From positions 1 through 64,000 of the IMG/VR virus record IMGVR_UViG_3300020438_000007: 64,000 bases of DNA. One strand, written 5' to 3'. Position 1 is the first letter of the stretch, and every line of letters starts with the position of its first letter. A program made the position numbers and the translations under genes. Shown here one piece after another: positions 1 to 64,000 of this stretch. The notes beneath the pieces were generated by a model that was given only the letters and a program-made list of their open reading frames with translations, was not told the origin of the DNA and searched no databases.

Positions 1-19
1 GTAATGTAGACGCAACCAT
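1..19 (-). CDS. psbD: Photosystem II D2 protein, 5' end only (runs off the window)
   Basis: ATG at 19 reads MVASTL, the usual cyanophage D2 N-terminus. It lies directly downstream of psbA with AAAGG upstream. Only 6 codons are visible. Confidence 0.6.
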
Positions 20-66
20 TTAATTTTACCTTTAAAAACATCTAAATTATTTGTGTAAGCAAAAGA

Positions 67-89
67 AAAGGGGTCGTGAAGACCCCTTT
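67..89. terminator. Rho-independent terminator after psbA, possibly bidirectional
   Basis: AAAGGGGTC-GTGAA-GACCCCTTT stem-loop with an A-rich tract on the left and a T-run on the right. Confidence 0.8.
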
Positions 90-114
90 GTTTTTTTGCG
101 ATGTGGTTAAGTTA

Positions 115-1203
115 TTAACCGATGGAAGGTGCAGTAAGAGCAACAGGAGTTGACTCAGCAGCAGCGAGATCCAAGGGGAAGTTGTGAGCGTTACGCTCGT
201 GCATGACTTCCATACCCAGACCAGCGCGGTTAAGCACGTCTGCCCATGTTGGAATCACTTTACCACTTGCGTCTACAACCGACTGGTTGAAGTTGAATCC
301 GTTAAGGTTGAATGCCATAGTTGACACACCCATTGCAGTAAACCAGATGCAAACCACTGGGAATGCTGCTAGGAAGAAGTGAAGTGAACGTGAGTTGTTG
401 AAAGATGCGTATTGGAAGATCAAACGACCGAAGTAGCCATGAGCTGCAACGATGTTATATGTTTCTTCTTCTTGTCCGAACTTGTAACCATAGTTCTGAG
501 ACTCTTGCTCAGTTGTTTCTCTGATTAGAGAAGATGTTACGAGTGAACCGTGCATTGCACTGAATAATGAACCACCGAAGACACCAGCCACTCCAAGCAT
601 ATGGAAGGGGTGCATTAGGATATTGTGCTCTGCCTGGAACACGAACATGTAGTTAAAAGTACCTGAGATACCAAGTGGCATTGCATCAGAGAAAGAACCT
701 TGACCGAAAGGATACACTAAGAATACAGCGAATGCTGCAGACACTGGTGCTGAATAAGCAACACAGATCCAAGGACGCATACCTAAACGGTATGAAAGTT
801 CCCACTGACGACCACAGTATGCTGTGATGCCGATTAGGAAATGGAAGACTACAAGTTGGAATGGACCACCGTTATACAACCACTCATCGAGTGATGCTGC
901 TTCCCAGATTGGGTAGAAGTGAAGTCCGATAGCATTTGAACTAGGAACAACTGCACCAGAGATGATGTTGTTACCGTACATTAAAGAACCTGCTACTGGT
1001 TCTCTGATTCCGTCGATGTCTACTGGAGGTGCTGCGATGAAAGCAATGATGAAACATGTTGCTGCTGCCAACAAGCATGGGATCATCAGTACGCCGAACC
1101 AGCCGACATAGATGCGGTTGTCAACTGAGGTTACCCAGCTGCAGAATTCGTCCCATCCTGAGAGGAGACCACCGCGTTGTTTTGAACGTGAAAGAGTTGT
1201 CAT
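115..1203 (-). CDS. psbA: Photosystem II D1 protein
   Basis: Unmistakable D1 sequence ([14 protein letters not shown]...[13 protein letters not shown]). Start placed at MTTLSR (ATG 1203). No intron. Confidence 0.99.
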
Positions 1204-1322
1204 TTGAAAAAGGGTTAGGTAATAGTGCAGGGATACACCGATAAAATATTCCTTCGCCACCCTCAGGCGGAGGTATAAGAGACGTAATTTAATGACCCAT
1301 AGGTCTCGGTTAGCGGGTCAGA
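1204..1322 (-). ncRNA. Structured psbA 5' leader, probably the PhotoRC-II motif
   Basis: TGACCC(1320-1315)/GGGTCA(1298-1293) stem. Loop GAGAC(1307-1303) pairs with GTCTC(1283-1279), giving a pseudoknot. A second hairpin lies at 1251-1273. The position matches the described cyanophage PhotoRC motifs, but the family name is from recall. Confidence 0.65.
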
Positions 1323-1347
1323 AAGATGTTGGAATCAACACCCCTAC

Positions 1348-1384
1348 ATTTATATATGTTAACAGAACTTTACACTTCTGTCAA
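1348..1384 (-). promoter_or_regulatory. psbA promoter: sigma70-like plus an adjacent T4-type late element
   Basis: TTGACA(1384-1379)-17 bp-TAACAT(1361-1356); TATAAAT at 1354-1348. Confidence 0.6.
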
Positions 1385-1515
1385 GTGTCTTCTTGGATTT
1401 CTTTCTTTTTTCTTAACCTTTCCAGAAACTCCTCGTCAGGCGTGAATACTATAGGTCCTTCGGAGATTCTTTCCTCCAACTCATCGAGCAGTGGATCCTT
1501 TTCATTCTGATTCAT
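1381..1515 (-). CDS. Small acidic hypothetical protein (44 aa)
   Basis: MNQNEKDPLLDELEER...; start overlaps the end of the upstream gene. Confidence 0.6.
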   Translation of the reverse strand: MNQNEKDPLLDELEERISEGPIVFTPDEEFLERLRKKKEIQEDT

Positions 1516-2161
1516 GTCGTTCTTTGCTAGTTTTCCAAAAATAATTTTCTTCTGATCCCAGTCCATCCCGATCATGACCGTTCTCTACTTGATAGTAGAC
1601 AGTAGACACCTTGAAGTCGGGGTCTGTTGGTTTCTCAGGAGTCAGACTGTTATCATAAATTCTCATCCTATTGTTAGGGTACAAAGCGAATTGTCCATTG
1701 TCAAGCTCTAAAAGATTAAAACTTTTATGTTCTGGTGGTTGTTCACTCGTAGAATAATCTATTGCGTCTATGTCCTGATGATAGTTGTCAAGAGTACAGA
1801 TGTATGTTCCTGTTTGATTGCCGAAATCTCTAGTCATGATCTCGTAGTGCATTGATCCAATGAACTGTTTCTGCACTGCTACTACACCATAGTCCATACA
1901 GTTCCAGAACTGTAAGTTGTGAAGTGTCAGGTCTGGTGTTGGTAACTCTGGTGATGCTACGAAAGCACTGATGGGTAACTTATCATACATCGCTGCATAC
2001 TCTGGTAGGTATGTCTCAAAGTAAAAGGCACGGCCTGGGATAGACTTTGCAGACACCCAGTATCCCTCTACAAATTCTCCGTGGCCACTCTTATGATCTG
2101 TTAGGTATTCTTTTCGCACCCACACATGATAGGAGGGTAAATTACAAATTAGTGCTGGCAT
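1502..2161 (-). CDS. Conserved cyanophage hypothetical protein
   Basis: Long ORF; start placed at MPALICNLPSY (ATG 2161). Confidence 0.8.
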   Translation of the reverse strand: MPALICNLPSYHVWVRKEYLTDHKSGHGEFVEGYWVSAKSIPGRAFYFETYLPEYAAMYDKLPISAFVASPELPTPDLTLHNLQFWNCMDYGVVAVQKQFIGSMHYEIMTRDFGNQTGTYICTLDNYHQDIDAIDYSTSEQPPEHKSFNLLELDNGQFALYPNNRMRIYDNSLTPEKPTDPDFKVSTVYYQVENGHDRDGLGSEENYFWKTSKERHESE

Positions 2162-2351
2162 TTCTTTCGTATTGTGGTGGTGTGTAGTGATCATTCCAAT
2201 GGCGAATGTTGCCTGCAATGATAAAACAATTAGTTACTACTAGTTGGACAAAGATAAAAGTTCTTATTAAAGCAATCTTATCGGCCTCTTTATCAGACCT
2301 ACCAGACTTGTCTCCAAGTGCTTTTGCCCATACTCTCCAGATTTTTTTCAC
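2142..2351 (-). CDS. Hypothetical membrane protein
   Basis: 69 aa with one hydrophobic stretch; tightly packed with its neighbours. Confidence 0.7.
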   Translation of the reverse strand: MKKIWRVWAKALGDKSGRSDKEADKIALIRTFIFVQLVVTNCFIIAGNIRHWNDHYTPPQYERNASTNL

Positions 2352-2377
2352 TCAAATTATAGTTCTATTATAATGAT

Positions 2378-2710
2378 TTATCCAACTTTCTGCAACCCCT
2401 GTACCACATTCGACTTCACATCTAAAAGTCCTTCTGCACTAAACCAAGGAGCATTCTCCCAGCTGAAACCTTCTCCAAATGTGTTGTCTGCATTGGCAAC
2501 ATACCAATGACATGATGAATCTGGTACATCTACGGCGCATTTAGACCAATCATCAGACCATTGAGGAACTTGTACCCACAATGTCTCTGCGTAAGCTGTT
2601 TGACTTGCACCGAATAACAATACAAATACTGTTATCCAACCAAACAGTCTAGGAATAAACTCTAGTGCCATTGGGCGTTTATATACTTCCATTACATCAT
2701 GGTAGTTCAT
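2378..2710 (-). CDS. Hypothetical membrane-anchored or exported protein
   Basis: Start at MNYHDV (2710) through a TAATG overlap; hydrophobic segment ending AYA|ET. Confidence 0.7.
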   Translation of the reverse strand: MNYHDVMEVYKRPMALEFIPRLFGWITVFVLLFGASQTAYAETLWVQVPQWSDDWSKCAVDVPDSSCHWYVANADNTFGEGFSWENAPWFSAEGLLDVKSNVVQGLQKVG

Positions 2711-2814
2711 TATATTAATCCTACTGATCCTGCTACAGTTCCTACTGCAACAAAGAACGCGAACTCTGCAAGTCCCAACCATGCAGGTGGGATGTTTAAA
2801 AATTGTTTGGTCAT
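2710..2814 (-). CDS. Small membrane protein (34 aa), not in the ORF track
   Basis: MTKQFLNIPPAWLGLAEFAFFVAVGTVAGSVGLI; GAGGAG SD upstream; stop overlaps the next ATG. Confidence 0.7.
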   Translation of the reverse strand: MTKQFLNIPPAWLGLAEFAFFVAVGTVAGSVGLI

Positions 2815-2841
2815 TTAAGCTTGTACTCCTCAGCTATTAGT

Positions 2842-2916
2842 TTATGAAAATACGAACGGTAGTCCGTTGATTGCAGTAAATGCTACTGCACATGCAAATG
2901 TTAATGTGTAAATCAT
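2842..2916 (-). CDS. Hydrophobic micropeptide (24 aa), not in the ORF track
   Basis: MIYTLTFACAVAFTAINGLPFVFS; TAATG overlap with the upstream stop; AAGGA SD. Confidence 0.6.
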   Translation of the reverse strand: MIYTLTFACAVAFTAINGLPFVFS

Positions 2917-3089
2917 TATGTTCCTTGGTATACTGGTGTCATTATCCCACCTTCGGGGTCATCATCGTCATCGTCACCCGATGCTCTTAAAAACAACTCA
3001 AACAATACGAGAACAGTCATGGGATATAAACACCAGACTAATGCTTTCCAATACGGAAATGATTCGGCAATAAACTGATATTCATTCAT
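2916..3089 (-). CDS. Small membrane protein with a poly-Asp tail (57 aa), not in the ORF track
   Basis: MNEYQFIAESFPYWKALVWCLYPMTVLVLFELFLRASGDDDDDDPEGGIMTPVYQGT; AAGGGA SD; late promoter upstream. Confidence 0.7.
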   Translation of the reverse strand: MNEYQFIAESFPYWKALVWCLYPMTVLVLFELFLRASGDDDDDDPEGGIMTPVYQGT

Positions 3090-3132
3090 TTATTATCCCT
3101 TTGTGTTGAATTGTAAATTTATCCTATGTTTT

Positions 3133-3139
3133 TATTTAG
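3133..3139 (-). promoter_or_regulatory. Late promoter CTAAATA
   Basis: Intergenic match to the (A/C)TAAATA motif that recurs upstream of many genes in this window. Confidence 0.55.
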
Positions 3140-3148
3140 TTTTGTAAA

Positions 3149-3179
3149 GTTCTAGGGTAAAAAAATTTGACCCTAGAAC
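3149..3179. terminator. Inverted repeat (terminator or RNA-stabilising hairpin)
   Basis: GTTCTAGGGT...ACCCTAGAAC 10 bp stem overlapping the stop of the 34 aa ORF. Confidence 0.5.
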
Positions 3180-3277
3180 ATACCAACTGCGTTAGTGGTC
3201 GTGCTTACGATCACTGAAATCATAAAGATGTATGGTACAACCTTAAATGGTACTGGTTGTCTCTTTACTGAGTTCAT
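3173..3277 (-). CDS. Small membrane protein (34 aa), not in the ORF track
   Basis: MNSVKRQPVPFKVVPYIFMISVIVSTTTNAVGMF; TAATG overlap with the hli stop. Confidence 0.65.
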   Translation of the reverse strand: MNSVKRQPVPFKVVPYIFMISVIVSTTTNAVGMF

Positions 3278-3399
3278 TACACAAAGCCAGGAATTATTTG
3301 ACCTGTTGTTAGATATGCACCTAACCCTGCGATGATGCCAAGCATGGCAAGTCTGCCATTAAGTTTCTCAGCAACTGATTTTGATTCCTTATCTGTCAT
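3277..3399 (-). CDS. hli: High-light-inducible protein
   Basis: AEKLNGRLAMLG...TGQIIPGF motif; start at MTDKES (3399). Confidence 0.95.
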   Translation of the reverse strand: MTDKESKSVAEKLNGRLAMLGIIAGLGAYLTTGQIIPGFV

Positions 3400-3506
3400 T
3401 AAAAGATGCCTGGAATAATTTGTCCTGTTAAAGCATATGCGCCTACTGCTGCAACGAAACCGAGCATAGCTGCCCAACCGTTAAATCTTTCTGCTTCTGG
3501 TGTCAT
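3399..3506 (-). CDS. hli: High-light-inducible protein (35 aa), not in the ORF track
   Basis: MTPEAERFNGWAAMLGFVAAVGAYALTGQIIPGIF. Confidence 0.95.
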   Translation of the reverse strand: MTPEAERFNGWAAMLGFVAAVGAYALTGQIIPGIF

Positions 3507-3555
3507 GATAGTGTACCTTTTATGTGTTTAAAATGTGTATGATTGGAATCTTCCT

Positions 3556-3747
3556 TTAGAAGATGCCTGGGATGATTTGACCTGTTGTTGTGTATGCAAC
3601 AAGTAATGATACGAAACCGAGCATAGCCCAACGTCCATTCATTTTTTCAGCGTTCTTGCCATACCCTTCATAGGATTCGTCAAGAGTCATCTGAGGTTCG
3701 ATAGAATAGATATTCTGTCTTCCGCCTTGTTCTGTAACAGTTGTCAT
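3556..3747 (-). CDS. hli: High-light-inducible protein
   Basis: AEKMNGRWAMLG...TGQIIPGIF. Confidence 0.95.
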   Translation of the reverse strand: MTTVTEQGGRQNIYSIEPQMTLDESYEGYGKNAEKMNGRWAMLGFVSLLVAYTTTGQIIPGIF

Positions 3748-3771
3748 TGAATTATTAAGAAACGTAACATA

Positions 3772-3800
3772 ATTATATAGTAAAGTTTAAATTTTGTCAA
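3772..3800 (-). promoter_or_regulatory. Consensus sigma70 promoter of the hli operon
   Basis: TTGACA(3800-3795)-17 bp-TATAAT(3777-3772). Confidence 0.85.
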
Positions 3801-3829
3801 GAAACTTAACAATTAAATATTTCCAAGTT

Positions 3830-3997
3830 CTAATATTCGTACTCTTTTAAGACTTCTAGGACGCAGTTTAGAGCCTGCTGTGCTGCTGCTCTCTGTCGAT
3901 CATCCCATTCTGAATACCATGTCTTGTCATACAATCCATTCTTCATCTTTAATAGTCTGGCGGTCATGTCAACCTTTGATAGTCTACCAGTGCTCAT
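3830..3997 (-). CDS. Hypothetical protein (55 aa), not in the ORF track
   Basis: MSTGRLSKVDMTARLLKMKNGLY...; ATGA overlap with the upstream stop. Confidence 0.7.
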   Translation of the reverse strand: MSTGRLSKVDMTARLLKMKNGLYDKTWYSEWDDRQRAAAQQALNCVLEVLKEYEY

Positions 3998-4533
3998 GAT
4001 TGATTTGGTCCTCTAGGGGGTTCTGTAAGGTAAATGTTACCTGATATCGTAGTTCCCTCTCCGCCACTCGTTACAAAGTGTTCTATCCATGAGGGGAAGA
4101 TAATAATATTACCAGCGGGAACGTTGGGAATGAAATCCATAGAGATTGCAGTACCATACATTGCCCACTGATTCATTATTAATTTACGAGAAGGATTCAT
4201 AAAAACAGTTCTGGAATGATCCACAGACTCCACAATAATGAAACTCCATTGAGCCCCTGAGTGGATGTGTGGATCTTGCCAGTCGTGTTTCTCATATTTG
4301 TTACGCCACACCTGACCAATCACAAAATCATCTGGTATGAACTGTTGTACGCACTCTGCAATGAGTCCTTTAACATATTCATATGATTCATCAGTGAACT
4401 TATCATGTCCCAGTGTTGTAGGACAATCACTAAGGAATGTAGGTTGAAAATCCTCAGATACCAAATTGACCTCATCTAGATCGATGGATTCAACAAAAAA
4501 TGGTGCCGAGAATATTGCGTGTGGATTTCTCAT
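3994..4533 (-). CDS. 2OG-Fe(II) oxygenase-like protein
   Basis: W..Y...HxH (PHIH) and FPSWIEH motifs; ISGN near the C-terminus. Confidence 0.75.
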   Translation of the reverse strand: MRNPHAIFSAPFFVESIDLDEVNLVSEDFQPTFLSDCPTTLGHDKFTDESYEYVKGLIAECVQQFIPDDFVIGQVWRNKYEKHDWQDPHIHSGAQWSFIIVESVDHSRTVFMNPSRKLIMNQWAMYGTAISMDFIPNVPAGNIIIFPSWIEHFVTSGGEGTTISGNIYLTEPPRGPNQS

Positions 4534-4550
4534 GTTGTAATTATAACAGA

Positions 4551-4583
4551 AAAAAGACCCACTGCAATCACAGGGGTCTTTTT
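4551..4583. terminator. Rho-independent terminator overlapping the next promoter
   Basis: AAAAAGACCC...GGGTCTTTTT; TATAAT at 4545-4540 just beyond it. Confidence 0.75.
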
Positions 4584-4609
4584 GTTTTTATATACTAACG
4601 TATCTATGT

Positions 4610-4960
4610 TTAGAAAACGTACTTAGCACCGACTTTAACACCGTATCCATTGTCTGCACCATCAGCAGTTTGGAAAGTTACTTCACCATAACCAAGAACT
4701 GTCTCTGACAAATCAACAGATCCACCTGCCTTAGCAAGGAATTCTGTGTCGCCATCAGTACCGTCAGGTGAGTTTACGATAGGACCGCCTTGAACGAACC
4801 AGTTGGAACCTTCGTAACCAAGTGCGAACTCAGTTGTATTTCCAGTGTAGTCCCCACCAGTGAATGAAGAATTGGCTTCTACATTTACATAAGGACCTGC
4901 GAACGCGGCACCAGCGAAAAGGGGTGCAGCAGCTAAAGCTGCGATTACATTTTTGAACAT
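4610..4960 (-). CDS. Small outer-membrane beta-barrel-like protein
   Basis: Signal peptide (..AGAAFA|GP), amphipathic beta strands and a C-terminal KYVF typical of BAM substrates. Confidence 0.75.
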   Translation of the reverse strand: MFKNVIAALAAAPLFAGAAFAGPYVNVEANSSFTGGDYTGNTTEFALGYEGSNWFVQGGPIVNSPDGTDGDTEFLAKAGGSVDLSETVLGYGEVTFQTADGADNGYGVKVGAKYVF

Positions 4961-4979
4961 TTAAAATTTCTCTCTAATT

Positions 4980-5144
4980 TACTTGCTGATTTGTTACCAG
5001 CAGATGATGGAAGTCTCGACATGACTTCGTGTTAGGTTTTGAACTTAACAGACCTAGCGCGAGTAATTGAGGCATTCGGAATACTTGTTCTCCCACAACA
5101 CGTCTGTTATGGAATGGTGACCCTGGCGGAATCGCCAGTTCCAT
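4980..5144 (-). ncRNA. Structured cis-regulatory RNA, probably the manA motif
   Basis: Paired elements ATGGAA/TTCCAT, CTGGCG/CGCCAG, AACAGAC/GTCTGTT, GAAGTC/GACTTC and TGCTG/CAGCA, with a possible CTCG/CGAG pseudoknot. It lies between the promoter and the ORF. The family assignment is from recall. Confidence 0.6.
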
Positions 5145-5145
5145 T

Positions 5146-5179
5146 TATTTAGTATACCACATGATCGATATCGCGTCAA
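5146..5179 (-). promoter_or_regulatory. Sigma70 promoter overlapping a late promoter
   Basis: TTGACG(5179-5174)-17 bp-TATACT(5156-5151); CTAAATA at 5152-5146. Confidence 0.8.
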
Positions 5180-5186
5180 GTGTTAC

Positions 5187-5993
5187 TTATCCCTGACCTT
5201 GATTTCTGGGATCACCACCAGCGATCCTACCTAGATAAGGATCAAAATCGGATAACATATCAATGGTGATATCCCCACCTCTTGTATTCCAGAGTTCTCT
5301 GAGACCATCGTGACTACCCCTATGGAAGACCTCAATGTGTTCCTCATGGATTGAGGAACCTAGTTCGATCTTGTATAGGAAGACAGGACAGGCATAAGCT
5401 GCACCTGAGTTGTAGATCAGGTCATCAGCGACAGGTCTGGGTTTCACGCCATTGTCGAGTTTGTATTTCTCTCCTCTGACATGAAGTTTCAATAGTTTCT
5501 GAGCATGATGTCTAGTTATTACATAACATGCAGTAGAAAAGTCATTAATAAATCTACGATGAACCTGTACATGTAATTCGCCAGGGCAAATTACTGCAAC
5601 TTGGACTGTATCCCAGTCGTATGGCATCCTAGAGATGAATTGTCTCCATGTAAATGTCCAGAACTGTGCGATACTAATATCACAATCATCTTCCATGATG
5701 ATTGCATAGGGTTCATCAGTCTCTTCAACAAAATGTTTGAGTGCTTTGAGGTGTGATGTTACACATCCTATCTCTCCAGCAGTAATACTATCTGGATACT
5801 TACCAGTTAATATATCACTTAGATCATCCCCTGTAGAGGGTCTACCATCGTATGCAGAGATACGAGTATAGTTTTCTATCTCCCATTCCTTAAGTTGATT
5901 TGACATCCACTCCATTCTCTCTGGCTGTTCATCCAGATTAATAATGTAAAGAGGACCGAATCCTTTAAGTTTGTATGCGGCTTTATTTGACAT
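5187..5993 (-). CDS. Glycosyltransferase family 25
   Basis: YIINL...ER, GEIGCVTSH and IMEDD motifs. Confidence 0.85.
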   Translation of the reverse strand: MSNKAAYKLKGFGPLYIINLDEQPERMEWMSNQLKEWEIENYTRISAYDGRPSTGDDLSDILTGKYPDSITAGEIGCVTSHLKALKHFVEETDEPYAIIMEDDCDISIAQFWTFTWRQFISRMPYDWDTVQVAVICPGELHVQVHRRFINDFSTACYVITRHHAQKLLKLHVRGEKYKLDNGVKPRPVADDLIYNSGAAYACPVFLYKIELGSSIHEEHIEVFHRGSHDGLRELWNTRGGDITIDMLSDFDPYLGRIAGGDPRNQGQG

Positions 5994-6492
5994 CGAAAAA
6001 GAATGTTTGTGTGAGTCTACTTGTTTCTAATGTGTTCCCGAAGCCAGGAACTATACTTCTATGATACAACACTTTGCCGCGATACGCAACCAGTCTATTG
6101 TAAATATTTCCTACACCGATATTCATATCACTATCGGGAGACTGATAGATAGCAGTTCCAGAATCAAGAATAGGATTGGGAGTCAGATATAATACTGCTG
6201 CCCACTCTCCTTGATCTTCTCCCTGACTATCAACATGAACCCAAGTTTCTGTTCCTTCTTGGCATGATTGAAAACAAAAACTATCCTGTGTCCAATCCCA
6301 TACTATCTCTCCTCCGAGAGTAGTCTTTAGTTTGGTCTCTACCTCTGTCTGTAGATCACCACCCAAAGCAGTATTTGATCTGACACCTGGCACAGATTTT
6401 TGAATCCTATCATAATCTAAGGATAAGGCATGAAACCTTATCCTGTCTGGGTCATCTAAAAAATTATCTATTACAATTAGATTACGTTCCAT
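5983..6492 (-). CDS. 2OG-Fe(II) oxygenase-like protein
   Basis: IVIDNF, HVD, VLYL, NRLV..., HRS and RLTQTFF motifs. Confidence 0.7.
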   Translation of the reverse strand: MERNLIVIDNFLDDPDRIRFHALSLDYDRIQKSVPGVRSNTALGGDLQTEVETKLKTTLGGEIVWDWTQDSFCFQSCQEGTETWVHVDSQGEDQGEWAAVLYLTPNPILDSGTAIYQSPDSDMNIGVGNIYNRLVAYRGKVLYHRSIVPGFGNTLETSRLTQTFFFDVK

Positions 6493-6560
6493 TGCTCAAC
6501 CTGACAGACCAAAAAATAGCCAGAGATTTTTTTACGGTATTTTTGAAACTAAAAGTGAAA

Positions 6561-7418
6561 TTAGGTAACGATCCAACCATCACAATATAAATCCTTTAGA
6601 TTTTTATCTTTGTAATCTGGCCCGAACCATTGCTTAGGTGCAACAACTTTACCTCTACCATTTTGTAACCATGCACCCCACCATGATAAGGAGGAGTTGG
6701 CGATGATTGCACCAGAGCATAAACTCATGATGCAAATATCAACAAATGGTTCATAAGATCCATCAGGATATTTGTCTGTTGGTTCTGATATGAGGAACCT
6801 ATCATCAGCAAAGAACTCTTGTTCTTTTACCCACTCAGGAGAGTCCGAACATACAACCACAGGTTGATCCTCTGGGAACTCCTTGAGTGCCTTCTCATAG
6901 TATTCTACGGGTTGTGGAGGGTGTTGACCAGAACATTCGGTGTAAGACCATTTGAATCCTCTGGCATCGACTAGGTTGGGATCTCCTCTCCTAACATGCA
7001 GAAACAATGGAGCCTGATCTAATGAATCTACCATCTCCTTACAAGGTCCTAGAATAGAATCATGAAAAGTAAAATCTCTCCTGATATCTTGTTCTATATT
7101 TTTAAAATATTTTTCTGTCTGAAAGAATCCAAATAAACTTACATCATTAGGACACATCCTATGGAGTTCTTCATCAAACTCAAAATGTTTTTCGATTACA
7201 ACAGGAGCATGACCTCTATCAAGAACTGCAAGATTACTTCTTCCCACACTCTCTAATGTAAATGCTCTGTGTAAACTATAATTATCTACTCTCTTGGATT
7301 CAAAAGGTGGAATACCAAACTCGTATCCACGCATCGCAGAGATACCCCTAACGGCAGCATATTGAAACATCTGATTACCTAGTCTGCCTAGGTTTCCCAT
7401 TTGATTAAAGGCCAGCAT
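6561..7418 (-). CDS. Glycosyltransferase family 11 (alpha-1,2-fucosyltransferase-like)
   Basis: GRLGNQMFQY, HVRRGD and IIANSSLSWWGAWL motifs. Confidence 0.92.
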   Translation of the reverse strand: MLAFNQMGNLGRLGNQMFQYAAVRGISAMRGYEFGIPPFESKRVDNYSLHRAFTLESVGRSNLAVLDRGHAPVVIEKHFEFDEELHRMCPNDVSLFGFFQTEKYFKNIEQDIRRDFTFHDSILGPCKEMVDSLDQAPLFLHVRRGDPNLVDARGFKWSYTECSGQHPPQPVEYYEKALKEFPEDQPVVVCSDSPEWVKEQEFFADDRFLISEPTDKYPDGSYEPFVDICIMSLCSGAIIANSSLSWWGAWLQNGRGKVVAPKQWFGPDYKDKNLKDLYCDGWIVT

Positions 7419-8241
7419 TTAGTTCTTCCCCCCTACGTTTGATGTAGTCTAGTTTTGAATAATATTGTGTAACGGACTCTTTATCTTGAGTCCTAATCCA
7501 GTTCCACAATCTATCGTTGTCTTGAAACTTAGGATTGTGGTAGTGTGAATTGAATGTTCTACCGTGTTCAAAGTGGTAGATGTCATCAATAACTCTGCCA
7601 ACTTTAAATCCAAAAAGATTTAGTCTGTAATAAAACTCACAATCTTCTGCACCCCATGAGATAAATTCTTCATTCCATAGTCCAGCAGATACTTCTGCGG
7701 TTTTAGTTATCATCTGACCCCATCCAATAGACGACGGAATCCTAACTTTAGCATCTTTCAGAACTTCAAAGTCAGCATCAGATCCATCATGTGATGATAG
7801 AAAATTATCCAATAGTTGATCAGAATAAGTTACTGCCCACTGATAGATACCACATCCGAAAGGATAGACAGCATCAGATCCTTCCCTCGTGATGGCACGG
7901 TGAGCAAGTTCATGTGAGTTCTTCGGAACAACAACGTCCACATCATGATTATAAATGATGGGAGTGTCAGCGAGAACACATAGGTCATTAAGGATTCTAG
8001 TTTTATGAAAGAACGTCTCGGTACTCTGTTCAAAAACATGTTTGAGTTGTGATGTGTCCTTTACATAATTTTTAATACGAGGTAAAGCACTCTCACTAAA
8101 GTGTGATTGAGTGTCAACTTCTTTAACAATAATCTTTGCTTCGGGGAAACATTTTAAGATATAGGTAACAGAAGTAATAACATTACGAAGTCTATCTTCT
8201 GTCTCAATCCTACATGGAAGTAGGTAGGTGAGGTCTTTCAT
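7405..8241 (-). CDS. GT-A fold glycosyltransferase (GT2/GT7 C-terminal type)
   Basis: DVD motif, WGAED motif and YHFEH. Confidence 0.8.
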   Translation of the reverse strand: MKDLTYLLPCRIETEDRLRNVITSVTYILKCFPEAKIIVKEVDTQSHFSESALPRIKNYVKDTSQLKHVFEQSTETFFHKTRILNDLCVLADTPIIYNHDVDVVVPKNSHELAHRAITREGSDAVYPFGCGIYQWAVTYSDQLLDNFLSSHDGSDADFEVLKDAKVRIPSSIGWGQMITKTAEVSAGLWNEEFISWGAEDCEFYYRLNLFGFKVGRVIDDIYHFEHGRTFNSHYHNPKFQDNDRLWNWIRTQDKESVTQYYSKLDYIKRRGEELNAGL

Positions 8242-9167
8242 TATTCTGGTTCAATATATGATGGATCATTATGTAATTTAACCCAACGTGGAGGAATCAA
8301 ATCGCTCATGTCATACATGTCATACTTAATTCCAAACCAAGGATCGGGGGCAACAACTTGCCAGTGTCTTTGGATAGAGTTTTTACCCATCTTATCTCCA
8401 CCTTTCTGCAACCATGCACCCCACCATGATAATGATGAGTTAGCAATGATACCACCACCGCATAGTGTCATAAGACAGAGATCAATGTATGGTACAGATG
8501 CACCATCTCCAAACTCCTCATACGAGGCATCAGAGAACAGGAATCTATCCCCCTGTAACCATTCTTGTTCCTTACACCAATCAATAGTATCAGAAACAAC
8601 TACAACATTCTTATCTTCTGGAAACTTTGATAGTGCCTGAATGTAATATTCTTTCTTACAAATAGGATGATACTCTTGCACCATTTGATAAGACCATTTC
8701 TCTCCTCTTCTGCCTGTCACATTAGGATTACCTCTGCGAACATGTAGGAAGATATTATTATCTTGTCCACCATTCCCATCAATAAATTCTTGACATGGTT
8801 CTAGATATTCTTTCTTGAATGTAAAGTCATGTCTAATGTCGGCAGAGATACTTTCAAAATAATATTCTGTCTGAAAATTACCAGAGAAGTTAGTGTTGTC
8901 TTCACACTCATTATAGATCTTCTCATTGAAAGCCATGTCTCTATAGACTTCCTGTTTAGCAAAGAATGGTTCTCCCTGATTCTCTGGGAGACAACCACTC
9001 AATTCAAAGGCATCAAACAAACCATAGTTGTCTAACCTATCTGCATTTGGGCCTGGTACTACCCAATTAAACCCACGGTGTGCAGCAACACCTCTTACAA
9101 AAGCATACTGGAACATTTGATTCCCAAGTCTACCTTCGTTACCTAATCCTTGAAATGAAATAGCCAT
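8241..9167 (-). CDS. Glycosyltransferase family 11
   Basis: GRLGNQMFQY, HVRRGN and IIANSSLSWWGAWL motifs. Confidence 0.92.
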   Translation of the reverse strand: MAISFQGLGNEGRLGNQMFQYAFVRGVAAHRGFNWVVPGPNADRLDNYGLFDAFELSGCLPENQGEPFFAKQEVYRDMAFNEKIYNECEDNTNFSGNFQTEYYFESISADIRHDFTFKKEYLEPCQEFIDGNGGQDNNIFLHVRRGNPNVTGRRGEKWSYQMVQEYHPICKKEYYIQALSKFPEDKNVVVVSDTIDWCKEQEWLQGDRFLFSDASYEEFGDGASVPYIDLCLMTLCGGGIIANSSLSWWGAWLQKGGDKMGKNSIQRHWQVVAPDPWFGIKYDMYDMSDLIPPRWVKLHNDPSYIEPE

Positions 9168-10012
9168 TATTTAATCAATTTAATGTAGGGATACTCATCA
9201 GACATTCGACCATCATAATTCTTAAACTCATCATTTGATTCTAAGTCATAATAGAAGAATTGTCTACCATATCTAGGTACAGTTTTCTGCCATCCTAGAA
9301 AATTTATAACACCACTTGGAGTGGAAGTAATTGATTGATCTATAAGATCTTCATTACCATTCCAACTCCAAGGAACACAAGAGTCAACAGTAATGATAGT
9401 TGATTTACTTTTGAAAGCAGTCATTCTGAGGAACCCCTCACTATAACCACTAAAAGCATCATTCCTTTTATCATTTCTATTCCATTTCATACCATTAGTA
9501 GCGTGAAATATAATAGATAAATTTCTATCCACAAGATGTCTCTCACAAAAAGCAATACCCATCTCTTCTGAACTGCCCCACATATCATTACATACCATCC
9601 CAACAACAGGAAGAGAATCTAAGTAAAAATATCTTATGGGATCAGTTTCTAATCTACCCAAGCAGTAGTCTGAGGGAATACAATAAGTCTTATGAGTTAT
9701 TGTATTCAATTTTCCAGACTTATCATAATGTCTGATTTGATTTCTATGAATCAAACCAATGTGTTCTTTTTCTTTGAATAATGTTCCTAAGTGTAGTCCA
9801 ACTCCAGTATTGTGTTGTTCTATTTCTTTAAGAGCATCTTTCAATTCTTCATCTTTATCTTGCCAACCATTACAGTATCCAGATAAAGCACCCTCTGGTG
9901 TTAGGAGGTGATCAACTGCATTTTGTTTAGCCCAATCTAATGATTTTAATATCTCTATCTTATTAGATTGAATATTAGAACCAACAGGAATCTGAGCCCC
10001 TGCAATTCTCAT
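9167..10012 (-). CDS. Carbon-nitrogen hydrolase (nitrilase superfamily)
   Basis: MRIAGAQ start; catalytic triad E (TPEG), K (HKTY) and C (VCND). Confidence 0.8.
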   Translation of the reverse strand: MRIAGAQIPVGSNIQSNKIEILKSLDWAKQNAVDHLLTPEGALSGYCNGWQDKDEELKDALKEIEQHNTGVGLHLGTLFKEKEHIGLIHRNQIRHYDKSGKLNTITHKTYCIPSDYCLGRLETDPIRYFYLDSLPVVGMVCNDMWGSSEEMGIAFCERHLVDRNLSIIFHATNGMKWNRNDKRNDAFSGYSEGFLRMTAFKSKSTIITVDSCVPWSWNGNEDLIDQSITSTPSGVINFLGWQKTVPRYGRQFFYYDLESNDEFKNYDGRMSDEYPYIKLIK

Positions 10013-10013
10013 G

Positions 10014-10868
10014 TTACCAATAGTGTGTCTGCCAACGGGCAGGAACCATCATACTTGTATCTAAGTGTGACATGGCAGAACCATACCACTTCTCTGGATC
10101 AGGGGCGATGACTTTACCCCTATCCCTTTGCAACCATGCACCCCACCAACTGAATGAACTGTTAGCAATGATTGCACCAGAACAAAGACTCATCAAACAT
10201 AGATCAACCTGAGGCAGAAGAGTATTCTGCATCTGTCCTGTGCCATCAATAGTTTGATATTCATATCTCTCAGGATTATCATTGAAGATAAACCTATCGT
10301 TCTCAAAGAATGATTGTTTCTTACACCAATCAATATCATCTGTGAATACAAAGCATGGAGTATCAGGACTCCAAAATTCTAACGCAGTCTCAAAATATGA
10401 TAGCGGGAGGATGGGATGGAATTCTTCTCTTCCGATGTTGTCAGACTGTCTAATGTGAAGAAAAATAGGAGGGCTATCCAAACTATTGATGTAAGCAGTA
10501 CAAGGTTCGAGAACATCTTTCTTAAAAGTGAAATCTTCAAGGATCTGATCTGCAATGTGTACAAAGTAATCTTCTGTCTGTAGATAGGCATCTATATTGA
10601 CACCATCTGTACAATAAAATAATCCTTCATCAAAAGCATGTGTAGATTCTTTTACTGTCATGGCATCATTGAACCCAAGATTCTCAGGTTTTACATGCTT
10701 CATTTCAAAGGTATCAAACAATCCATAATTATCTTTATGATTGCAGTCAGGTGGTGGAATCATCCACTGATACTGATTATAATTTGCGATTCCTCTGAGT
10801 GAGGCATACTGGAACATTTGGTTTCCAAGTCTACCATTACTACCGAGGCGATTATAACTAATCGTCAA
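10014..10868 (-). CDS. Glycosyltransferase family 11
   Basis: GRLGNQMFQY, HIRQSD and IIANSSFSWWGAWL motifs; TTG start. Confidence 0.9.
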   Translation of the reverse strand: MTISYNRLGSNGRLGNQMFQYASLRGIANYNQYQWMIPPPDCNHKDNYGLFDTFEMKHVKPENLGFNDAMTVKESTHAFDEGLFYCTDGVNIDAYLQTEDYFVHIADQILEDFTFKKDVLEPCTAYINSLDSPPIFLHIRQSDNIGREEFHPILPLSYFETALEFWSPDTPCFVFTDDIDWCKKQSFFENDRFIFNDNPERYEYQTIDGTGQMQNTLLPQVDLCLMSLCSGAIIANSSFSWWGAWLQRDRGKVIAPDPEKWYGSAMSHLDTSMMVPARWQTHYW

Positions 10869-12016
10869 AGGTCAATCCTCCATGTCTTCTCATGTATTTC
10901 ATTATAGTTCTTGACGAAGATAAGACTATCGCCATAATCTTCTTCTAGTTCCTCGCTATATTCATCAACAACAGCATCAATCTCTTGAACATATACCGTG
11001 TGACCATCCTTTAAAAGATCTTCTACTAGTCTAAGTCGTGGACTTTCAACTATAAGATCACATCCTATCTTGTAACCAATACTATCAATAAAGAAAGGTA
11101 GTCCGTCTACATTTCTTTCTACACAGTAGTTCTTAATGAACTCTGCATGTGCTTCATTGAAATCATCAGTTACTTGAGGAAGACTATACTTAAGACCAAC
11201 CTTATCAGCATAGTGTCCTAAAGCACGGTTGTCACGGGGCAGACAAGGACCTCCGAAACCTAAACCATAGTTCAAATATTTAGACCCAATCCTACTGTCC
11301 TGTCCGATAGATGATAGAACGTTTTTGATCTCATCACCACACCCAGAATTGTATAGAATCTGACCCATCATGTTAGCATAACTGATCTTATATGTAAGGA
11401 AACAATTAATACCAATCTTAGTAATCTCTGCAGCAGTATTAGACATGGGGTAGAAGTCTACATCTCTATCCATGATTCCACAGTAGATTGATTTGATAAG
11501 TTCAAATCCTTCCTCATCATTGCCACCACACAGAATCATATCTGCATTTCTCATGTCTCTGATAATTGTTCCCTGTGCAACAAACTCAGGACTATAGAAT
11601 ACACTTATACCTCTATCCTCCAATGTTTTGTCTACCTTATCAACAAAGCCTGGATTGGTTGTGCATCCAACAATAAATTTCTTACCCTCTAAATTAGGAG
11701 ATCTAATTAGATCAGACACCACTTCATCAACTAAACTACAATCGTAACTACCATCTTCTAGAGATGGCGTAGGAACAAAGGTAAAGATAACATCAGAAGA
11801 TTTTATAACATCAATATTACTAGTAGTTGCTCTAAGTTTTGTTGATCGAAGTAAAAGATCTTCTACCTCTGGTTCATTACTATAAAGTTCTTTAGCGGTA
11901 AGTTTATTGACATAACTTGGGTTTATGTCAGAAACATATACATCATGACCAGCGGACTCTGCAAGCAGGGCAAAACAAATGCCAAGTCTTCCAGCACCGA
12001 TAACACCGATTTTCAT
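10865..12016 (-). CDS. UDP-glucose/GDP-mannose dehydrogenase family protein
   Basis: GAGRLG Rossmann motif, VPTP, SPEF and GFGGPCLPRD catalytic Cys motif. Confidence 0.92.
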   Translation of the reverse strand: MKIGVIGAGRLGICFALLAESAGHDVYVSDINPSYVNKLTAKELYSNEPEVEDLLLRSTKLRATTSNIDVIKSSDVIFTFVPTPSLEDGSYDCSLVDEVVSDLIRSPNLEGKKFIVGCTTNPGFVDKVDKTLEDRGISVFYSPEFVAQGTIIRDMRNADMILCGGNDEEGFELIKSIYCGIMDRDVDFYPMSNTAAEITKIGINCFLTYKISYANMMGQILYNSGCGDEIKNVLSSIGQDSRIGSKYLNYGLGFGGPCLPRDNRALGHYADKVGLKYSLPQVTDDFNEAHAEFIKNYCVERNVDGLPFFIDSIGYKIGCDLIVESPRLRLVEDLLKDGHTVYVQEIDAVVDEYSEELEEDYGDSLIFVKNYNEIHEKTWRIDL

Positions 12017-12023
12017 TGTGAAA

Positions 12024-12785
12024 TTAAACCTCTAATTTGTACGTTGGGATAGGATCCATTTTATGTTTGTTTTGGGCATTAAATCTGTTCAAGATTTCTA
12101 AGGCAGGACCTGCACCAGTTTCCATTGCCTCTTCTAGTTGTTCGTATGAAGCACCAATCTGGTCTTCATCGTTTCTACCATCCTCCCACAGTCCATCTGT
12201 AGGAGTTGCATTGATGATCTCAGTAATCACTCCGAGTTCTCTTCCGAGCTCTCTGACTTCTGATTTATAAAGGTCCGCAATCGGAGCAATGTCAACCCCA
12301 CCATCACCATACTTAGTATAAAAACCGACTCCATAGTCCTCCACTTTGTTTCCTGTTCCAACCACTATACCACCCACATTGGCAGCGACATGATATAGTG
12401 TCACCATCCGTAGTCTGGATTTAGTATTGGCTTTCGCCATTGGATTACCAGTATACTCCACACCTACCTCACTTGTCAAATCAGACATAAGTTTAGCATA
12501 GGATTCTGATAGATCTGCTTTTAGAATTTTCACATTAGGATACATTGAACTTAACCAATACATGTGTGCATCGGATAGAGTTTCTTGTTCTTTGTTTTGA
12601 TTCAATGGCATACCTACAAGGTAAGTCGGTTTACCTGTTTTTACTGCAAGAGTAGAAGCAACAGCAGAATCAATTCCACCAGACACTCCTACTACAAAAC
12701 TATTAATATTATTTGTGTGTGTATATTTGCACAACCACCCAACCATATCAATGGTGAGTGATTTATAATCTTTGATTCGATTCAT
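12024..12785 (-). CDS. nadE: NH3-dependent NAD+ synthetase
   Basis: SGGIDS PP-loop, NTKSRLRM, GTGNKVE, YTKYGDG, PTDGLW and DEDQIG motifs. Confidence 0.93.
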   Translation of the reverse strand: MNRIKDYKSLTIDMVGWLCKYTHTNNINSFVVGVSGGIDSAVASTLAVKTGKPTYLVGMPLNQNKEQETLSDAHMYWLSSMYPNVKILKADLSESYAKLMSDLTSEVGVEYTGNPMAKANTKSRLRMVTLYHVAANVGGIVVGTGNKVEDYGVGFYTKYGDGGVDIAPIADLYKSEVRELGRELGVITEIINATPTDGLWEDGRNDEDQIGASYEQLEEAMETGAGPALEILNRFNAQNKHKMDPIPTYKLEV

Positions 12786-13594
12786 TTTCTAGTGGCTAGA
12801 ATGACAGTGTTTTCATAATCACGACCTGTATCAAAGGTGTAATCTTTTTTGATCTTCTCAATGAAATCATTATAATAGAATTCATTAAAGTTGACAAGGT
12901 TGTATATCATATAAACATATTTTGAATTAGTAATAACCTTATCGTAATATGCCATCTGTGTAGGAAGATCACACTCGGATAGAGCGTAGTTACTGATGAA
13001 TAAATCTACATCTTTAATCTCTTCGTACTCTGTACATGGAATACATGTTACCTTATCTTTCAGATCTTCAAACTGATCTAGATATTTTCTCTGCAAGGCA
13101 GATACTTCTGGTAAGTCGATCAAAATATATTGATCAAACTCACACACTTTACTCAAGACTCTACAGAGTCCACCATATCCACCACCTACTTCAACAACCT
13201 TACCAACTTCAGCACCATCAAGTAAGAATCCCATCTCAAAAGTATTCTTCATATACCTAAGAGTTGTAGGAGATATTGTACCAGTCATGCCTGGATACGG
13301 ATACAGTTCTGGATTACCAATCTTGTCATTCTCCTTGAATGACTCAAGGTTATCCCATACGGCATCCTCATTCATATCCTTACAGATGTTTAGATATGCC
13401 TGTCCTTGATCCTTGAGTACATGTTCTAGAATAGTTTTGTACTTTGGATTGGATTTGAAGTTTGCAAAGGCATCATCAGATGCAACTGCTTCCTTACATG
13501 CTTCAAGATATTCTACAGCGATTTGATCTTCTGCTTGCCATCCGCTGCGATCATCTTGAACAGCAGTGGCAGATACGTCAATGATTTCACTCAT
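12782..13594 (-). CDS. Putative sugar O-methyltransferase (SAM-dependent)
   Basis: VVEVGGGYGGL, LIDLPE and ISNYALSE motifs; inside the glycan cluster. Confidence 0.8.
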   Translation of the reverse strand: MSEIIDVSATAVQDDRSGWQAEDQIAVEYLEACKEAVASDDAFANFKSNPKYKTILEHVLKDQGQAYLNICKDMNEDAVWDNLESFKENDKIGNPELYPYPGMTGTISPTTLRYMKNTFEMGFLLDGAEVGKVVEVGGGYGGLCRVLSKVCEFDQYILIDLPEVSALQRKYLDQFEDLKDKVTCIPCTEYEEIKDVDLFISNYALSECDLPTQMAYYDKVITNSKYVYMIYNLVNFNEFYYNDFIEKIKKDYTFDTGRDYENTVILATRK

Positions 13595-14568
13595 GTTAAT
13601 TGTGGTTTCTGATTTCTAAGTGGGTCTAGTTGTGCAAAGTAGTTTCCATACATGTAATCCTCTGCGACTCTCATGCACTGAGCAGTCTCAAAGTTTTCTT
13701 GTATTACATCTTTCTTGGATTCATAATACTCTGGTGTGAGTTTATCCCAAGGAATATTCTCCCAAGGTGTTTTCTCATCTAGGAAGATGATACCTTCTGG
13801 ATTGAAGTATTGTGCTACTCCAACAGTTCCATAATAGACTGGAATAGTTCCACACGCAAAACAATCTGTCAACTTCTCCGTAAAGTAAGTTGGATAGTTT
13901 GCATTTTCTACTGCAAAAGAGAACATATAATCTCTCAATGCTCTTGACTTTTCTGTCAGTGGTAACTCTTGGGGTAATCCCCAACCAAATAAATCATCAC
14001 CACCTTGTTTTTTGAAGTAAGATTCTACAACTTTAAGGCGACGTTGATGTCCTAGAGTATATCCTTTGTTAGATGCGACCATTGAGACAAGTTTTGACTT
14101 CTTATAGACTGCCCTATCCATGACCCAAGGAGCAGCATTAGATAAACAATAGAGAAATTTGCCATCTGCGCCACTCTCATTCGTTAGTCTCTGATCAGCA
14201 GTAAAGATCCCATCAACCCGACTAGCAACAAAATCATAATTCTCTTCTATGAATTTATACTGTTCTGGAATAATTTCCCTTGACTCTAACAACCAGATAA
14301 ACTTTGGGTTATCGCTGGTGTCCTCCAAGACTTTTAGTGCCTCCCCATTCACATAGAGATTTACTAGACCAGTTCCGTTACGAATCCATCTAGTGTAAAC
14401 CGACCTATTGTTTGCCGAAGTAGATGGTTCTAATGAATCATTACAATAAAGATTGATAGGAAATTTTGAGTCAGGTCCTAGAACAGGAAAGTCCATTCCT
14501 GTAGGACTCTTCTTGGCTTTATCAACTGCCTCTCTCAGTGCTGCTGCCTCAGCATCATACTTATTCAT
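13591..14568 (-). CDS. Glycosyltransferase family 10 (alpha-1,3-fucosyltransferase-like)
   Basis: YMFSFAVEN...YFTEKLTDCF..GTIPVYYG motif. Confidence 0.85.
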   Translation of the reverse strand: MNKYDAEAAALREAVDKAKKSPTGMDFPVLGPDSKFPINLYCNDSLEPSTSANNRSVYTRWIRNGTGLVNLYVNGEALKVLEDTSDNPKFIWLLESREIIPEQYKFIEENYDFVASRVDGIFTADQRLTNESGADGKFLYCLSNAAPWVMDRAVYKKSKLVSMVASNKGYTLGHQRRLKVVESYFKKQGGDDLFGWGLPQELPLTEKSRALRDYMFSFAVENANYPTYFTEKLTDCFACGTIPVYYGTVGVAQYFNPEGIIFLDEKTPWENIPWDKLTPEYYESKKDVIQENFETAQCMRVAEDYMYGNYFAQLDPLRNQKPQLT

Positions 14569-15478
14569 AGTCTTTCCTCATCTCCTCAAATACTTTTTTC
14601 AAACCTTCTGGAACCGATGTTTTGGGGTTCCAAAACTTCTGGATGAATGGGTCGGGAACGTTCCTAGCATCCTTTTGCACTTCATCCTTCGACTGTGCTG
14701 GAGTAACCGTGATCTCCTTGCCAATACCCGAAAATAATAACTTAATTTCAGACGCAATCTCCAACACAGTTGTATAAACACCAGTAGTAATATGAAGTTC
14801 ATCGTCAGAACAGAGATCGTGGTATGTCTCCATAACAGTCTCCAACGCCTCACAACAGTCCTCCGCATAAAGAAATTCCCTCGCTTCAGTTCCGTCTGTC
14901 ATCATATCTATATCACCAGACTCAAACCCTTTACGGATGAAATCTGTAATGACATGTGCCTTGTTCATGTCTTTCTCAATACCATATACATTCCAGAACT
15001 TGACAATCAATCCACCAAGAGACTTAGTATAAAGTTCACCAACTCTCTTCAATACACCATAAGGAGAGTAAGACATGTTACTCATCTGAGATGATGCAAA
15101 GACAAATGGTTTCTTGTGTTTCTCAAGTAGACCAAAGGCATTTGCCATCAGTCTTGTATTATTATCTATGAACTGAAAAGTATGTTGATACTTTTTAAGA
15201 TAGTGTGATCCTCCTACATCAAAGGCGAGGAAGTACACAAAATCTGCCATATAAATTTTGGCTTCAAGTTCACCATTAGGAATGACTGTCATGTCCTGTT
15301 CACTACCATTAGTGATATCAAACTCAAGGACTTCATTCCCCATACGATTAAGATAATCAGTCAGATATGCTCCAACTTGACCACCCGATCCCAATACTAA
15401 AATCTTACGAGGTTTTAAAGTCTCGTAATACATGTCTTCATAATCCATATTTGAAATAATAACCTCCATCAAATCCAA
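14561..15478 (-). CDS. NAD-dependent nucleotide-sugar epimerase/dehydratase
   Basis: GSGGQVG, YGVLK (YxxxK) and REFLYAED motifs. Confidence 0.88.
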   Translation of the reverse strand: MDLMEVIISNMDYEDMYYETLKPRKILVLGSGGQVGAYLTDYLNRMGNEVLEFDITNGSEQDMTVIPNGELEAKIYMADFVYFLAFDVGGSHYLKKYQHTFQFIDNNTRLMANAFGLLEKHKKPFVFASSQMSNMSYSPYGVLKRVGELYTKSLGGLIVKFWNVYGIEKDMNKAHVITDFIRKGFESGDIDMMTDGTEAREFLYAEDCCEALETVMETYHDLCSDDELHITTGVYTTVLEIASEIKLLFSGIGKEITVTPAQSKDEVQKDARNVPDPFIQKFWNPKTSVPEGLKKVFEEMRKDYE

Positions 15479-16056
15479 TCAACAGAATGCTTCTCATCAA
15501 AATTGACAAGACCTGTACCACTCATGTGGCCAATCTCAGTGACATTAATCTTAGGATATGTAATTCTATTCCAGAAGTCCTCGATCTCAGGCCATTGAGG
15601 TCCAATATCATCTAGGAGAACAATACCTTTCCAACCTTTCTCTTCTAAAAATTCAAACATCTCTTCCTCTGCCGTTCCATCATGAGGATCAACATCAATC
15701 ATTATAATAGAAATATGATCCCAATTCAAGTCATCCGATCTAAAGTCTTGAATCTTAAACTCGACATTATCTTTCTTGATTCCTTCTGATGCACCTTGCT
15801 CAACTAAGTCATAACTAATAACTCTATTTTTGTCATTGTATGATAGTGCAAGGGCAGAACCACCTGTCCTTGTACCAACATCTAAGATAATAGAATCATT
15901 GAATTGTGTAGATAACCAAGAATACAATCGGTATTCACTCTGACCAGCAGAGAGCCAGTCATTTGGGTTGAGTGATTGTTCTGCAAGATGCGAAACATCT
16001 AGACTACTGATTGCATCCTTATCAAGTTGAATTGTTTTCTTAGTTACTTTTCGCAT
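15469..16056 (-). CDS. Class I SAM-dependent methyltransferase
   Basis: LDVGTRTGGS, IDVDPH and LLDD motifs; start at MRKV. Confidence 0.75.
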   Translation of the reverse strand: MRKVTKKTIQLDKDAISSLDVSHLAEQSLNPNDWLSAGQSEYRLYSWLSTQFNDSIILDVGTRTGGSALALSYNDKNRVISYDLVEQGASEGIKKDNVEFKIQDFRSDDLNWDHISIIMIDVDPHDGTAEEEMFEFLEEKGWKGIVLLDDIGPQWPEIEDFWNRITYPKINVTEIGHMSGTGLVNFDEKHSVDWI

Positions 16057-17095
16057 GTTCCAATACCTTTGGTGTAATTTCAACTACGCCATGTTGACGA
16101 GATTTAATTTGTTCAGTGATCCAAGCATAAGTCTTGGAGATACCTTCTTCAAGAGTCTGTGAATAATCCCATCCAAGTTTCTCACGAATGAGATCATTGT
16201 TTGAATTACGTCCACGGACACCCAAAGGTGCATCGAGTTTGTGTGCCTTTCTAACAACCTTACCTGATACCTTAGCAGCAGTTTCTACTAACTGATTGAT
16301 AGTAACCATTTCTTCAGAACCAATGTTAACAGGTCCTGCAAAATCAGAATCAATCAGCCTACGAGTTGCTTCAATACACTCATCAATGAAGAGGAAGGAT
16401 CTCGTCTGCAATCCATCACCCCATACCTCGATCGTTCCTCCCACCTCTGGGAGTAGTGAGACCTTACGACAGATTGCGGCGGGAGCCTTTTCCTTTCCTC
16501 CATCCCATGTTCCTTCTGGTCCAAAAATGTTATGATAACGAGCCACAGAAACGTCAAGGTTGTAGTTGCGAGCATATGCAAAATACAATCTCTCTGAAAA
16601 TAGTTTCTCCCATCCATACTCAGAGTCTGGATTGGCTGGGTAGGCAGAGTTTTCACGACAATCAGGATTGTCTGGATCTAATTGATTATGTTCTGGGTAC
16701 ATACAAGCAGAACTAGAATAGAAGATTTTAGTTTTGTTTACATCTAACAATCTATTCAATGCAACTTGTTCGTTCAATACATTAAGATTGATCGAAGCTG
16801 AGTTGTGCATGATGTCAGCGGAGTGTTCATCTGTAAAGATATATCCAGCACCACCCATATCGGCAGCGAACTGGTAGATCTCATCGAAAGCATCTCCTTC
16901 CACATCTAAGACTCTTGCCACAAGTCCTACTTCTCTAAGATCACCTCGAACAAAATCATCGGCAGCACTCATAGAAAAATCGGGGTACTTAATATCAACG
17001 CCACGAACCCAATACCCTTCTGATCGTAGTCGTTTTACCATGTGACTTCCAATGAAGCCACCTGCACCCAATACTAGTGCTGTCTTCTTATCCAT
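16040..17095 (-). CDS. GDP-mannose 3,5-epimerase-like SDR enzyme
   Basis: GAGGFIGSH, AADMGG, SSACMYPE, YGWEK, KEKAPAA and WGDGLQTRSF motifs resemble the GME subfamily. Confidence 0.8.
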   Translation of the reverse strand: MDKKTALVLGAGGFIGSHMVKRLRSEGYWVRGVDIKYPDFSMSAADDFVRGDLREVGLVARVLDVEGDAFDEIYQFAADMGGAGYIFTDEHSADIMHNSASINLNVLNEQVALNRLLDVNKTKIFYSSSACMYPEHNQLDPDNPDCRENSAYPANPDSEYGWEKLFSERLYFAYARNYNLDVSVARYHNIFGPEGTWDGGKEKAPAAICRKVSLLPEVGGTIEVWGDGLQTRSFLFIDECIEATRRLIDSDFAGPVNIGSEEMVTINQLVETAAKVSGKVVRKAHKLDAPLGVRGRNSNNDLIREKLGWDYSQTLEEGISKTYAWITEQIKSRQHGVVEITPKVLEHAKSN

Positions 17096-17129
17096 AGTTG
17101 TATACAAGTTTGAGAAATAAACTTCATCT

Positions 17130-17136
17130 TATTTAT
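17130..17136 (-). promoter_or_regulatory. Late promoter ATAAATA heading the glycan operon
   Basis: Intergenic match 35 bp upstream of the GME-like start. Confidence 0.65.
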
Positions 17137-17140
17137 TGTA

Positions 17141-17878
17141 TCACGCACTGACCGTTTTCGCAATAACCGTATCCAAAATGTTCACAGTTGGAAACCAACC
17201 GAGCTCCATGAGAGGCATGATATCTGCACATAATGAATCAGGTTCATTAGGTGTGTCTTCCTTGATAGGAAGATGTCCCATACCCATGGCACTGGCCAAT
17301 TCTATTACAGAAGTTTTATGTCCTGTTCCAACATCAATCGTACCTGTAAATGAACTAGGAATCAAAGTCGCAATCGCTCTGACAACATCCAATACATGAA
17401 CCCAATCTCTCTCATGTCTTGTGATATACTTTGCAGTTCCTTGTTTCAACATTTCATATAACATATCATCTCTACTACCTTCCTCTGCCCAGACATTAAA
17501 AAACCTCATACCCACACTATTAGGTGGAGCCATGAGTTCATTTACTTTCTTTGTTATTGCATAAGGATTTTGCCACCAACCGTATGCACCAGCAGAACTT
17601 GCATACAACAAGCGAGTACCATACTTTCTACAATAATCAAATATGGGTTTAGATTTTTCAACGTTGTTCTCCCAGAATTTATCAGGATTATCTACACTAT
17701 CTCTGAGTGCAGCATAGGCAGCAAGATGAACTATGAGATCATAGTCTGCACATCCAACGTCTGCAAAGTCTCCTATGTCATCTGGTCTGTCCAGTCCATC
17801 AACATCAAAGATGTCACTGAGAAAATCAAAGACATGACTGCCAATGAAACCTTTGTGACCTGTTACTAATACTTTCAT
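17141..17878 (-). CDS. NAD-dependent epimerase/dehydratase
   Basis: VTGHKGFIG, HLAA, YAITK and RDWVHVLD motifs. Confidence 0.9.
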   Translation of the reverse strand: MKVLVTGHKGFIGSHVFDFLSDIFDVDGLDRPDDIGDFADVGCADYDLIVHLAAYAALRDSVDNPDKFWENNVEKSKPIFDYCRKYGTRLLYASSAGAYGWWQNPYAITKKVNELMAPPNSVGMRFFNVWAEEGSRDDMLYEMLKQGTAKYITRHERDWVHVLDVVRAIATLIPSSFTGTIDVGTGHKTSVIELASAMGMGHLPIKEDTPNEPDSLCADIMPLMELGWFPTVNILDTVIAKTVSA

Positions 17879-18084
17879 TTTCTTTTCTTTCTATGCCTTG
17901 CAATCCAATTCCGTGCAGTGGCATCATTAAGAGATGTGTGTAGGATCTCTCCTTTATATACTATCACTCTTTTGGATTTACCGCAAGGAACTGCTGCGTA
18001 TCCATCTTTAGTAAAGAAACCCATCTTAGTATCCTTATAAAAATTATAAGTTGATTTGAGTTCCTTCTCTTCTGGAGTCATCAT
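17875..18084 (-). CDS. Hypothetical protein
   Basis: 69 aa ORF with ATGA overlaps. Confidence 0.7.
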   Translation of the reverse strand: MMTPEEKELKSTYNFYKDTKMGFFTKDGYAAVPCGKSKRVIVYKGEILHTSLNDATARNWIARHRKKRK

Positions 18085-18734
18085 TTTTTAACTTCAAATG
18101 TGAGATGATTATTACAATCCCCAAAGAACTTGCCGTCTAGATTGTAATTGAATGAGATACTATATCTGTCCTCATTAGAAAATGATGGAGTCACAGAGTG
18201 ATCTAGATGTGCAGGGAAAAGAAATAGACCACACTCTTCTGGTTGGAATCTTTTCTCAAAACTATTGAGATCATCATATCCAGTCACAGATGGTTCCCAA
18301 TAACTATTGATCCAAGTGGCATTTCTTGTAGTAAACATAATATCACCACTATTCTCAGGAACCTGTAGATAAAACACTCCAGCAAACTGAGTATTGTTGT
18401 GACGATGTTCTGCAATATAATTCCCTTTCTTTTGTAGGTTACCCCAAGAATTAATTCTTTTCAACCCATGTCTATCCAAATCAAGTTGTAAAGACTTAGC
18501 GAACCTATAAATTTCATTATTAATAGTATTCTCTAACTTCATCAACTCTGGACTTAACAATAGATCCGCTTGCAGTTTCGTTGTCTCTCCGTTAGGTCTG
18601 TTGACTATATCCATATCTTGTGCCCATTCACATGTCTTTAGAAAGTCCAACATGTGTTTTAATTCAGATGGTCTAAAATCTAGGACAGTTTGATAAACTG
18701 GAGTTGGAAATAATATATGAATATGTGACATCAC
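18081..18734 (-). CDS. 2OG-Fe(II) oxygenase (TIGR02466-like)
   Basis: LFPTPVY, HRH, GVFYL, FPAHLDHSV and RYSISFN motifs. Confidence 0.85.
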   Translation of the reverse strand: MMSHIHILFPTPVYQTVLDFRPSELKHMLDFLKTCEWAQDMDIVNRPNGETTKLQADLLLSPELMKLENTINNEIYRFAKSLQLDLDRHGLKRINSWGNLQKKGNYIAEHRHNNTQFAGVFYLQVPENSGDIMFTTRNATWINSYWEPSVTGYDDLNSFEKRFQPEECGLFLFPAHLDHSVTPSFSNEDRYSISFNYNLDGKFFGDCNNHLTFEVKK

Positions 18735-19348
18735 TCAGCATTTAAACTTTCATTGTATTGTTGATCCAAGCATCCCGCCGTGTTAACCTGTTGTAATCCT
18801 ATGTTACCTTGATACCAACCAGTAGCGATATACTTATCAGTCATAGGAGGATTACCTCTATGTAAATGAGTGTATCCGCCAGGCCAAATAAGAATAGTTC
18901 CTTTTGTAGGTTTTACTTTTCTCTTCTGGTATAAAAATTCTGTCTCTCCTCCCTCTTCAACGTCATTTAAATACACCATCCATGCCATAGTTCTATTGTT
19001 TAGATTCCAATTCACATTTTCTGCATGGAATAGATGATACCCATTTGTAGGTTCTGTCTTTTGAAGTAAACATAGAGAACTTACATAACTGAAATTGCCT
19101 AGGTAGGTGTATTCATTGATGTAATGAAACAAACAATTATTAACATACTTCATCATCTGGGAACACTCACTAGGAGAGAATCCATCTAAACATATCTGTT
19201 TATCTTTTACATGACTAAAGTTTCTTTTGAAGTCCACAAACTCCGCCTTATCCATATAGTTTACGAGAAAATCACAGAAGCGTGGGTCTACTGCGTTCTG
19301 AAAAATTCCAATAAAATCATGAAATTCATTTACAATTTGGGTTTCCAT
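18731..19348 (-). CDS. 2OG-Fe(II) oxygenase (prolyl-4-hydroxylase-like)
   Basis: HAE, YLNDVEEGGETEF, HRG and KYIATGW motifs. Confidence 0.88.
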   Translation of the reverse strand: METQIVNEFHDFIGIFQNAVDPRFCDFLVNYMDKAEFVDFKRNFSHVKDKQICLDGFSPSECSQMMKYVNNCLFHYINEYTYLGNFSYVSSLCLLQKTEPTNGYHLFHAENVNWNLNNRTMAWMVYLNDVEEGGETEFLYQKRKVKPTKGTILIWPGGYTHLHRGNPPMTDKYIATGWYQGNIGLQQVNTAGCLDQQYNESLNAE

Positions 19349-19352
19349 TATG

Positions 19353-19595
19353 TTACCAAAGATTTAATGGGCAATGTGCCGCTGAAAATTTGACCTTATT
19401 TACTAAGAAACAACCACACTCCTTGCATAAGTGTCGGTCTGGATCAAAACGATTACAGTCTCTACATATATCTATTCGTGCTTTCTTTACCTCTTCTGGA
19501 ACCATTAAGGTTCCGTCAAAGACGAAACCTTTTACAATATCGTAAGCAGTTCTAGAAAGATTTTTGGCTTTCTCTGGTAGAGAGGGATCAGTCAT
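19353..19595 (-). CDS. Cys-rich small protein (putative metal binding)
   Basis: CxxC...CxxCGC...CP..W pattern. Confidence 0.7.
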   Translation of the reverse strand: MTDPSLPEKAKNLSRTAYDIVKGFVFDGTLMVPEEVKKARIDICRDCNRFDPDRHLCKECGCFLVNKVKFSAAHCPLNLW

Positions 19596-19866
19596 TCGTA
19601 ACGGAATCCGTTACATAACAAGGAACCCCTGCTGGGTCTAACCATTTAGCATACTCAAAATCTTCAATAGCAAGAAGCAGTTGATCACCATTATCAAACA
19701 GATAGATATCTGAATACCTCTTAGTATACTCATGTGCTTTTTGCAAACGGAAATCAGGTTTACCATTTAGTTGAATGTAACCCCTTTGCACATAGCGGTA
19801 GGGGAACCTCTCATGGATCACGGTAGTCTTAGTCGTTGCGACAGACTTTGGATCTAAATCATTCAT
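19588..19866 (-). CDS. Conserved cyanophage hypothetical protein
   Basis: 92 aa ORF within an operon. Confidence 0.75.
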   Translation of the reverse strand: MNDLDPKSVATTKTTVIHERFPYRYVQRGYIQLNGKPDFRLQKAHEYTKRYSDIYLFDNGDQLLLAIEDFEYAKWLDPAGVPCYVTDSVTND

Positions 19867-20078
19867 TGGGAAACTCCTAGATCTTCTGCAATCAGACTCA
19901 TTAGCAATGAATACTCCTGTTCTGGATCCTCATCGCTGAACTCATAACCTTCTCCCTTATAGTACCTCAAAACTTTTTTGTAAATCTTTGGATACTTGAA
20001 GTCGAGCGCAAACTCTTGATCTACTGCTCCCTCCAAAGCATCAAGATTTTTCTTGAACTTAGAAATGAAAGTGGACAT
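19863..20078 (-). CDS. Hypothetical protein
   Basis: 71 aa ORF directly behind a sigma70 promoter. Confidence 0.75.
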   Translation of the reverse strand: MSTFISKFKKNLDALEGAVDQEFALDFKYPKIYKKVLRYYKGEGYEFSDEDPEQEYSLLMSLIAEDLGVSQ

Positions 20079-20101
20079 TTTCCGATTGTGTTTACGTTAC
20101 T

Positions 20102-20130
20102 ATTGTAGTCCTGTATTCAGTTTTTGTCAA
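20102..20130 (-). promoter_or_regulatory. Sigma70 promoter
   Basis: TTGACA(20130-20125)-17 bp-TACAAT(20107-20102). Confidence 0.8.
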
Positions 20131-20327
20131 GCACCGTCGTCATGATTCCACATGTGCTCAATATCTTGAGCCTGTCCCGAATCGATAACTGGTTTTAGTA
20201 CATCCTTATGTGGAACAAGTGCTACCTGTCCATCAGGAGTATCTATTACAAAGGTCTCTCCAGCATGGGCTCGATCGACCAATTCTTCAAAGTTTTCTTC
20301 TAAGTATTGGAGAGAAATAATTTGCAT
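20127..20327 (-). CDS. Phd/YefM antitoxin-like protein
   Basis: IISL..LEENFEELVDRA.AGETFVI.....VALV resembles the Phd/YefM N-terminal pattern. Confidence 0.55.
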   Translation of the reverse strand: MQIISLQYLEENFEELVDRAHAGETFVIDTPDGQVALVPHKDVLKPVIDSGQAQDIEHMWNHDDGA

Positions 20328-20965
20328 TAGATTGTCTGAGTTGTAGGCAAGTGATCCATAGATCCTGGCAACTCTAGTCCGCTTGGGGTGGACTCATTTA
20401 ATGATTTAATGCGATCAATTTGATCTCTGTTCTTTAAGCACTCCAACATTTGAGCTGCATGAGTAAGTTCAAATGGATCGTTAGGTAAGTTGTCTCTAGT
20501 TGCAACACCATCTGGTGTCTCTTCCTCAAGGTAAACCATCTGTGTATTGTTCTCAACTAACATGACCCACCGCCATGCTCTCATTCCCATACCTTTATTG
20601 TACATCTTGACTGAACATTGGGTTGCAGCCATTCCACCTTGTTTTGCAAGTCGTAAAATGTATGCTCCGTTTCCATCTGGAAGATACTTAAGGTTCTTAA
20701 TCTTCATATCTTTGAACCACTTATCCATAACAAATGAGTCGTTCATAGACACAACATAGATCTCATCAACAACAGTTTCTTTGATGAAGGTGTCATAAAG
20801 TTTCTCATACTCTTTGACCATTTCTGTACATGGAGGTGTGAAAGCACCACACACAGAGACGAGAAGAACATCCTTACCTTCAAACAATGAGTGTACTGAT
20901 TTCTTTGCTAATTTTTTAGATTTGTTATTCCAAAAGAACAACTCAGCATCAGGCAATAAATTCAT
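20327..20965 (-). CDS. Peroxiredoxin (Prx5-like redoxin)
   Basis: GAFTPPC, SMNDSFVM..W, PDGNG and GMGMRAWR motifs. Confidence 0.85.
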   Translation of the reverse strand: MNLLPDAELFFWNNKSKKLAKKSVHSLFEGKDVLLVSVCGAFTPPCTEMVKEYEKLYDTFIKETVVDEIYVVSMNDSFVMDKWFKDMKIKNLKYLPDGNGAYILRLAKQGGMAATQCSVKMYNKGMGMRAWRWVMLVENNTQMVYLEEETPDGVATRDNLPNDPFELTHAAQMLECLKNRDQIDRIKSLNESTPSGLELPGSMDHLPTTQTI

Positions 20966-21001
20966 TTTTCTAATTTACTTTCATGTATAGTATGTATATG
21001 A

Positions 21002-21214
21002 TTACTCAGGCAGATCCCTGAGTGCCTCAAGTTTAATAAACTGTTCGTTGAGATTATAGTGTAACTTATAATTTACAGTTGTCAAGTAAAACCCAGTAAT
21101 TTCTGATCCGTCACAACTGTATCCATAGCCTGTAAGTTTTTCATTTACTCCGTCAATTTTCAATGACTTACCTTTTTCGAGGTAACTGTGGTACTTCTCG
21201 TCTAGACTGATCAT
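21002..21214 (-). CDS. Hypothetical protein
   Basis: 70 aa ORF with ATGA overlap. Confidence 0.7.
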   Translation of the reverse strand: MISLDEKYHSYLEKGKSLKIDGVNEKLTGYGYSCDGSEITGFYLTTVNYKLHYNLNEQFIKLEALRDLPE

Positions 21215-21465
21215 CGTTCTTCGTAGGTTATTTTTCTAACGCCTCTTCGACGGCGTTCTTCTTGGTATTTTAGATCATCAGATGTCAGAATACCATCATA
21301 TCTGACAGTTTTGTCATATTCTGTAAGGATTACCTGACCTAGATCCTTCGCACCAACGGTTTCGTCTACAACCTTCATTTGATTTTCACATTTACAGACT
21401 TGAATCTTAGTTGTTGCTTTCAATTCTGTATTACATAGTTTGCATCTCGCTTTCAGCATCTTCAT
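21211..21465 (-). CDS. Hypothetical Zn-ribbon-like protein
   Basis: CKLC...CKC pattern. Confidence 0.7.
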   Translation of the reverse strand: MKMLKARCKLCNTELKATTKIQVCKCENQMKVVDETVGAKDLGQVILTEYDKTVRYDGILTSDDLKYQEERRRRGVRKITYEER

Positions 21466-21889
21466 TTACCTTTAAAACTAACTCGAACTCCCTCAATATA
21501 GAAGCTTCTGGATCTTGGTCTCTAATATTACAGTATTCCAACCACCTAAGAGCAGTCTTCTCTGGATCTTTTAATCCCTTTCCATATAAAATAGTGTAAG
21601 GTCGATTCTCTAAACTGTTAAATTTTGCTACCAAGTATTCTGGGTAATTTCCAATCAAGTCACAGAGTTCATCTCTGTCAACATCAACTTTGTACATTTG
21701 AAATTCATTACCATAAACAGAGTGAAATAACCCTGCCCTCACCTCATCATCTGGTCTTCCGTAGGAACACAACATACCAGCTACTCTTAGAGAGTGTGAT
21801 AAGAGATCTCCATCCAAGCCAGTAGAGTCTGTGTGAGGTATTTGATCAACCCCAAGATTGACCATGTAGTTTATGTATTCGTCCATCAT
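21431..21889 (-). CDS. HD-like fold protein
   Basis: LLSHSLRV...AGLFHSVYG. Confidence 0.65.
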   Translation of the reverse strand: MMDEYINYMVNLGVDQIPHTDSTGLDGDLLSHSLRVAGMLCSYGRPDDEVRAGLFHSVYGNEFQMYKVDVDRDELCDLIGNYPEYLVAKFNSLENRPYTILYGKGLKDPEKTALRWLEYCNIRDQDPEASILREFELVLKVNEDAESEMQTM

Positions 21890-22464
21890 CCTGACATATT
21901 AATCGTAAGTGACAATCTAGGTTCGGGACTAGCTACTACCGTGTGCATAGTTCCCTCTGGTATGATAAGAACATCTGATGGACCTACTTCACTCTTCTGT
22001 CCATTGATACTCCATGTGCAAGTGCCATAGAGTGGTTTTACTATGACATGATATTCGTGATTGTGTGGATCAAAACTTGGTCTATTAAAAACAGTTCCAG
22101 TACTTAAGTATAGATTAGCATTAGTTTCTGATCCTTTATATTCAAATAGTTTATCATCAAGAGATCTAAGATCTGCTGTCAGATCCATGACGTTACTCAG
22201 GAGACTAGTGAATCCAAGATCAAATAACCTCTTCCATTTGTCGTAGATTATATAACCTCTAGAGTCAAAAAATCCATTGGATTTTTTCTGACACTGATTG
22301 ATAACTTCGAGAGATGGTTCTGGCCATCTATATTTTATTTGAAGCAGATCAAGAATACCTTCTTCATCTAAATTTATTTCATGTGCGTTTATGATATCGG
22401 CCGCCTCTTGGAGATACGGCATAGCATCAGGGACAGGTGGTCTCCACTGTTGATAACTATTCAA
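21886..22464 (-). CDS. JmjC/cupin-family oxygenase
   Basis: ANLY, FDPHNH, G...W, IPEGTMH and LSLT motifs. Confidence 0.75.
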   Translation of the reverse strand: MNSYQQWRPPVPDAMPYLQEAADIINAHEINLDEEGILDLLQIKYRWPEPSLEVINQCQKKSNGFFDSRGYIIYDKWKRLFDLGFTSLLSNVMDLTADLRSLDDKLFEYKGSETNANLYLSTGTVFNRPSFDPHNHEYHVIVKPLYGTCTWSINGQKSEVGPSDVLIIPEGTMHTVVASPEPRLSLTINMSG

Positions 22465-22624
22465 TCTCTTCCCTCCATTCTTCGTAAAAAGCTATGGCTT
22501 CCTCATAGGCACCCTGTTCGTACAGGTCATGAATCCTGTCAATGATGTAATCTTTTGTAAGTTTTTCCTCTTGATAATCTTGGGTGAATTGAGAGAGGTC
22601 GGATTGGAATGATGGGTCAAGCAT
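22457..22624 (-). CDS. Small acidic protein (55 aa), not in the ORF track
   Basis: MLDPSFQSDLSQFTQDYQEE...WREEIE fills the gap between its neighbours, overlapping each by 8 bp. Confidence 0.7.
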   Translation of the reverse strand: MLDPSFQSDLSQFTQDYQEEKLTKDYIIDRIHDLYEQGAYEEAIAFYEEWREEIE

Positions 22625-23054
22625 CGAAGTAGTCCTTTCGGTAGTAACGTCCTAGCACATTAGAATTATAGTATGCAGGCTCTCCGTTGTCAAGAGCCTC
22701 AGTCAATACGTTATTTAGAAAGAGTTGTCTGGTCTCCTCATAGTTGGTTTTTCCTAGTGTAGTATGAAGGGATATTATCTCTCTGCTAAAGGTGTCCTTA
22801 CCGTACTCCTTAACGTCGGCCTTGAGTTCTGGGGAACTTCCATAATACTTCTTCCAATCGGACTCTGAAGTAACTCTCCTTTTACCACCTTTTGGCTTAC
22901 GTCTCTGCACGAAATACTTTCTACCGATGTACTTTTTACCTGTTGTCTTATTAGTAATGAGGTAGACGAAACCGAAGAAATCGCCAATGTCGTCAGTAGT
23001 AAAAGGTTTACCCTCATATAGCCAGGGGTTTTCGTAAACTCCTCCTTCAACCAT
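22617..23054 (-). CDS. GIY-YIG family nuclease
   Basis: GFVYLITN..GKKYIGRK, YYGSS, a conserved E and YYN. Confidence 0.85.
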   Translation of the reverse strand: MVEGGVYENPWLYEGKPFTTDDIGDFFGFVYLITNKTTGKKYIGRKYFVQRRKPKGGKRRVTSESDWKKYYGSSPELKADVKEYGKDTFSREIISLHTTLGKTNYEETRQLFLNNVLTEALDNGEPAYYNSNVLGRYYRKDYFDA

Positions 23055-23064
23055 ATCATGATTT

Positions 23065-23193
23065 TCATATCTTCACACTATGTATATGAGGTCTCTGATC
23101 CTGTTGTACCCACCACTGCATCGAACAAACATACAATGTTTGGAATAGTATTAGGGATAATATAATTGTTACATTCTGCCATTGAATTGTCAT
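23065..23193 (-). CDS. Small membrane protein (42 aa), not in the ORF track
   Basis: MTIQWQNVTIILSLILFQTLYV...; ATGA overlap. Confidence 0.5.
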   Translation of the reverse strand: MTIQWQNVTIILSLILFQTLYVCSMQWWVQQDQRPHIHSVKI

Positions 23194-23351
23194 GACCAAA
23201 TCCTAGTTAGTTGACGAACATCTGTTACACCATAGAGTGCCTTGACAGTTCGTTCTGCATCCTCTCTTAAATTAGATGGTGAAAAGAATTCTACTTTTGT
23301 TAATCTATTTGAGTCAAGTAGAATCTGCGCTGACCACTTAGTTTCTTTCAT
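23190..23351 (-). CDS. Hypothetical protein (53 aa), not in the ORF track
   Basis: MKETKWSAQILLDSNRL...RIWS; ATGA overlaps at both ends. Confidence 0.65.
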   Translation of the reverse strand: MKETKWSAQILLDSNRLTKVEFFSPSNLREDAERTVKALYGVTDVRQLTRIWS

Positions 23352-24037
23352 GTCAATTTATTCCAAGTGTCTTTCCAATCTGTGACTGTCACAACCATAC
23401 CTAGTTTGTTATCTGTAATGGCATCTGCTAATGGTCTATCATTACCACCTTCTTCCATCCTATCTCCAAAGAATACTAAATCACCGTCAGGAAAGTCTCT
23501 AATGATCTGACCCTTATCACTTCCCTTACTTGAAATGTCAACACCTGTTATACCACCAACAAAGGCATGTAACTCTGGAAACTTTTCATTGAATCTAGTT
23601 GATATTCCTTCTCTCTCTTTCTTAATATCATCCCAATCACTATAAACTAATCTCTCTGTATGATTGGCACCTCTACCAACAATACTAAAGTTGACACAGC
23701 CTGGTCTTTCTTCTATATGGTTTCCTGTTCTTACAGGGAAGTGACTCTCATGTAGTTCTTCTAGAAGATGTTCCTTTGCATCTAATGGCAACGTCCAATC
23801 GTTTCTGAATGTCAGAAGATCTCCCTCATAAACATCATTACCAGCACAATTATACACCCTCTTACAATTACAGTAAAGAAGGTGTGTAATTTGTTCTATA
23901 GTTTTCTCTCTATTACTTCCTGTTACCAGATAAACTTCGTTTGCCAAGGCAAAACTGTTGAAGAATATTAGAAAGTCAGGGTCAATCTTTTGTCTACTGG
24001 GTGTGAGAGTCCCATCGACATCAAAAATATATTTCAT
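23348..24037 (-). CDS. HAD-IIB phosphomannomutase-like enzyme (eukaryote-type PMM)
   Basis: FDVDGTLTPSRQKI, IEER...NFSIVGR, DK and FFGDR..GGND motifs. Confidence 0.85.
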   Translation of the reverse strand: MKYIFDVDGTLTPSRQKIDPDFLIFFNSFALANEVYLVTGSNREKTIEQITHLLYCNCKRVYNCAGNDVYEGDLLTFRNDWTLPLDAKEHLLEELHESHFPVRTGNHIEERPGCVNFSIVGRGANHTERLVYSDWDDIKKEREGISTRFNEKFPELHAFVGGITGVDISSKGSDKGQIIRDFPDGDLVFFGDRMEEGGNDRPLADAITDNKLGMVVTVTDWKDTWNKLT

Positions 24038-24043
24038 TTATCC

Positions 24044-24071
24044 ATTATACACATTATAAAAAGTTTGTCAA
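24044..24071 (-). promoter_or_regulatory. Sigma70 promoter, probably giving a leaderless mRNA
   Basis: TTGACA(24071-24066)-16 bp-TATAAT(24049-24044); the ATG is 7 nt downstream. Confidence 0.65.
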
Positions 24072-26420
24072 CTATTCTCCGCCTCCGTCGCCTCCGCCGT
24101 TCCCGCCACCATTTCCACCGTTACCGTTTCCACCATGTCCATTACCATTACCGTTTCCATTCTTTCCATTGGTATCATCATCTGAATTGTCTGGTTTTAA
24201 CATTCCGCCATAACCAACTCTATATCCTTTAGGGATAGACTTGCATTTCTTATCATCATTACAATAGTATTCACCTTCACCACACTTTTTCTTCTCTTCA
24301 TCTATTTCATTCTTTCTTACATACTCCTTTCCACCAGCCCCTATGTCAGTTACCTTAACTTTGATCTTTGATGGATCTTTAAGTTTAACTTTAACCATTG
24401 GTTTCTTTGCTTCAATTACAGGAGAGTACTCATCCCTTAGATGATCTGGAATGATGTCAGATACATATTTTTTATGTTCTTTTCTCTGTAGAAGTCTCCT
24501 CCCTCTAGCACCAGCATCCATAGCTTTCATAGGCTCTTTCAACACTGCCTGTTTTCTCTTGACTGCCGCCACCATACCACCAAGTTTCTCAGAAATCAAC
24601 TCACCTGTCTCAGGTTCGTAACCACAGTTCCATGCTCTGAGAGATTTATTGATTCTGGAATCAGGATCTCTTGCAGTCTTAGCAGAGGTAAGTTTTGATT
24701 TCATACCTTTCATTCTTGCACAGAATGATGCTCTTCTCTTGTTACCTTTCTTTTTACTGGGTGCTTTAAGATCTGAGCCTGGATTAGCTCTCTCGTAAGA
24801 CTTACGACCCTTCTCATTCAAACCACCCGAAGAGTTCTTACCAGCCTTTCTTGTCCATGCTGCAGCTTCTGTCATAGAAAGATCAGGAGTATGATCTGCT
24901 GCAAGAGTTCTGTAATCTGGTTCACCCTTCTTTACTGTTCCCTTTTTCTTTGCCATGTTGGCAAGATCTTTTGGTTCTTCTTTTGATTTGTTCCTTGTAG
25001 GATCAATAGAACCCTCAGTAAATTTTACAGGACTTGAGACAGTTCCCTTTCCATCAACATATTTTGTGACTCTAGGGTTCTTCTCATCATCATTTCTAAA
25101 ATCCTTATGTGTTTTTTTCCACTTCTGCCTTGTCATCTCAACAGTTTCTTTCAACTTTTTCTTTTTAGACACCATCATATCTTCCAATCTCTTCTTCTTA
25201 GAGACTGCAATAGCAGACTGTTGTGCTGCATTTTGTGCCTCACCCATCATTTTGGGTCCACCTGCTTTCTTCTCTGCCACTTTCTTTTCATTGGGATTCT
25301 CATTGCCTATGGCAAGATTCCTCATCTTCTGCTTCTTCTGTGCATCCTTATGTTCTTTAGGATTAATCTCAAAGCTATCATTGATCTGAGTAGTGGGGTT
25401 TAGAGTTTCTTTCTTCGCCTTTTCCTGTCTCCTCTTCTTTTCTTTTTGAACTCTCTTCAACATAAACTTATTAGATGGCATACTCTGATCCATCTTACTA
25501 AACTTATCGTGAAGTCTATCCAAGTTGATGTCAGTCTGCCTGTGCATCTTAGCATCTTCTAAGATGTCCCTAAAATTTTCTTTAAGACCCTTAGTTTTCT
25601 TACCTCTTCGGTCTGCATGGTCTGCTCTTCTATCTCTTTGGACACCGCCACCAAGTGGTTCAGATCCATAAGGATTACCGTATCTTTCAAGTCTTTTACC
25701 TGATCTTTTATGATCTGGTACTAATTTGTCAACCTTTGCTTCGTTCACTTTCTTCTTAGGTTTATCAGTACTAACATATGTAGGTTTTGCCGCACCTGAC
25801 TTGGACTGTTGGCCTGGATCTGCTGCCTTCTTTCTCCTTGCCGCAGACTGCCTTTCTGACTTAGACATACTTGCACGTTTAGATGATGACACACACTTAG
25901 GAGTACCCTCGCCTGGCTCGTCACTAGCACAGGTTCCACCTGTAACTACATTAACCCAACCACCTTTACCATCTTTAGACTTGGATCCTTTGAACCACTG
26001 ACGTAGATTACCTTCCTTAACCTCTGGTGTCTTAGGAATCATAACAGGTTCAAACATCTTCTTCTTAGCCCAGTCATCTGGAATCATGAGATGTTTTGCT
26101 TTGAACTGCATGTGTAGAAGAGTAGTGTCAATACCATTCCTTGAAGAAATTTTCTTCATCAGGTCGTCAACTTCACCGTAAGATGGGTAGTCTAATTTTT
26201 CTAGACCATCTTCTAGTTCTTTTACAGCGACTGACTCATTCATTTTTTTCTTCTCAGGTAATCCTTTATGTTTAGTAGATGCAAATTTCTTTACATCTTT
26301 TCTCTTCATGCTGGCAGCAGCTCTTTGAACCTCAAGCGTTTTTTCTCCCTTGAGAGTACCTTTTTGAGCCGCTCTAACAATCCCGAAGAATTTTTGTTGT
26401 TTTTTGGAGACTGCTGGCAT
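24072..26420 (-). CDS. Large basic modular protein, putative internal head polyprotein
   Basis: Lys/Arg-rich modules separated by hydrophobic-X-Glu sites; Gly/Asn tail. Confidence 0.8.
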   Translation of the reverse strand: MPAVSKKQQKFFGIVRAAQKGTLKGEKTLEVQRAAASMKRKDVKKFASTKHKGLPEKKKMNESVAVKELEDGLEKLDYPSYGEVDDLMKKISSRNGIDTTLLHMQFKAKHLMIPDDWAKKKMFEPVMIPKTPEVKEGNLRQWFKGSKSKDGKGGWVNVVTGGTCASDEPGEGTPKCVSSSKRASMSKSERQSAARRKKAADPGQQSKSGAAKPTYVSTDKPKKKVNEAKVDKLVPDHKRSGKRLERYGNPYGSEPLGGGVQRDRRADHADRRGKKTKGLKENFRDILEDAKMHRQTDINLDRLHDKFSKMDQSMPSNKFMLKRVQKEKKRRQEKAKKETLNPTTQINDSFEINPKEHKDAQKKQKMRNLAIGNENPNEKKVAEKKAGGPKMMGEAQNAAQQSAIAVSKKKRLEDMMVSKKKKLKETVEMTRQKWKKTHKDFRNDDEKNPRVTKYVDGKGTVSSPVKFTEGSIDPTRNKSKEEPKDLANMAKKKGTVKKGEPDYRTLAADHTPDLSMTEAAAWTRKAGKNSSGGLNEKGRKSYERANPGSDLKAPSKKKGNKRRASFCARMKGMKSKLTSAKTARDPDSRINKSLRAWNCGYEPETGELISEKLGGMVAAVKRKQAVLKEPMKAMDAGARGRRLLQRKEHKKYVSDIIPDHLRDEYSPVIEAKKPMVKVKLKDPSKIKVKVTDIGAGGKEYVRKNEIDEEKKKCGEGEYYCNDDKKCKSIPKGYRVGYGGMLKPDNSDDDTNGKNGNGNGNGHGGNGNGGNGGGNGGGDGGGE
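24075..24170 (-). repeat. Low-complexity Gly/Asn codon repeat
   Basis: Encodes NGKNGNGNGNGHGGNGNGGNGGGNGGGDGGGE. Confidence 0.8.
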
Positions 26421-26421
26421 G

Positions 26422-26787
26422 TCATGTACCTAATCCTTTTCCTGATTTCATGTTTTCTTTACTACCGTATCTAGCTTTTGTTTCTACATACCCCTTTGTA
26501 TTATCACCATAACCCATCTCTTTGGCATCTGACTTAAGTTTTTGGTTTGCATTATGTTGTTTAAGATACTTACCTTCACCATCAGTCTTCGCACCTTTCA
26601 CTTTAGGTTTCTGGTTACTACCACTTCTCATGATAGCACCTTTACCATACTGAGCTGTGATGGATTTCTTTACTGCGTCCATTACAGAATCTTTAGATTT
26701 AGATAATGGTTTCTTAGTTCCACCTACATCATAACCTGTTTCTTTTTTGAGACGAGTCGCCTCTTGAAAATCTTGGAAGTTCTTCAT
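26422..26787 (-). CDS. Basic protein with a capsid-targeting-like N-terminus
   Basis: MKNFQDFQEA, compared with the T4 IP consensus MKTYQEFIAE. Confidence 0.75.
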   Translation of the reverse strand: MKNFQDFQEATRLKKETGYDVGGTKKPLSKSKDSVMDAVKKSITAQYGKGAIMRSGSNQKPKVKGAKTDGEGKYLKQHNANQKLKSDAKEMGYGDNTKGYVETKARYGSKENMKSGKGLGT

Positions 26788-28094
26788 TTCTTTTTACCTA
26801 AGTCTTTAATAGATGACGTACCTTGAACAATCTTTGAACGTCCATAGGGGTTTCTGACATCATCATTGTCAGCAGACTTACGATACCTTTCTGGTTGTCC
26901 TCTACCAGTTGTGTTATTTCTTTTCTTACCATCAAAAGAAGTATATTGATTGGAAGTTTTGTTTTTCCTACCTTTAAAGGCATATTCATCATTTCTTCTA
27001 CCCATCTTGTTTGCAAGACTTTTACTTATGCCCTTGTCTTCATTACCTTCACCAGCACCAGCATTGTAAGCGGCCATTCTGTTCTCATCAAGTGAGTCCA
27101 GTTCATCTCTCCAATTAGAGAAACTACTCATCTGGATTGCTGCTACCTTTTGTTGTAACTTTGTATCCTGTTTGTTGTCTTTCTTGATTATCTTATTAAC
27201 CAATGCTTTTTTGGCCATGTTAGCCGATTTTAATTTCCGTTCTGCTTGTCTTTGTGAAGCTTGATTGACTGGTGACATAGACATTTCATCTAGGTTGTGA
27301 TCAACTTCTTCTTTCTTTGAACTGTTACCATAGTTTGCAGCACCCTTCTTGCGACACTGTACTAATCTACCTGATGCGTATGCAGATGGCCAAACACTTG
27401 CACTTGCTTTTACTTTTTTATAACAAGCGTCTTTCTTACCACTACCACTTCCTTTCTTATCTTCTTCGGTAACTACTTCTTCTTTATTCAGGATCGCCTG
27501 CCTACGTCCTGAAGGATCTTGTATTGCAATGCGACGTTGCATCTGCTTATTGGCTTCTTTCGATTTACCATGATGTGCAGCGACAACTTCTTTAGCATAA
27601 GCTTTATCAGCCTGACGTGACATCTTCTCTTTAGGAAGTGGTTTGTATCCTTCTAAAAGAGCCTCCAGAACCATATCTCTAGAACCCCAAAGATCATTCT
27701 CACTAATAAATGCCTCTACTAATTCTTCATCAGACCATCTGTCTGTGTCATATCCCTCTTCTACAATACCTGTCAACCAAGTATCAAATGTCTCTCTATG
27801 ATTCTCTTTCTCTAGGAGTTTAAGTGTATTCCATTCCGATCTATACTTTCCTTCCTTCTTTAATTTCTTTTGTTGCCAAGAGTCAAGTGCCTGATCTGGA
27901 CGTTTCCCTGATGCCATCTCAGATTTCTTATGAGCTTGAAATGCAGAAGCGGACTTCGCTCTGTCAGCATCCCTCTGTTGGTTCTTTGCAGCTTGATCTT
28001 GAATCTTTTTCTTTACATTGTCCTCATTCTTTTGTAGATTAGGATGTAAAGGCGATTCATAAATTGCAGAATAGGCTTCAGAAAGTTTGTCCAT
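26784..28094 (-). CDS. Modular basic/acidic protein, putative internal head polyprotein
   Basis: Start at MDKLSE; many L-X-E sites; SNWRDEL motif; late promoter upstream. Confidence 0.8.
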   Translation of the reverse strand: MDKLSEAYSAIYESPLHPNLQKNEDNVKKKIQDQAAKNQQRDADRAKSASAFQAHKKSEMASGKRPDQALDSWQQKKLKKEGKYRSEWNTLKLLEKENHRETFDTWLTGIVEEGYDTDRWSDEELVEAFISENDLWGSRDMVLEALLEGYKPLPKEKMSRQADKAYAKEVVAAHHGKSKEANKQMQRRIAIQDPSGRRQAILNKEEVVTEEDKKGSGSGKKDACYKKVKASASVWPSAYASGRLVQCRKKGAANYGNSSKKEEVDHNLDEMSMSPVNQASQRQAERKLKSANMAKKALVNKIIKKDNKQDTKLQQKVAAIQMSSFSNWRDELDSLDENRMAAYNAGAGEGNEDKGISKSLANKMGRRNDEYAFKGRKNKTSNQYTSFDGKKRNNTTGRGQPERYRKSADNDDVRNPYGRSKIVQGTSSIKDLGKKK

Positions 28095-28125
28095 TTTAAA
28101 AGGATACAGTATAGCTATCATAACG

Positions 28126-28146
28126 TATTTATTATATCAATAAATA
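28126..28146. promoter_or_regulatory. Back-to-back divergent late promoters
   Basis: ATAAATA on the minus strand (28132-28126) and on the plus strand (28140-28146), at the strand switch. Confidence 0.8.
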
Positions 28147-28175
28147 GAAGACAGGGACTCTATATTTTTAGCTAA

Positions 28176-30731
28176 ATGGCTCGTCAGGGAATATTTACTG
28201 GATTCACACCGAATGATGGTCTGGGAGATTCCCTTGCCTTAGGCGCATCCAAAGTAAATCAAAACTTTACAGAGATTTATACTACCTTCGGTGACGGTAC
28301 AAATCTCAGTGTTAATGCAGGGAGTGCTGGTACTTGGACGAAGGCAGGGAACACAGGAATTTACACAAGTAAGAACGTTGGCATCGGTACGACTGATCCT
28401 ACTGCTTCTTTATTTGTATCAGGTAATGTTCAATTAACAGGTATTACAACTGGAACATTCGTTGGAGATGGTTCTGGTCTAACAGGTGTGACCGCAGTTG
28501 GTCAAGGTGTTGTTATAAAAGACAGTGGAACACTAGTTGGTGTTGCACAAAGTCTTAACTTAGATAAGAATTTAACTGTCACACAGGTGTTTGGTGGAAA
28601 TGTAACAGTTTCTGCTGCTGATACTGTAGGATTTGCGTTCACTTCTGGATTCTCTACTACATCTGCATACGCAAACGTTTCTGGAGTATCAACCACTGCA
28701 ACAACTGCTGGGTTTGCTGACACTGCAACACTGGCATACACTGCAAACTTCGCCACGATTGCTGGTATCGTAACTTACTCACAGGCATCTGGTATTGCAA
28801 CCAACTCTGGTGTTGCTGAGTATGCAAAGGTAGCTGGTATCGCATCATACGTTGCCAATGCAGGGTTCTCAACCATGGCGGGGTATGCACATACCGCAGG
28901 CATCGCCACAGTCGCACAGAATTTAACAGGAACTCCTTCTATTGTTATCGACAATATCAATTCTGCGATTGGTATTGTGACCATGCCTGGTCAAGGTAGT
29001 AAGATGCGTTTCGACTTTGACGCAACAGGTGATCTACCCCAATCAACCTCTTGGAGAGGTATGTTTGCATGGGCAAACAACACCAAGACTGCATATGTTT
29101 CCAGTGGAACCACAATGGGTGGTTACAATGGTTGGAGACAGATACTTCATCAGGATGACGAAGGCAACTACTTTACAGTAGGTGTCATAACTGCATCCAA
29201 GTTTGCTGGTGATGGATCTGGACTTACAAACTTACCATCAACAGATAGTATTTGGAGAACAAACTCCACTGGTATTCACACTCTCAGCAACGTTGGTCTT
29301 GGAACTACCAACACAGAAGGATATAAACTTAACGTACTAGGTAACTTAAAGTTACAAGGCAGACTGGACGGAACTGCAACAGATAATATACTACCTCACT
29401 TGTGGTCAACCTACGCATCTCTACCATCATCATCCACTTATCATGGTGCATTTGCTCACGTTCATGAGACAGGAAAGGCATACTATGCACACGCTGGTTG
29501 GAATGAACTGGTCAATAAAAATCAAGATCAATCGGTTGGAACTGGAACTGAAAACTATAGAGTTGGTGTTCTAACTGCAATATCATTTACTGGAGATGGA
29601 TCTGGTTTAAGTAATATCAATGTATCATACGCAGCTTCAGCTGGTATTGCAACTCTATCACAAGGACTAGAAGGTAAACCAGACATCTTAGTTGCTAACA
29701 TCAACTGTACTGGTATTACTACTAGTGCAACATTCGTTGGAGATGGTTCTGGACTGACAGGTATCACTGCATCTGGTAGTGGTATTATCATCAGAGAAGG
29801 CGGCACACTCGTAGGAACTATTGGAACTGTAAACTTCGGAACTGGTTTCGATGTTTCCCCTGCATCTGCTGGTGTAGTAACAGTCACCACATCAGGTGGC
29901 GGCGGTGGTGGTATCTCTGGTATTGTATATCAGGAGGAAGGATCTACTGTTGGTACTGCACAAACCGTTAACTTCATTGGTGTTGCATGTACAGTAACAC
30001 ATAGTGGTGGAGTTGCAACTGTCAACTTGGCAGGAGCAGTACCATTCACAGGACCTGCTGCAAGCATAACTGCACTTGACATTACACAGTATGAAGCAGC
30101 ATATGGATGGGGTGATCACTCTGGTGCTGGATATCTGACAGGTATAGGTGGTCAAGGATTAGGTAATCTAAACAACGTTTCTAATGTATCTCCAAGTACA
30201 AGTGATGTATTAACATGGAGTGGATCACAGTGGGCACCAGCCGCACCTACAGGTGGTAGTGGTGGAATAATAATTAAAGAAGAAGGAAGTCAAGTTGCAG
30301 CAGGAATCACCTCACTTAATTTTGTTGGATCTACTGTAAGTGCAACTGCTTCTGGAACAGATGGAACTATCACAATCACTTCTGGTGGTGGTGGAGGTGG
30401 CAGTATTTCCACAACTGGAGTTGGAACATACACTGCATCTGCTGGTGTGGAACAACAGGTAGATTCATGGTCTAAGTTAAGTTACTCTGGTGCAGAGTAC
30501 ACATTTATGATTGGTCTAGGAACATTCAGACAATCACAGAAAGTTCTTGTCATGCACGATGGAACTACGGCGTTCTCACAAGAATATGGCATCATGTTCT
30601 CTCCAGAACAACAGGTATCAATCGCTGCAACTGTAAGTAGTAACAACGTTCTAGTTAAAGTTACTCCTGAGTCAGGGATATCTGGTTTATCAACATACAG
30701 ATTCGTTAAAACTTTTATTGAGAACCTATGA
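28176..30731 (+). CDS. Tail fibre-like virion protein
   Basis: gp9/gp10-like N-terminus (NDGLGDSL..GASKVNQNFTEIY); VGIGTT and FxGDGSGLT repeats; Gly/Thr-rich. Confidence 0.85.
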   Translation: MARQGIFTGFTPNDGLGDSLALGASKVNQNFTEIYTTFGDGTNLSVNAGSAGTWTKAGNTGIYTSKNVGIGTTDPTASLFVSGNVQLTGITTGTFVGDGSGLTGVTAVGQGVVIKDSGTLVGVAQSLNLDKNLTVTQVFGGNVTVSAADTVGFAFTSGFSTTSAYANVSGVSTTATTAGFADTATLAYTANFATIAGIVTYSQASGIATNSGVAEYAKVAGIASYVANAGFSTMAGYAHTAGIATVAQNLTGTPSIVIDNINSAIGIVTMPGQGSKMRFDFDATGDLPQSTSWRGMFAWANNTKTAYVSSGTTMGGYNGWRQILHQDDEGNYFTVGVITASKFAGDGSGLTNLPSTDSIWRTNSTGIHTLSNVGLGTTNTEGYKLNVLGNLKLQGRLDGTATDNILPHLWSTYASLPSSSTYHGAFAHVHETGKAYYAHAGWNELVNKNQDQSVGTGTENYRVGVLTAISFTGDGSGLSNINVSYAASAGIATLSQGLEGKPDILVANINCTGITTSATFVGDGSGLTGITASGSGIIIREGGTLVGTIGTVNFGTGFDVSPASAGVVTVTTSGGGGGGISGIVYQEEGSTVGTAQTVNFIGVACTVTHSGGVATVNLAGAVPFTGPAASITALDITQYEAAYGWGDHSGAGYLTGIGGQGLGNLNNVSNVSPSTSDVLTWSGSQWAPAAPTGGSGGIIIKEEGSQVAAGITSLNFVGSTVSATASGTDGTITITSGGGGGGSISTTGVGTYTASAGVEQQVDSWSKLSYSGAEYTFMIGLGTFRQSQKVLVMHDGTTAFSQEYGIMFSPEQQVSIAATVSSNNVLVKVTPESGISGLSTYRFVKTFIENL

Positions 30732-32944
30732 TTCATACTAGTACGAACACTCTCGATAGGTCAGGCCTGGCTACCAAGCCAGTTGGAACTGATGACAAGA
30801 AGGCATACTCTATTAAATGTTATACCAAAAATGATTGGGTATTCATTCATGAGGAACTAGAGAAAGATGGATCATTGGAAGATAACATTCCTGATCCAAC
30901 AATAGTATGTCCTGACAAGAAGGAACATAGTGATACCAGAGCAACTTACATGTTGACTGATGCGGAAGCAGAGGATTTAAGAAAACATGAGAAGGTACAG
31001 TGGGTCTGTATTGACTATGATGTATATCCAGGCAACTATTCTCCAGATCCAAAAGATATTATCGCTGGTGTACAAAAATTTGGTAGGTTCAATAAGACAG
31101 TATCTAACTACAGAGCATGGAATACTTCGCCAACAGGCACTAGGCCACCAACAACCCAGGCTGGTATTGGTGCAACAGATAAGAACAGAACTGGATATCA
31201 AATACTAAGACATACACAAAAAGAAAACCCTTGGGATGCAACATCCACTGGGCTGACTGGATCTGATCATCTAATAATAGAGACTGAACCAAAGCAATTA
31301 GGTGATGGCACTGGTGTAGATGCAATCGTAGCTGATGATGGTTTCTGGATTGCACACCCAGAATTTGTAACAACTGACGATGATCCTGTAGGTTGGTCAA
31401 CAGGAAACGCATTAACATGGAGTGGTATATCTACAACTCCAGGCACATGTGGTGTTCTAGATGTACTTCTTGATGGTCCATATTATATTGACCCAGCATG
31501 GTTCAATGCAGATCCAGGCAATAGATTGATTCAACGTTGGGACGGAACAACAGTACCAGTAGAGTCTGTTGCAAGAGCATGGTGGTCTGATTCAAGTCAG
31601 AGATCAGTAGGATTCTCTACCATTGGCACTACAAATGGTTTCAGTGCTTCATATAGTAGACAAAGTTGCAACGGAAGTAACACACAGAAACCAACCAACG
31701 GTTCTGATCACGGAACTCAGTGTTCTGGTCAAGTATATGGTAAGAATTATGGATCGGCATATAACTGTAACAAATGGGTATTGAATGGTATCGGTGGTTC
31801 TAATGCTGGAATCAATGGTAGTCAATTTGATATACAGAAACTCTTCCACTTATATAAACCAAACTATGATAGACATTCTGCTATCACTGGTAAAGAAAAT
31901 GATACTAAAAACCCCACACTATCAAGTAATAGTTGGGGTTACAGATCTAGCTCTATACATACCACAGGTTACTATTGGTATAGACCATCAGCAACAGATG
32001 GATCAGAGACTGGCGTATCCTATAGTAGTGGTGCTGAACCAGAATTCATTGATTTACTAGGCGCATATGGTGATAGTAATAGGTGTAAAGGAGAGATGGT
32101 AGAAAGTTCTGTAACTGCTGCTGGTGATGAGTTAGCTGAGGCGGGAGTTATCTTCGTCTGTGCTGCTGGTAATAGTAATCAGACTCAATGTAGTCCTGGC
32201 GATCTTGACTTTGATAATTATTGGGCTACCAGTTCTCAAGGTAACAGTTCTTCCTTAGAATCCGCAACTCATAGTGAATTTGGATTGACATGTTATAACA
32301 CTATCAATAGAAGAGGATGGCCACAGGCACTAGGTAAAACCACATCTGGATTATCTACTGCTGGAACTGAATATGCTGCTATTAATATTGGTGCATTAGA
32401 TGATCAAATTACAAGTAGTGGACTAGGTGGTAACACCACAGACTACAAAGAAAAGAAAGTGAACTATAGTGATATGGGAACAGGTATTGATTGTTATGGT
32501 GCTGCTGATGACACACTCACAGCAGATGGAAGAGCATCATCTCTTACATATGTTCACCCAGAAACATATACTGGTCTCACACTTACCCCATATGATATTG
32601 ATTTTGGTGGTACTAGTTCTGGATGTCCTACATGTGCTGGTTGGTTAACTACCAAACTACAATATAATAGAGATTGGACTTGGAGAGAAATAAAAGATTG
32701 GTTGAAAAACCAGTGTGGTAGTCAATCTCCTGACAGATTTTACTATGGTGATAACATTACATCTTTCACTGCAACAACAGCTGCATGGGAAGATATGTAT
32801 TCCGTTCAGATGTATGGTCAAGGACCTGTTGTCATCTGGGATGCTCCTACTGGTTCACCTACCGAACCCAAAAAACCTGAGATAAAAATCACCAACTCCC
32901 CTAACCTTAAAATCAGTGGTGGAGTTGAGATAAAGTTCTCTTAA
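30728..32944 (+). CDS. Subtilisin-like S8 serine peptidase
   Basis: D (VADDG), H (DHGTQCSG), oxyanion N (AAGN) and S (GGTSSGCP); N-terminal propeptide-like region. Confidence 0.85.
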   Translation: MIHTSTNTLDRSGLATKPVGTDDKKAYSIKCYTKNDWVFIHEELEKDGSLEDNIPDPTIVCPDKKEHSDTRATYMLTDAEAEDLRKHEKVQWVCIDYDVYPGNYSPDPKDIIAGVQKFGRFNKTVSNYRAWNTSPTGTRPPTTQAGIGATDKNRTGYQILRHTQKENPWDATSTGLTGSDHLIIETEPKQLGDGTGVDAIVADDGFWIAHPEFVTTDDDPVGWSTGNALTWSGISTTPGTCGVLDVLLDGPYYIDPAWFNADPGNRLIQRWDGTTVPVESVARAWWSDSSQRSVGFSTIGTTNGFSASYSRQSCNGSNTQKPTNGSDHGTQCSGQVYGKNYGSAYNCNKWVLNGIGGSNAGINGSQFDIQKLFHLYKPNYDRHSAITGKENDTKNPTLSSNSWGYRSSSIHTTGYYWYRPSATDGSETGVSYSSGAEPEFIDLLGAYGDSNRCKGEMVESSVTAAGDELAEAGVIFVCAAGNSNQTQCSPGDLDFDNYWATSSQGNSSSLESATHSEFGLTCYNTINRRGWPQALGKTTSGLSTAGTEYAAINIGALDDQITSSGLGGNTTDYKEKKVNYSDMGTGIDCYGAADDTLTADGRASSLTYVHPETYTGLTLTPYDIDFGGTSSGCPTCAGWLTTKLQYNRDWTWREIKDWLKNQCGSQSPDRFYYGDNITSFTATTAAWEDMYSVQMYGQGPVVIWDAPTGSPTEPKKPEIKITNSPNLKISGGVEIKFS

Positions 32945-32950
32945 TAAATA
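32944..32950 (+). promoter_or_regulatory. Late promoter ATAAATA
   Basis: Intergenic match upstream of 32969. Confidence 0.7.
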
Positions 32951-32968
32951 CTAAAAAGTACTAGCGAA

Positions 32969-33832
32969 ATGGCAGAAAAATCATTTGGTGTAAAGGACCT
33001 GAATATAGTTGGAGCGAGTGGTGATCCAACTATAGAAAGTAATGGCGACCTTAATTTAAAAGCTGGTCAAGTTGCAATCCAAACTAACACCACAATCACA
33101 GGAGTAGTTACTGCAACATCATTCAGTGGTAATGGATCAGGATTAACAGGAGTTACTGCTTCTGGAACTGGTATCATCATCAAAGATGGTGGATCAACAG
33201 TTGGAACTGCTGGAACCATAGACTTTGGAGCAAACTTAAGTGTGTCCGCACTATCAGGTGCAGCTGTGACTGTGACTGCGAGTGCTGGCGGAATCACTAT
33301 TGAAGATGAAGGCAGTGCATTATCCACAGCTGCAACCACACTAGACTTTGTTGGAGGTGGAGTGGTTGCATCTGGTACTGGAGCAGAAAAAACAATTACT
33401 ATTGCTGGTGCATCTGTCCCTGCAAACTTAACTGCAACAACCTTAGATGTAGTTGGAATCGTAACTGCTGGTAGTTTTGTTACCGATCTAATTACTGGAA
33501 ACGGAAGTGATCGTGGATTCTGTACTAGATATTATGTAACTGCAAACGGTGCTTCAGACTATAGATTTGCAGGGCCTGGAATACTTAATACTGTAGGTGA
33601 TCCTACTCTATATCTACATAGAGGATTCACATACTTGTTTGAGAACTCAACTGGTAGTTCACACCCATTCCGTATTCAATTTACAGGAACAACTACAGGT
33701 GTGGGAACATATGTCAGTGGAAGTCAGAATGGAGCACAGATATTTACAATACCTCACGATGCTCCACTCAGTTATGAATATCAATGTACTGCACATGCCA
33801 GTATGAAAGGAACATTTATTATCCCTAATTAG
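32969..33832 (+). CDS. Short fibre-like protein with a C-terminal cupredoxin-like domain
   Basis: FSGNGSGLT and IEDEG..LDFVG fibre repeats; HPF...YQCTAHASM. Confidence 0.75.
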   Translation: MAEKSFGVKDLNIVGASGDPTIESNGDLNLKAGQVAIQTNTTITGVVTATSFSGNGSGLTGVTASGTGIIIKDGGSTVGTAGTIDFGANLSVSALSGAAVTVTASAGGITIEDEGSALSTAATTLDFVGGGVVASGTGAEKTITIAGASVPANLTATTLDVVGIVTAGSFVTDLITGNGSDRGFCTRYYVTANGASDYRFAGPGILNTVGDPTLYLHRGFTYLFENSTGSSHPFRIQFTGTTTGVGTYVSGSQNGAQIFTIPHDAPLSYEYQCTAHASMKGTFIIPN

Positions 33833-33833
33833 T

Positions 33834-34436
33834 ATGTCACCATTAGCATTTGGAATTGGAAAGTCAAGGGGAGCTCAATTTGATGCTCCAGTATTCTACT
33901 CAAATTTATTACAGTTTTACTGGCACTGGACTGACGGTAAGGACTTTGATCTCAGATGTGAGTTCATTCGTCCTACTCAATTAGCTGGTCTAGTAGTAGG
34001 AACTGACAAACTATCTCAGATTGTAGATAGTGGTGGTTCAGTTACATACATGAAATGGGGTGGAGATAACACCCAAGACACAGAAGGATATGAAGGTGTA
34101 TACATTGACATAAATGCAATCAAAACTGTGCCAGGCGGACTTGCAAACAATGTTATAGAACTAGATTTCAGAGGTATGTGGTATGCAGAAGTTGGCACAA
34201 ACCCAGTAGTAGTAAGAGGTTCTGCATATCAAGGCGGAACAATGTCATTAGAAAGAGACACACCTAACGTGCCTGGATTTGGTTTTGTTAACGTAGGTTA
34301 CGCTCAATCCTTTACAAATTACAAAGAAAGTATACCCAAAGTTGTTACAAGTGTTGACCGAGAAGGAACTGGTCAACGATTAGGCCGCGCCATCATTGAC
34401 TTAAACACATTTGAGATAACTTTTCTAGATTACTAG
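33834..34436 (+). CDS. Hypothetical protein (probably structural)
   Basis: 200 aa, beta-rich, coupled to the fibre gene. Confidence 0.75.
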   Translation: MSPLAFGIGKSRGAQFDAPVFYSNLLQFYWHWTDGKDFDLRCEFIRPTQLAGLVVGTDKLSQIVDSGGSVTYMKWGGDNTQDTEGYEGVYIDINAIKTVPGGLANNVIELDFRGMWYAEVGTNPVVVRGSAYQGGTMSLERDTPNVPGFGFVNVGYAQSFTNYKESIPKVVTSVDREGTGQRLGRAIIDLNTFEITFLDY

Positions 34437-34471
34437 TATCAAATTGTATCAAATTATATAATTTCTCTGCG

Positions 34472-34479
34472 TATAAATA
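34472..34479 (+). promoter_or_regulatory. T4-consensus late promoter TATAAATA
   Basis: Exact match upstream of 34506. Confidence 0.75.
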
Positions 34480-34505
34480 CAGGCAGACTAAGAGTGGGAA
34501 ATCAC

Positions 34506-35018
34506 ATGAAAAGATTTTTACCTTTAATTATGCTTTTGATGGCGGCTCCCATGGCAGCGAGGGCCGATTTAACACACCGTTTGACTACGAGTACACAACT
34601 TACCGTAGACAGCGCAGCAACTCAGGCCACAAGGATTGGGTCAACCTATAGTGTACAAGGTACAAACATTACCGCAGGCACAATGGGTGGACTAACAAAG
34701 TCTTCTGGGGATAGTATTTCAACAGCGGCTGCTAGTCAAACTCAAGGTGCATACACAGTTACAACTGCTGGCTCTGCCTTCAGCTTAAGTGAATCATTCA
34801 CTTTAGGCGATGCAGTAAATCCAATCGGAACTGGTGTTGACGTATCTTCGGGTGTTGTCGTTGACATGCCTGCCTATGGTAGTGTAATCACTCAAAGTGG
34901 CGGCGTGGCAGGGAGTCTTGCTGGTACAATTACTTCAGCGGGCGTTATGACACTAACAGCTGGCGGGGCAGGCACATCTGCTACTGGGCAATTTGTTTCA
35001 GAAATCTCGATAGATTGA
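34506..35018 (+). CDS. Exported Thr/Ser/Gly-rich protein
   Basis: Signal peptide MKRFLPLIMLLMAAPMAARA|D. Confidence 0.8.
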   Translation: MKRFLPLIMLLMAAPMAARADLTHRLTTSTQLTVDSAATQATRIGSTYSVQGTNITAGTMGGLTKSSGDSISTAAASQTQGAYTVTTAGSAFSLSESFTLGDAVNPIGTGVDVSSGVVVDMPAYGSVITQSGGVAGSLAGTITSAGVMTLTAGGAGTSATGQFVSEISID

Positions 35019-35027
35019 ACATGAGTA

Positions 35028-35522
35028 ATGAAGAAACTTCTAACGACATTTGTGACAGTTGCGGTTGCCATTGTCCTTGCGAATGTGAGGACTGCGAAGG
35101 CTGTGCCTGTGGTGCCTAATTTCCAACAGGGCAGCATGACATCTCGGACCGAAACGACTTCGACAGTGACCGAGACTATAAATTCAATTGATATGAGGAC
35201 AGGATGGGAGTATTCGGTAACGGGCACAGGGGTTTCCAACAATGGAGAATCACTCAACCCACCAGTGAGTACATCAACAGTGAATGTAACACCAAGCAGT
35301 TCAGCGGGTTCAACAGGGGGAGCATTAGTAACAGGACAAGTAACAAGTTCCTTCGACTCCTTAGACTTCTCCAACCCAAACAGTTTTACAATAACAAATC
35401 CAGGCGGAAGCTTTCAATTCACACAGAGCTACCAAGGGCCTGGCATGACCAACCAGACAATAATACAGAGAGTGACCGCCATAGAAAGCGTGACCGACAC
35501 AACTTCAACGTTTACACAATAG
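35028..35522 (+). CDS. Exported Thr/Ser-rich protein
   Basis: Signal peptide ending TAKA|VPVVPNF. Confidence 0.8.
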   Translation: MKKLLTTFVTVAVAIVLANVRTAKAVPVVPNFQQGSMTSRTETTSTVTETINSIDMRTGWEYSVTGTGVSNNGESLNPPVSTSTVNVTPSSSAGSTGGALVTGQVTSSFDSLDFSNPNSFTITNPGGSFQFTQSYQGPGMTNQTIIQRVTAIESVTDTTSTFTQ

Positions 35523-36358
35523 GTACATTAGTACTATCAATTATCTCTCCAACGGCGGCATTAGCAGAGAATGTTGGAGGGGTATCAGCGACAGCAAATC
35601 CAATAGCGAACAGCTCGGGCAGTGTTACAAATCAAGCTATACAGGTGCTACAAGGACCGTATATAACTAATACTTACGGTGGTGGCGTGCAATGTCAAGG
35701 TGCTACTGTCAACTTCACACCCTACTTACAATTTGCGGACAGTAGAAAAGATCCTTGGAGAGATTTCTACATGGAGCCACAATATAATACTACTGACTTT
35801 ACTGGTCGTACTTCACAACAAACTGTCACAGTAAAAAACTATCCTTGGGAGTCATGGTATGACACAAGGACTAAAGCAGATGGAACTAGATGGTTCCCCG
35901 ATGGTGAAGACATGGATATAGTTGTAGATGTAGATGGTCCCAATGGCATACCAGACAATCCAGGCCAAGTACTCTGGGAGAAACCTGTTCGTACTAATAT
36001 GGTAGCAAACCAGTCATTCAATCTTGGTTTATCTGCTACTCTTTCTATACCACTCAACAGAGGTTTGCAAAAGAAATGTAGTGAAGCAGCACAGGCACAA
36101 AATGATATGCAAAAACAATTACTTGCCAATAAGCGCCTCGACTTTGAACTAGCAAGACTCAAGAATTGTGGTGAATTGAAAAAAACTGGCATATTTTTCC
36201 ACCCCAAATCACCATACCATTCTGTATGTGCTGACGTGGTAGTTACAAATCCTGGCGGTCAACTACTTCCGCACACACATGACATGCCTAAACCAAATTG
36301 GAAAGAAGAAAAACCAAATGGCAGTGCATCTGATCTAGAAACATTTCAAATACCCTAA
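35204..36358 (+). CDS. Exported or membrane protein; start codon uncertain
   Basis: Signal-like segment IGTLVLSIISPTAALA|E near 35520. The only in-frame ATG upstream of it is at 35204, inside the previous gene. Confidence 0.7.
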   Translation: MGVFGNGHRGFQQWRITQPTSEYINSECNTKQFSGFNRGSISNRTSNKFLRLLRLLQPKQFYNNKSRRKLSIHTELPRAWHDQPDNNTESDRHRKRDRHNFNVYTIGTLVLSIISPTAALAENVGGVSATANPIANSSGSVTNQAIQVLQGPYITNTYGGGVQCQGATVNFTPYLQFADSRKDPWRDFYMEPQYNTTDFTGRTSQQTVTVKNYPWESWYDTRTKADGTRWFPDGEDMDIVVDVDGPNGIPDNPGQVLWEKPVRTNMVANQSFNLGLSATLSIPLNRGLQKKCSEAAQAQNDMQKQLLANKRLDFELARLKNCGELKKTGIFFHPKSPYHSVCADVVVTNPGGQLLPHTHDMPKPNWKEEKPNGSASDLETFQIP

Positions 36359-36909
36359 TGTTTAGACCACCCTATTGGTCTCATGATAACATTAAGATTC
36401 CAGATAGTATAATAAACACATTAAAATTAAGATTGTCCAACGTAGAATTGATTGACAATCATAAAAGTTCTTACTGGATGAATCGAGAGTATGCAGAGAA
36501 GAGACCAGATGAATTTCTAAATGAAAGATACGATATTATCGTAGAAGATATCGTAAAGAATGTAGGCGTCTTCAATGAATCAACATACGCATATACATAC
36601 TGGACACAACTATATGATCATGGTAATAACATAGGACCACATAATCATGTAGATAAAAAATGTCCGGCTGATATATCTTGGGTTCACTTCCTAGATGTGC
36701 CAGATCAAAAGTGTTTTCGTTTTACTGACACTCAAGGAAATACATTAGTTCCTGACAATCAAAGTAATGGTGATATAATTTGTTTTCCCTCGTGGTTATG
36801 GCATGAAACCATACCAACTGATGAACAAAGATTGATTGTCTCTGGTAATATAAGCTTAAACTTTGATGATGTTGATATGTCTAAGTATAAATCAATACCT
36901 ACTTACTAG
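36358..36909 (+). CDS. 2OG-Fe(II) oxygenase-like protein
   Basis: PHNH, SWVHFL, FPSWLWHE and RLIVSGN motifs. Confidence 0.8.
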   Translation: MFRPPYWSHDNIKIPDSIINTLKLRLSNVELIDNHKSSYWMNREYAEKRPDEFLNERYDIIVEDIVKNVGVFNESTYAYTYWTQLYDHGNNIGPHNHVDKKCPADISWVHFLDVPDQKCFRFTDTQGNTLVPDNQSNGDIICFPSWLWHETIPTDEQRLIVSGNISLNFDDVDMSKYKSIPTY

Positions 36910-37774
36910 ACTTCTTTAAGTCCTTTAACATATTCTTTTTGTTACCGAACCTTAGTTCTGGTAATCCTTTTTCTTTTCTATACTTATTAGTTTTTATCTC
37001 GTTTGCGGAAAGTTTCCTCTCTTTCTTACCTAATGCTTTCTGAACTCTCTTGATAACCTGTTTGACTAAGGGTTTGATAACTCTTAGTAAGAGAGGCGTT
37101 GCAGCTGCAGCAGCAGTAGCCACTATAGCAATTGATGCAGTAGTAGTTGCCTGATTGGCAGAAGGCAAAAATTTCTCTACAACTGTAGTAGATTCATACA
37201 ATGTCTCACAAATTTTTTGCTTAGGATTATTTGGATCAGTTATTAACTGGTGTCCAGTCACCCTCTCGTCTCCCGACGAAGTTACATCACCCACTCTAAG
37301 TTCATTAGGACCAGGGCACTCAGGATCTTTATATCCTCCTGTAGTATCTGGTCGTTCAGTATTGGAATCTGGTGGTGAAGGTGGATCACCTGTATCCACA
37401 CCACCTGTAACTTCTTCTGGTTCTCCGTATACTGTAGTCCACGTCAGTTCATTAGCTTGATAATCAGGTGGTTCGTAGTATGGCATACCGCCATCACATA
37501 ATACCACGTTACCTTTAGGGTCATCATTGACCAAATTTTTATTTCTAGATGGATCTCTCTTAGCGTTCTCTTTGTTTACCTTGACACACCCTGGCATGTC
37601 TACAATAGGCACTCCTATGTTCACAGTCACAGGTGGCGTGAAAGGAACTGACTGTGGAGTATTTCTCATCCAAGGTCTATTGATATTTGCAATATCAAGT
37701 GTACCTGTGTCTATGTTCTGGATGAGTCTTAATCCAGTACCATTTACATAGATCTGTGGAATATCATTTGGCAT
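36899..37774 (-). CDS. Hypothetical membrane protein
   Basis: Pro/Cys-containing domain, Ala-rich TM segment and a basic tail. Confidence 0.8.
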   Translation of the reverse strand: MPNDIPQIYVNGTGLRLIQNIDTGTLDIANINRPWMRNTPQSVPFTPPVTVNIGVPIVDMPGCVKVNKENAKRDPSRNKNLVNDDPKGNVVLCDGGMPYYEPPDYQANELTWTTVYGEPEEVTGGVDTGDPPSPPDSNTERPDTTGGYKDPECPGPNELRVGDVTSSGDERVTGHQLITDPNNPKQKICETLYESTTVVEKFLPSANQATTTASIAIVATAAAAATPLLLRVIKPLVKQVIKRVQKALGKKERKLSANEIKTNKYRKEKGLPELRFGNKKNMLKDLKKSSK

Positions 37775-38006
37775 TAGGGATCACCATCTTCAATCCCCTA
37801 ACTTGGCCAGATTGACTAGGCCATGCTTCTTTTAAAGCAGAACGAACTTCTTCTCTAACTACTTCTCTAATTTGTTGTAGTTGCACTTCCTGTCTTTTTT
37901 CAGGACCACCCAGTTGTTGATCAATAAGTTGACCTCCACCCATCACTGCACCAGTTCCTACAACTGCTACTGCGGTTCCATAGGTAGCTATTTTTTGTAT
38001 ATCCAT
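37764..38006 (-). CDS. Hypothetical membrane-anchored protein
   Basis: N-terminal hydrophobic segment followed by a charged helix. Confidence 0.7.
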   Translation of the reverse strand: MDIQKIATYGTAVAVVGTGAVMGGGQLIDQQLGGPEKRQEVQLQQIREVVREEVRSALKEAWPSQSGQVRGLKMVIPNAK

Positions 38007-38251
38007 CAGTGATCGGGGGTATCATCATCTTTAGGTAAACCTAAGTCACCTAATTTATCTAGGAAAGCTGCACGTTGTTCCCATGTTTGTCCACTAGTAG
38101 AACCTTTACATGGGTTAATACACTGCTCAAAGTCATGAACGTTACAAACTAACCCTGCAAGATCATGAGGACATCCTTCTTTACCTGTTGACCAATACAG
38201 TTGGTCATCTATCCACTTAGCTTCACATTTTGGACATGTTTTAATATTCAT
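38006..38251 (-). CDS. Cys-containing hypothetical protein
   Basis: CPKC...DLAGLVCN...CINPC. Confidence 0.75.
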   Translation of the reverse strand: MNIKTCPKCEAKWIDDQLYWSTGKEGCPHDLAGLVCNVHDFEQCINPCKGSTSGQTWEQRAAFLDKLGDLGLPKDDDTPDH

Positions 38252-38454
38252 AATGAGTCACTATCACAATTAATGTACTGTCTTTCGAGAATTAGTTTAT
38301 AGAAATTATTTTTCAAATCTCTCAAACGTTCTTGTTCATCTGGATCAATATTGTTTCCTGGCCATTTTTCTAAATGGAAGCACAATGATTGGTAGATTTG
38401 TTTTACGGAACTATATTCTAACTCGAAAGCAAACCAAAGTTCTTCGTCCATCAA
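38248..38454 (-). CDS. Hypothetical protein
   Basis: 68 aa ORF; CTAAATA late motif at 38490-38484 upstream. Confidence 0.7.
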   Translation of the reverse strand: MMDEELWFAFELEYSSVKQIYQSLCFHLEKWPGNNIDPDEQERLRDLKNNFYKLILERQYINCDSDSL

Positions 38455-38498
38455 GGTCCTCCCCTTGCGTGACTATAAAGAACTATTTAGTGTTGATA

Positions 38499-38750
38499 CT
38501 AGAAGGGACTCGTAGGCACGTCAGGTAACGTTGACGGTGCAGTTGCATCCATGCCTGGAGTAGTAAGTCCTCCTAATGCTCCGCCACCAAGAGCACCACC
38601 AAGAGATCCAGTGACTGCCTCCATTACTTGACCTTTGACGTTATCTACGATTGCGTCCTTATTTACATATAGATACCCAGCAGCACCCACGACGGTGAGG
38701 GATACAATACCACTAGCAAGAGCGATTCCATTTACGATTTTTTGAAACAT
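38499..38750 (-). CDS. Hypothetical membrane protein
   Basis: N-terminal TM segment and a Gly/Pro tail. Confidence 0.75.
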   Translation of the reverse strand: MFQKIVNGIALASGIVSLTVVGAAGYLYVNKDAIVDNVKGQVMEAVTGSLGGALGGGALGGLTTPGMDATAPSTLPDVPTSPF

Positions 38751-38752
38751 AA

Positions 38753-39217
38753 TTACATCTCATATTTTTTAGGATCAGTTTCGGTAGTTATTTTTAAAGG
38801 TGCTTGTTCAATACGAATAGTTTGTGCTGGTGCAGTTTGTGATGCTGCAGCAATCAGTTTTTCCATATCTGCCTTTGTTATTCCACTGCCACTACCAGAA
38901 GCAGTACCGTTACCATTCATCTTCATAGTACCGTCACCTTTCTTAGATGCGGTCTGAATGCCAAAGCTCGCCAAAACGCCTGTAAAGACCGAAGCTATAA
39001 AAGTTGGATCAATTTTCTGTTGAGGAATGCCTGGAATGGCAACATAATTTAATGTCAATATCCCGCCGGACCAAACCAACACACCAAGGCGAACAAATGT
39101 ACTAATGATAGCACCTCGATCATCCTCATCGGGTAGGATTTTGTCTTTTAATTTTCCGAGAGGGCCTTTTGGTTTCTCTTCTTCTTTCTTAGGCGGAGTT
39201 TTAATAGATTCTGACAT
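38753..39217 (-). CDS. Hypothetical two-TM membrane protein
   Basis: VRLGVLVWSGGILTLNY and IDPTFIASVFTGVLASFG segments. Confidence 0.8.
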   Translation of the reverse strand: MSESIKTPPKKEEEKPKGPLGKLKDKILPDEDDRGAIISTFVRLGVLVWSGGILTLNYVAIPGIPQQKIDPTFIASVFTGVLASFGIQTASKKGDGTMKMNGNGTASGSGSGITKADMEKLIAAASQTAPAQTIRIEQAPLKITTETDPKKYEM

Positions 39218-39250
39218 GGTAAAATATTATAACCTTAGTATATATAAGAT

Positions 39251-39496
39251 CTATCTAGGAAACAATATTCCTTTTGCTGGTCTATCATCGTCAGTATATT
39301 GACGAGTATCTCCAGTCATTCCTAGAAGTGGATAATTATAATTACCATAATTAGTATTTCCACTACCAGTCCTAGTACCAACAGTGGTAGTGTAACTAGA
39401 CTTTGTAGTGAGTTTTAAAAAGTAGTTGACTCCGCTTGTATTTTCATTGTAATCTACAGGAGGAGTTTGTAACTTTGAAATTGTAAAGTTATTCAT
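39251..39496 (-). CDS. Hypothetical protein
   Basis: 81 aa, coupled to the upstream structural gene. Confidence 0.65.
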   Translation of the reverse strand: MNNFTISKLQTPPVDYNENTSGVNYFLKLTTKSSYTTTVGTRTGSGNTNYGNYNYPLLGMTGDTRQYTDDDRPAKGILFPR

Positions 39497-40974
39497 CAGA
39501 CCTTCCTAGCAACGAATAATAATCCACGAGTTGTTGTACTTTGATTGTAACATCCTTGTATCACAGTCCAAACCTCAGTGCCACTTATAGTAATAGTATC
39601 TCCCTGTTGTATGTTTATTGAAGGAGCATTATATACAAAGTCTATTAGTGCAAAGTCTTCGGGCATATTATATGGTGAAGGAACCATCATGGCGTTTAGA
39701 GGTATTCCTTTTATGACTGCATTGAAATCGGCGGCAGGATCTACACTAGTGGTTACACCAAATCCAGTGTTACCGTTAGTGTCATAAGTAGCATCTCTAT
39801 TGTAGATTTTTGGATGGTAAGCATAAGCATAATTGCTAGGACTACCGATCGCAAGGTTAGATGTATAAATTGTCTGAAGACCATCGTTGTCTCTATCATA
39901 TGGTGCCTCTGCTGCCCTCCTCTGATAATTTGGATGATCAGAAGAACCATAAGGAGTTGTTTTAAACGTTAATTGAACGTGTAGACTCTCACTAGTGTAT
40001 GGTTCTATCTCCGTGTTTCCCGCTAGACATACATGATCAAGATCCCATATAGGTGTAGTAAAATTATGAGGAATCCATGTATAAAAAGTATTGTCTCTCA
40101 ACTTAGTTGATGATAGTGTAGGTTGTCTATATGAAAACACAACAAAATTAGGATCAATTCCTGATCTAAAAACATTCAAATCTAATTGAAAATTATTAGA
40201 AGAAGCGACTGTATGTGTTCCATCTGTACCTTGGAAATATTGAGATTTAGGACCATTATATCGACCTCCATAACCCTCATCAAGACCCCATCTTGTATCT
40301 AGGTATCTATCACCAGCAAATCTTGGGACATAATTGGAAGAACCATTGCCACCATGATCATCCCCATCACCAGTGGGATTTACATCTAATGGGTGGAAGA
40401 AAGGTCCAGCCTGATGTTCTATAGTAGTTGTGCTGGGTGCTTGGAATGCTCGGTAGGTTACTCCATACTTTTTATTATCTTGTATCTTATGTCTTAATAC
40501 TCCATAAGGATAAGTAACGTTTGCATCTACATTCTTGGTATAAAAAGCATTAGTAGTGGTTCCATATGACACACTATTATCAACAAACACGGTACAACCC
40601 CAACCAACTCCAGAGTTTGGCATAGACGCTTCGCCTGGTGCGAATGTTAAGTATTCTCCATTGGTATATCCAATTCCAGGCTTGTTAACATATACCAAAT
40701 TAGGATCACCATAGTATCTTCGCATATAGAAAGAAGCACCAGTACCTACACCAGTGGTTGAAATCTGTTCTGCATCATAATAATATGAGTAAAATGCGGT
40801 ATTGGTAGGGTCGTCGTCTTGATACATACCATAATCAACTAGACCAGTGACGATACCAGTATGATCGCACTTATCATGCCATCCCAACCATGTGAAGGCA
40901 CTCTCTATTTGAGTGATCATTTGTTGCTTGGTATAACCAGAGTTGATCGTAAACGTATTAGTACTAATTGCCAT
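39496..40974 (-). CDS. Putative virion structural protein
   Basis: Tyr/Thr/Gly-rich; follows the fibre gene; TTGVGTGASF...PGIGYTNG motif. Confidence 0.7.
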   Translation of the reverse strand: MAISTNTFTINSGYTKQQMITQIESAFTWLGWHDKCDHTGIVTGLVDYGMYQDDDPTNTAFYSYYYDAEQISTTGVGTGASFYMRRYYGDPNLVYVNKPGIGYTNGEYLTFAPGEASMPNSGVGWGCTVFVDNSVSYGTTTNAFYTKNVDANVTYPYGVLRHKIQDNKKYGVTYRAFQAPSTTTIEHQAGPFFHPLDVNPTGDGDDHGGNGSSNYVPRFAGDRYLDTRWGLDEGYGGRYNGPKSQYFQGTDGTHTVASSNNFQLDLNVFRSGIDPNFVVFSYRQPTLSSTKLRDNTFYTWIPHNFTTPIWDLDHVCLAGNTEIEPYTSESLHVQLTFKTTPYGSSDHPNYQRRAAEAPYDRDNDGLQTIYTSNLAIGSPSNYAYAYHPKIYNRDATYDTNGNTGFGVTTSVDPAADFNAVIKGIPLNAMMVPSPYNMPEDFALIDFVYNAPSINIQQGDTITISGTEVWTVIQGCYNQSTTTRGLLFVARKV

Positions 40975-40978
40975 TGTT

Positions 40979-43900
40979 TTAAGCTTCTAGTTGTAGGATA
41001 GTAAGATAGCCTGTAATAGACTGGGTATGAGTAGAAAGGTTTTTGATTGATACATAAATGGTTGTCCCGACAGGACTGTCCATGTTACCACCTATAGTGA
41101 ATGGAGAGAATGTTCCACTGGTTTCTACACCAACAGATCTAAACTCACCAACAATTCCAGATCCTGGCGAAGGGTCTTCCCCTTCACTACGAGTGAGGTC
41201 CGCAGCTCTAGATGCACTATCAGTATATATGCGAATCCACGCATCAGTGGACACTCCCACCTTCATCAAAGCATAAGATTTGAATCCAGTTATGTCAGTG
41301 TTACCAATACCATATCTTGCAATGGCAGTAGTAGTCCCAACAACAGTTGATCTTGATTGTAATGATCCACCTGATGCGGTAACTGAAGCAATTCCAGCAG
41401 CAGAGTAAGTAACATCAAGTCCATCACCAAAGTTTACAGTTCTTGCAGAACCAATGTTGACATCATTATCTTCAACAACAATACCAGATCCAGTGGCATT
41501 GACGTTCAATAGATTAGAACCATCAATCGCTGGTAGAATACCAGTGATATTACCAGCAGGGACATCAGTAAGTCCAGAAGCAGAACCTTTAAATGATGTG
41601 GAGGATGTTACACCAGTAACATTCAACCCATATGGAGATGCAGTAACAGCCGAACCAACTGCAAGTTGATTGGCGATAGTTGCATTGTGTCCAACCTCAA
41701 GACTTCTATAAACTTTTACAAGTCTGTCTGGAGTTGACCCTGCACTATAGATTCTTAATGCTTCTTTCTGAACAGCAGGGATGCCTGGATCAGTGGTCTT
41801 GAATATAAAACTTCCATCCTCGCCAGAAGAATCTGTTCCAGAACTTATCTGGAATATCATCTGATTCTGTAAGGAATCATCTAGTTTTATCCAACCATAA
41901 GTACCCAACAATAAGGTTTGATTATTTAAACGTAAATTACCAATCAGTTGAGTCTGACCCTGCACTGTGAGAGGGAATGTTGGATTAGTTGTGCCTATAC
42001 CTATGTTGCTAAGGGTATGAATACCAGCATTTGTACTTACAAATTGTTGTTCACTACCAGTAATAGTAGCAACTCCAGCACCAAATGTTACTCCGAGATT
42101 GTCTGCAAAATCAACAGTCGCAGCAGTACCAACCACACTACCACTGTTTCTAATTTCAACACCAGTACCAGATGCAACCACACCAGTAAGTTGTGATCCA
42201 TCCAATGAAGGCAAAGCACCTGTCAACTGTGAAGCATTTAATGATCCATAGAATCCTGTCGCAGATACAATACCAGAAACAGTCAGTGCCTCTGTGATAA
42301 CAGTGGTTTTTATACCAACATCACCACTTGCATTGATAGTCTGACGAATGTTTCCTTGTCCATCAGATAATACAACAAAGTTAGAGGTAGTTCTGATGTC
42401 AAGATCAGCACTATTACCTCGATACGAACCTAGTAATACGTTAAAAGATCCAGTTGTTAAGTCTCGGCCTGCGTCATTACCTAGTGCAAGGTTGAAAGAT
42501 CCAGAAGTAGTACCATAAAGAGATAAGTTACCGACAGCAACGTTGTATCCACTACCACCACTCAATGATCTTAATGATTGATCACCAACACCAATATTAT
42601 TATTAGAACCACTACCTATAATTGAGTTACCAACCTTGAGGTTGACTCCACTAGGAGTTTGAATCCTTCCAGACACAACTGTAGTAACACCTGTGTTGTT
42701 AAATCCATCAACATCAAGAGTGCCTTTGATATTTGCATTACCATTAGCGGTGAATACCTTGGCTGGATCTGGGCATGTCATACCCACACCAACTCTTGCA
42801 GTGGTTCCAATACCTATCTGGCCAGGCAATCCATCGTTATTCCATATCGAACCAGTAGCAGTACTACTAATCGTTACGATACCACAAGTAGGACTAGTAT
42901 TGATTAGAACATTATTACCTTCAACAATAGAAGTAACAATACCTGTTAGTTTATTACCTGATCCATAATACTCACCAATTACTGTCACTCCAAGAGCCAC
43001 AGTCTCCAAACGCTTCGTTCCATTTTGGAATAGCTCTACCGCTCCGCCTGGTTTAAAGTTTGCTAACTGGTTGGAGTTGGCATCAGTAATTTTTATGTCC
43101 GAATCTGATACTAATTTGAACGCAGTTCCATCATATGTTATATGTGCATCATCAGCATCTCCAAAGTTTGCCTTAAGTAAATCTGGTATCTTTAATCCAC
43201 CATTAGATGCCTTAGTAATCGTCACATTACCGTAGACTTCAAGAGCTTGATTCGCTATAGTGGTTCCTATACCAACATTAGATGATGTAACAATACCACT
43301 GACATTCTTTGTCCAATATCCAGTTCCAAAACCAGCGACACCACCAGCGAAGTCAATCGCAACGTTAGTTATACCTGTAATTTTACCCTGATTATTGACT
43401 ACAATCTGTGGAACTATTGTGGTATTACCATACGTTCCATCACTCGCACCAGTTAAATTAATTAATGCTCCACCATTACCATAAAATTCTGCAGCAGTAA
43501 TGATACCAGTAGTGTTTACACTAGAATCACCCTGTAATGTTACAGCAGCATCTGCAAGAGTGGCCTTTGGAGCAGTAACCTGTGCAGAGTATGATAGTAC
43601 AGACCAGTTAGAACCACCTACGGCAACTACCCAGTCACCAGAATATACACTAGAGATGCCTGGGTTGGAATAGGTTGCAATACCAACATCAATACCACCC
43701 TTAGAGACAATAAAATAGTCACCTGTAGTAATACCAGATGACGCAAGTGTCTGTCCTATGCCAGTGTATGCTCTTCCCTGTCCAACAACTGTCAGTGCGG
43801 TGACAACACCAGCAACTGCATCAAAGAATCCAACGATGTTTAAGTTGGTTCCAAGAGCATTGATCTGTGATTGAAGAACCGCAGCACCTACATTGGTTGC

Positions 43901-44278
43901 AATACCAGTAAGTTGAGATCCATCTCCATGATAAGTTGTTGCAGTAACAATACCACCAGCAACAAATCCAGACGCACCAACTACGTCTGTAGTAAACCCA
44001 ACGTCATTAGTAAACGATGATAGTACAGATGGTGTGTTTGTAAAATTATTATAGTCTAGGTAATATGATGGTGTTTGTCCATTGAGATTCAGAGAGTTAG
44101 TCGAAATCCCAGCAGTGAGAGCAAAACCAGTAGTATTAGAGGCGTTTAAAGTTAGACCGTCACCAATCGAATTATAAATCTCATTGAAGTTTGCGTTAAC
44201 TTTGATGGCACCCTGTCTCAGGGTATCACCTGTGCCGTCATTACTACTTTGCCCAGCATTTATTAACTGTTTCGACAT
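40979..44278 (-). CDS. Long tail fibre-like protein
   Basis: N-terminal NDGTGDTLRQGAIKVNANFNEIY; VGIGTT, GDGSQLT and NxAxG repeats. Confidence 0.88.
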   Translation of the reverse strand: MSKQLINAGQSSNDGTGDTLRQGAIKVNANFNEIYNSIGDGLTLNASNTTGFALTAGISTNSLNLNGQTPSYYLDYNNFTNTPSVLSSFTNDVGFTTDVVGASGFVAGGIVTATTYHGDGSQLTGIATNVGAAVLQSQINALGTNLNIVGFFDAVAGVVTALTVVGQGRAYTGIGQTLASSGITTGDYFIVSKGGIDVGIATYSNPGISSVYSGDWVVAVGGSNWSVLSYSAQVTAPKATLADAAVTLQGDSSVNTTGIITAAEFYGNGGALINLTGASDGTYGNTTIVPQIVVNNQGKITGITNVAIDFAGGVAGFGTGYWTKNVSGIVTSSNVGIGTTIANQALEVYGNVTITKASNGGLKIPDLLKANFGDADDAHITYDGTAFKLVSDSDIKITDANSNQLANFKPGGAVELFQNGTKRLETVALGVTVIGEYYGSGNKLTGIVTSIVEGNNVLINTSPTCGIVTISSTATGSIWNNDGLPGQIGIGTTARVGVGMTCPDPAKVFTANGNANIKGTLDVDGFNNTGVTTVVSGRIQTPSGVNLKVGNSIIGSGSNNNIGVGDQSLRSLSGGSGYNVAVGNLSLYGTTSGSFNLALGNDAGRDLTTGSFNVLLGSYRGNSADLDIRTTSNFVVLSDGQGNIRQTINASGDVGIKTTVITEALTVSGIVSATGFYGSLNASQLTGALPSLDGSQLTGVVASGTGVEIRNSGSVVGTAATVDFADNLGVTFGAGVATITGSEQQFVSTNAGIHTLSNIGIGTTNPTFPLTVQGQTQLIGNLRLNNQTLLLGTYGWIKLDDSLQNQMIFQISSGTDSSGEDGSFIFKTTDPGIPAVQKEALRIYSAGSTPDRLVKVYRSLEVGHNATIANQLAVGSAVTASPYGLNVTGVTSSTSFKGSASGLTDVPAGNITGILPAIDGSNLLNVNATGSGIVVEDNDVNIGSARTVNFGDGLDVTYSAAGIASVTASGGSLQSRSTVVGTTTAIARYGIGNTDITGFKSYALMKVGVSTDAWIRIYTDSASRAADLTRSEGEDPSPGSGIVGEFRSVGVETSGTFSPFTIGGNMDSPVGTTIYVSIKNLSTHTQSITGYLTILQLEA

Positions 44279-44309
44279 TATCGTCTTCTGATAGGGCTAC
44301 ACTATAGTA

Positions 44310-44316
44310 TATTTAG
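44310..44316 (-). promoter_or_regulatory. Late promoter CTAAATA
   Basis: Intergenic, upstream of the fibre gene. Confidence 0.65.
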
Positions 44317-44317
44317 A

Positions 44318-45481
44318 CTACAGTTTAAATCCACTAAATTGGTTCTTCTTGATATCTTGTTTGATACCACCAACAACGTAGGATTCAACCTCTGTTTCCT
44401 GTGGTGCAACCTGTAATCCTTTAGATGAGATCCAGTGTTGTGTCCAAGGCAATGGATTGTTCTTCAATGGTTGATCATAGATTGGATCAAACCCAAGAGC
44501 TTTCATTCTCTTGTTAGCAATCCACTCAACATATTGATTGAGTAGTTTATCATTCAAACCAATCATAGAACCATCTTTGAACAGATACTCTGCCCATTCT
44601 TTCTCTTCTTCAACGGCATTTTTGAACATGCTTATTACATTATCTTTTTCCTCTTCTGCGATTTGTTGCATTTCTGGATCATCGCCATCGGCCCACTTCT
44701 TGAGAATCTGTTGTGTGAGAACTAAGTGTTGGTTTTCATCCCTACTGATGAGGGATATAATTTTTGCCGATCCTTCCATAAGCTTAAGCTCTCCAAATGC
44801 AAACGAGCACGCAAAGGAGACATAGAACCTAATTCCTTCCAGAATATTGACGTTTGCAACCGCTCTGTAGAGTTTTCTCTTGAGTTCATGTATTGTCCAT
44901 TGTGATGAAGGTGAATCTTTCCAGTCTTTATCCCACATATGTCCCTGCCCATACTGTTGGGCTTCATTAATAAAGTCATCATATGCTGCTGTTACAGAGT
45001 TTGCTCTCTTTAAAATCTTTTCATCATTTAGAATCGTGTCAAAGACTTCGCCTGGATCTGGATACACGTTCTTGATAATATATGTATAGGATCTAGAATG
45101 TATCGTCTCCATAAATTGCCACACATTCATAGCACCTTCCAACTCAGGAAGAGCACAGTATGGAGAGAATGCCATGCCAGGACCACGACCTTGTACAGAG
45201 TCCAAGAGGATCTGATACTTGAGGTTTGACGTGAAGATGTGCTTCTGTTCTGGTCTTAGTGATTGGAAGTCGGCTCTATCTTTCTGTAGAGATACCTCCT
45301 CTGGTCTCCAGAAATACCCTAGCATTTGAGTTGTTAATTTATCAAACACTGGATACTTATATTCATCATATCTTTGGACTCCAAGTGGAGCACCAAAGAA
45401 CATTGGTTGAGTCTTTGTGTCTACTTGCTGTTTATTAAAAACAGTCATTCTCTCTACTTTTTTAGATGGTGCAGCTGTCAC
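44318..45481 (-). CDS. nrdB: Ribonucleotide reductase class Ia beta subunit
   Basis: FWRPEEV, ETIHSRSY, EGIRFYVSF, RDENQH and VAPQETEVESY motifs. Confidence 0.98.
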   Translation of the reverse strand: MTAAPSKKVERMTVFNKQQVDTKTQPMFFGAPLGVQRYDEYKYPVFDKLTTQMLGYFWRPEEVSLQKDRADFQSLRPEQKHIFTSNLKYQILLDSVQGRGPGMAFSPYCALPELEGAMNVWQFMETIHSRSYTYIIKNVYPDPGEVFDTILNDEKILKRANSVTAAYDDFINEAQQYGQGHMWDKDWKDSPSSQWTIHELKRKLYRAVANVNILEGIRFYVSFACSFAFGELKLMEGSAKIISLISRDENQHLVLTQQILKKWADGDDPEMQQIAEEEKDNVISMFKNAVEEEKEWAEYLFKDGSMIGLNDKLLNQYVEWIANKRMKALGFDPIYDQPLKNNPLPWTQHWISSKGLQVAPQETEVESYVVGGIKQDIKKNQFSGFKL

Positions 45482-47759
45482 ACTCTTGCTCCTCGGATAG
45501 TTCTGTGAATAGTTTTTCTAATTGTGGTTTCGCATCGTCAAGGTCTACATCATCACTCTTCATATCATAAGTATTCTGATAGTATGAGGTCTTCCAACCA
45601 TATTTGTATGTGGCGAGAAGATCCTGTGCCATAACAGAAATAGGCACTTCATTATCTGGATACTGGGTTGGATTATAACTCCAGTTCCCACTGATGGCCT
45701 GATCAAAGAACTTCTGCATTACTGCAACTACCTTGATGTACCCATCATTACCTTCCATATCCCATAGTAGGGTATAGTTATTTTTCAAATGTCCATAAGA
45801 CGGAACAACTTGCTTAAGAGGTCCTTTCTTTGATTTTTTAATGGACAAGTAGTCTCTAGGAGGCTCGATTCCATTTGTTGCGTTTGACACAACGGAACTG
45901 CTCTCTGAAGGCATCTGTGCGGACAGAGTGCTGTGCCTGAGTCCGTGTTCTTTGATAGATTCCCTAAGACTACCCCAATCATGATTCAATCCTACCTGTG
46001 TAATCTCATCTACATCTCTTTTGTATGTATCAATCGGTAGGATTCCATCTGCATATTTTGTGGATCCAAAGTCAGGACATCTACCTTTTTCTTTTGCTAG
46101 TTGATTAGATGATCTCAACAGATAGTATTGGAATGATTCGGTAAGTTTATGTACCGTATCCCAAGCACCTTGTGAGTCGTACTTGTGTCCATTCTTAGCA
46201 AGATAATGTGCAAGACCAATGAAACCTATTCCAAGGGATCTACGACCCAGTGTGGCAAGTTCTGCCGCTTTCACAGGATAGTCTTGATAGTCAATCAACT
46301 CTTCTAGAGATCTCACAGAGAGGTCACAAAGGTCTTCCAACTCTTCTAATCTAGTGATCTTACCTACATTGATGGCAGATAGGATACAGAGTGCAATCTC
46401 ACCGTCTATGGCATCAATATGTTGAAGAGGTTCTGTGGGTAGAGTGATCTCTTGGCAGAGATTACTCATACTTATCTTATCCTTGAAGGAAGAGTGTTCA
46501 TTACAGTGATCAATATTCATGATATAGATACGACCTGTCTCTGCTCTCTCCTTAAGGAGAGACATTATTAGTTTTTGAGCTCCGATTGTGGTCTTGGGGA
46601 TTGATTCATCCAGTTCGTAACGGCAATATAACTCATCAAAGTCAGGGGTCCCAAAACTCTCAAACAAGTCAGGACAACTATGGGGAGAAAAAAGCGTGAT
46701 TTCTTTATCTTCGATAAACCTTTCATAGAAAAGTTTTGAGATTTGGATTGAGTAGTCGAGTTTTCTGACACGGTTATCTTCTGTTCCTTTGTTGTTCTTG
46801 AGAACTAAAATGTCCTCTATTTCTTGGTGCCAAATGGGGAAGTGTACCGTCGCGCTTCCACCTCTGATGCCATTTTGAGTGCAACATCTGACAGTGCTCT
46901 CAAACTTTTTAAGAAACGGTACGACACCCGTGTGTTGAACCTCTCCGCCCCTGATCTTACTGTTGATCCCACGGATGCGGCCTGCGTTGATACCGATACC
47001 AGCCCTCTGAGCGACATAGCGACCGATGGCCATATCACTACTAAAAATACTATCCAAGGTGTCGTCAACATCAACCAGAACGCAAGACGCAAACTGCCGA
47101 ATGGGTGTTCGTACACCTCCCATGATGGGGGTTGGGATGTTGATTTTGTGTCGGGAAATGGCATTGTAGTAACGTGTAACGTAATCGAGTCTTGACTCTG
47201 GTGGATACTCTGCAAAGATAGTCATTGCAATGAGCAAGTACATGAACTGTGGTGTCTCGTATAGAGACCCAGTGCTTCTATCCTGTACAAGATACTTGTC
47301 AACAACTTGTCTTAGACCAGCATAGGTGAACAAATAGTCACGGTCGTGGTCAATAATTTTATCTAAAGATTCAATTTCTGATTTAGAATACTTAGTAAGT
47401 ATATCACTATCATATATACCCTTCCCAATTCCTCGATTGATCTGATCAATCAGTGTTGGCAGTTCATGAATTCTACCGTATAAGTTCTTACGGAGACCAA
47501 AGAGAAGAAGTCTAGCAGCAACATATTGATAGTTTGGAAATTCCAAATCAATCAGATCACTTGCCGACTTGACGAGGATGCCTTGGATTTCGGAGGTGTT
47601 AATTCCATCATAGAATTGGATTCCAGATTGGATTTCGACTTGACTTGCAGATACCCCTGCAAGACCTTCACAAGCTTGTTCAACCATCTTGTGCATCTTT
47701 TCTAAGTCAAGAGGCTCAATGTGTCCAGCTCTCTTTACTACTTTAATCCCATTGCTCAT
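45462..47759 (-). CDS. nrdA: Ribonucleotide reductase class Ia alpha subunit
   Basis: ATP cone, QFASCVL, SNLCQEI, KTSYY and C-terminal CDSC; no intein or intron. Confidence 0.98.
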   Translation of the reverse strand: MSNGIKVVKRAGHIEPLDLEKMHKMVEQACEGLAGVSASQVEIQSGIQFYDGINTSEIQGILVKSASDLIDLEFPNYQYVAARLLLFGLRKNLYGRIHELPTLIDQINRGIGKGIYDSDILTKYSKSEIESLDKIIDHDRDYLFTYAGLRQVVDKYLVQDRSTGSLYETPQFMYLLIAMTIFAEYPPESRLDYVTRYYNAISRHKINIPTPIMGGVRTPIRQFASCVLVDVDDTLDSIFSSDMAIGRYVAQRAGIGINAGRIRGINSKIRGGEVQHTGVVPFLKKFESTVRCCTQNGIRGGSATVHFPIWHQEIEDILVLKNNKGTEDNRVRKLDYSIQISKLFYERFIEDKEITLFSPHSCPDLFESFGTPDFDELYCRYELDESIPKTTIGAQKLIMSLLKERAETGRIYIMNIDHCNEHSSFKDKISMSNLCQEITLPTEPLQHIDAIDGEIALCILSAINVGKITRLEELEDLCDLSVRSLEELIDYQDYPVKAAELATLGRRSLGIGFIGLAHYLAKNGHKYDSQGAWDTVHKLTESFQYYLLRSSNQLAKEKGRCPDFGSTKYADGILPIDTYKRDVDEITQVGLNHDWGSLRESIKEHGLRHSTLSAQMPSESSSVVSNATNGIEPPRDYLSIKKSKKGPLKQVVPSYGHLKNNYTLLWDMEGNDGYIKVVAVMQKFFDQAISGNWSYNPTQYPDNEVPISVMAQDLLATYKYGWKTSYYQNTYDMKSDDVDLDDAKPQLEKLFTELSEEQECDSCTI

Positions 47760-48757
47760 ACTCGTTTCCAGGCTTGTAATTTTAATTTGGCTTCTAAACC
47801 TTGGTAGATATTTGATTCTACCACTCTTTGCACACTTTGTCCACTGAGATACATATCATTTATGTCCTTTTCAAGAATATTCTTAGGGAAGATTACGACT
47901 CTATCACCCTTATCGATAGTGGTGGCAAGTCTTTCGACTATTTGTCTGTTCCTTGGTTCATTGTCATATACCCATACAGGATTAGTGATTCCCCATTTGG
48001 AAACATCACCATCCGCTCCACACATTGCGATTGAATTAGGAATGAATGTGGAGTCAAATGGTCCTTCTGTAACGTAAACAGTTTTTCCAGTATTGATATC
48101 ATCAAGACCATAAATCTTCGGAGCATCGTCCTCCAACATGATCGTAATATATTTGATCTTGGATCTAGAGAGCAAAGATCTCCCTTGGTATCCTACAAGT
48201 GTACCTTTGTACCTAAGCGGAATGATGATTCTCGGTTCATCATTGTTGACATCATCAAACGTGTGCTTTTGTGCATTAGTCCACTCCTTAAAGTTTTTAC
48301 AGTAGTACAAATTTTCTAGTATTTTACCAGTAATTTCTCTACTCTGTTCTAGGTATGTTCGAGCGGGGTGTGATGTATTTAGACTGGCGATATTTTCTAG
48401 ATCTATCTTAAATTTGTCTTTAATAAATACAGGTTTTGGTATGTCAAATTTAGGTACAGGAGTGTTAGATCCCAGTCCCACAGTACCTTTCTTGTACCTC
48501 TCCATGATATACTGCTTGTGTAAAACAGTATCTTGATCCCGAAGAAAATTAGTAAGTGTCTTAGAAACGCCACAGTTATGACACTTAAAATTATAATCAT
48601 TTTTTATAGGATATAGGAATCCCCTTGCTTTATTCTTATGCTTACTAGAATCCCCACAGTAAGGGCATCTGAAATTATATAATCCTCTACTCTTCTTTGA
48701 AAACTTTTGTAGTCTAGCTGATACTAAACTTATGTATTTGCTGTCTACTAGGTTCAA
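47756..48757 (-). CDS. DNA primase (T4 gp61-like)
   Basis: CPYCGDS...CHNC Zn finger; TOPRIM EGPFD and DNE motifs. Confidence 0.95.
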   Translation of the reverse strand: MNLVDSKYISLVSARLQKFSKKSRGLYNFRCPYCGDSSKHKNKARGFLYPIKNDYNFKCHNCGVSKTLTNFLRDQDTVLHKQYIMERYKKGTVGLGSNTPVPKFDIPKPVFIKDKFKIDLENIASLNTSHPARTYLEQSREITGKILENLYYCKNFKEWTNAQKHTFDDVNNDEPRIIIPLRYKGTLVGYQGRSLLSRSKIKYITIMLEDDAPKIYGLDDINTGKTVYVTEGPFDSTFIPNSIAMCGADGDVSKWGITNPVWVYDNEPRNRQIVERLATTIDKGDRVVIFPKNILEKDINDMYLSGQSVQRVVESNIYQGLEAKLKLQAWKRV

Positions 48758-49142
48758 TGTTGACTACTCTTTCGACTCCTAGTATAACAGATGATTGATT
48801 ATTCTGCAACCCCTGTAGGAGTTTCTGACCCATAGGACTGACGAAAACAGATATGACACCAATACCACCAGCGATTGTCCACATCTTCTTCTCCATCATC
48901 CTCAGGCGTTCCTCTACCTTTCTTATATCTCTCTCACATCCCTTCTTAATTTCTGTTGTTGACTTATCTAAGTCCTTGTGTAATGATTCTACCTTCTCGA
49001 ATAGAACTGCATCTATCCTGTCTTGCTTATCAAGCTTCTCATTATGGACAGCAAGAAGTTGCCCCATCTTTACAGAGTTCTCCTGTAATGAGTCTACAAC
49101 TCTTTCGAGTCTTTCTATTATAGCAGTGTTAATGTCAGACAT
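48714..49142 (-). CDS. Coiled-coil protein with a C-terminal TM segment
   Basis: Start at MSDINT; heptad pattern followed by WTIAGGIGVISVFV. Confidence 0.8.
   Translation of the reverse strand: MSDINTAIIERLERVVDSLQENSVKMGQLLAVHNEKLDKQDRIDAVLFEKVESLHKDLDKSTTEIKKGCERDIRKVEERLRMMEKKMWTIAGGIGVISVFVSPMGQKLLQGLQNNQSSVILGVERVVNIEPSRQQIHKFSIS
48781..48809 (-). promoter_or_regulatory. Internal sigma70-like promoter for primase-nrdAB
   Basis: TTGCAG(48809-48804)-17 bp-TATACT(48786-48781) with a TGn extension; lies inside the upstream CDS. Confidence 0.55.
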
Positions 49143-49209
49143 TATTGATTCTTCGGAAGTGCCTTCCACAAACTAGGTGTTTATACTTCGTAAATATTTA
49201 TGAATTTTA

Positions 49210-49365
49210 TTATCTCTTTTTATTTGCTGCTTCTTTCCACCTTCTCAATATTGTTCCCTTAAAAGGTAGATCATATCCAGCAACAGGACCTTTGGAATCT
49301 GCAGCAGAAGTGAAACCACCTGTACCAGCAGTCATCATCTCATTAAATTCCTTAAAAGTCTTCAT
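49210..49365 (-). CDS. Small protein (51 aa) with a T4 IPI-like N-terminus, not in the ORF track
   Basis: MKTFKEFNEMMTAGTGGFTSAADSKGPVAGYDLPFKGTILRRWKEAANKKR; AAGGA SD; ATGA overlap. Confidence 0.75.
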   Translation of the reverse strand: MKTFKEFNEMMTAGTGGFTSAADSKGPVAGYDLPFKGTILRRWKEAANKKR

Positions 49366-49736
49366 AATTCCTTGAGACACTGTAAACAAGTATCATCCAT
49401 AGGCACTTCATGTAGTGCCGATTTGGGATACTCAGGAAATCTACCTAAGTATACAACAAAAGTTTTAACAACAGGCCAGAGATCCTTATCTATCTTAAAA
49501 AATAGAAGAGGTGTCGCTGCTTCACCAAAAACATTGTAGAGGATTATGAAATGGTTAATAAGTAAATGGGCTTTCAAAACGCCAGTAGTTTTATAGCGTT
49601 TCAAAAGCCTCTTTACCCATTTGAATCTTTTCAGATCTTCTTCAAAATCTTCCTTGGTGACTGCGTGAGGGTTTTCGTAATTCTTAATTGCAAAAATTAC
49701 ATAATTATTTTCATTCAGTTCAGAAAACTTCATCAA
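49362..49736 (-). CDS. Conserved T4-like phage hypothetical protein
   Basis: FAIKNYENP...DLKRFKWVKRLL...INHFIILYNVFG. Confidence 0.85.
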   Translation of the reverse strand: MMKFSELNENNYVIFAIKNYENPHAVTKEDFEEDLKRFKWVKRLLKRYKTTGVLKAHLLINHFIILYNVFGEAATPLLFFKIDKDLWPVVKTFVVYLGRFPEYPKSALHEVPMDDTCLQCLKEL

Positions 49737-49764
49737 TCATTTAATTCTATATTATGTAGGTCGT

Positions 49765-50355
49765 TTATGCAACGACTGTAATCGATCCAGCAGCAGTTCC
49801 GATTGAAGCAATGTTAGTAATTGTGGAGTTGGTAGCTTTACCAGCATCCTTAATTGTTCCACTGTTCAATGCAAGTGCGTTTGCACCAATGACTAAAACG
49901 TCATCTTCGTTAGTTGCAGCGTTAGCAGCACCAAGAGTGATTCTGAATACTAATTCGTTAGTACCTGTTCCACTAGTATATGCTGCAGCGTGTGGTCCAC
50001 GACCTGATCCAGTACCTTGGTTTCCGTTAGTAATGGCAAGTGTAGGTGTTCCACCTGTTGTAACAACATCTACTGCTTCGTTAAATCTAACTCGTACATC
50101 AATGTTACCACCATCTGACTTGTCAAATGCGGTTGTGATGAATTCGATTTGTGTAATGTCTGCAGCACCGATACTTGTAGCGAGTTCACCAATAGCAACC
50201 AGAATCTCTGGATCTGCATTAGCGTTGTCGTTACCAGTTAAGGCACCATTTTCTAACACCCAACCAGACTTTGTAGCAAAACATTGCTTCTTCTGTTCGT
50301 CGGTCAGAAACTTAGGCTTTGACTCGTCCGAGTCGGTTGCTCCCCAAAGAGGCAT
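49765..50355 (-). CDS. Putative structural protein with an Ig-like beta domain
   Basis: MPLWG start; VRFNEAVDV...YTSGTGTNELVF; late motif at 50397-50391. Confidence 0.75.
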   Translation of the reverse strand: MPLWGATDSDESKPKFLTDEQKKQCFATKSGWVLENGALTGNDNANADPEILVAIGELATSIGAADITQIEFITTAFDKSDGGNIDVRVRFNEAVDVVTTGGTPTLAITNGNQGTGSGRGPHAAAYTSGTGTNELVFRITLGAANAATNEDDVLVIGANALALNSGTIKDAGKATNSTITNIASIGTAAGSITVVA

Positions 50356-50400
50356 GGGCTTTTCTCCAATTTAAGACTTCTTTCTAGATTTATTTATGGT

Positions 50401-50595
50401 TTAGCGGCTTTGAATCGAAGCTTTAACCGTCTCAAGTAACTTGTCATCCATGTCTGTCTTAGTCATTTTGACTGCTTTAGACAGAATAACGAGGCACAAG
50501 TCAATTAATTTCTCACCAAGTTCCGCATCATCGGGAATCTTAGCGACGGCATCTGATACAATTTTAGATGCAAAGGGTAGTAAAAAAGATAGCAT
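50401..50595 (-). CDS. Hypothetical amphipathic protein
   Basis: 64 aa; TKTDMDDKLL motif. Confidence 0.75.
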   Translation of the reverse strand: MLSFLLPFASKIVSDAVAKIPDDAELGEKLIDLCLVILSKAVKMTKTDMDDKLLETVKASIQSR

Positions 50596-50631
50596 AATCT
50601 TATAGCAAGTTACACTATATATACGAGCACT

Positions 50632-51735
50632 TTATAAAAAACTATCAAACATTTTCTCTCTGAATTGTAGGTTCCAATCTAGTATGTAATTCCAATTACA
50701 TTTAGTAGGATCGATACCCTCATAAAGTTCTTTCGCACCCTTACTAGCCATCTGCCAGAAAGGAGTATCAAAGTTAGAACCATTTAGATAGTGTAAGTTG
50801 ATGAACTTAATTACTTCATCCATGATACTTTGGTACATATTATTGTCGTACTTATTATCTAAGATCAGATCTATAATCATTCCATTTATTAGACCATAAC
50901 AACCAAGAGATGTTGCTTGTATGGGTTCTAGAAACAAGGCACGGTTACCATTGACAAATATATTACCATCTTCATTGACTAGACTCTTAGCATAGTAGTT
51001 CTTAAAGGAGAACTCTCTGCAATCTCTACTGTGGGACTCAATCTGATACTCTTGTAGGATATCTATGAGACTTGATTGTGCTTCTAGTTGTGATGTAATA
51101 TTAGAATTATACAAGTAACCCCAACCACTTCTATCTCTTAAAGGTATACCAAACATCCACCCATGTTCATGAGCAATATGGTAGGTATACTCCCAATCTC
51201 CAGGCGTGTATGACTTTACTACGATACCAGAGTCTAAGTAAACTTTATCTGTGATAATATAATCAGAGTAATCCTCTGGATATCCTCTACAATCAACTAC
51301 AAAATCATATACTTCACCATCAATAGATACCTTTTTACCTAAAGACTTTATTTCTTTTACTGTCCTAAGTTTTTCTGAGAAGTTCTGATACATCTTATTG
51401 AGCCTAGGTAAGATAAACCTAGGCAATTTTGTAGTATCAAACTGTATTCCATATGATCCAGAAGCAAAAGGAATGAAATGATCGCCATTCCAATTCTTAA
51501 ATTGAACTCCAAACTTTATAGTAGAACCTAGTTCATCTGCATCAAAATGATGAACATAGTCCACACCACAACTCAAGGCATGTGGAAATGAAACCAGAGA
51601 AGACTCACCAACTTCTATAGGATTGATGGTTCTACTATGGATTAGATCTACCTTAAAAAACTTTGGCAGTGACTCTAAGAGGGAAACAATACAATATAGT
51701 CCCGCTGTACCAGCACCGACTACGGCTACTTTCAT
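50632..51735 (-). CDS. Flavin-dependent halogenase-like protein (tryptophan halogenase family, short form)
   Basis: GAGTAG, VGES, TIKFGV.F, DCRG, GWMFGIPL and FLEPIQATS motifs. Confidence 0.85.
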   Translation of the reverse strand: MKVAVVGAGTAGLYCIVSLLESLPKFFKVDLIHSRTINPIEVGESSLVSFPHALSCGVDYVHHFDADELGSTIKFGVQFKNWNGDHFIPFASGSYGIQFDTTKLPRFILPRLNKMYQNFSEKLRTVKEIKSLGKKVSIDGEVYDFVVDCRGYPEDYSDYIITDKVYLDSGIVVKSYTPGDWEYTYHIAHEHGWMFGIPLRDRSGWGYLYNSNITSQLEAQSSLIDILQEYQIESHSRDCREFSFKNYYAKSLVNEDGNIFVNGNRALFLEPIQATSLGCYGLINGMIIDLILDNKYDNNMYQSIMDEVIKFINLHYLNGSNFDTPFWQMASKGAKELYEGIDPTKCNWNYILDWNLQFREKMFDSFL

Positions 51736-51948
51736 TTAGTCTTTCCAACCACCTGCTTTTAACCAGTTATTGTAGTGTGGATTATCCCAGTTATCACTAA
51801 TCTCATAAGATGGAATGACAACCTCTTGGATATATCTACGATTCTCTTCCACAAGTCTTACCTTGTGATCTATCTGAGCACCCCACCAAACTGCTGCACC
51901 TACTTGTGCTGCTAAGAATGTGAGTAATGGTATTGGTAAATTTTTCAT
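51736..51948 (-). CDS. Hypothetical membrane-anchored protein
   Basis: 70 aa with an N-terminal hydrophobic segment. Confidence 0.7.
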   Translation of the reverse strand: MKNLPIPLLTFLAAQVGAAVWWGAQIDHKVRLVEENRRYIQEVVIPSYEISDNWDNPHYNNWLKAGGWKD

Positions 51949-51949
51949 T

Positions 51950-52414
51950 TTAACCCTCGTTTAGTGTACCTCTAGATCTACGGAGAACTCGTAGTTCCTC
52001 AAAGTCTTTTTGTTTTTTACCACCATCATATGGCCAAGCATAACCCTCACCAATCATTTCTTCGTTGATTGACACAGGCTCGTCCCCAATGTAAAGCCAA
52101 CCAAGAAGACGCCCATATTTGCCAACCCCACCGACAAGTTCAGTACGGATAAGAAGATCATCGTCACCAGCCACCGCCTTCTGGAGTTTCTCTTTGAGCC
52201 AATTCGTCGCATCAATTCCAAGAGCTTTCTCCTCTAAGTCTCTAGTTCTTTTCTCAGGTGTGTCAATACCAGCAACTCGAACTCTCTCTTTCTTCGTCAG
52301 ATCAAATCCAAGATCAATAGTAACATCGATAGTATCTCCGTCAACTACCTTGTTAATTTTCGTCACTCGGAAGTTGTAACAACTCTTTCGTGACGGTGGG
52401 GTCATTGCTCCCAT
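51950..52414 (-). CDS. Thermonuclease (SNase) family nuclease
   Basis: VVDGDTID, RVRVAGIDTPE and GKYGRLLG motifs. Confidence 0.9.
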   Translation of the reverse strand: MGAMTPPSRKSCYNFRVTKINKVVDGDTIDVTIDLGFDLTKKERVRVAGIDTPEKRTRDLEEKALGIDATNWLKEKLQKAVAGDDDLLIRTELVGGVGKYGRLLGWLYIGDEPVSINEEMIGEGYAWPYDGGKKQKDFEELRVLRRSRGTLNEG

Positions 52415-52604
52415 AGTAAAACTCCATTAATGCTTTATTTATGGAGTCTTCTGGGGAAGTTCTCCATCGTTTCCGCCTTTCATTTCTTGCTTCTTCAAAC
52501 GCTTCATAAAGTTGGTCGTATATATCATCCCCCATCATCGGACTTGCCATGACTGGCATGGCTGTCATGAGAGTGAGTAACATCATTCGGAAAAAAATGG
52601 TCAT
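52353..52604 (-). CDS. Hypothetical protein
   Basis: 83 aa ORF; start uncertain; overlaps both neighbours. Confidence 0.55.
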   Translation of the reverse strand: MTIFFRMMLLTLMTAMPVMASPMMGDDIYDQLYEAFEEARNERRKRWRTSPEDSINKALMEFYYGSNDPTVTKELLQLPSDEN

Positions 52605-52683
52605 ATCTTATAATATAGTATATTAGAATAGAAATTGCAACCAGCAGTATAAAAATCATCCATACAATACTCCAGACTATCAT
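52525..52683 (-). CDS. Small membrane protein (52 aa), not in the ORF track
   Basis: MIVWSIVWMIFILLVAISILIYYIIRYDHFFPNDVTHSHDSHASHGKSDDGG; ATGA overlap. Confidence 0.5.
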   Translation of the reverse strand: MIVWSIVWMIFILLVAISILIYYIIRYDHFFPNDVTHSHDSHASHGKSDDGG

Positions 52684-52910
52684 AATGTTCTCTCTTTTGA
52701 CTTAATGAGATCAATCCTTGCTCTTAAATTTACTTCAGAATCTCTTTGAAGATGTCCATAAAACATATTCATATGAGTTTCAACCGTCTTCCATCCATGA
52801 TATTTTTTATGAGATCTTACCTTCATATAGTAGTCATGGAGTAGAAGTTTGGCATCATGTACCGTCATCCACTCATGTATTAGAGTTAAGTTGATGGCAT
52901 CCTGTTCCAT
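52680..52910 (-). CDS. Hypothetical protein
   Basis: 76 aa ORF within an operon. Confidence 0.7.
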   Translation of the reverse strand: MEQDAINLTLIHEWMTVHDAKLLLHDYYMKVRSHKKYHGWKTVETHMNMFYGHLQRDSEVNLRARIDLIKSKERTL

Positions 52911-52911
52911 T

Positions 52912-53226
52912 TTACAAAGTCCTTTCTAATCTGGTTGTTGCTTGGTCGGGAAAGTCTCTAGGTCTACTGTCGGTTGCGTTGTCGGTCTTGGGAGAACCTT
53001 CGTTCGCCTTCATAGTATGTTGATAGTTTGGTCTTGGGTATCTGATACGAAAGGGATCAGGCATCCAGTATGTTACTTGCCATTCTTGTTCTGGACATAA
53101 CTCAAGATGTTTCTCTACAGTATGGGAGAAACTACCAAGTTGAATGTAACCATCGTGACTGACACATCTGCCATCGCCAGTGTCAACCAAGAACATCATT
53201 TTACTACTCAATCTCTTTGTCTCCAA
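52912..53226 (-). CDS. Hypothetical protein
   Basis: 104 aa ORF within an operon. Confidence 0.75.
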   Translation of the reverse strand: METKRLSSKMMFLVDTGDGRCVSHDGYIQLGSFSHTVEKHLELCPEQEWQVTYWMPDPFRIRYPRPNYQHTMKANEGSPKTDNATDSRPRDFPDQATTRLERTL

Positions 53227-53507
53227 TCGTCAGATCTTTCTTGATGAAACCAGTCTACCACTTCATCTGGATTAAAGAAACCCCTACGGTGATTGTTTGA
53301 ATCGGGGTCTCCTAAATTCAAACCGTTAAGAAAAGAATCGTCTGGATTCGTATTCATACGTCTTGCTGTACTCAGCATACCTCTTGCGGACGTATTTGCT
53401 TTTGCTAATTTCTGTGCCCATATCATATCATCTATACTTACTTCTGTGCCTGCTGCGATAGATTTACATATGCCTTCTAGGCGAAGGCGATAAGCGGTGG
53501 ATAGCAT
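53208..53507 (-). CDS. Conserved cyanophage hypothetical protein
   Basis: MLSTAYRLRLEGIC...DDWRQRD; TATAAAT upstream. Confidence 0.8.
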   Translation of the reverse strand: MLSTAYRLRLEGICKSIAAGTEVSIDDMIWAQKLAKANTSARGMLSTARRMNTNPDDSFLNGLNLGDPDSNNHRRGFFNPDEVVDWFHQERSDDWRQRD

Positions 53508-53541
53508 TTGTTAATGTGTAGTATTACTATAATTTATAATA

Positions 53542-54045
53542 CTACATTACCATAGACATTGCATGTTGCAATTCTTTAGCATGTTGTAATTCGTCTTCTG
53601 CAATCTCTTGTATCTTTGTATCTTCTGGATGAACACTTAAATATTTTGTGTAGGTTTCAAATGCGTGCTTTTCTATCTTCATGTTTATGTCGTAAGCGTC
53701 CACAGGATCAATGAGATAATACCCAACCATGATCCAATAATAAACCAGAACAAGATGCTTGGCACAGAAACGGTCGATCCAATATTTATTTCCTTCCCTG
53801 CGTTCCATCTCTTCCAAGTGTTCTGTTTCATTGAGAGCCTGATAGAAGTGTTCTTTCATCAAGTATATATGATCCTTTCCTCTAAGTCCAAGGGATTCTC
53901 TAAAGTGTAACACACTGATAAATGCAAAGTAGGGTGCTCTCGCAATGACTTCCAATACCCAGAACCTTTGGAAAGGTCTGTTATGGTAAAGGAAGTCAAG
54001 TATTCCTATGGTTACACTTAATATTATAGTGTTAAATTGTTTCAT
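53542..54045 (-). CDS. ptox: Plastoquinol terminal oxidase
   Basis: RFWVLEVIARAPYF, NETEHL, IEKHA..TY and DELQH diiron motifs. Confidence 0.95.
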   Translation of the reverse strand: MKQFNTIILSVTIGILDFLYHNRPFQRFWVLEVIARAPYFAFISVLHFRESLGLRGKDHIYLMKEHFYQALNETEHLEEMERREGNKYWIDRFCAKHLVLVYYWIMVGYYLIDPVDAYDINMKIEKHAFETYTKYLSVHPEDTKIQEIAEDELQHAKELQHAMSMVM

Positions 54046-54134
54046 TGTGCGTAGGCAATTTGCGGTAAGTATATCATTGCGAATGTAATTGCTGTAAATA
54101 TTATAATAGTAGATGCTATTGGGAAATGTTTCAT
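54042..54134 (-). CDS. Hydrophobic micropeptide (30 aa), not in the ORF track
   Basis: MKHFPIASTIIIFTAITFAMIYLPQIAYAQ; ATGA overlaps at both ends. Confidence 0.65.
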   Translation of the reverse strand: MKHFPIASTIIIFTAITFAMIYLPQIAYAQ

Positions 54135-54295
54135 ACGTCTTCTTTCAGAATTTCATACAAAGAAAAAGGATGTTCCTGTAGATAGGGAACATCCTTCTTC
54201 GCTTGTTCTTGTGCTTGAAATGAGGTTTCTGCGTATTCGCAGATATGATGCTCAAAATTCTCTTTGTCGTGCCAACCAAGGGTGTAGTGGGACAT
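54131..54295 (-). CDS. Small hypothetical protein (54 aa), not in the ORF track
   Basis: MSHYTLGWHDKENFEHHICEYAE...DVPYLQEHP; GGAG SD. Confidence 0.75.
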   Translation of the reverse strand: MSHYTLGWHDKENFEHHICEYAETSFQAQEQAKKDVPYLQEHPFSLYEILKEDV

Positions 54296-54320
54296 GATAG
54301 TTTCAACTCCAGTACGCTAT

Positions 54321-54328
54321 TATTTATA
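54321..54328 (-). promoter_or_regulatory. Late promoter TATAAATA for the ptox operon
   Basis: Exact T4 late consensus in an intergenic position. Confidence 0.7.
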
Positions 54329-54373
54329 ATAACATACTAGGTATAAACCACTAGTTATGTGTGGACTTACTGA

Positions 54374-54646
54374 CTATCCGATTGTGTATCCAGCTGCTGC
54401 ACCCAAGACTTCAGCATTGGCCGCAAAGATTGCTTCGGTTGATTTTTTCTCTACAAACTCAACAGTATTGGCCGGCATTGTGAACGTTCCTGTTGTGGTT
54501 GATCCACCAACAGAATCAATAACACTTACCAATCTTGCAGTGCTACCATTGTTAACAAGACGCACTACCGTCGCACTTCCGAATGTAGAAGCATTAGCAG
54601 CATCTGTGCCACATGCGGCTTGAGTTCCTTTTATGTTAGTTAACAT
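54374..54646 (-). CDS. Small putative structural protein
   Basis: 90 aa, Ala/Thr-rich and beta-type. Confidence 0.75.
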   Translation of the reverse strand: MLTNIKGTQAACGTDAANASTFGSATVVRLVNNGSTARLVSVIDSVGGSTTTGTFTMPANTVEFVEKKSTEAIFAANAEVLGAAAGYTIG

Positions 54647-54652
54647 GATTCC

Positions 54653-56200
54653 TTAATAACCTCTCTTATATTTAGCGGATTCATCCTCTGGGTTGATGAT
54701 GATTGTATTTTTACCACTCATGGGTTTAATCTCTTTGTTCTTATCTGGATACTTTTTATCAGTTTCCCAGATAAATTCTTCACGCCAGTCAGAGTATGAC
54801 TCATTTCTTTGTTCAGAGACTCCCATTTTTTTCAGTGCTGCTGCTTTTGCTTTATCCTTCTGCATCTGAGCATAGGTTCTCATGTTTTTCTTGCCCGCAG
54901 CCTTTGCCTCCTGTTCCGCTTTGATGAAATTAGTTGCCTCTTTGACTTCTTTTGCCTTTTCATCTCTCAATCCTTGAATGATTTTATCTGCTGCGTTTCT
55001 TGTCTGCTCTTTACTACTTGCTTTAGTTGCTGGTCTACCCCTCTTACCACTAGTAGATCCTTTTGGTCTACCAGCTTTCTTCGGAACTGATGTTGCCTTA
55101 ACAGTGATTGCCTTATCTCCACTCTCATCATCTTTCTTTCCCTGTGCTTTCATGGCGGCCATGAGTCTATTAGCGCCTGCGTCAGACTTCTTGTTCTTCT
55201 CATTCTGATTGATAGCAGCTTTGACTGCACCCTTCACTATAGGAGAATTGGTCTTCCCACCTTCTCCACCTGTTGTAGTAAGTTTTCCGCCTGGTGATCT
55301 TACAATGTTTCCAATTTTCTGTCCAGAGTCTTTCTCTACTTGGTTCTTAGCAGAGGTGTCTTTCGATGCTGTTTTAATCTGTTTTTCAACTGTTTTATTA
55401 TCAGGCGATTTTGTGAACTTCCTCATCGACGAAGAGTCTTTACTCTGTGTGGGAGTCTTGGATGTATCATTAGTAGTTTGTTTCCTTACCTTTCTAGATT
55501 CTCTATACTTATCCTCTGCTGTTTTTCTTGCAGCTGCTCTTCTTTCCTGGCCTGGTCTATACTTTTCAGCATCACCTGTGATAGTTTTACCACCAGAAGT
55601 TTTTACTTCTTGGGGTTTGTCCATACCAATAAACTTTTTGCCAACACCCTTAAGTGCTGTACCAAGTACACCCCTAGTTCCAGTACCACCAGTAGTAACT
55701 TTATCTGAATCAGAACCTGTAACTTTACTTCTTGGTAATCCTTTTGTGTCTTGTGCTTTCTTTTTATCTTTATAAGCAGAGATGCCACCACCAATAGTAG
55801 ATTGAGCTCTACCAGCCAGGGCTCTCATATTAGTTCCAAGTCCAGTTCCTCTGGTTGCATCTTCTTTATCTGGTCTGTATTTTGCAAATCCTGATACAGC
55901 TCCGCCTACTGCGGAAAGTTGTCTTTGTCCTCTATCAGACGATGCGTACTTACTTGCTCTATCTTTATTCCTATCTAACGTCGCCTGTATCCCTCTTTTC
56001 TTAGTTCCATCGTTTAATCTTCCAGCCCTTGTAGGAATACTAGGAGCCTGAGCACCTTTAGTTACAGGAGATCTAGCTCCTGTAGTGGTGGACTTAACAG
56101 AAGCTGTAGTTTTAGTTTTATCAAAACGTTTTGAGACATCCACTCCAACAATCTCAGTTATTGGAGACTGTTCATATTCAAATTGTTCAAAGCTTTTCAT
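54653..56200 (-). CDS. Large basic low-complexity protein with a capsid-targeting-like N-terminus
   Basis: MKSFEQFEYE..ITE; Lys/Gly/Ala-rich body; ESYSDWREEF motif. Confidence 0.8.
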   Translation of the reverse strand: MKSFEQFEYEQSPITEIVGVDVSKRFDKTKTTASVKSTTTGARSPVTKGAQAPSIPTRAGRLNDGTKKRGIQATLDRNKDRASKYASSDRGQRQLSAVGGAVSGFAKYRPDKEDATRGTGLGTNMRALAGRAQSTIGGGISAYKDKKKAQDTKGLPRSKVTGSDSDKVTTGGTGTRGVLGTALKGVGKKFIGMDKPQEVKTSGGKTITGDAEKYRPGQERRAAARKTAEDKYRESRKVRKQTTNDTSKTPTQSKDSSSMRKFTKSPDNKTVEKQIKTASKDTSAKNQVEKDSGQKIGNIVRSPGGKLTTTGGEGGKTNSPIVKGAVKAAINQNEKNKKSDAGANRLMAAMKAQGKKDDESGDKAITVKATSVPKKAGRPKGSTSGKRGRPATKASSKEQTRNAADKIIQGLRDEKAKEVKEATNFIKAEQEAKAAGKKNMRTYAQMQKDKAKAAALKKMGVSEQRNESYSDWREEFIWETDKKYPDKNKEIKPMSGKNTIIINPEDESAKYKRGY

Positions 56201-56207
56201 GTGTATC

Positions 56208-57059
56208 CTACTTCTGGATGGACTTGTGTGCTTTAAGAATAGAACTTGCGTGTTTCTCTACAGTCTCTTCTGACATAGTTTCTTCCACTTCCTCTTCTTG
56301 TTTAGAGAACGAAACTGGACTCTTGACATTGAAACTCTCGTTCTTAGGACGGCAATCATTCACCATCTTGTTTCCTTTCTTCTTCATTCCGACTTTCTTA
56401 TGAGTATCCCAACAGGCAACTTCATCTACGTTCTCTACTTCTTCCTTCTTCATTGCCTTTCCGATTGCGTCACGACGATTCTTAAGGTATGAATCAGACT
56501 TATCTACATCACCATCATTATCAACATCAGCATCTTCCTTTCCGACTGGATCTAATTTCTTTTTCTTTTTCTTTCCTTCCTCTAAAGGAGTTACTTGATA
56601 CCTTGTACCAGACATCTCTCCAAGAGTAGTAAGGTTTGCTGCAACCTGATCCCAGAGTCTATTGGCCAAGTTCTCATCTGGATTACCTAATGGTTTTGGA
56701 GTAACAACATCAGTAATCTCATGAGTTAAATTACCATCCATATCATGCAATTCAACAGATTCACTGTTGTTAAGTTGACCCTTTCCTCTAAGTTTATCAG
56801 CAGTATCTTTAACTTTTCCGACACCATCAGCAACAGCACCAACCTTACCAGCAATGTTTGCAGCCTTAGAAAGTCCACCCATTACTTTAGCACCCTTAAT
56901 GGCACCCATGGCGGCCTTTGCTGCCAGTAAAGAACCAGTAACTACAGCCTCATCAGTCTGTTCCTTATCATCATGCTCGATGACTTTACCATCAGTATCT
57001 TTCTGATGATGTTCATACATTGATTTATAAGCATTAACCAGTTTTGAATCGTCAGTCAT
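56208..57059 (-). CDS. Modular protein with a DxDxDG loop, putative internal head protein
   Basis: DADVDNDGDVDKSD; CW...KKKGNKMVNDC module; multiple hydrophobic-X-E sites; late motif at 57102-57096. Confidence 0.8.
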   Translation of the reverse strand: MTDDSKLVNAYKSMYEHHQKDTDGKVIEHDDKEQTDEAVVTGSLLAAKAAMGAIKGAKVMGGLSKAANIAGKVGAVADGVGKVKDTADKLRGKGQLNNSESVELHDMDGNLTHEITDVVTPKPLGNPDENLANRLWDQVAANLTTLGEMSGTRYQVTPLEEGKKKKKKLDPVGKEDADVDNDGDVDKSDSYLKNRRDAIGKAMKKEEVENVDEVACWDTHKKVGMKKKGNKMVNDCRPKNESFNVKSPVSFSKQEEEVEETMSEETVEKHASSILKAHKSIQK

Positions 57060-57098
57060 GATAGTAAAAAAATTAGATAGGCCTTGATCTATCCTTAT

Positions 57099-58466
57099 TT
57101 ATCCCTTTCCAACTTTGTAAGGTATAGATGTATCATTATATTTTACTCCAGGTCCACTAGGAGGATCATTAGGATTCTTTACTTTCTTGCCATCATGGTA
57201 AGAACCACTGGTAATTGGTTTAATAATAGGATCATTATTCCATTTCTTATCACCTTGGCCTGGTGTCATTCTCTGCATGTATTGTCTATACTCATCTGTC
57301 CCTACATCATATGCCTCTGTCAAGTCTTTTAACCATGCTTTGTACATAGTAGACTCTGGAGTTTGTACGATAACATGATTCGCACCTCTTCTAGTAATTC
57401 TACCTCTCACTCCAGTGTTTACATTCTCTACTAATGATCCTACTTTATAACATTGCTCGTTGAGATATGCAATTCTCAATCCAAATGGATCTAACTTAGG
57501 TGCATACTGCCATGTCTCAGAAGCTAATGATCCTCTAAGTTGATCATCAGTGGCTCCCATAGATTTTTGAATGAGGTTGAAGAGATTTTTTTTCTCCATA
57601 TTACCTAAGTTGGGAATACCTTTTGCAAATCCTTTGAAGTCATCCTTTGCTACTGCATCTCTCATCTTAGATGCAGACATACCCTCTACACCATCTGAGT
57701 CTGGATCTCTTGCACCAGCAGATATGACTTGAAGATCCTCAAAATCATATAAGTCACCATTATATTTCTGTGCAAGACTTTGGAATTCGGAGAGTCTATC
57801 TTGTCCTACAACTATTGTTATTGCTTTGTATCCTAGATTGAAGGCACCTGTAAGAACATCAAATATAGTTCTTGCATTAGGATCATCTTTGATATCCTCT
57901 TCATAATCTGGGAACATCTTCCTCATATATTCTATTTTCGCACCAGGCTGTAGAGGATTCTTCTTAGAATCTACACTACGACTTGGATATACCTTCAAGT
58001 CAAATCCTAGTCTGTTTGCTTCTGATTTTGCTTTTTGTAATAACTTTTCGTGTCCTACTGTTGGTGGATTGAATCTACCAAATACAACTACTGCACCCTC
58101 GCTAGCAGGATTTCCCATCACCTCTGCTGTCTGTTTATCCGATTCGCCAGGCTCAGGTGATTTGGTTGCGGTAGAAGAAGGATCTTCCTTTGGTTTTGGT
58201 TTTGGAGAAGATGCAACTGGAGCAGGTGCTTTCTTCTGGACAGTGGGTTTCTCAGGTGTGGCAACTTTAGTAGATTTTGGATCGTCGGTGGCGGCCGCAC
58301 CCCCTCCTCCTGTGTATTGAAGTTTACCGCTTACAGTTTTTGCAACGAATTTACCCTTAGCATCATACCAGCCTCCATGACCGTCGCCCTTTAGTCCCTT
58401 GAGTTTAGCCTCAGTGGATGCAGCAGTCTTTACAGCTTCTGTTAAAAATTGACCGAAGGATTTCAC
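57099..58466 (-). CDS. Cytidylyltransferase-like HxGH nucleotidyltransferase with a capsid-targeting-like N-terminus
   Basis: GTG start MKSFGQFLTEA; FGRFNPPTVGHEKL, VVGQDR and MSASKMR motifs; late motif at 58498-58492. Confidence 0.88.
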   Translation of the reverse strand: MKSFGQFLTEAVKTAASTEAKLKGLKGDGHGGWYDAKGKFVAKTVSGKLQYTGGGGAAATDDPKSTKVATPEKPTVQKKAPAPVASSPKPKPKEDPSSTATKSPEPGESDKQTAEVMGNPASEGAVVVFGRFNPPTVGHEKLLQKAKSEANRLGFDLKVYPSRSVDSKKNPLQPGAKIEYMRKMFPDYEEDIKDDPNARTIFDVLTGAFNLGYKAITIVVGQDRLSEFQSLAQKYNGDLYDFEDLQVISAGARDPDSDGVEGMSASKMRDAVAKDDFKGFAKGIPNLGNMEKKNLFNLIQKSMGATDDQLRGSLASETWQYAPKLDPFGLRIAYLNEQCYKVGSLVENVNTGVRGRITRRGANHVIVQTPESTMYKAWLKDLTEAYDVGTDEYRQYMQRMTPGQGDKKWNNDPIIKPITSGSYHDGKKVKNPNDPPSGPGVKYNDTSIPYKVGKG

Positions 58467-58502
58467 AAATATCAATAGACGAGTACAGTTTTATTTATCC
58501 TA

Positions 58503-59762
58503 TTAAGATATCTTATTAAACTTAACAGCAAGATTTTGGAATTGACCCATCTTGTGCATTGCACCTACTTTATTAGTTCTAGTTGTGAAAGCCATTGACA
58601 TGACTGAACCATCACTCAATACAATATTAAAATCTTGCTTACCACTACCCGCTTGAGCCCTCACACTTGTTACAGCCGTCAAGGCAGCAGACAATTTTTC
58701 ATTAGTATTATCTAAACTCGCATCAGTTTCTGTGGCCTTTACCGTTATTGCTGGAGTTCTGAATCCTGAGTATGCAATCTTTTGAGTAATATATTTTTTT
58801 GCCATAACAAAATTACTATTGAAAAGATTGATCAACTCCTGTCTCACAATATTCAAATTAGAATCATATAATCTATTATACTCAGCCTCATTCTGTTGTT
58901 CAAATTCAAAAGTCTTTAGTGCCAGTCTTGATGTTCCCCAGAAGGCTTTATCAGATGCTTCGATACCTTCTATGGATTCATAGTTTGGCCATAGTTTATC
59001 TTTGATTGCATTGTAAGAACTCTGTTCACCAAAGAAATCAAATATTGGTTTCACATATGTGTTCAACTTAGGTTCAGCAGATTTTGCAGTTCCAGCCTTT
59101 AGACTGATACCTAACATACCACCATTTCTATACTGGATAAAGATATCGCCAGGATGACTTCCATCTACACCACTTGGTTTTGCTCTGTATCCCCAGTAAC
59201 ATTGTGCAATAGGATGTTTTGCATTATGAGATCTCAACCACTTTGTTATATTCTTTGCGTTCGTTACTTTTGTTTGGAATGATCCGTTCTCTGCCTGATC
59301 TATAAATTTCTTTCCAGCAACTGCATCCTGTGATGTTAGATAGTATGCAGCATTAGGATTATTAGCCTTTCTAATTGCTTGATAAAAATCTCTAACTGAT
59401 AGGTTAGGATTGATACCGTTCATAAAAGCAATACATGGAAACAGTTCTGTCATGGAAGAGTTCAACGTTGTCATTGACATACCACCCTTTCTGGGTTTGT
59501 ATATAAACATTAAAATAGTTCCGTCACCCATCCTTACACAGGATACAGGAACGGAACTAACAGATTTCTGTTCGTTATAAACTCTGCCTAGTCTTGATAG
59601 AAGTCCTTCTACGTCTGCTTTAGTTTTATCTCTGTCATCAGACTTAACGAGATAAGTAACTGACCTAGAAGTTGCACCTTTTACTTCTACATCTCTATCA
59701 GGAATATTAATCTCCTGTAAGATCTGATTAAGTTCTAATACTTCCTCAGCAGTTCTAGCCAT
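58503..59762 (-). CDS. Hypothetical protein, possibly a PD-(D/E)xK nuclease
   Basis: TE...PGDIF...GISLK pattern; late motif at 59782-59776. Confidence 0.6.
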   Translation of the reverse strand: MARTAEEVLELNQILQEINIPDRDVEVKGATSRSVTYLVKSDDRDKTKADVEGLLSRLGRVYNEQKSVSSVPVSCVRMGDGTILMFIYKPRKGGMSMTTLNSSMTELFPCIAFMNGINPNLSVRDFYQAIRKANNPNAAYYLTSQDAVAGKKFIDQAENGSFQTKVTNAKNITKWLRSHNAKHPIAQCYWGYRAKPSGVDGSHPGDIFIQYRNGGMLGISLKAGTAKSAEPKLNTYVKPIFDFFGEQSSYNAIKDKLWPNYESIEGIEASDKAFWGTSRLALKTFEFEQQNEAEYNRLYDSNLNIVRQELINLFNSNFVMAKKYITQKIAYSGFRTPAITVKATETDASLDNTNEKLSAALTAVTSVRAQAGSGKQDFNIVLSDGSVMSMAFTTRTNKVGAMHKMGQFQNLAVKFNKIS

Positions 59763-59778
59763 GACTTTTTGATACTAT

Positions 59779-60183
59779 TTAGAGGTCTCCCTCCTGTCTG
59801 TTCTCGGAATAATGCACATCAAAACTACCGCCTGGATATCTTTTCTCTAGTTTCTTGACGTTTGTTTCAATTACCTCGTCAAATGATACGTCCAGTGCCA
59901 TACATGCTTGTGCTACATACCACATTACATCTCCCAATTCGGTAATAAGATGATGTTTGTTTGCACCATTCCAAGGCTTTCCTTGGAAAACCATCTTCTT
60001 TACAATCTCAGTAAACTCACCCGCTTCAGCAGATACACCTACCGCAGCAGTCAAAAGTCTTTCAATGTTCGCACCCTGTCCATCCAACTCAACCATACGG
60101 TCAGCGAGATTAACAAAATCTTTGGAAGCGTCAGAGGTTACGGCATCTACAAATGTCTCGTACCTTTTAAAATCAATAGTCAT
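59779..60183 (-). CDS. mazG: MazG-like NTP pyrophosphohydrolase
   Basis: AEAGEFTEIVKK, ELGDVMWY and NVKKLEKRYP motifs. Confidence 0.95.
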   Translation of the reverse strand: MTIDFKRYETFVDAVTSDASKDFVNLADRMVELDGQGANIERLLTAAVGVSAEAGEFTEIVKKMVFQGKPWNGANKHHLITELGDVMWYVAQACMALDVSFDEVIETNVKKLEKRYPGGSFDVHYSENRQEGDL

Positions 60184-61565
60184 TAGAATTTCAACGTTGC
60201 GAACTTGTTTTTGATCTTTTTAGATTCATCATTATTATACTCCTCATCCTGTCCACTGTCAACTATGCCATCCTGAGCACTCTGGTCACAATCAAATAGT
60301 TTCATCTTTGAACGATCAATACCAATAACAAATCTCTTATTCATATTGATATCGTTGTATCTATTCTTCAACTGTTTGATCATAATTTGATTTACTTCCT
60401 CTAATTCCTCCGTAGAAATAAGAGCAAACATAAGGTCGGCAGTAGCGGGAAGACCGAATGACTCAGAGGTATCTGTAATATCAACGTCACTGTTACTATA
60501 CCCACTACGAGTGGTTTGAGTTGCGGATACAATAGGAAGGTTCGCTTCAACTGCGAGACCCCTAAGTTCCTCTGCGATTGCTTTGATGTAGGAGTATGAG
60601 TTGACATTAGAACCAGCTCTATAACGTGATGATGCACATATGTTTAAGTAATCAATAAAGATAATATCAGGTTTGAAAGACTTTTTAAGTGCAAGTTCAT
60701 TCAACAAACCTTTGAAATGTCCTGAGTGTGCAGCGGCAGTGGGATACTCTTTGATGATAAGATTACCTTGAGTCTTTTCTGACAATTTAGTAACCTTAGT
60801 TTCAAACATCTGACGAGGAATCTCTGTCAACTGTTGTATAGGTATGTTTAAAAGATTAGCATCAATTCTTTCAGCAATCTTTTCCTCAGCCATCTCAAGC
60901 GTGATGTATAATACGTTCTTGCCTTGGAGTAACATACTGCTTGCGACATGACACATAAACAAAGACTTACCAACACCAGTGCCAGCGAGAGCAATATTGA
61001 GTGTTTTATTTGGAAGGCCACCCTTTGTAATCTTGTTGAGAAATTCGAGGTCAAACTCGATTCTATCTTCCTTCTTGTGATATGAGTCAAATCTCTCCTC
61101 ATAATCCTCTAAGTAATCGTGTCCAACATGGTTATCAAATCCAACAGCAAGTGCATCTGATAGGATAGCAGGGATAGCATCGACACCTTTCTTGATATCA
61201 TGTCCGTCTGCAATAGAGATACTCTCGACCAGTGCAAGATAGATTGCTCTTTCCTTACACCATTTCTCTGTAGTATCTATCAACCAATCATCTACAGCAT
61301 CTTCTTTACTTGTCTGACTTAGACAATCTAAAATTTCTTTGTAGGTATCATCATTGATATCCTTTCTCTTCTCACATTCAATGGAGAGAATCTCTACAGT
61401 AGGGCACTTGTCATAGTCTACAATAAATCTTGCACACTCTTCAAATATAATCTTATCTGTCGTCTTGTCAAAGTAATCGGGTTTTAGGAAAGGCAATACC
61501 TTCCTTGTATAATCCTCATTGAATATGAGATTCTTGATGATCGTATTTTCAATAGTTTCAATCAT
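60183..61565 (-). CDS. Replicative DNA helicase (T4 gp41-like)
   Basis: AGTGVGKS, TLEMAEE, IDYL, SATQ and KNRY motifs. Confidence 0.97.
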   Translation of the reverse strand: MIETIENTIIKNLIFNEDYTRKVLPFLKPDYFDKTTDKIIFEECARFIVDYDKCPTVEILSIECEKRKDINDDTYKEILDCLSQTSKEDAVDDWLIDTTEKWCKERAIYLALVESISIADGHDIKKGVDAIPAILSDALAVGFDNHVGHDYLEDYEERFDSYHKKEDRIEFDLEFLNKITKGGLPNKTLNIALAGTGVGKSLFMCHVASSMLLQGKNVLYITLEMAEEKIAERIDANLLNIPIQQLTEIPRQMFETKVTKLSEKTQGNLIIKEYPTAAAHSGHFKGLLNELALKKSFKPDIIFIDYLNICASSRYRAGSNVNSYSYIKAIAEELRGLAVEANLPIVSATQTTRSGYSNSDVDITDTSESFGLPATADLMFALISTEELEEVNQIMIKQLKNRYNDINMNKRFVIGIDRSKMKLFDCDQSAQDGIVDSGQDEEYNNDESKKIKNKFATLKF

Positions 61566-62104
61566 TGATAATGAAGATATGTACTCATAATGTACTTTGG
61601 TGATCCGTCTTTAACAGGATATCCTCTGTGTGGATATTGCCATGTGGGAGGGAATACTAACACTCTACCAGTTTTAGGTTGAACTGTCAATTCATTATAT
61701 GGAAAGTCGGTCTCTCCGCCTACAAAATCATCATTAAGATAAAAGAGAAAAGCAAGGTATCTCTTTGCACTCATGTGATCTTGAACATCAGTATGCAATC
61801 CAAACTGGTCACTGCCTGGATCATACTTTTTAATTCTAAATTCTTCAAAGAAAAATCTGTCAGGGAACCACTCCACATATTCTGGCAGATCTTTCTTATA
61901 TCGTTTTATTACATCTACAGTTTTGTAACACAACAACTGTACAAACTTATCAAACTTGCCAGCCGTGTTTAAATTAACTTGAGTAAAATCAGGTACTCCA
62001 CCATTTTCTACTCTCTGCTTTTTCTCACAGTTTTCATATGTTTCTATGATAGATTTGCATAATGATTCATCAAAAACCTCATAGGTCTTGATGAATTTAT
62101 CCAT
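61562..62104 (-). CDS. 2OG-Fe(II) oxygenase (prolyl-4-hydroxylase-like)
   Basis: HTD, YLND..GGET.F, HRG and KYI motifs; start at MDKFIK. Confidence 0.88.
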   Translation of the reverse strand: MDKFIKTYEVFDESLCKSIIETYENCEKKQRVENGGVPDFTQVNLNTAGKFDKFVQLLCYKTVDVIKRYKKDLPEYVEWFPDRFFFEEFRIKKYDPGSDQFGLHTDVQDHMSAKRYLAFLFYLNDDFVGGETDFPYNELTVQPKTGRVLVFPPTWQYPHRGYPVKDGSPKYIMSTYLHYQ

Positions 62105-63098
62105 AGCTAAAGGTATCCCCTGCAACCTTCTCCAACTTTGCCATAACTTCGTCAGTAAAATATTCTTCGGGGGAAGCCAGAATTTGTTTGGCATAGATCT
62201 TCTTACCATTCATCTCATAACGACCAGCAACATTCTTCCACAGACCACCAAGTTCTCCTAGTTCTAGAAGACCATAGTATCTGTCAAGACCTCTCTCATC
62301 ATAGTAAAGTCTGATAGCGACTTCCTTATTTTCTTTACTCAGACGCGACTTGTGCGTCTTAGCTTTAATAAGATTTCCAACGACTTCCGTTCCTTCCTTT
62401 TCTTTAGCCTTTCTAAGATAAATGATTGTGCTCGCTGCATACTTGAGACCGCTGCCTCCGCCCATCTCTTTGGTGGGAACGTATGATCCGATGACATCAT
62501 AGGTATGATTAGTAACTATTAGTGGAATCTTTGCCTGACCAAGTTTAAGAGTTAACATTCTAAATGCACCCTTGACAAGTTGAGATTTGGTCATGTCTCT
62601 GACTTGTTTATCATCTAGTGCGTCACGAATCTCTTTCTCTGTGGATAACATACCAAGAGAATCCAATACAAACATACAAGGTTTGCGATTGTCCTCATCT
62701 GTCTTAAGGTATATATCTACGGCTTTAAGTGCCTTCTGTCTAAACTCTTCGATTGTTACCACATTGACAACAACGAGCCTTTCGAGATCAACTCCTCTAG
62801 ACTCAAGGAGTCCCCTATTGACAGCAGCTTCAGTATCAAAATAGAGACAATACCCATCAGGGTTAGTGTCAAGGAAATTTTTAACGACAGCGAGGCTGAA
62901 GAAAGTTTTTCCAGTGCTAGACTCCCCAGCAATAGCAGTAATCTTATTCCGAGATACACCACCAAATATACTACCTGATACGAGTCCGTTAAAAATGTAC
63001 GAACCTGTGTCAATAAATTCTTCAGTCGATTCTGCCTCGGAGGCAAGGTGGGTGTACTCATCTCCTATCTCTTTGACTATTTCTTTTAAAAAATCCAT
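62097..63098 (-). CDS. uvsX: RecA-like recombinase
   Basis: AGESSTGKT, FDTE, LDSLG, TNHTY and MGGGSG motifs. Confidence 0.97.
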   Translation of the reverse strand: MDFLKEIVKEIGDEYTHLASEAESTEEFIDTGSYIFNGLVSGSIFGGVSRNKITAIAGESSTGKTFFSLAVVKNFLDTNPDGYCLYFDTEAAVNRGLLESRGVDLERLVVVNVVTIEEFRQKALKAVDIYLKTDEDNRKPCMFVLDSLGMLSTEKEIRDALDDKQVRDMTKSQLVKGAFRMLTLKLGQAKIPLIVTNHTYDVIGSYVPTKEMGGGSGLKYAASTIIYLRKAKEKEGTEVVGNLIKAKTHKSRLSKENKEVAIRLYYDERGLDRYYGLLELGELGGLWKNVAGRYEMNGKKIYAKQILASPEEYFTDEVMAKLEKVAGDTFSYG

Positions 63099-63113
63099 AA
63101 TGATTCACTTCTA

Positions 63114-63773
63114 TTATAATTCTACCACAGACCACAATAAATTACCAGCAATTGATATTCTTGGTTCATTTGTGTTATAAAATGGATACACTTGATGATG
63201 TAATGTCGATGGAAATAACATCAGGGTGCCTTCCATTTCTGGACTCATGAAGATAGGATACTCAATGGTATTCCCTAGAATATCATTGTAGGTAAACTGA
63301 AAATCAGATGCAGCTTTAGAATGGAATGGTAGGTTGTGTTGATCCTCATGGTGTGTGGGGATCTTCATCCAGATCACAAATGATGTAATCCCTGAGTGGG
63401 CGTGTTCTGGATTGAACTCAGTTTGATATTGGTAGTTTACCCACCAATTCATTCTAAGTTCTGTTGTATATTTTAGATCTAAACTTGGGTCAAGATCTAT
63501 AGGAGGAAAGTAATGCTTTGGGTCTTCATCTATCAACTGTTGTGTTAGAGGACCTACAACTTCATCTTTGAATTTGTTAGCGTCGTCTTTCAATCCTAGA
63601 CTGCCAGTTATATTTCCAGCAAGTCTGTAACTGTAATCGTTACTATTATTGACATTATCTTTCTCCGCCTGTTTAACCACAGACCAAAGATAAGTCATCC
63701 ACTTATCATTAAGTTTAGTCTTATACAATGGCATATTGGGTAATTTAAACCCTTCCCATGCTATGTCACTCAT
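63114..63773 (-). CDS. 2OG-Fe(II) oxygenase-like protein
   Basis: WVNYQ..EFNPEHAH, FPSTLHHQVYP and RISIAGN motifs. Confidence 0.8.
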   Translation of the reverse strand: MSDIAWEGFKLPNMPLYKTKLNDKWMTYLWSVVKQAEKDNVNNSNDYSYRLAGNITGSLGLKDDANKFKDEVVGPLTQQLIDEDPKHYFPPIDLDPSLDLKYTTELRMNWWVNYQYQTEFNPEHAHSGITSFVIWMKIPTHHEDQHNLPFHSKAASDFQFTYNDILGNTIEYPIFMSPEMEGTLMLFPSTLHHQVYPFYNTNEPRISIAGNLLWSVVEL

Positions 63774-63912
63774 CTCTCTTTGGATAATAAACTTCTACAT
63801 AAGATTCACACTTAGGACATGAAAGATTAGTTACGAAACTATACTCCTCAGCAAAGGGACAATCAGTATCCCCTCCCCATATGAGTTCAGTGTTGCAGTG
63901 CCAACAATTCAT
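63766..63912 (-). CDS. Small Zn-ribbon protein (48 aa), not in the ORF track
   Basis: MNCWHCNTELIWGGD...NLSCPKCESYVEVY. Confidence 0.75.
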   Translation of the reverse strand: MNCWHCNTELIWGGDTDCPFAEEYSFVTNLSCPKCESYVEVYYPKRDE

Positions 63913-63992
63913 TTCTTAAAAACTCCAAGTTTTGCTAGTAGATATACTGACAATATTGTCCAGAATACAACTTCTAATCCTATATTATTCAT
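63909..63992 (-). CDS. Membrane micropeptide (27 aa), not in the ORF track
   Basis: MNNIGLEVVFWTILSVYLLAKLGVFKK; ATGA overlap. Confidence 0.6.
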   Translation of the reverse strand: MNNIGLEVVFWTILSVYLLAKLGVFKK

Positions 63993-64000
63993 AGACCTAC

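Follow-up and report, generated by a model that had tools for sequence, protein, structure and literature searches.

The 64-kb window analyzed here (64,000 nucleotides of a T4-like cyanomyovirus with a genome of 230 kb and 84% nucleotide identity to S-SSM7) carries a group of genes shared by phages of marine Synechococcus and Prochlorococcus, both myo- and podoviruses. With a probability of roughly 45%, we read this locus as a conserved, late, non-virion envelope cassette of marine picocyanobacterial phages that acts as a lipoprotein-free lysis or outer-membrane-disruption module, and it may represent the lysis machinery, so far undiscovered, with which these phages break open the host envelope. 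The internal start of ORF3 within ORF2 is a new point: statistical evidence from the reading frames indicates that T4-like cyanophages, and also some podoviruses, initiate ORF3 at an ATG lying within ORF2 in the -1 frame, which would place a basic extension of about 55–120 residues ahead of its signal peptide.

Gene content and conservation

The members of the cassette are ORF1, ORF2, ORF3, T4-GC234, a DUF6450 protein, and a small one-TM protein (Table 1).

Table 1 Features of the locus, with positions in the window.
Feature	Position	Strand	Length, family	Description
T4-type late-promoter-like box TATAAATA	34472..34479	+		Exact match; upstream of ORF1
ORF1	34506..35018	+	170 aa; T4-GC237, phrog_564	Predicted Sec-exported; Thr/Ser/Gly/Ala-rich, Cys-free
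ORF2	35028..35522	+	164 aa; T4-GC236, phrog_650, Pfam DUF6322	Predicted Sec-exported
Candidate ORF3 RBS and start	35195..35206	+		GAGGA, 4-nt spacer, ATG; formed by ORF2 codons R-T-G-W
ORF3	35204..36358	+	384 aa; T4-GC235, phrog_848
ORF3 basic N-extension	35204-35509	+		Encoded inside ORF2, -1 frame
ORF3 hydrophobic segment and ALA↓ENV site	35510-35566	+		Residues 103-121
ORF3 predicted exported body	35567-36355	+
ORF3 strand FNLGLSATLSIPL	36017-36055	+
2OG-Fe(II) oxygenase gene	36358..36909	+	phrog_81, 3.5e-25	Between ORF3 and the convergent genes
T4-GC234	36899..37774	-	291 aa; phrog_570	One C-terminal TM, residues 215-233
T4-GC231	37764..38006	-	80 aa; phrog_22018	Weak Gly-rich hydrophobic N-terminus, below both thresholds
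Small non-membrane protein	38006-38251			Six Cys
Small non-membrane protein	38248-38454			Acidic
Small one-TM protein	38499..38750	-	83 aa; phrog_568, annotated 'plasmid stability'	One N-terminal TM, Gly-zipper-like tail
DUF6450 protein	38753..39217	-	154 aa; T4-GC218, phrog_2714	Hydrophobic segments 36-54 and 73-87; charged ends

The cassette recurs in T4-like myoviruses, T7-like podoviruses, and the 38-kb phage MED4-184, and was found in Syn9, S-RIM12, P-SSM2, P-SSM4, metagenomic relatives, MED4-184, NATL1A-7, and P-SSP7. Because the same genes travel together across these three phage groups, the trio appears functionally tied to the membrane proteins that face it, in agreement with the original prediction, which treated the two sets as one unit and proposed gene-order conservation as a check. 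ORF3 homologues were counted in 419–455 phage records; the records carrying the cassette came from cyanophages only, among the part of the 399 protein clusters covered by taxonomy, and the Atlas clusters were 100% viral, with no host homologue among them. T4-GC234-237 were reported in about 15 of 16 cyanomyoviruses (PMC3037559).

The surroundings of the cassette vary. In the window, the trio lies 3′ of baseplate and gp9-like genes, with tail-fibre genes also among its neighbours, and in Syn9 and P-SSM4 the cassette sits among replication genes, beside hsp20 and the DNA polymerase. In the T7-like phages NATL1A-7 and P-SSP7, four cassette genes are flanked by the tail-fibre genes on one side and the small terminase on the other, at the site of gene 17.5 (holin) on the T7 map.

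ORF1 and ORF2 carry classical Sec signal peptides (an MKR/MKK n-region followed by a hydrophobic core, KD15 2.15 and 2.59, respectively) with signal peptidase sites ARA↓D and AKA↓V; both are rich in Thr/Ser/Gly/Ala and free of Cys. The end of the ORF1 signal peptide, ARA↓DLTHR, is kept in all loci, and the C-terminal extension of the protein is Gly/Ala/Thr-rich. ORF2 matched DUF6322 at 119 bits (Pfam cut-off 30.6), and its most conserved parts in the alignment are the mature N-terminus VPVVPNFQQGS and the C-terminus SVTDTTSTFTQ. ORF1 is probably a distant DUF6322 paralogue; distant genes at its position have precomputed DUF6322 matches, as do 2 of 17 ORF1 family members, its Atlas feature score to DUF6322 clusters is 0.98, and its hhalign comparison with ORF2 gave an E-value of 0.0012 (probability 19%).

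The body of ORF3 contains four invariant cysteines (Cys164, 292, 322, and 342), a PHTH motif, and a 43-residue helix, followed by a variable Ser/Pro/Gln-rich C-terminal tail (family lengths 382–482 aa). Its AxA site is conserved; in some of its relatives the leader is long and basic, and in others there is a short signal peptide of the classical type. The trio is considered exported. Distant homologues of ORF3 have short signal peptides of textbook form, and the four Cys of ORF3 are invariant; ORF3 itself is predicted to be an exported disulfide-type protein, and two or three cassette products to be Sec-exported. These features bear out what had been described from the letters of the window: two clear Sec signal peptides and a third signal-like segment, a Thr/Ser/Gly-rich composition, and a strand, a helix, and Cys residues in the third protein.

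Three cassette products, T4-GC234, the DUF6450 protein, and the small one-TM protein, are clearly predicted to be membrane proteins. T4-GC234 combines an acidic N-domain with four Cys and a basic 59-residue C-tail with 21 Lys/Arg; its homologues adjoin ORF3 homologues in all lineages examined, with short versions in T7-like phages. The 83-aa protein, whose homologues accompany the cassette in Syn9 (gp162), P-SSM4, and MED4-184, could be holin- or antiholin-like, judging from its size and topology alone, and the DUF6450 protein (114 bits, Pfam cut-off 25) could be holin-like by topology only. In metagenomic relatives and in MED4-184, NATL1A-7, and P-SSP7, the DUF6450 gene immediately precedes the DUF6322 genes. 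Four membrane-anchored proteins converging on the trio had been proposed; those at 36899, 38499, and 38753 are clear, but for the one at 37764 the hydrophobic signal is weak and membrane anchoring is doubtful.

The 2OG-Fe(II) oxygenase, whose Pfam match is slightly below the cut-off, has no counterpart at the equivalent site of Syn9, P-SSM2, P-SSM4, or the metagenomic loci; its gene is evidently an insertion and falls outside the cassette in other phages.

ORF3 starts inside ORF2

No ATG, GTG, or TTG was found near the signal-like segment of ORF3. Only one start is conserved, an ATG at 35204 that lies 106 codons inside ORF2, in the -1 frame, and adds a basic N-extension of about 105 residues. 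The ORF2 codons at this start are near-invariant (T58 ACA in 64/65, G59 GGA in 63/65); Thr and Gly codons elsewhere in ORF2 are freely variable. The -1 frame is open over 103–147 codons of ORF2 in all complete loci examined, with a probability of 0.0003–0.02 under within-gene synonymous permutation, and of at most 0.0003 at every long-overlap locus under the codon usage of the window's structural genes (7–10 stops expected). The overlap is short in Syn9/P-SSM4-type phages and P-SSP7, and openness alone is not significant there (P 0.04–0.34). Synonymous diversity is 1.22 bits in the overlap versus 1.56 before the ATG (p = 0.002), and the net charge of the extension is always positive.

The length of the overlap depends on the clade (about 37, 55, 105, or 121 codons). 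In distant relatives, ORF3 has a short signal peptide, and its start overlaps the ORF2 stop by 4 nt, as an ATGA-type junction would. It could be argued from these relatives, and from the constant -1 relationship of the two genes, that a programmed -1 frameshift fuses ORF2 to ORF3 or that ORF3 starts at the ORF2 stop junction, where in a few loci a GTG does overlap the TGA stop, ahead of a complete signal peptide. However, the overlap contains no conserved X_XXY_YYZ heptamer, the junction codon varies (GTA in 21, ATA in 24, and GTG in 4 unique sequences) and is therefore not a conserved start, and the open stretch begins at an in-frame stop only 2–4 codons before the codon-conserved ATG in 44 of 62 unique sequences, which makes both options very improbable.

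The arrangement recalls overprinted genes such as Rz1 within Rz, with a conserved out-of-frame overlap and a newer frame that is compositionally biased and probably disordered, but the ORF3 overlap covers only an N-terminal leader of 55–121 residues on a pre-existing exported protein, its frame is -1, and its length is clade-dependent. The basic extension would remain cytoplasmic, where it might delay or anchor export; alternatively, it might stay in the membrane after the signal peptidase has cut at the conserved AxA site.

Promoter box, timing, and virion proteomes

The TATAAATA box lies 27 nt 5′ of the ORF1 ATG at 34506 and is identical in S-SSM7. In the window's clade, GTATAAATA is found at about -33 of ORF1, and other clades have CTAAATAG or CCTATATA at the same position. 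Neither the octamer (2 copies per 64 kb versus 4.5 expected) nor TATAAAT (19 occurrences versus 17.7 expected) is enriched in the window. The box, behind which the original prediction placed a late-expressed trio, owes its weight to its position and its conservation at about -33 in this clade, and we infer that it would act as a promoter. PMC7885011, citing Lindell 2007, reports P-SSP7 genes 29–51 as belonging to the late class, a range that includes PSSP7_042-045 if locus-tag numbers equal the gene numbers of that paper. Together, the box and this gene range lend indirect support to late expression.

T4-GC234-237 are not among the Table S8 proteins detected in S-SM1, S-PM2, and Syn9 virions (PMC3037559). 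Such absence is negative evidence.

A possible role in lysis

Among the functions originally suggested for an envelope assembly, lysis is the best supported because of the gene position and the published lack of spanins, while a surface fibre has no evidence beyond predicted beta-hairpins. Twenty of 91 published spanin-less phages infect Prochlorococcus or Synechococcus, S-SSM7, Syn9, P-SSM2, P-SSM4, and P-SSP7 being on the list. The 230-kb genome gave no match to Phage_lysozyme, M23, SLT, or Amidase_2, and no homology was found between the cassette proteins and any holin, spanin, or lysin.

As infection ends, the cassette proteins would act together on the envelope of the host and provide the lysis system with its membrane and outer-membrane components. 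The DUF6450 protein and the small TM protein might play a holin- or antiholin-like role in the inner membrane, and T4-GC234, ORF3, and the DUF6322 proteins might jointly do the work of spanins, bridging the periplasm and breaching the outer membrane without any lipoprotein.

The cassette resembles two-component spanins (lambda Rz/Rz1; T4 PseT.3/PseT.2) in its apparently late genes, its pairing of a membrane-anchored with a Sec-exported periplasmic partner, its conserved periplasmic Cys, a gene that begins inside another in a different frame, and its place beside holin-like small membrane proteins and in the lysis region of T7-like phages. Unlike spanins, its exported proteins have no lipoprotein signal and are large and beta-rich (139–263 aa mature) instead of short Pro-rich or coiled-coil, the anchored partner T4-GC234 has a C-terminal and not an N-terminal TMD, and there are three or four components, with no sequence or fold similarity. 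Uncleaved ORF3 would have the topology of T4 holin T (N-in, one TM, large disulfide periplasmic domain), and small TM proteins accompany it as in the holin T/antiholin RI system, but its AxA site is conserved, its distant relatives have ordinary short signal peptides, and no sequence similarity is seen. T4-GC234 shares with the unimolecular spanin T1 gp11 a C-terminal TMD and a beta-rich periplasmic part, but not the N-terminal lipoprotein signal, and has a long basic cytoplasmic tail.

Some observations speak against lysis. The ~210-residue N-domain of T4-GC234 would have to lie outside the membrane without a signal peptide, which is unusual; the RNA evidence comes from contigs only; no lipobox was found in the exported proteins, and ORF1 and ORF2 are Cys-free; and the baseplate and tail-fibre neighbours in the window are compatible with an assembly role.

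Alternative functions

Superinfection exclusion or envelope remodelling, in which receptors are masked or the DNA entry of other phages is blocked as by T4 Imm/Sp, would suit an envelope-located module undetected in virions and confined to the phages of one host group (within the taxonomy covered), and an arms race could explain the variable ORF3 tail. As a rule, exclusion genes are expressed early and are accessory and patchy in distribution. The cassette, however, is found in nearly all cyanomyoviruses and is frequent among T7-like cyanophages, with a late-type promoter box and, in P-SSP7, a position in the range reported as late, making this function rather unlikely.

The cassette proteins might instead assist virion assembly, or be low-copy accessory components of the virion or the tail fibre. 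This would fit the late promoter box and the position of the trio after baseplate and gp9-like genes in the window and after tail-fibre genes in T7-like phages; the proteins might, for example, be periplasm-independent beta-rich fibre proteins whose 'signal peptides' are assembly or membrane-tethering segments. The AF2 model of ORF2 (pLDDT 68) has beta strands of 24–25 residues in long hairpins, weakly similar to the phi29 tail knob and ENA fibres. The families are nevertheless unlisted in three virion proteomes, the cleavable AxA signal peptides and four invariant Cys indicate an oxidising extracytoplasmic compartment, and the cassette lies among replication genes in Syn9 and P-SSM4; we consider this role unlikely.

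Sec signals of cyanobacteria also lead to the thylakoid lumen, and the exported proteins might manipulate photosynthetic membranes there. The restriction of the cassette to cyanophages (in the covered clusters), the neighbouring 2OG oxygenase and weakly NblD-like small protein, and the top ORF3 Foldseek rows, which are cytochrome f but not significant (E 0.07, TM 0.2), would agree with this. Yet the cassette genes are apparently late, going by the reported P-SSP7 classes, and not co-expressed with middle-class auxiliary genes; they have viral Atlas clusters only, lack any haem or cofactor motif, and occupy the lysis slot of T7-like phages, so that a luminal function seems quite improbable.

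A curli-like (type VIII) secretion system, in which ORF2 would plug a CsgG-like channel made of ORF3 in the manner of CsgF, is hardly credible: ORF2 is a small Sec-exported protein with a P-N-F-x-x-G motif in the strongly conserved VPNFQQG near its mature N-terminus, but the suggested resemblance to CsgF found no CsgF/CsgG match in Pfam, the PDB profile search, or the fold searches, Foldseek included, ORF3 has no lipobox, and there is no lipoprotein channel partner.

Fold searches matched no known fold for the structure models (pLDDT 76 and 68, pTM <0.4), in which long beta-hairpins are predicted with moderate confidence. The hairpins of ORF2 offer a lead to the stems of beta-pore-forming toxins (anthrax PA, lysenin, iota Ib), although Z is at most 3.2, the Foldseek probability is below 0.5, and the Thr/Ser-rich strands have no clear hydrophobic face.

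Overall, what the original prediction had observed was partly confirmed, and its interpretation is partly supported. It did not mention the 2OG oxygenase gene (36358-36909) or the small proteins at 38006-38251 and 38248-38454; the weak NblD-like small protein is encoded among the neighbouring genes.

A conserved cassette of exported and membrane proteins

Synechococcus phages S-SSM6a and S-SSM7 (Kyanoviridae) match the region at 84% nucleotide identity over 82% of its length, and S-SSM7 has the same gene order as the window, which is the first 64 kb of an IMG/VR virus record of 230,739 bp (99% complete). The S-SSM7 genes are labeled T4-GC237 (ORF1), 235 (ORF3), 684 (2OG oxygenase), 234, 231, 392, 876, 1367 ("plasmid stability") and 218.

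Signal peptides were judged manually and by hydropathy, Sec export by signal peptidase I being called on an N-terminus that combines a basic n-region with a hydrophobic h-region and a small-x-small cleavage site. As originally predicted, ORF1 and ORF2 carry textbook Sec signal peptides and are Thr/Ser-rich; both are also acidic and Cys-free. In ORF3, the predicted signal-like segment is hydrophobic and ALA↓ENV comes after it; the body that follows is rich in beta structure, and the protein also has a long helix and contains Cys. The Sec elements are found throughout the trio; the ORF3 cleavage site is kept in every clade, its distant relatives have classical signal peptides, and cleavage presumably takes place at AxA. 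Four membrane-anchored proteins had been proposed to face the trio. GC234, the 83-aa protein and the DUF6450 protein are of this kind, whereas the hydrophobicity of the 80-aa protein is weak. GC234 would be anchored through its single transmembrane segment (TM).

Features in the window and in comparison loci (L-numbers).
Feature	Sequence	Position	Strand	Remarks
Phage_OMP (PF24653) match	window	4613-4960	-	E 1.5e-42; distant from the cassette
738-aa protein	window	30728-32944	+	two genes upstream of ORF1; syntenic with S-SSM7 SSSM7_232
TATAAATA box	window	34472-34479		inside the 57-nt gap preceding ORF1
ORF1 (T4-GC237)	window	34506-35018	+	
ORF2 (T4-GC236)	window	35028-35522	+	
TATAAATT	window	35177-35184	+	inside ORF2
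ORF3 (T4-GC235)	window	35204-36358	+	proposed ATG at 35204
ORF3 C-terminal tail	window	36300-36355	+	short form
GC234	window	36899-37774	-	one TM (residues 215-233); tail with 21 Lys/Arg
80-aa protein	window	37764-38006	-	
81-aa protein	window	38006-38251	-	six Cys; phrog_484, T4-GC392
83-aa protein	window	38499-38750	-	one N-terminal TM
DUF6450 protein	window	38753-39217	-	two hydrophobic segments
ORF3/GC234 3'-end overlap	L002	5644-5723		
ORF3/GC234 3'-end overlap	L003	3761-3990		
ORF3/GC234 3'-end overlap	P-SSM2 (L084)	6996-7210		
ORF3/GC234 3'-end overlap	metagenomic relative (L086)	3452-3531		
ORF2	S-SSM7 (L001)	6595-7080		RefSeq: cut to the 29-aa fragment SSSM7_228
ORF2	NATL1A-7 (L093)	4381-4752		without any annotation
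ORF3	P-SSM2 (L084)	6996-8021		annotated start falls after the signal peptide
234-aa gene	metagenomic relative (L086)	640-1344	-	adjoins the cassette

A 2OG-Fe(II) oxygenase gene, which overlaps GC234 by 11 nt, separates ORF3 from GC234 in the window. The ORF3 and convergent GC234 3' ends overlap by 80-230 nt in most phages, so that the two mRNAs would be mutually antisense. Upstream of the trio, the counterpart of the 738-aa protein in S-SSM7 is annotated with a subtilase (PF00082) domain and sits among baseplate genes. On the facing strand, the 81-aa protein gave a sub-threshold match (E 7.4e-6, 25 bits vs a cut-off of 80) to NblD, a small protein that cyanobacteria use in breaking down phycobilisomes, and may be a phage NblD copy or have just a zinc-ribbon in common with it.

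Gene order, which had been put forward as a check on the trio and its neighbors, is conserved, and the same genes travel together across phage types. Syn9 encodes gp167, 166 and 165, has gp164 in convergent orientation and gp162 close by, and P-SSM2 and S-RIM12 share this layout. In P-SSM4, GC235 is followed by GC234 in one operon. Metagenomic relatives (40-46% identity) have DUF6450, two DUF6322 genes and an ORF3 homolog, then a convergent GC234 homolog. The full cassette is also found in the non-T4-like 38-kb phage MED4-184, and the T7-like podoviruses NATL1A-7 and P-SSP7 encode a short GC234-like protein, DUF6450, ORF2 and ORF3, with an ORF3 homolog in at least 14 further T7-like cyanophages. 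Its genes are known from isolates in the hundreds and from metagenomic sequences in the thousands.

A probable start of ORF3 inside ORF2

Around the signal-like segment of ORF3, neither the window nor S-SSM7 has an ATG, GTG or TTG. Relative to ORF2, ORF3 is read in the -1 frame at 80 IMG/VR loci as well as in S-SSM7, S-RIM12 and P-SSM2. Wherever the sequence of the locus is complete, this frame stays free of stops over the 103-147 codons that precede the ORF2 stop. In this stretch, the codons for Gly and Trp (GGA TGG) in the ORF2 motif RTGWEY always create an ATG, and in 44 of 62 unique sequences an in-frame stop stands 2-4 codons ahead of it. In the window the ATG is at 35204, with GAGGA 4 nt upstream. 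Syn9 and P-SSM4 use a different Trp-derived ATG, 55 codons upstream.

Overprinting was called on an alternative frame open beyond synonymous-shuffle expectation, a conserved start and lowered synonymous variation. Synonymous permutation of ORF2 gave probabilities of 0.0003-0.02 for the open frame; when codons followed the usage of the window's structural genes, the expected number of stops was 7-10 and the probability for long-overlap loci was at most 0.0003. The ORF2 codons forming the start hardly change (of 65 sequences, 64 have ACA and 63 have GGA), while the remaining Thr and Gly codons vary freely, and ORF2 codons whose synonymous alternative makes a -1 stop are fixed (e.g., TTC before GAC, AAC before AAT). 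At conserved four- and six-fold sites, synonymous diversity in the overlap was 1.22 bits, compared to 1.56 before the ATG (p=0.002) and 1.40 in ORF1 (p=0.034). These figures make the statistical case for a functional overlap; all three signs were found, with weak evidence for the short-overlap clades. The -1 overlap also occurs in the T7-like phages, at 121 codons in NATL1A-7 (P 0.036) and 37 codons in P-SSP7 (P 0.24), the one weakly significant and the other not significant on its own.

Two other routes to ORF3 were rejected. A programmed -1 frameshift would call for a slippery heptamer (X_XXY_YYZ) of the upstream frame to be conserved inside the overlap; it is unlikely because no such heptamer is conserved there among 65 unique ORF2 sequences; the lone one sits upstream of the overlap, in 28 of 63 sequences. 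A start at the ORF2 stop junction is likewise unlikely, as the codon at this junction varies among GTA, ATA and GTG.

The overlap encodes an extension whose median length is 106 residues; Lys/Arg (22) outnumber Asp/Glu (9) in it, and its net charge is always positive. In distant ORF3 relatives, start and stop overlap by 4 nt, which fits an ATGA-type junction, and the signal peptide is short and classical; this is likely the ancestral state. The -1 overlap would be a clean natural example of a leader peptide made by overprinting. The conserved out-of-frame GC235 start (55-121 codons) also matters for annotation, since RefSeq drops or truncates ORF2 or ORF3 here.

Protein families and structure searches

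ORF2 belongs to Pfam DUF6322 (PF19847; 119.2 bits vs a cut-off of 30.6, E 1.2e-34), and the DUF6450 assignment (PF20048) scored 114.1 bits vs a cut-off of 25. ORF1 of the window had no profile match to DUF6322; two of the 17 members of its family match it (best E 1.5e-4), hhalign gave an E of 0.0012 at 19% probability, distant genes at the ORF1 position have precomputed DUF6322 matches, and the Atlas feature score of ORF1 was 0.98. From these comparisons, ORF1 is probably a distant DUF6322 paralog.

ORF3 matched no Pfam family. Word search gave at least 7941 protein matches to it, and exhaustive search 399 matching clusters at 50% identity. The exported body has four invariant Cys and a conserved PHxH motif, and its N-terminal 35 residues are highly conserved, yet disordered in the model. 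The length of ORF3 (382-482 aa) varies with a Ser/Pro/Gln-rich C-terminal tail past PHxH (homologs at loci L029, L050, L057 and L066).

The PHROG families of the cassette carry no functional annotation save phrog_568 ("plasmid stability"), and NCBIfam gave no match for the cassette. The ORF2 and ORF3 models, of moderate confidence, found nothing significant with Foldseek against the PDB or with VIA-align wide: the ORF3 rows matched the long helix only, and the best fold match of ORF2 (Z 3.2) was to pore-toxin stems. The ESM Atlas fold search returned the query protein's own viral family alone, the Atlas feature search limited to named clusters gave no usable match, and PDB sequence-profile searches found nothing. 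The cassette products may interact physically; complex prediction for the ORF3 body and mature ORF2 gave a score of 0.07 (mark 0.32), which counts neither for nor against binding.

Putative late-promoter box and transcription

The putative late-promoter box TATAAATA reported upstream of ORF1 is present. It is kept at about -33 in the window's clade, with CTAAATAG or CCTATATA there in other clades. As a statistical signal the octamer was rejected, since both it and TATAAAT occur in the window at or below chance frequency, without enrichment. A T4-type late promoter is gp55-dependent and has TATAAATA about 6-8 nt ahead of the transcript start; here the box is present and clade-conserved, though not enriched, and the RNA runs offer contigs only. 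Four runs from two studies gave identical contigs over the locus, contigs being no proof of transcription, strand or ends, and the two rRNA-depleted runs among them gave patchy contig coverage that takes in ORF1-ORF2, GC234 and DUF6450. We infer that the cassette is transcribed late in the window's phage.

A second box, TATAAATT, lies 20 nt ahead of the proposed ORF3 start, just upstream of GAGGA, and could be an internal late promoter. Against this, TATAAAT occurs in the window at chance frequency (19 times, with 17.7 expected), and only 5 of 65 relatives have the first T.

A putative role in lysis

A putative role in lysis or outer-membrane disruption is the best-supported function of the cassette, on the following grounds. 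In NATL1A-7 and P-SSP7, it is flanked by the tail-fibre genes and the small-terminase gene; at the corresponding place in T7, genes 17 and 18 flank the holin gene 17.5. The products do not appear to be virion structural proteins, as judged by published detection in purified virions: T4-GC234-237 are not among the detected virion proteins of S-SM1, S-PM2 and Syn9, and the genes are present in the same genomes' table (PMC3037559, Table S8). Where PMC7885011 cites Lindell 2007, P-SSP7 genes 29-51 are reported as late class; PSSP7_042-045 are among these provided that the locus tags are numbered like the genes in the paper. S-SSM7, Syn9, P-SSM2, P-SSM4, P-SSP7 and 15 other picocyanophages are listed as spanin-less by Kongari et al. 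(PMC6139136). Finally, a search of the window's phage genome for four common lysin families (Phage_lysozyme, M23, SLT and Amidase_2) gave no match. We know of no gene-level account of how cyanophages lyse Prochlorococcus or Synechococcus, and the literature yielded no functional study on DUF6322, Syn9 gp165, cyanophage OMP1 or the P-SSP7 holin.

More specifically, the cassette might encode a lipoprotein-free, Sec-exported multi-protein lysis machine in spanin-less picocyanophages, a proposal to which we give roughly three chances in ten. The machine would be built from DUF6322 proteins, tail-anchored GC234 and the disulfide protein GC235, with membrane proteins of the DUF6450 type as its gate; at lysis, it would break through periplasm and outer membrane. 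The basic cytoplasmic GC235 leader of ~100 residues, translated from within the DUF6322 gene, would set its timing or stoichiometry.

Holins are small, with at least one transmembrane domain (TMD), a charged C-terminus and demonstrated lethal hole formation; the DUF6450 and 83-aa proteins fit in size and topology only, and family searches gave no holin match. An i-spanin is held in the inner membrane by an N-terminal TMD, in type II topology, and its periplasmic domain is mainly coiled-coil. ORF3 has an N-in leader, a hydrophobic segment and a 43-residue helix; it also has the AxA cleavage site and a beta-rich domain. In GC234 the TMD is C-terminal. An o-spanin is an outer-membrane lipoprotein with a lipobox Cys at the end of its signal peptide, from which Cys-free ORF1 and ORF2 differ, as does exported ORF3, whose first Cys is mature residue 43. 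The proposed resemblance of ORF2 to CsgF, and with it the CsgF/CsgG (type VIII secretion) idea, was discarded, as no CsgF was found in Pfam (E up to 0.1), the PDB profile search (E up to 10) or the fold searches, and none of these gave a CsgG match either.

The spanin survey raises the question of an alternative route to outer-membrane disruption and suggests a C-terminally anchored type I protein together with an OMP as spanin replacement (PMC6139136). The cassette supplies concrete, testable candidates for this question. If the proposed machine is real, some of the ocean's most abundant viruses, whose lysis timing governs ocean carbon release, would possess an outer-membrane disruption system of a new class.

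Two further genes were seen at the metagenomic locus L086. A Phage_OMP-family (PF24653) gene lies close to the cassette there, and the adjoining 234-aa gene, with weak precomputed matches to the papain-like peptidase families Peptidase_C70 and C39_2, is a possible candidate for a cell-wall peptidase, perhaps the missing lysin.
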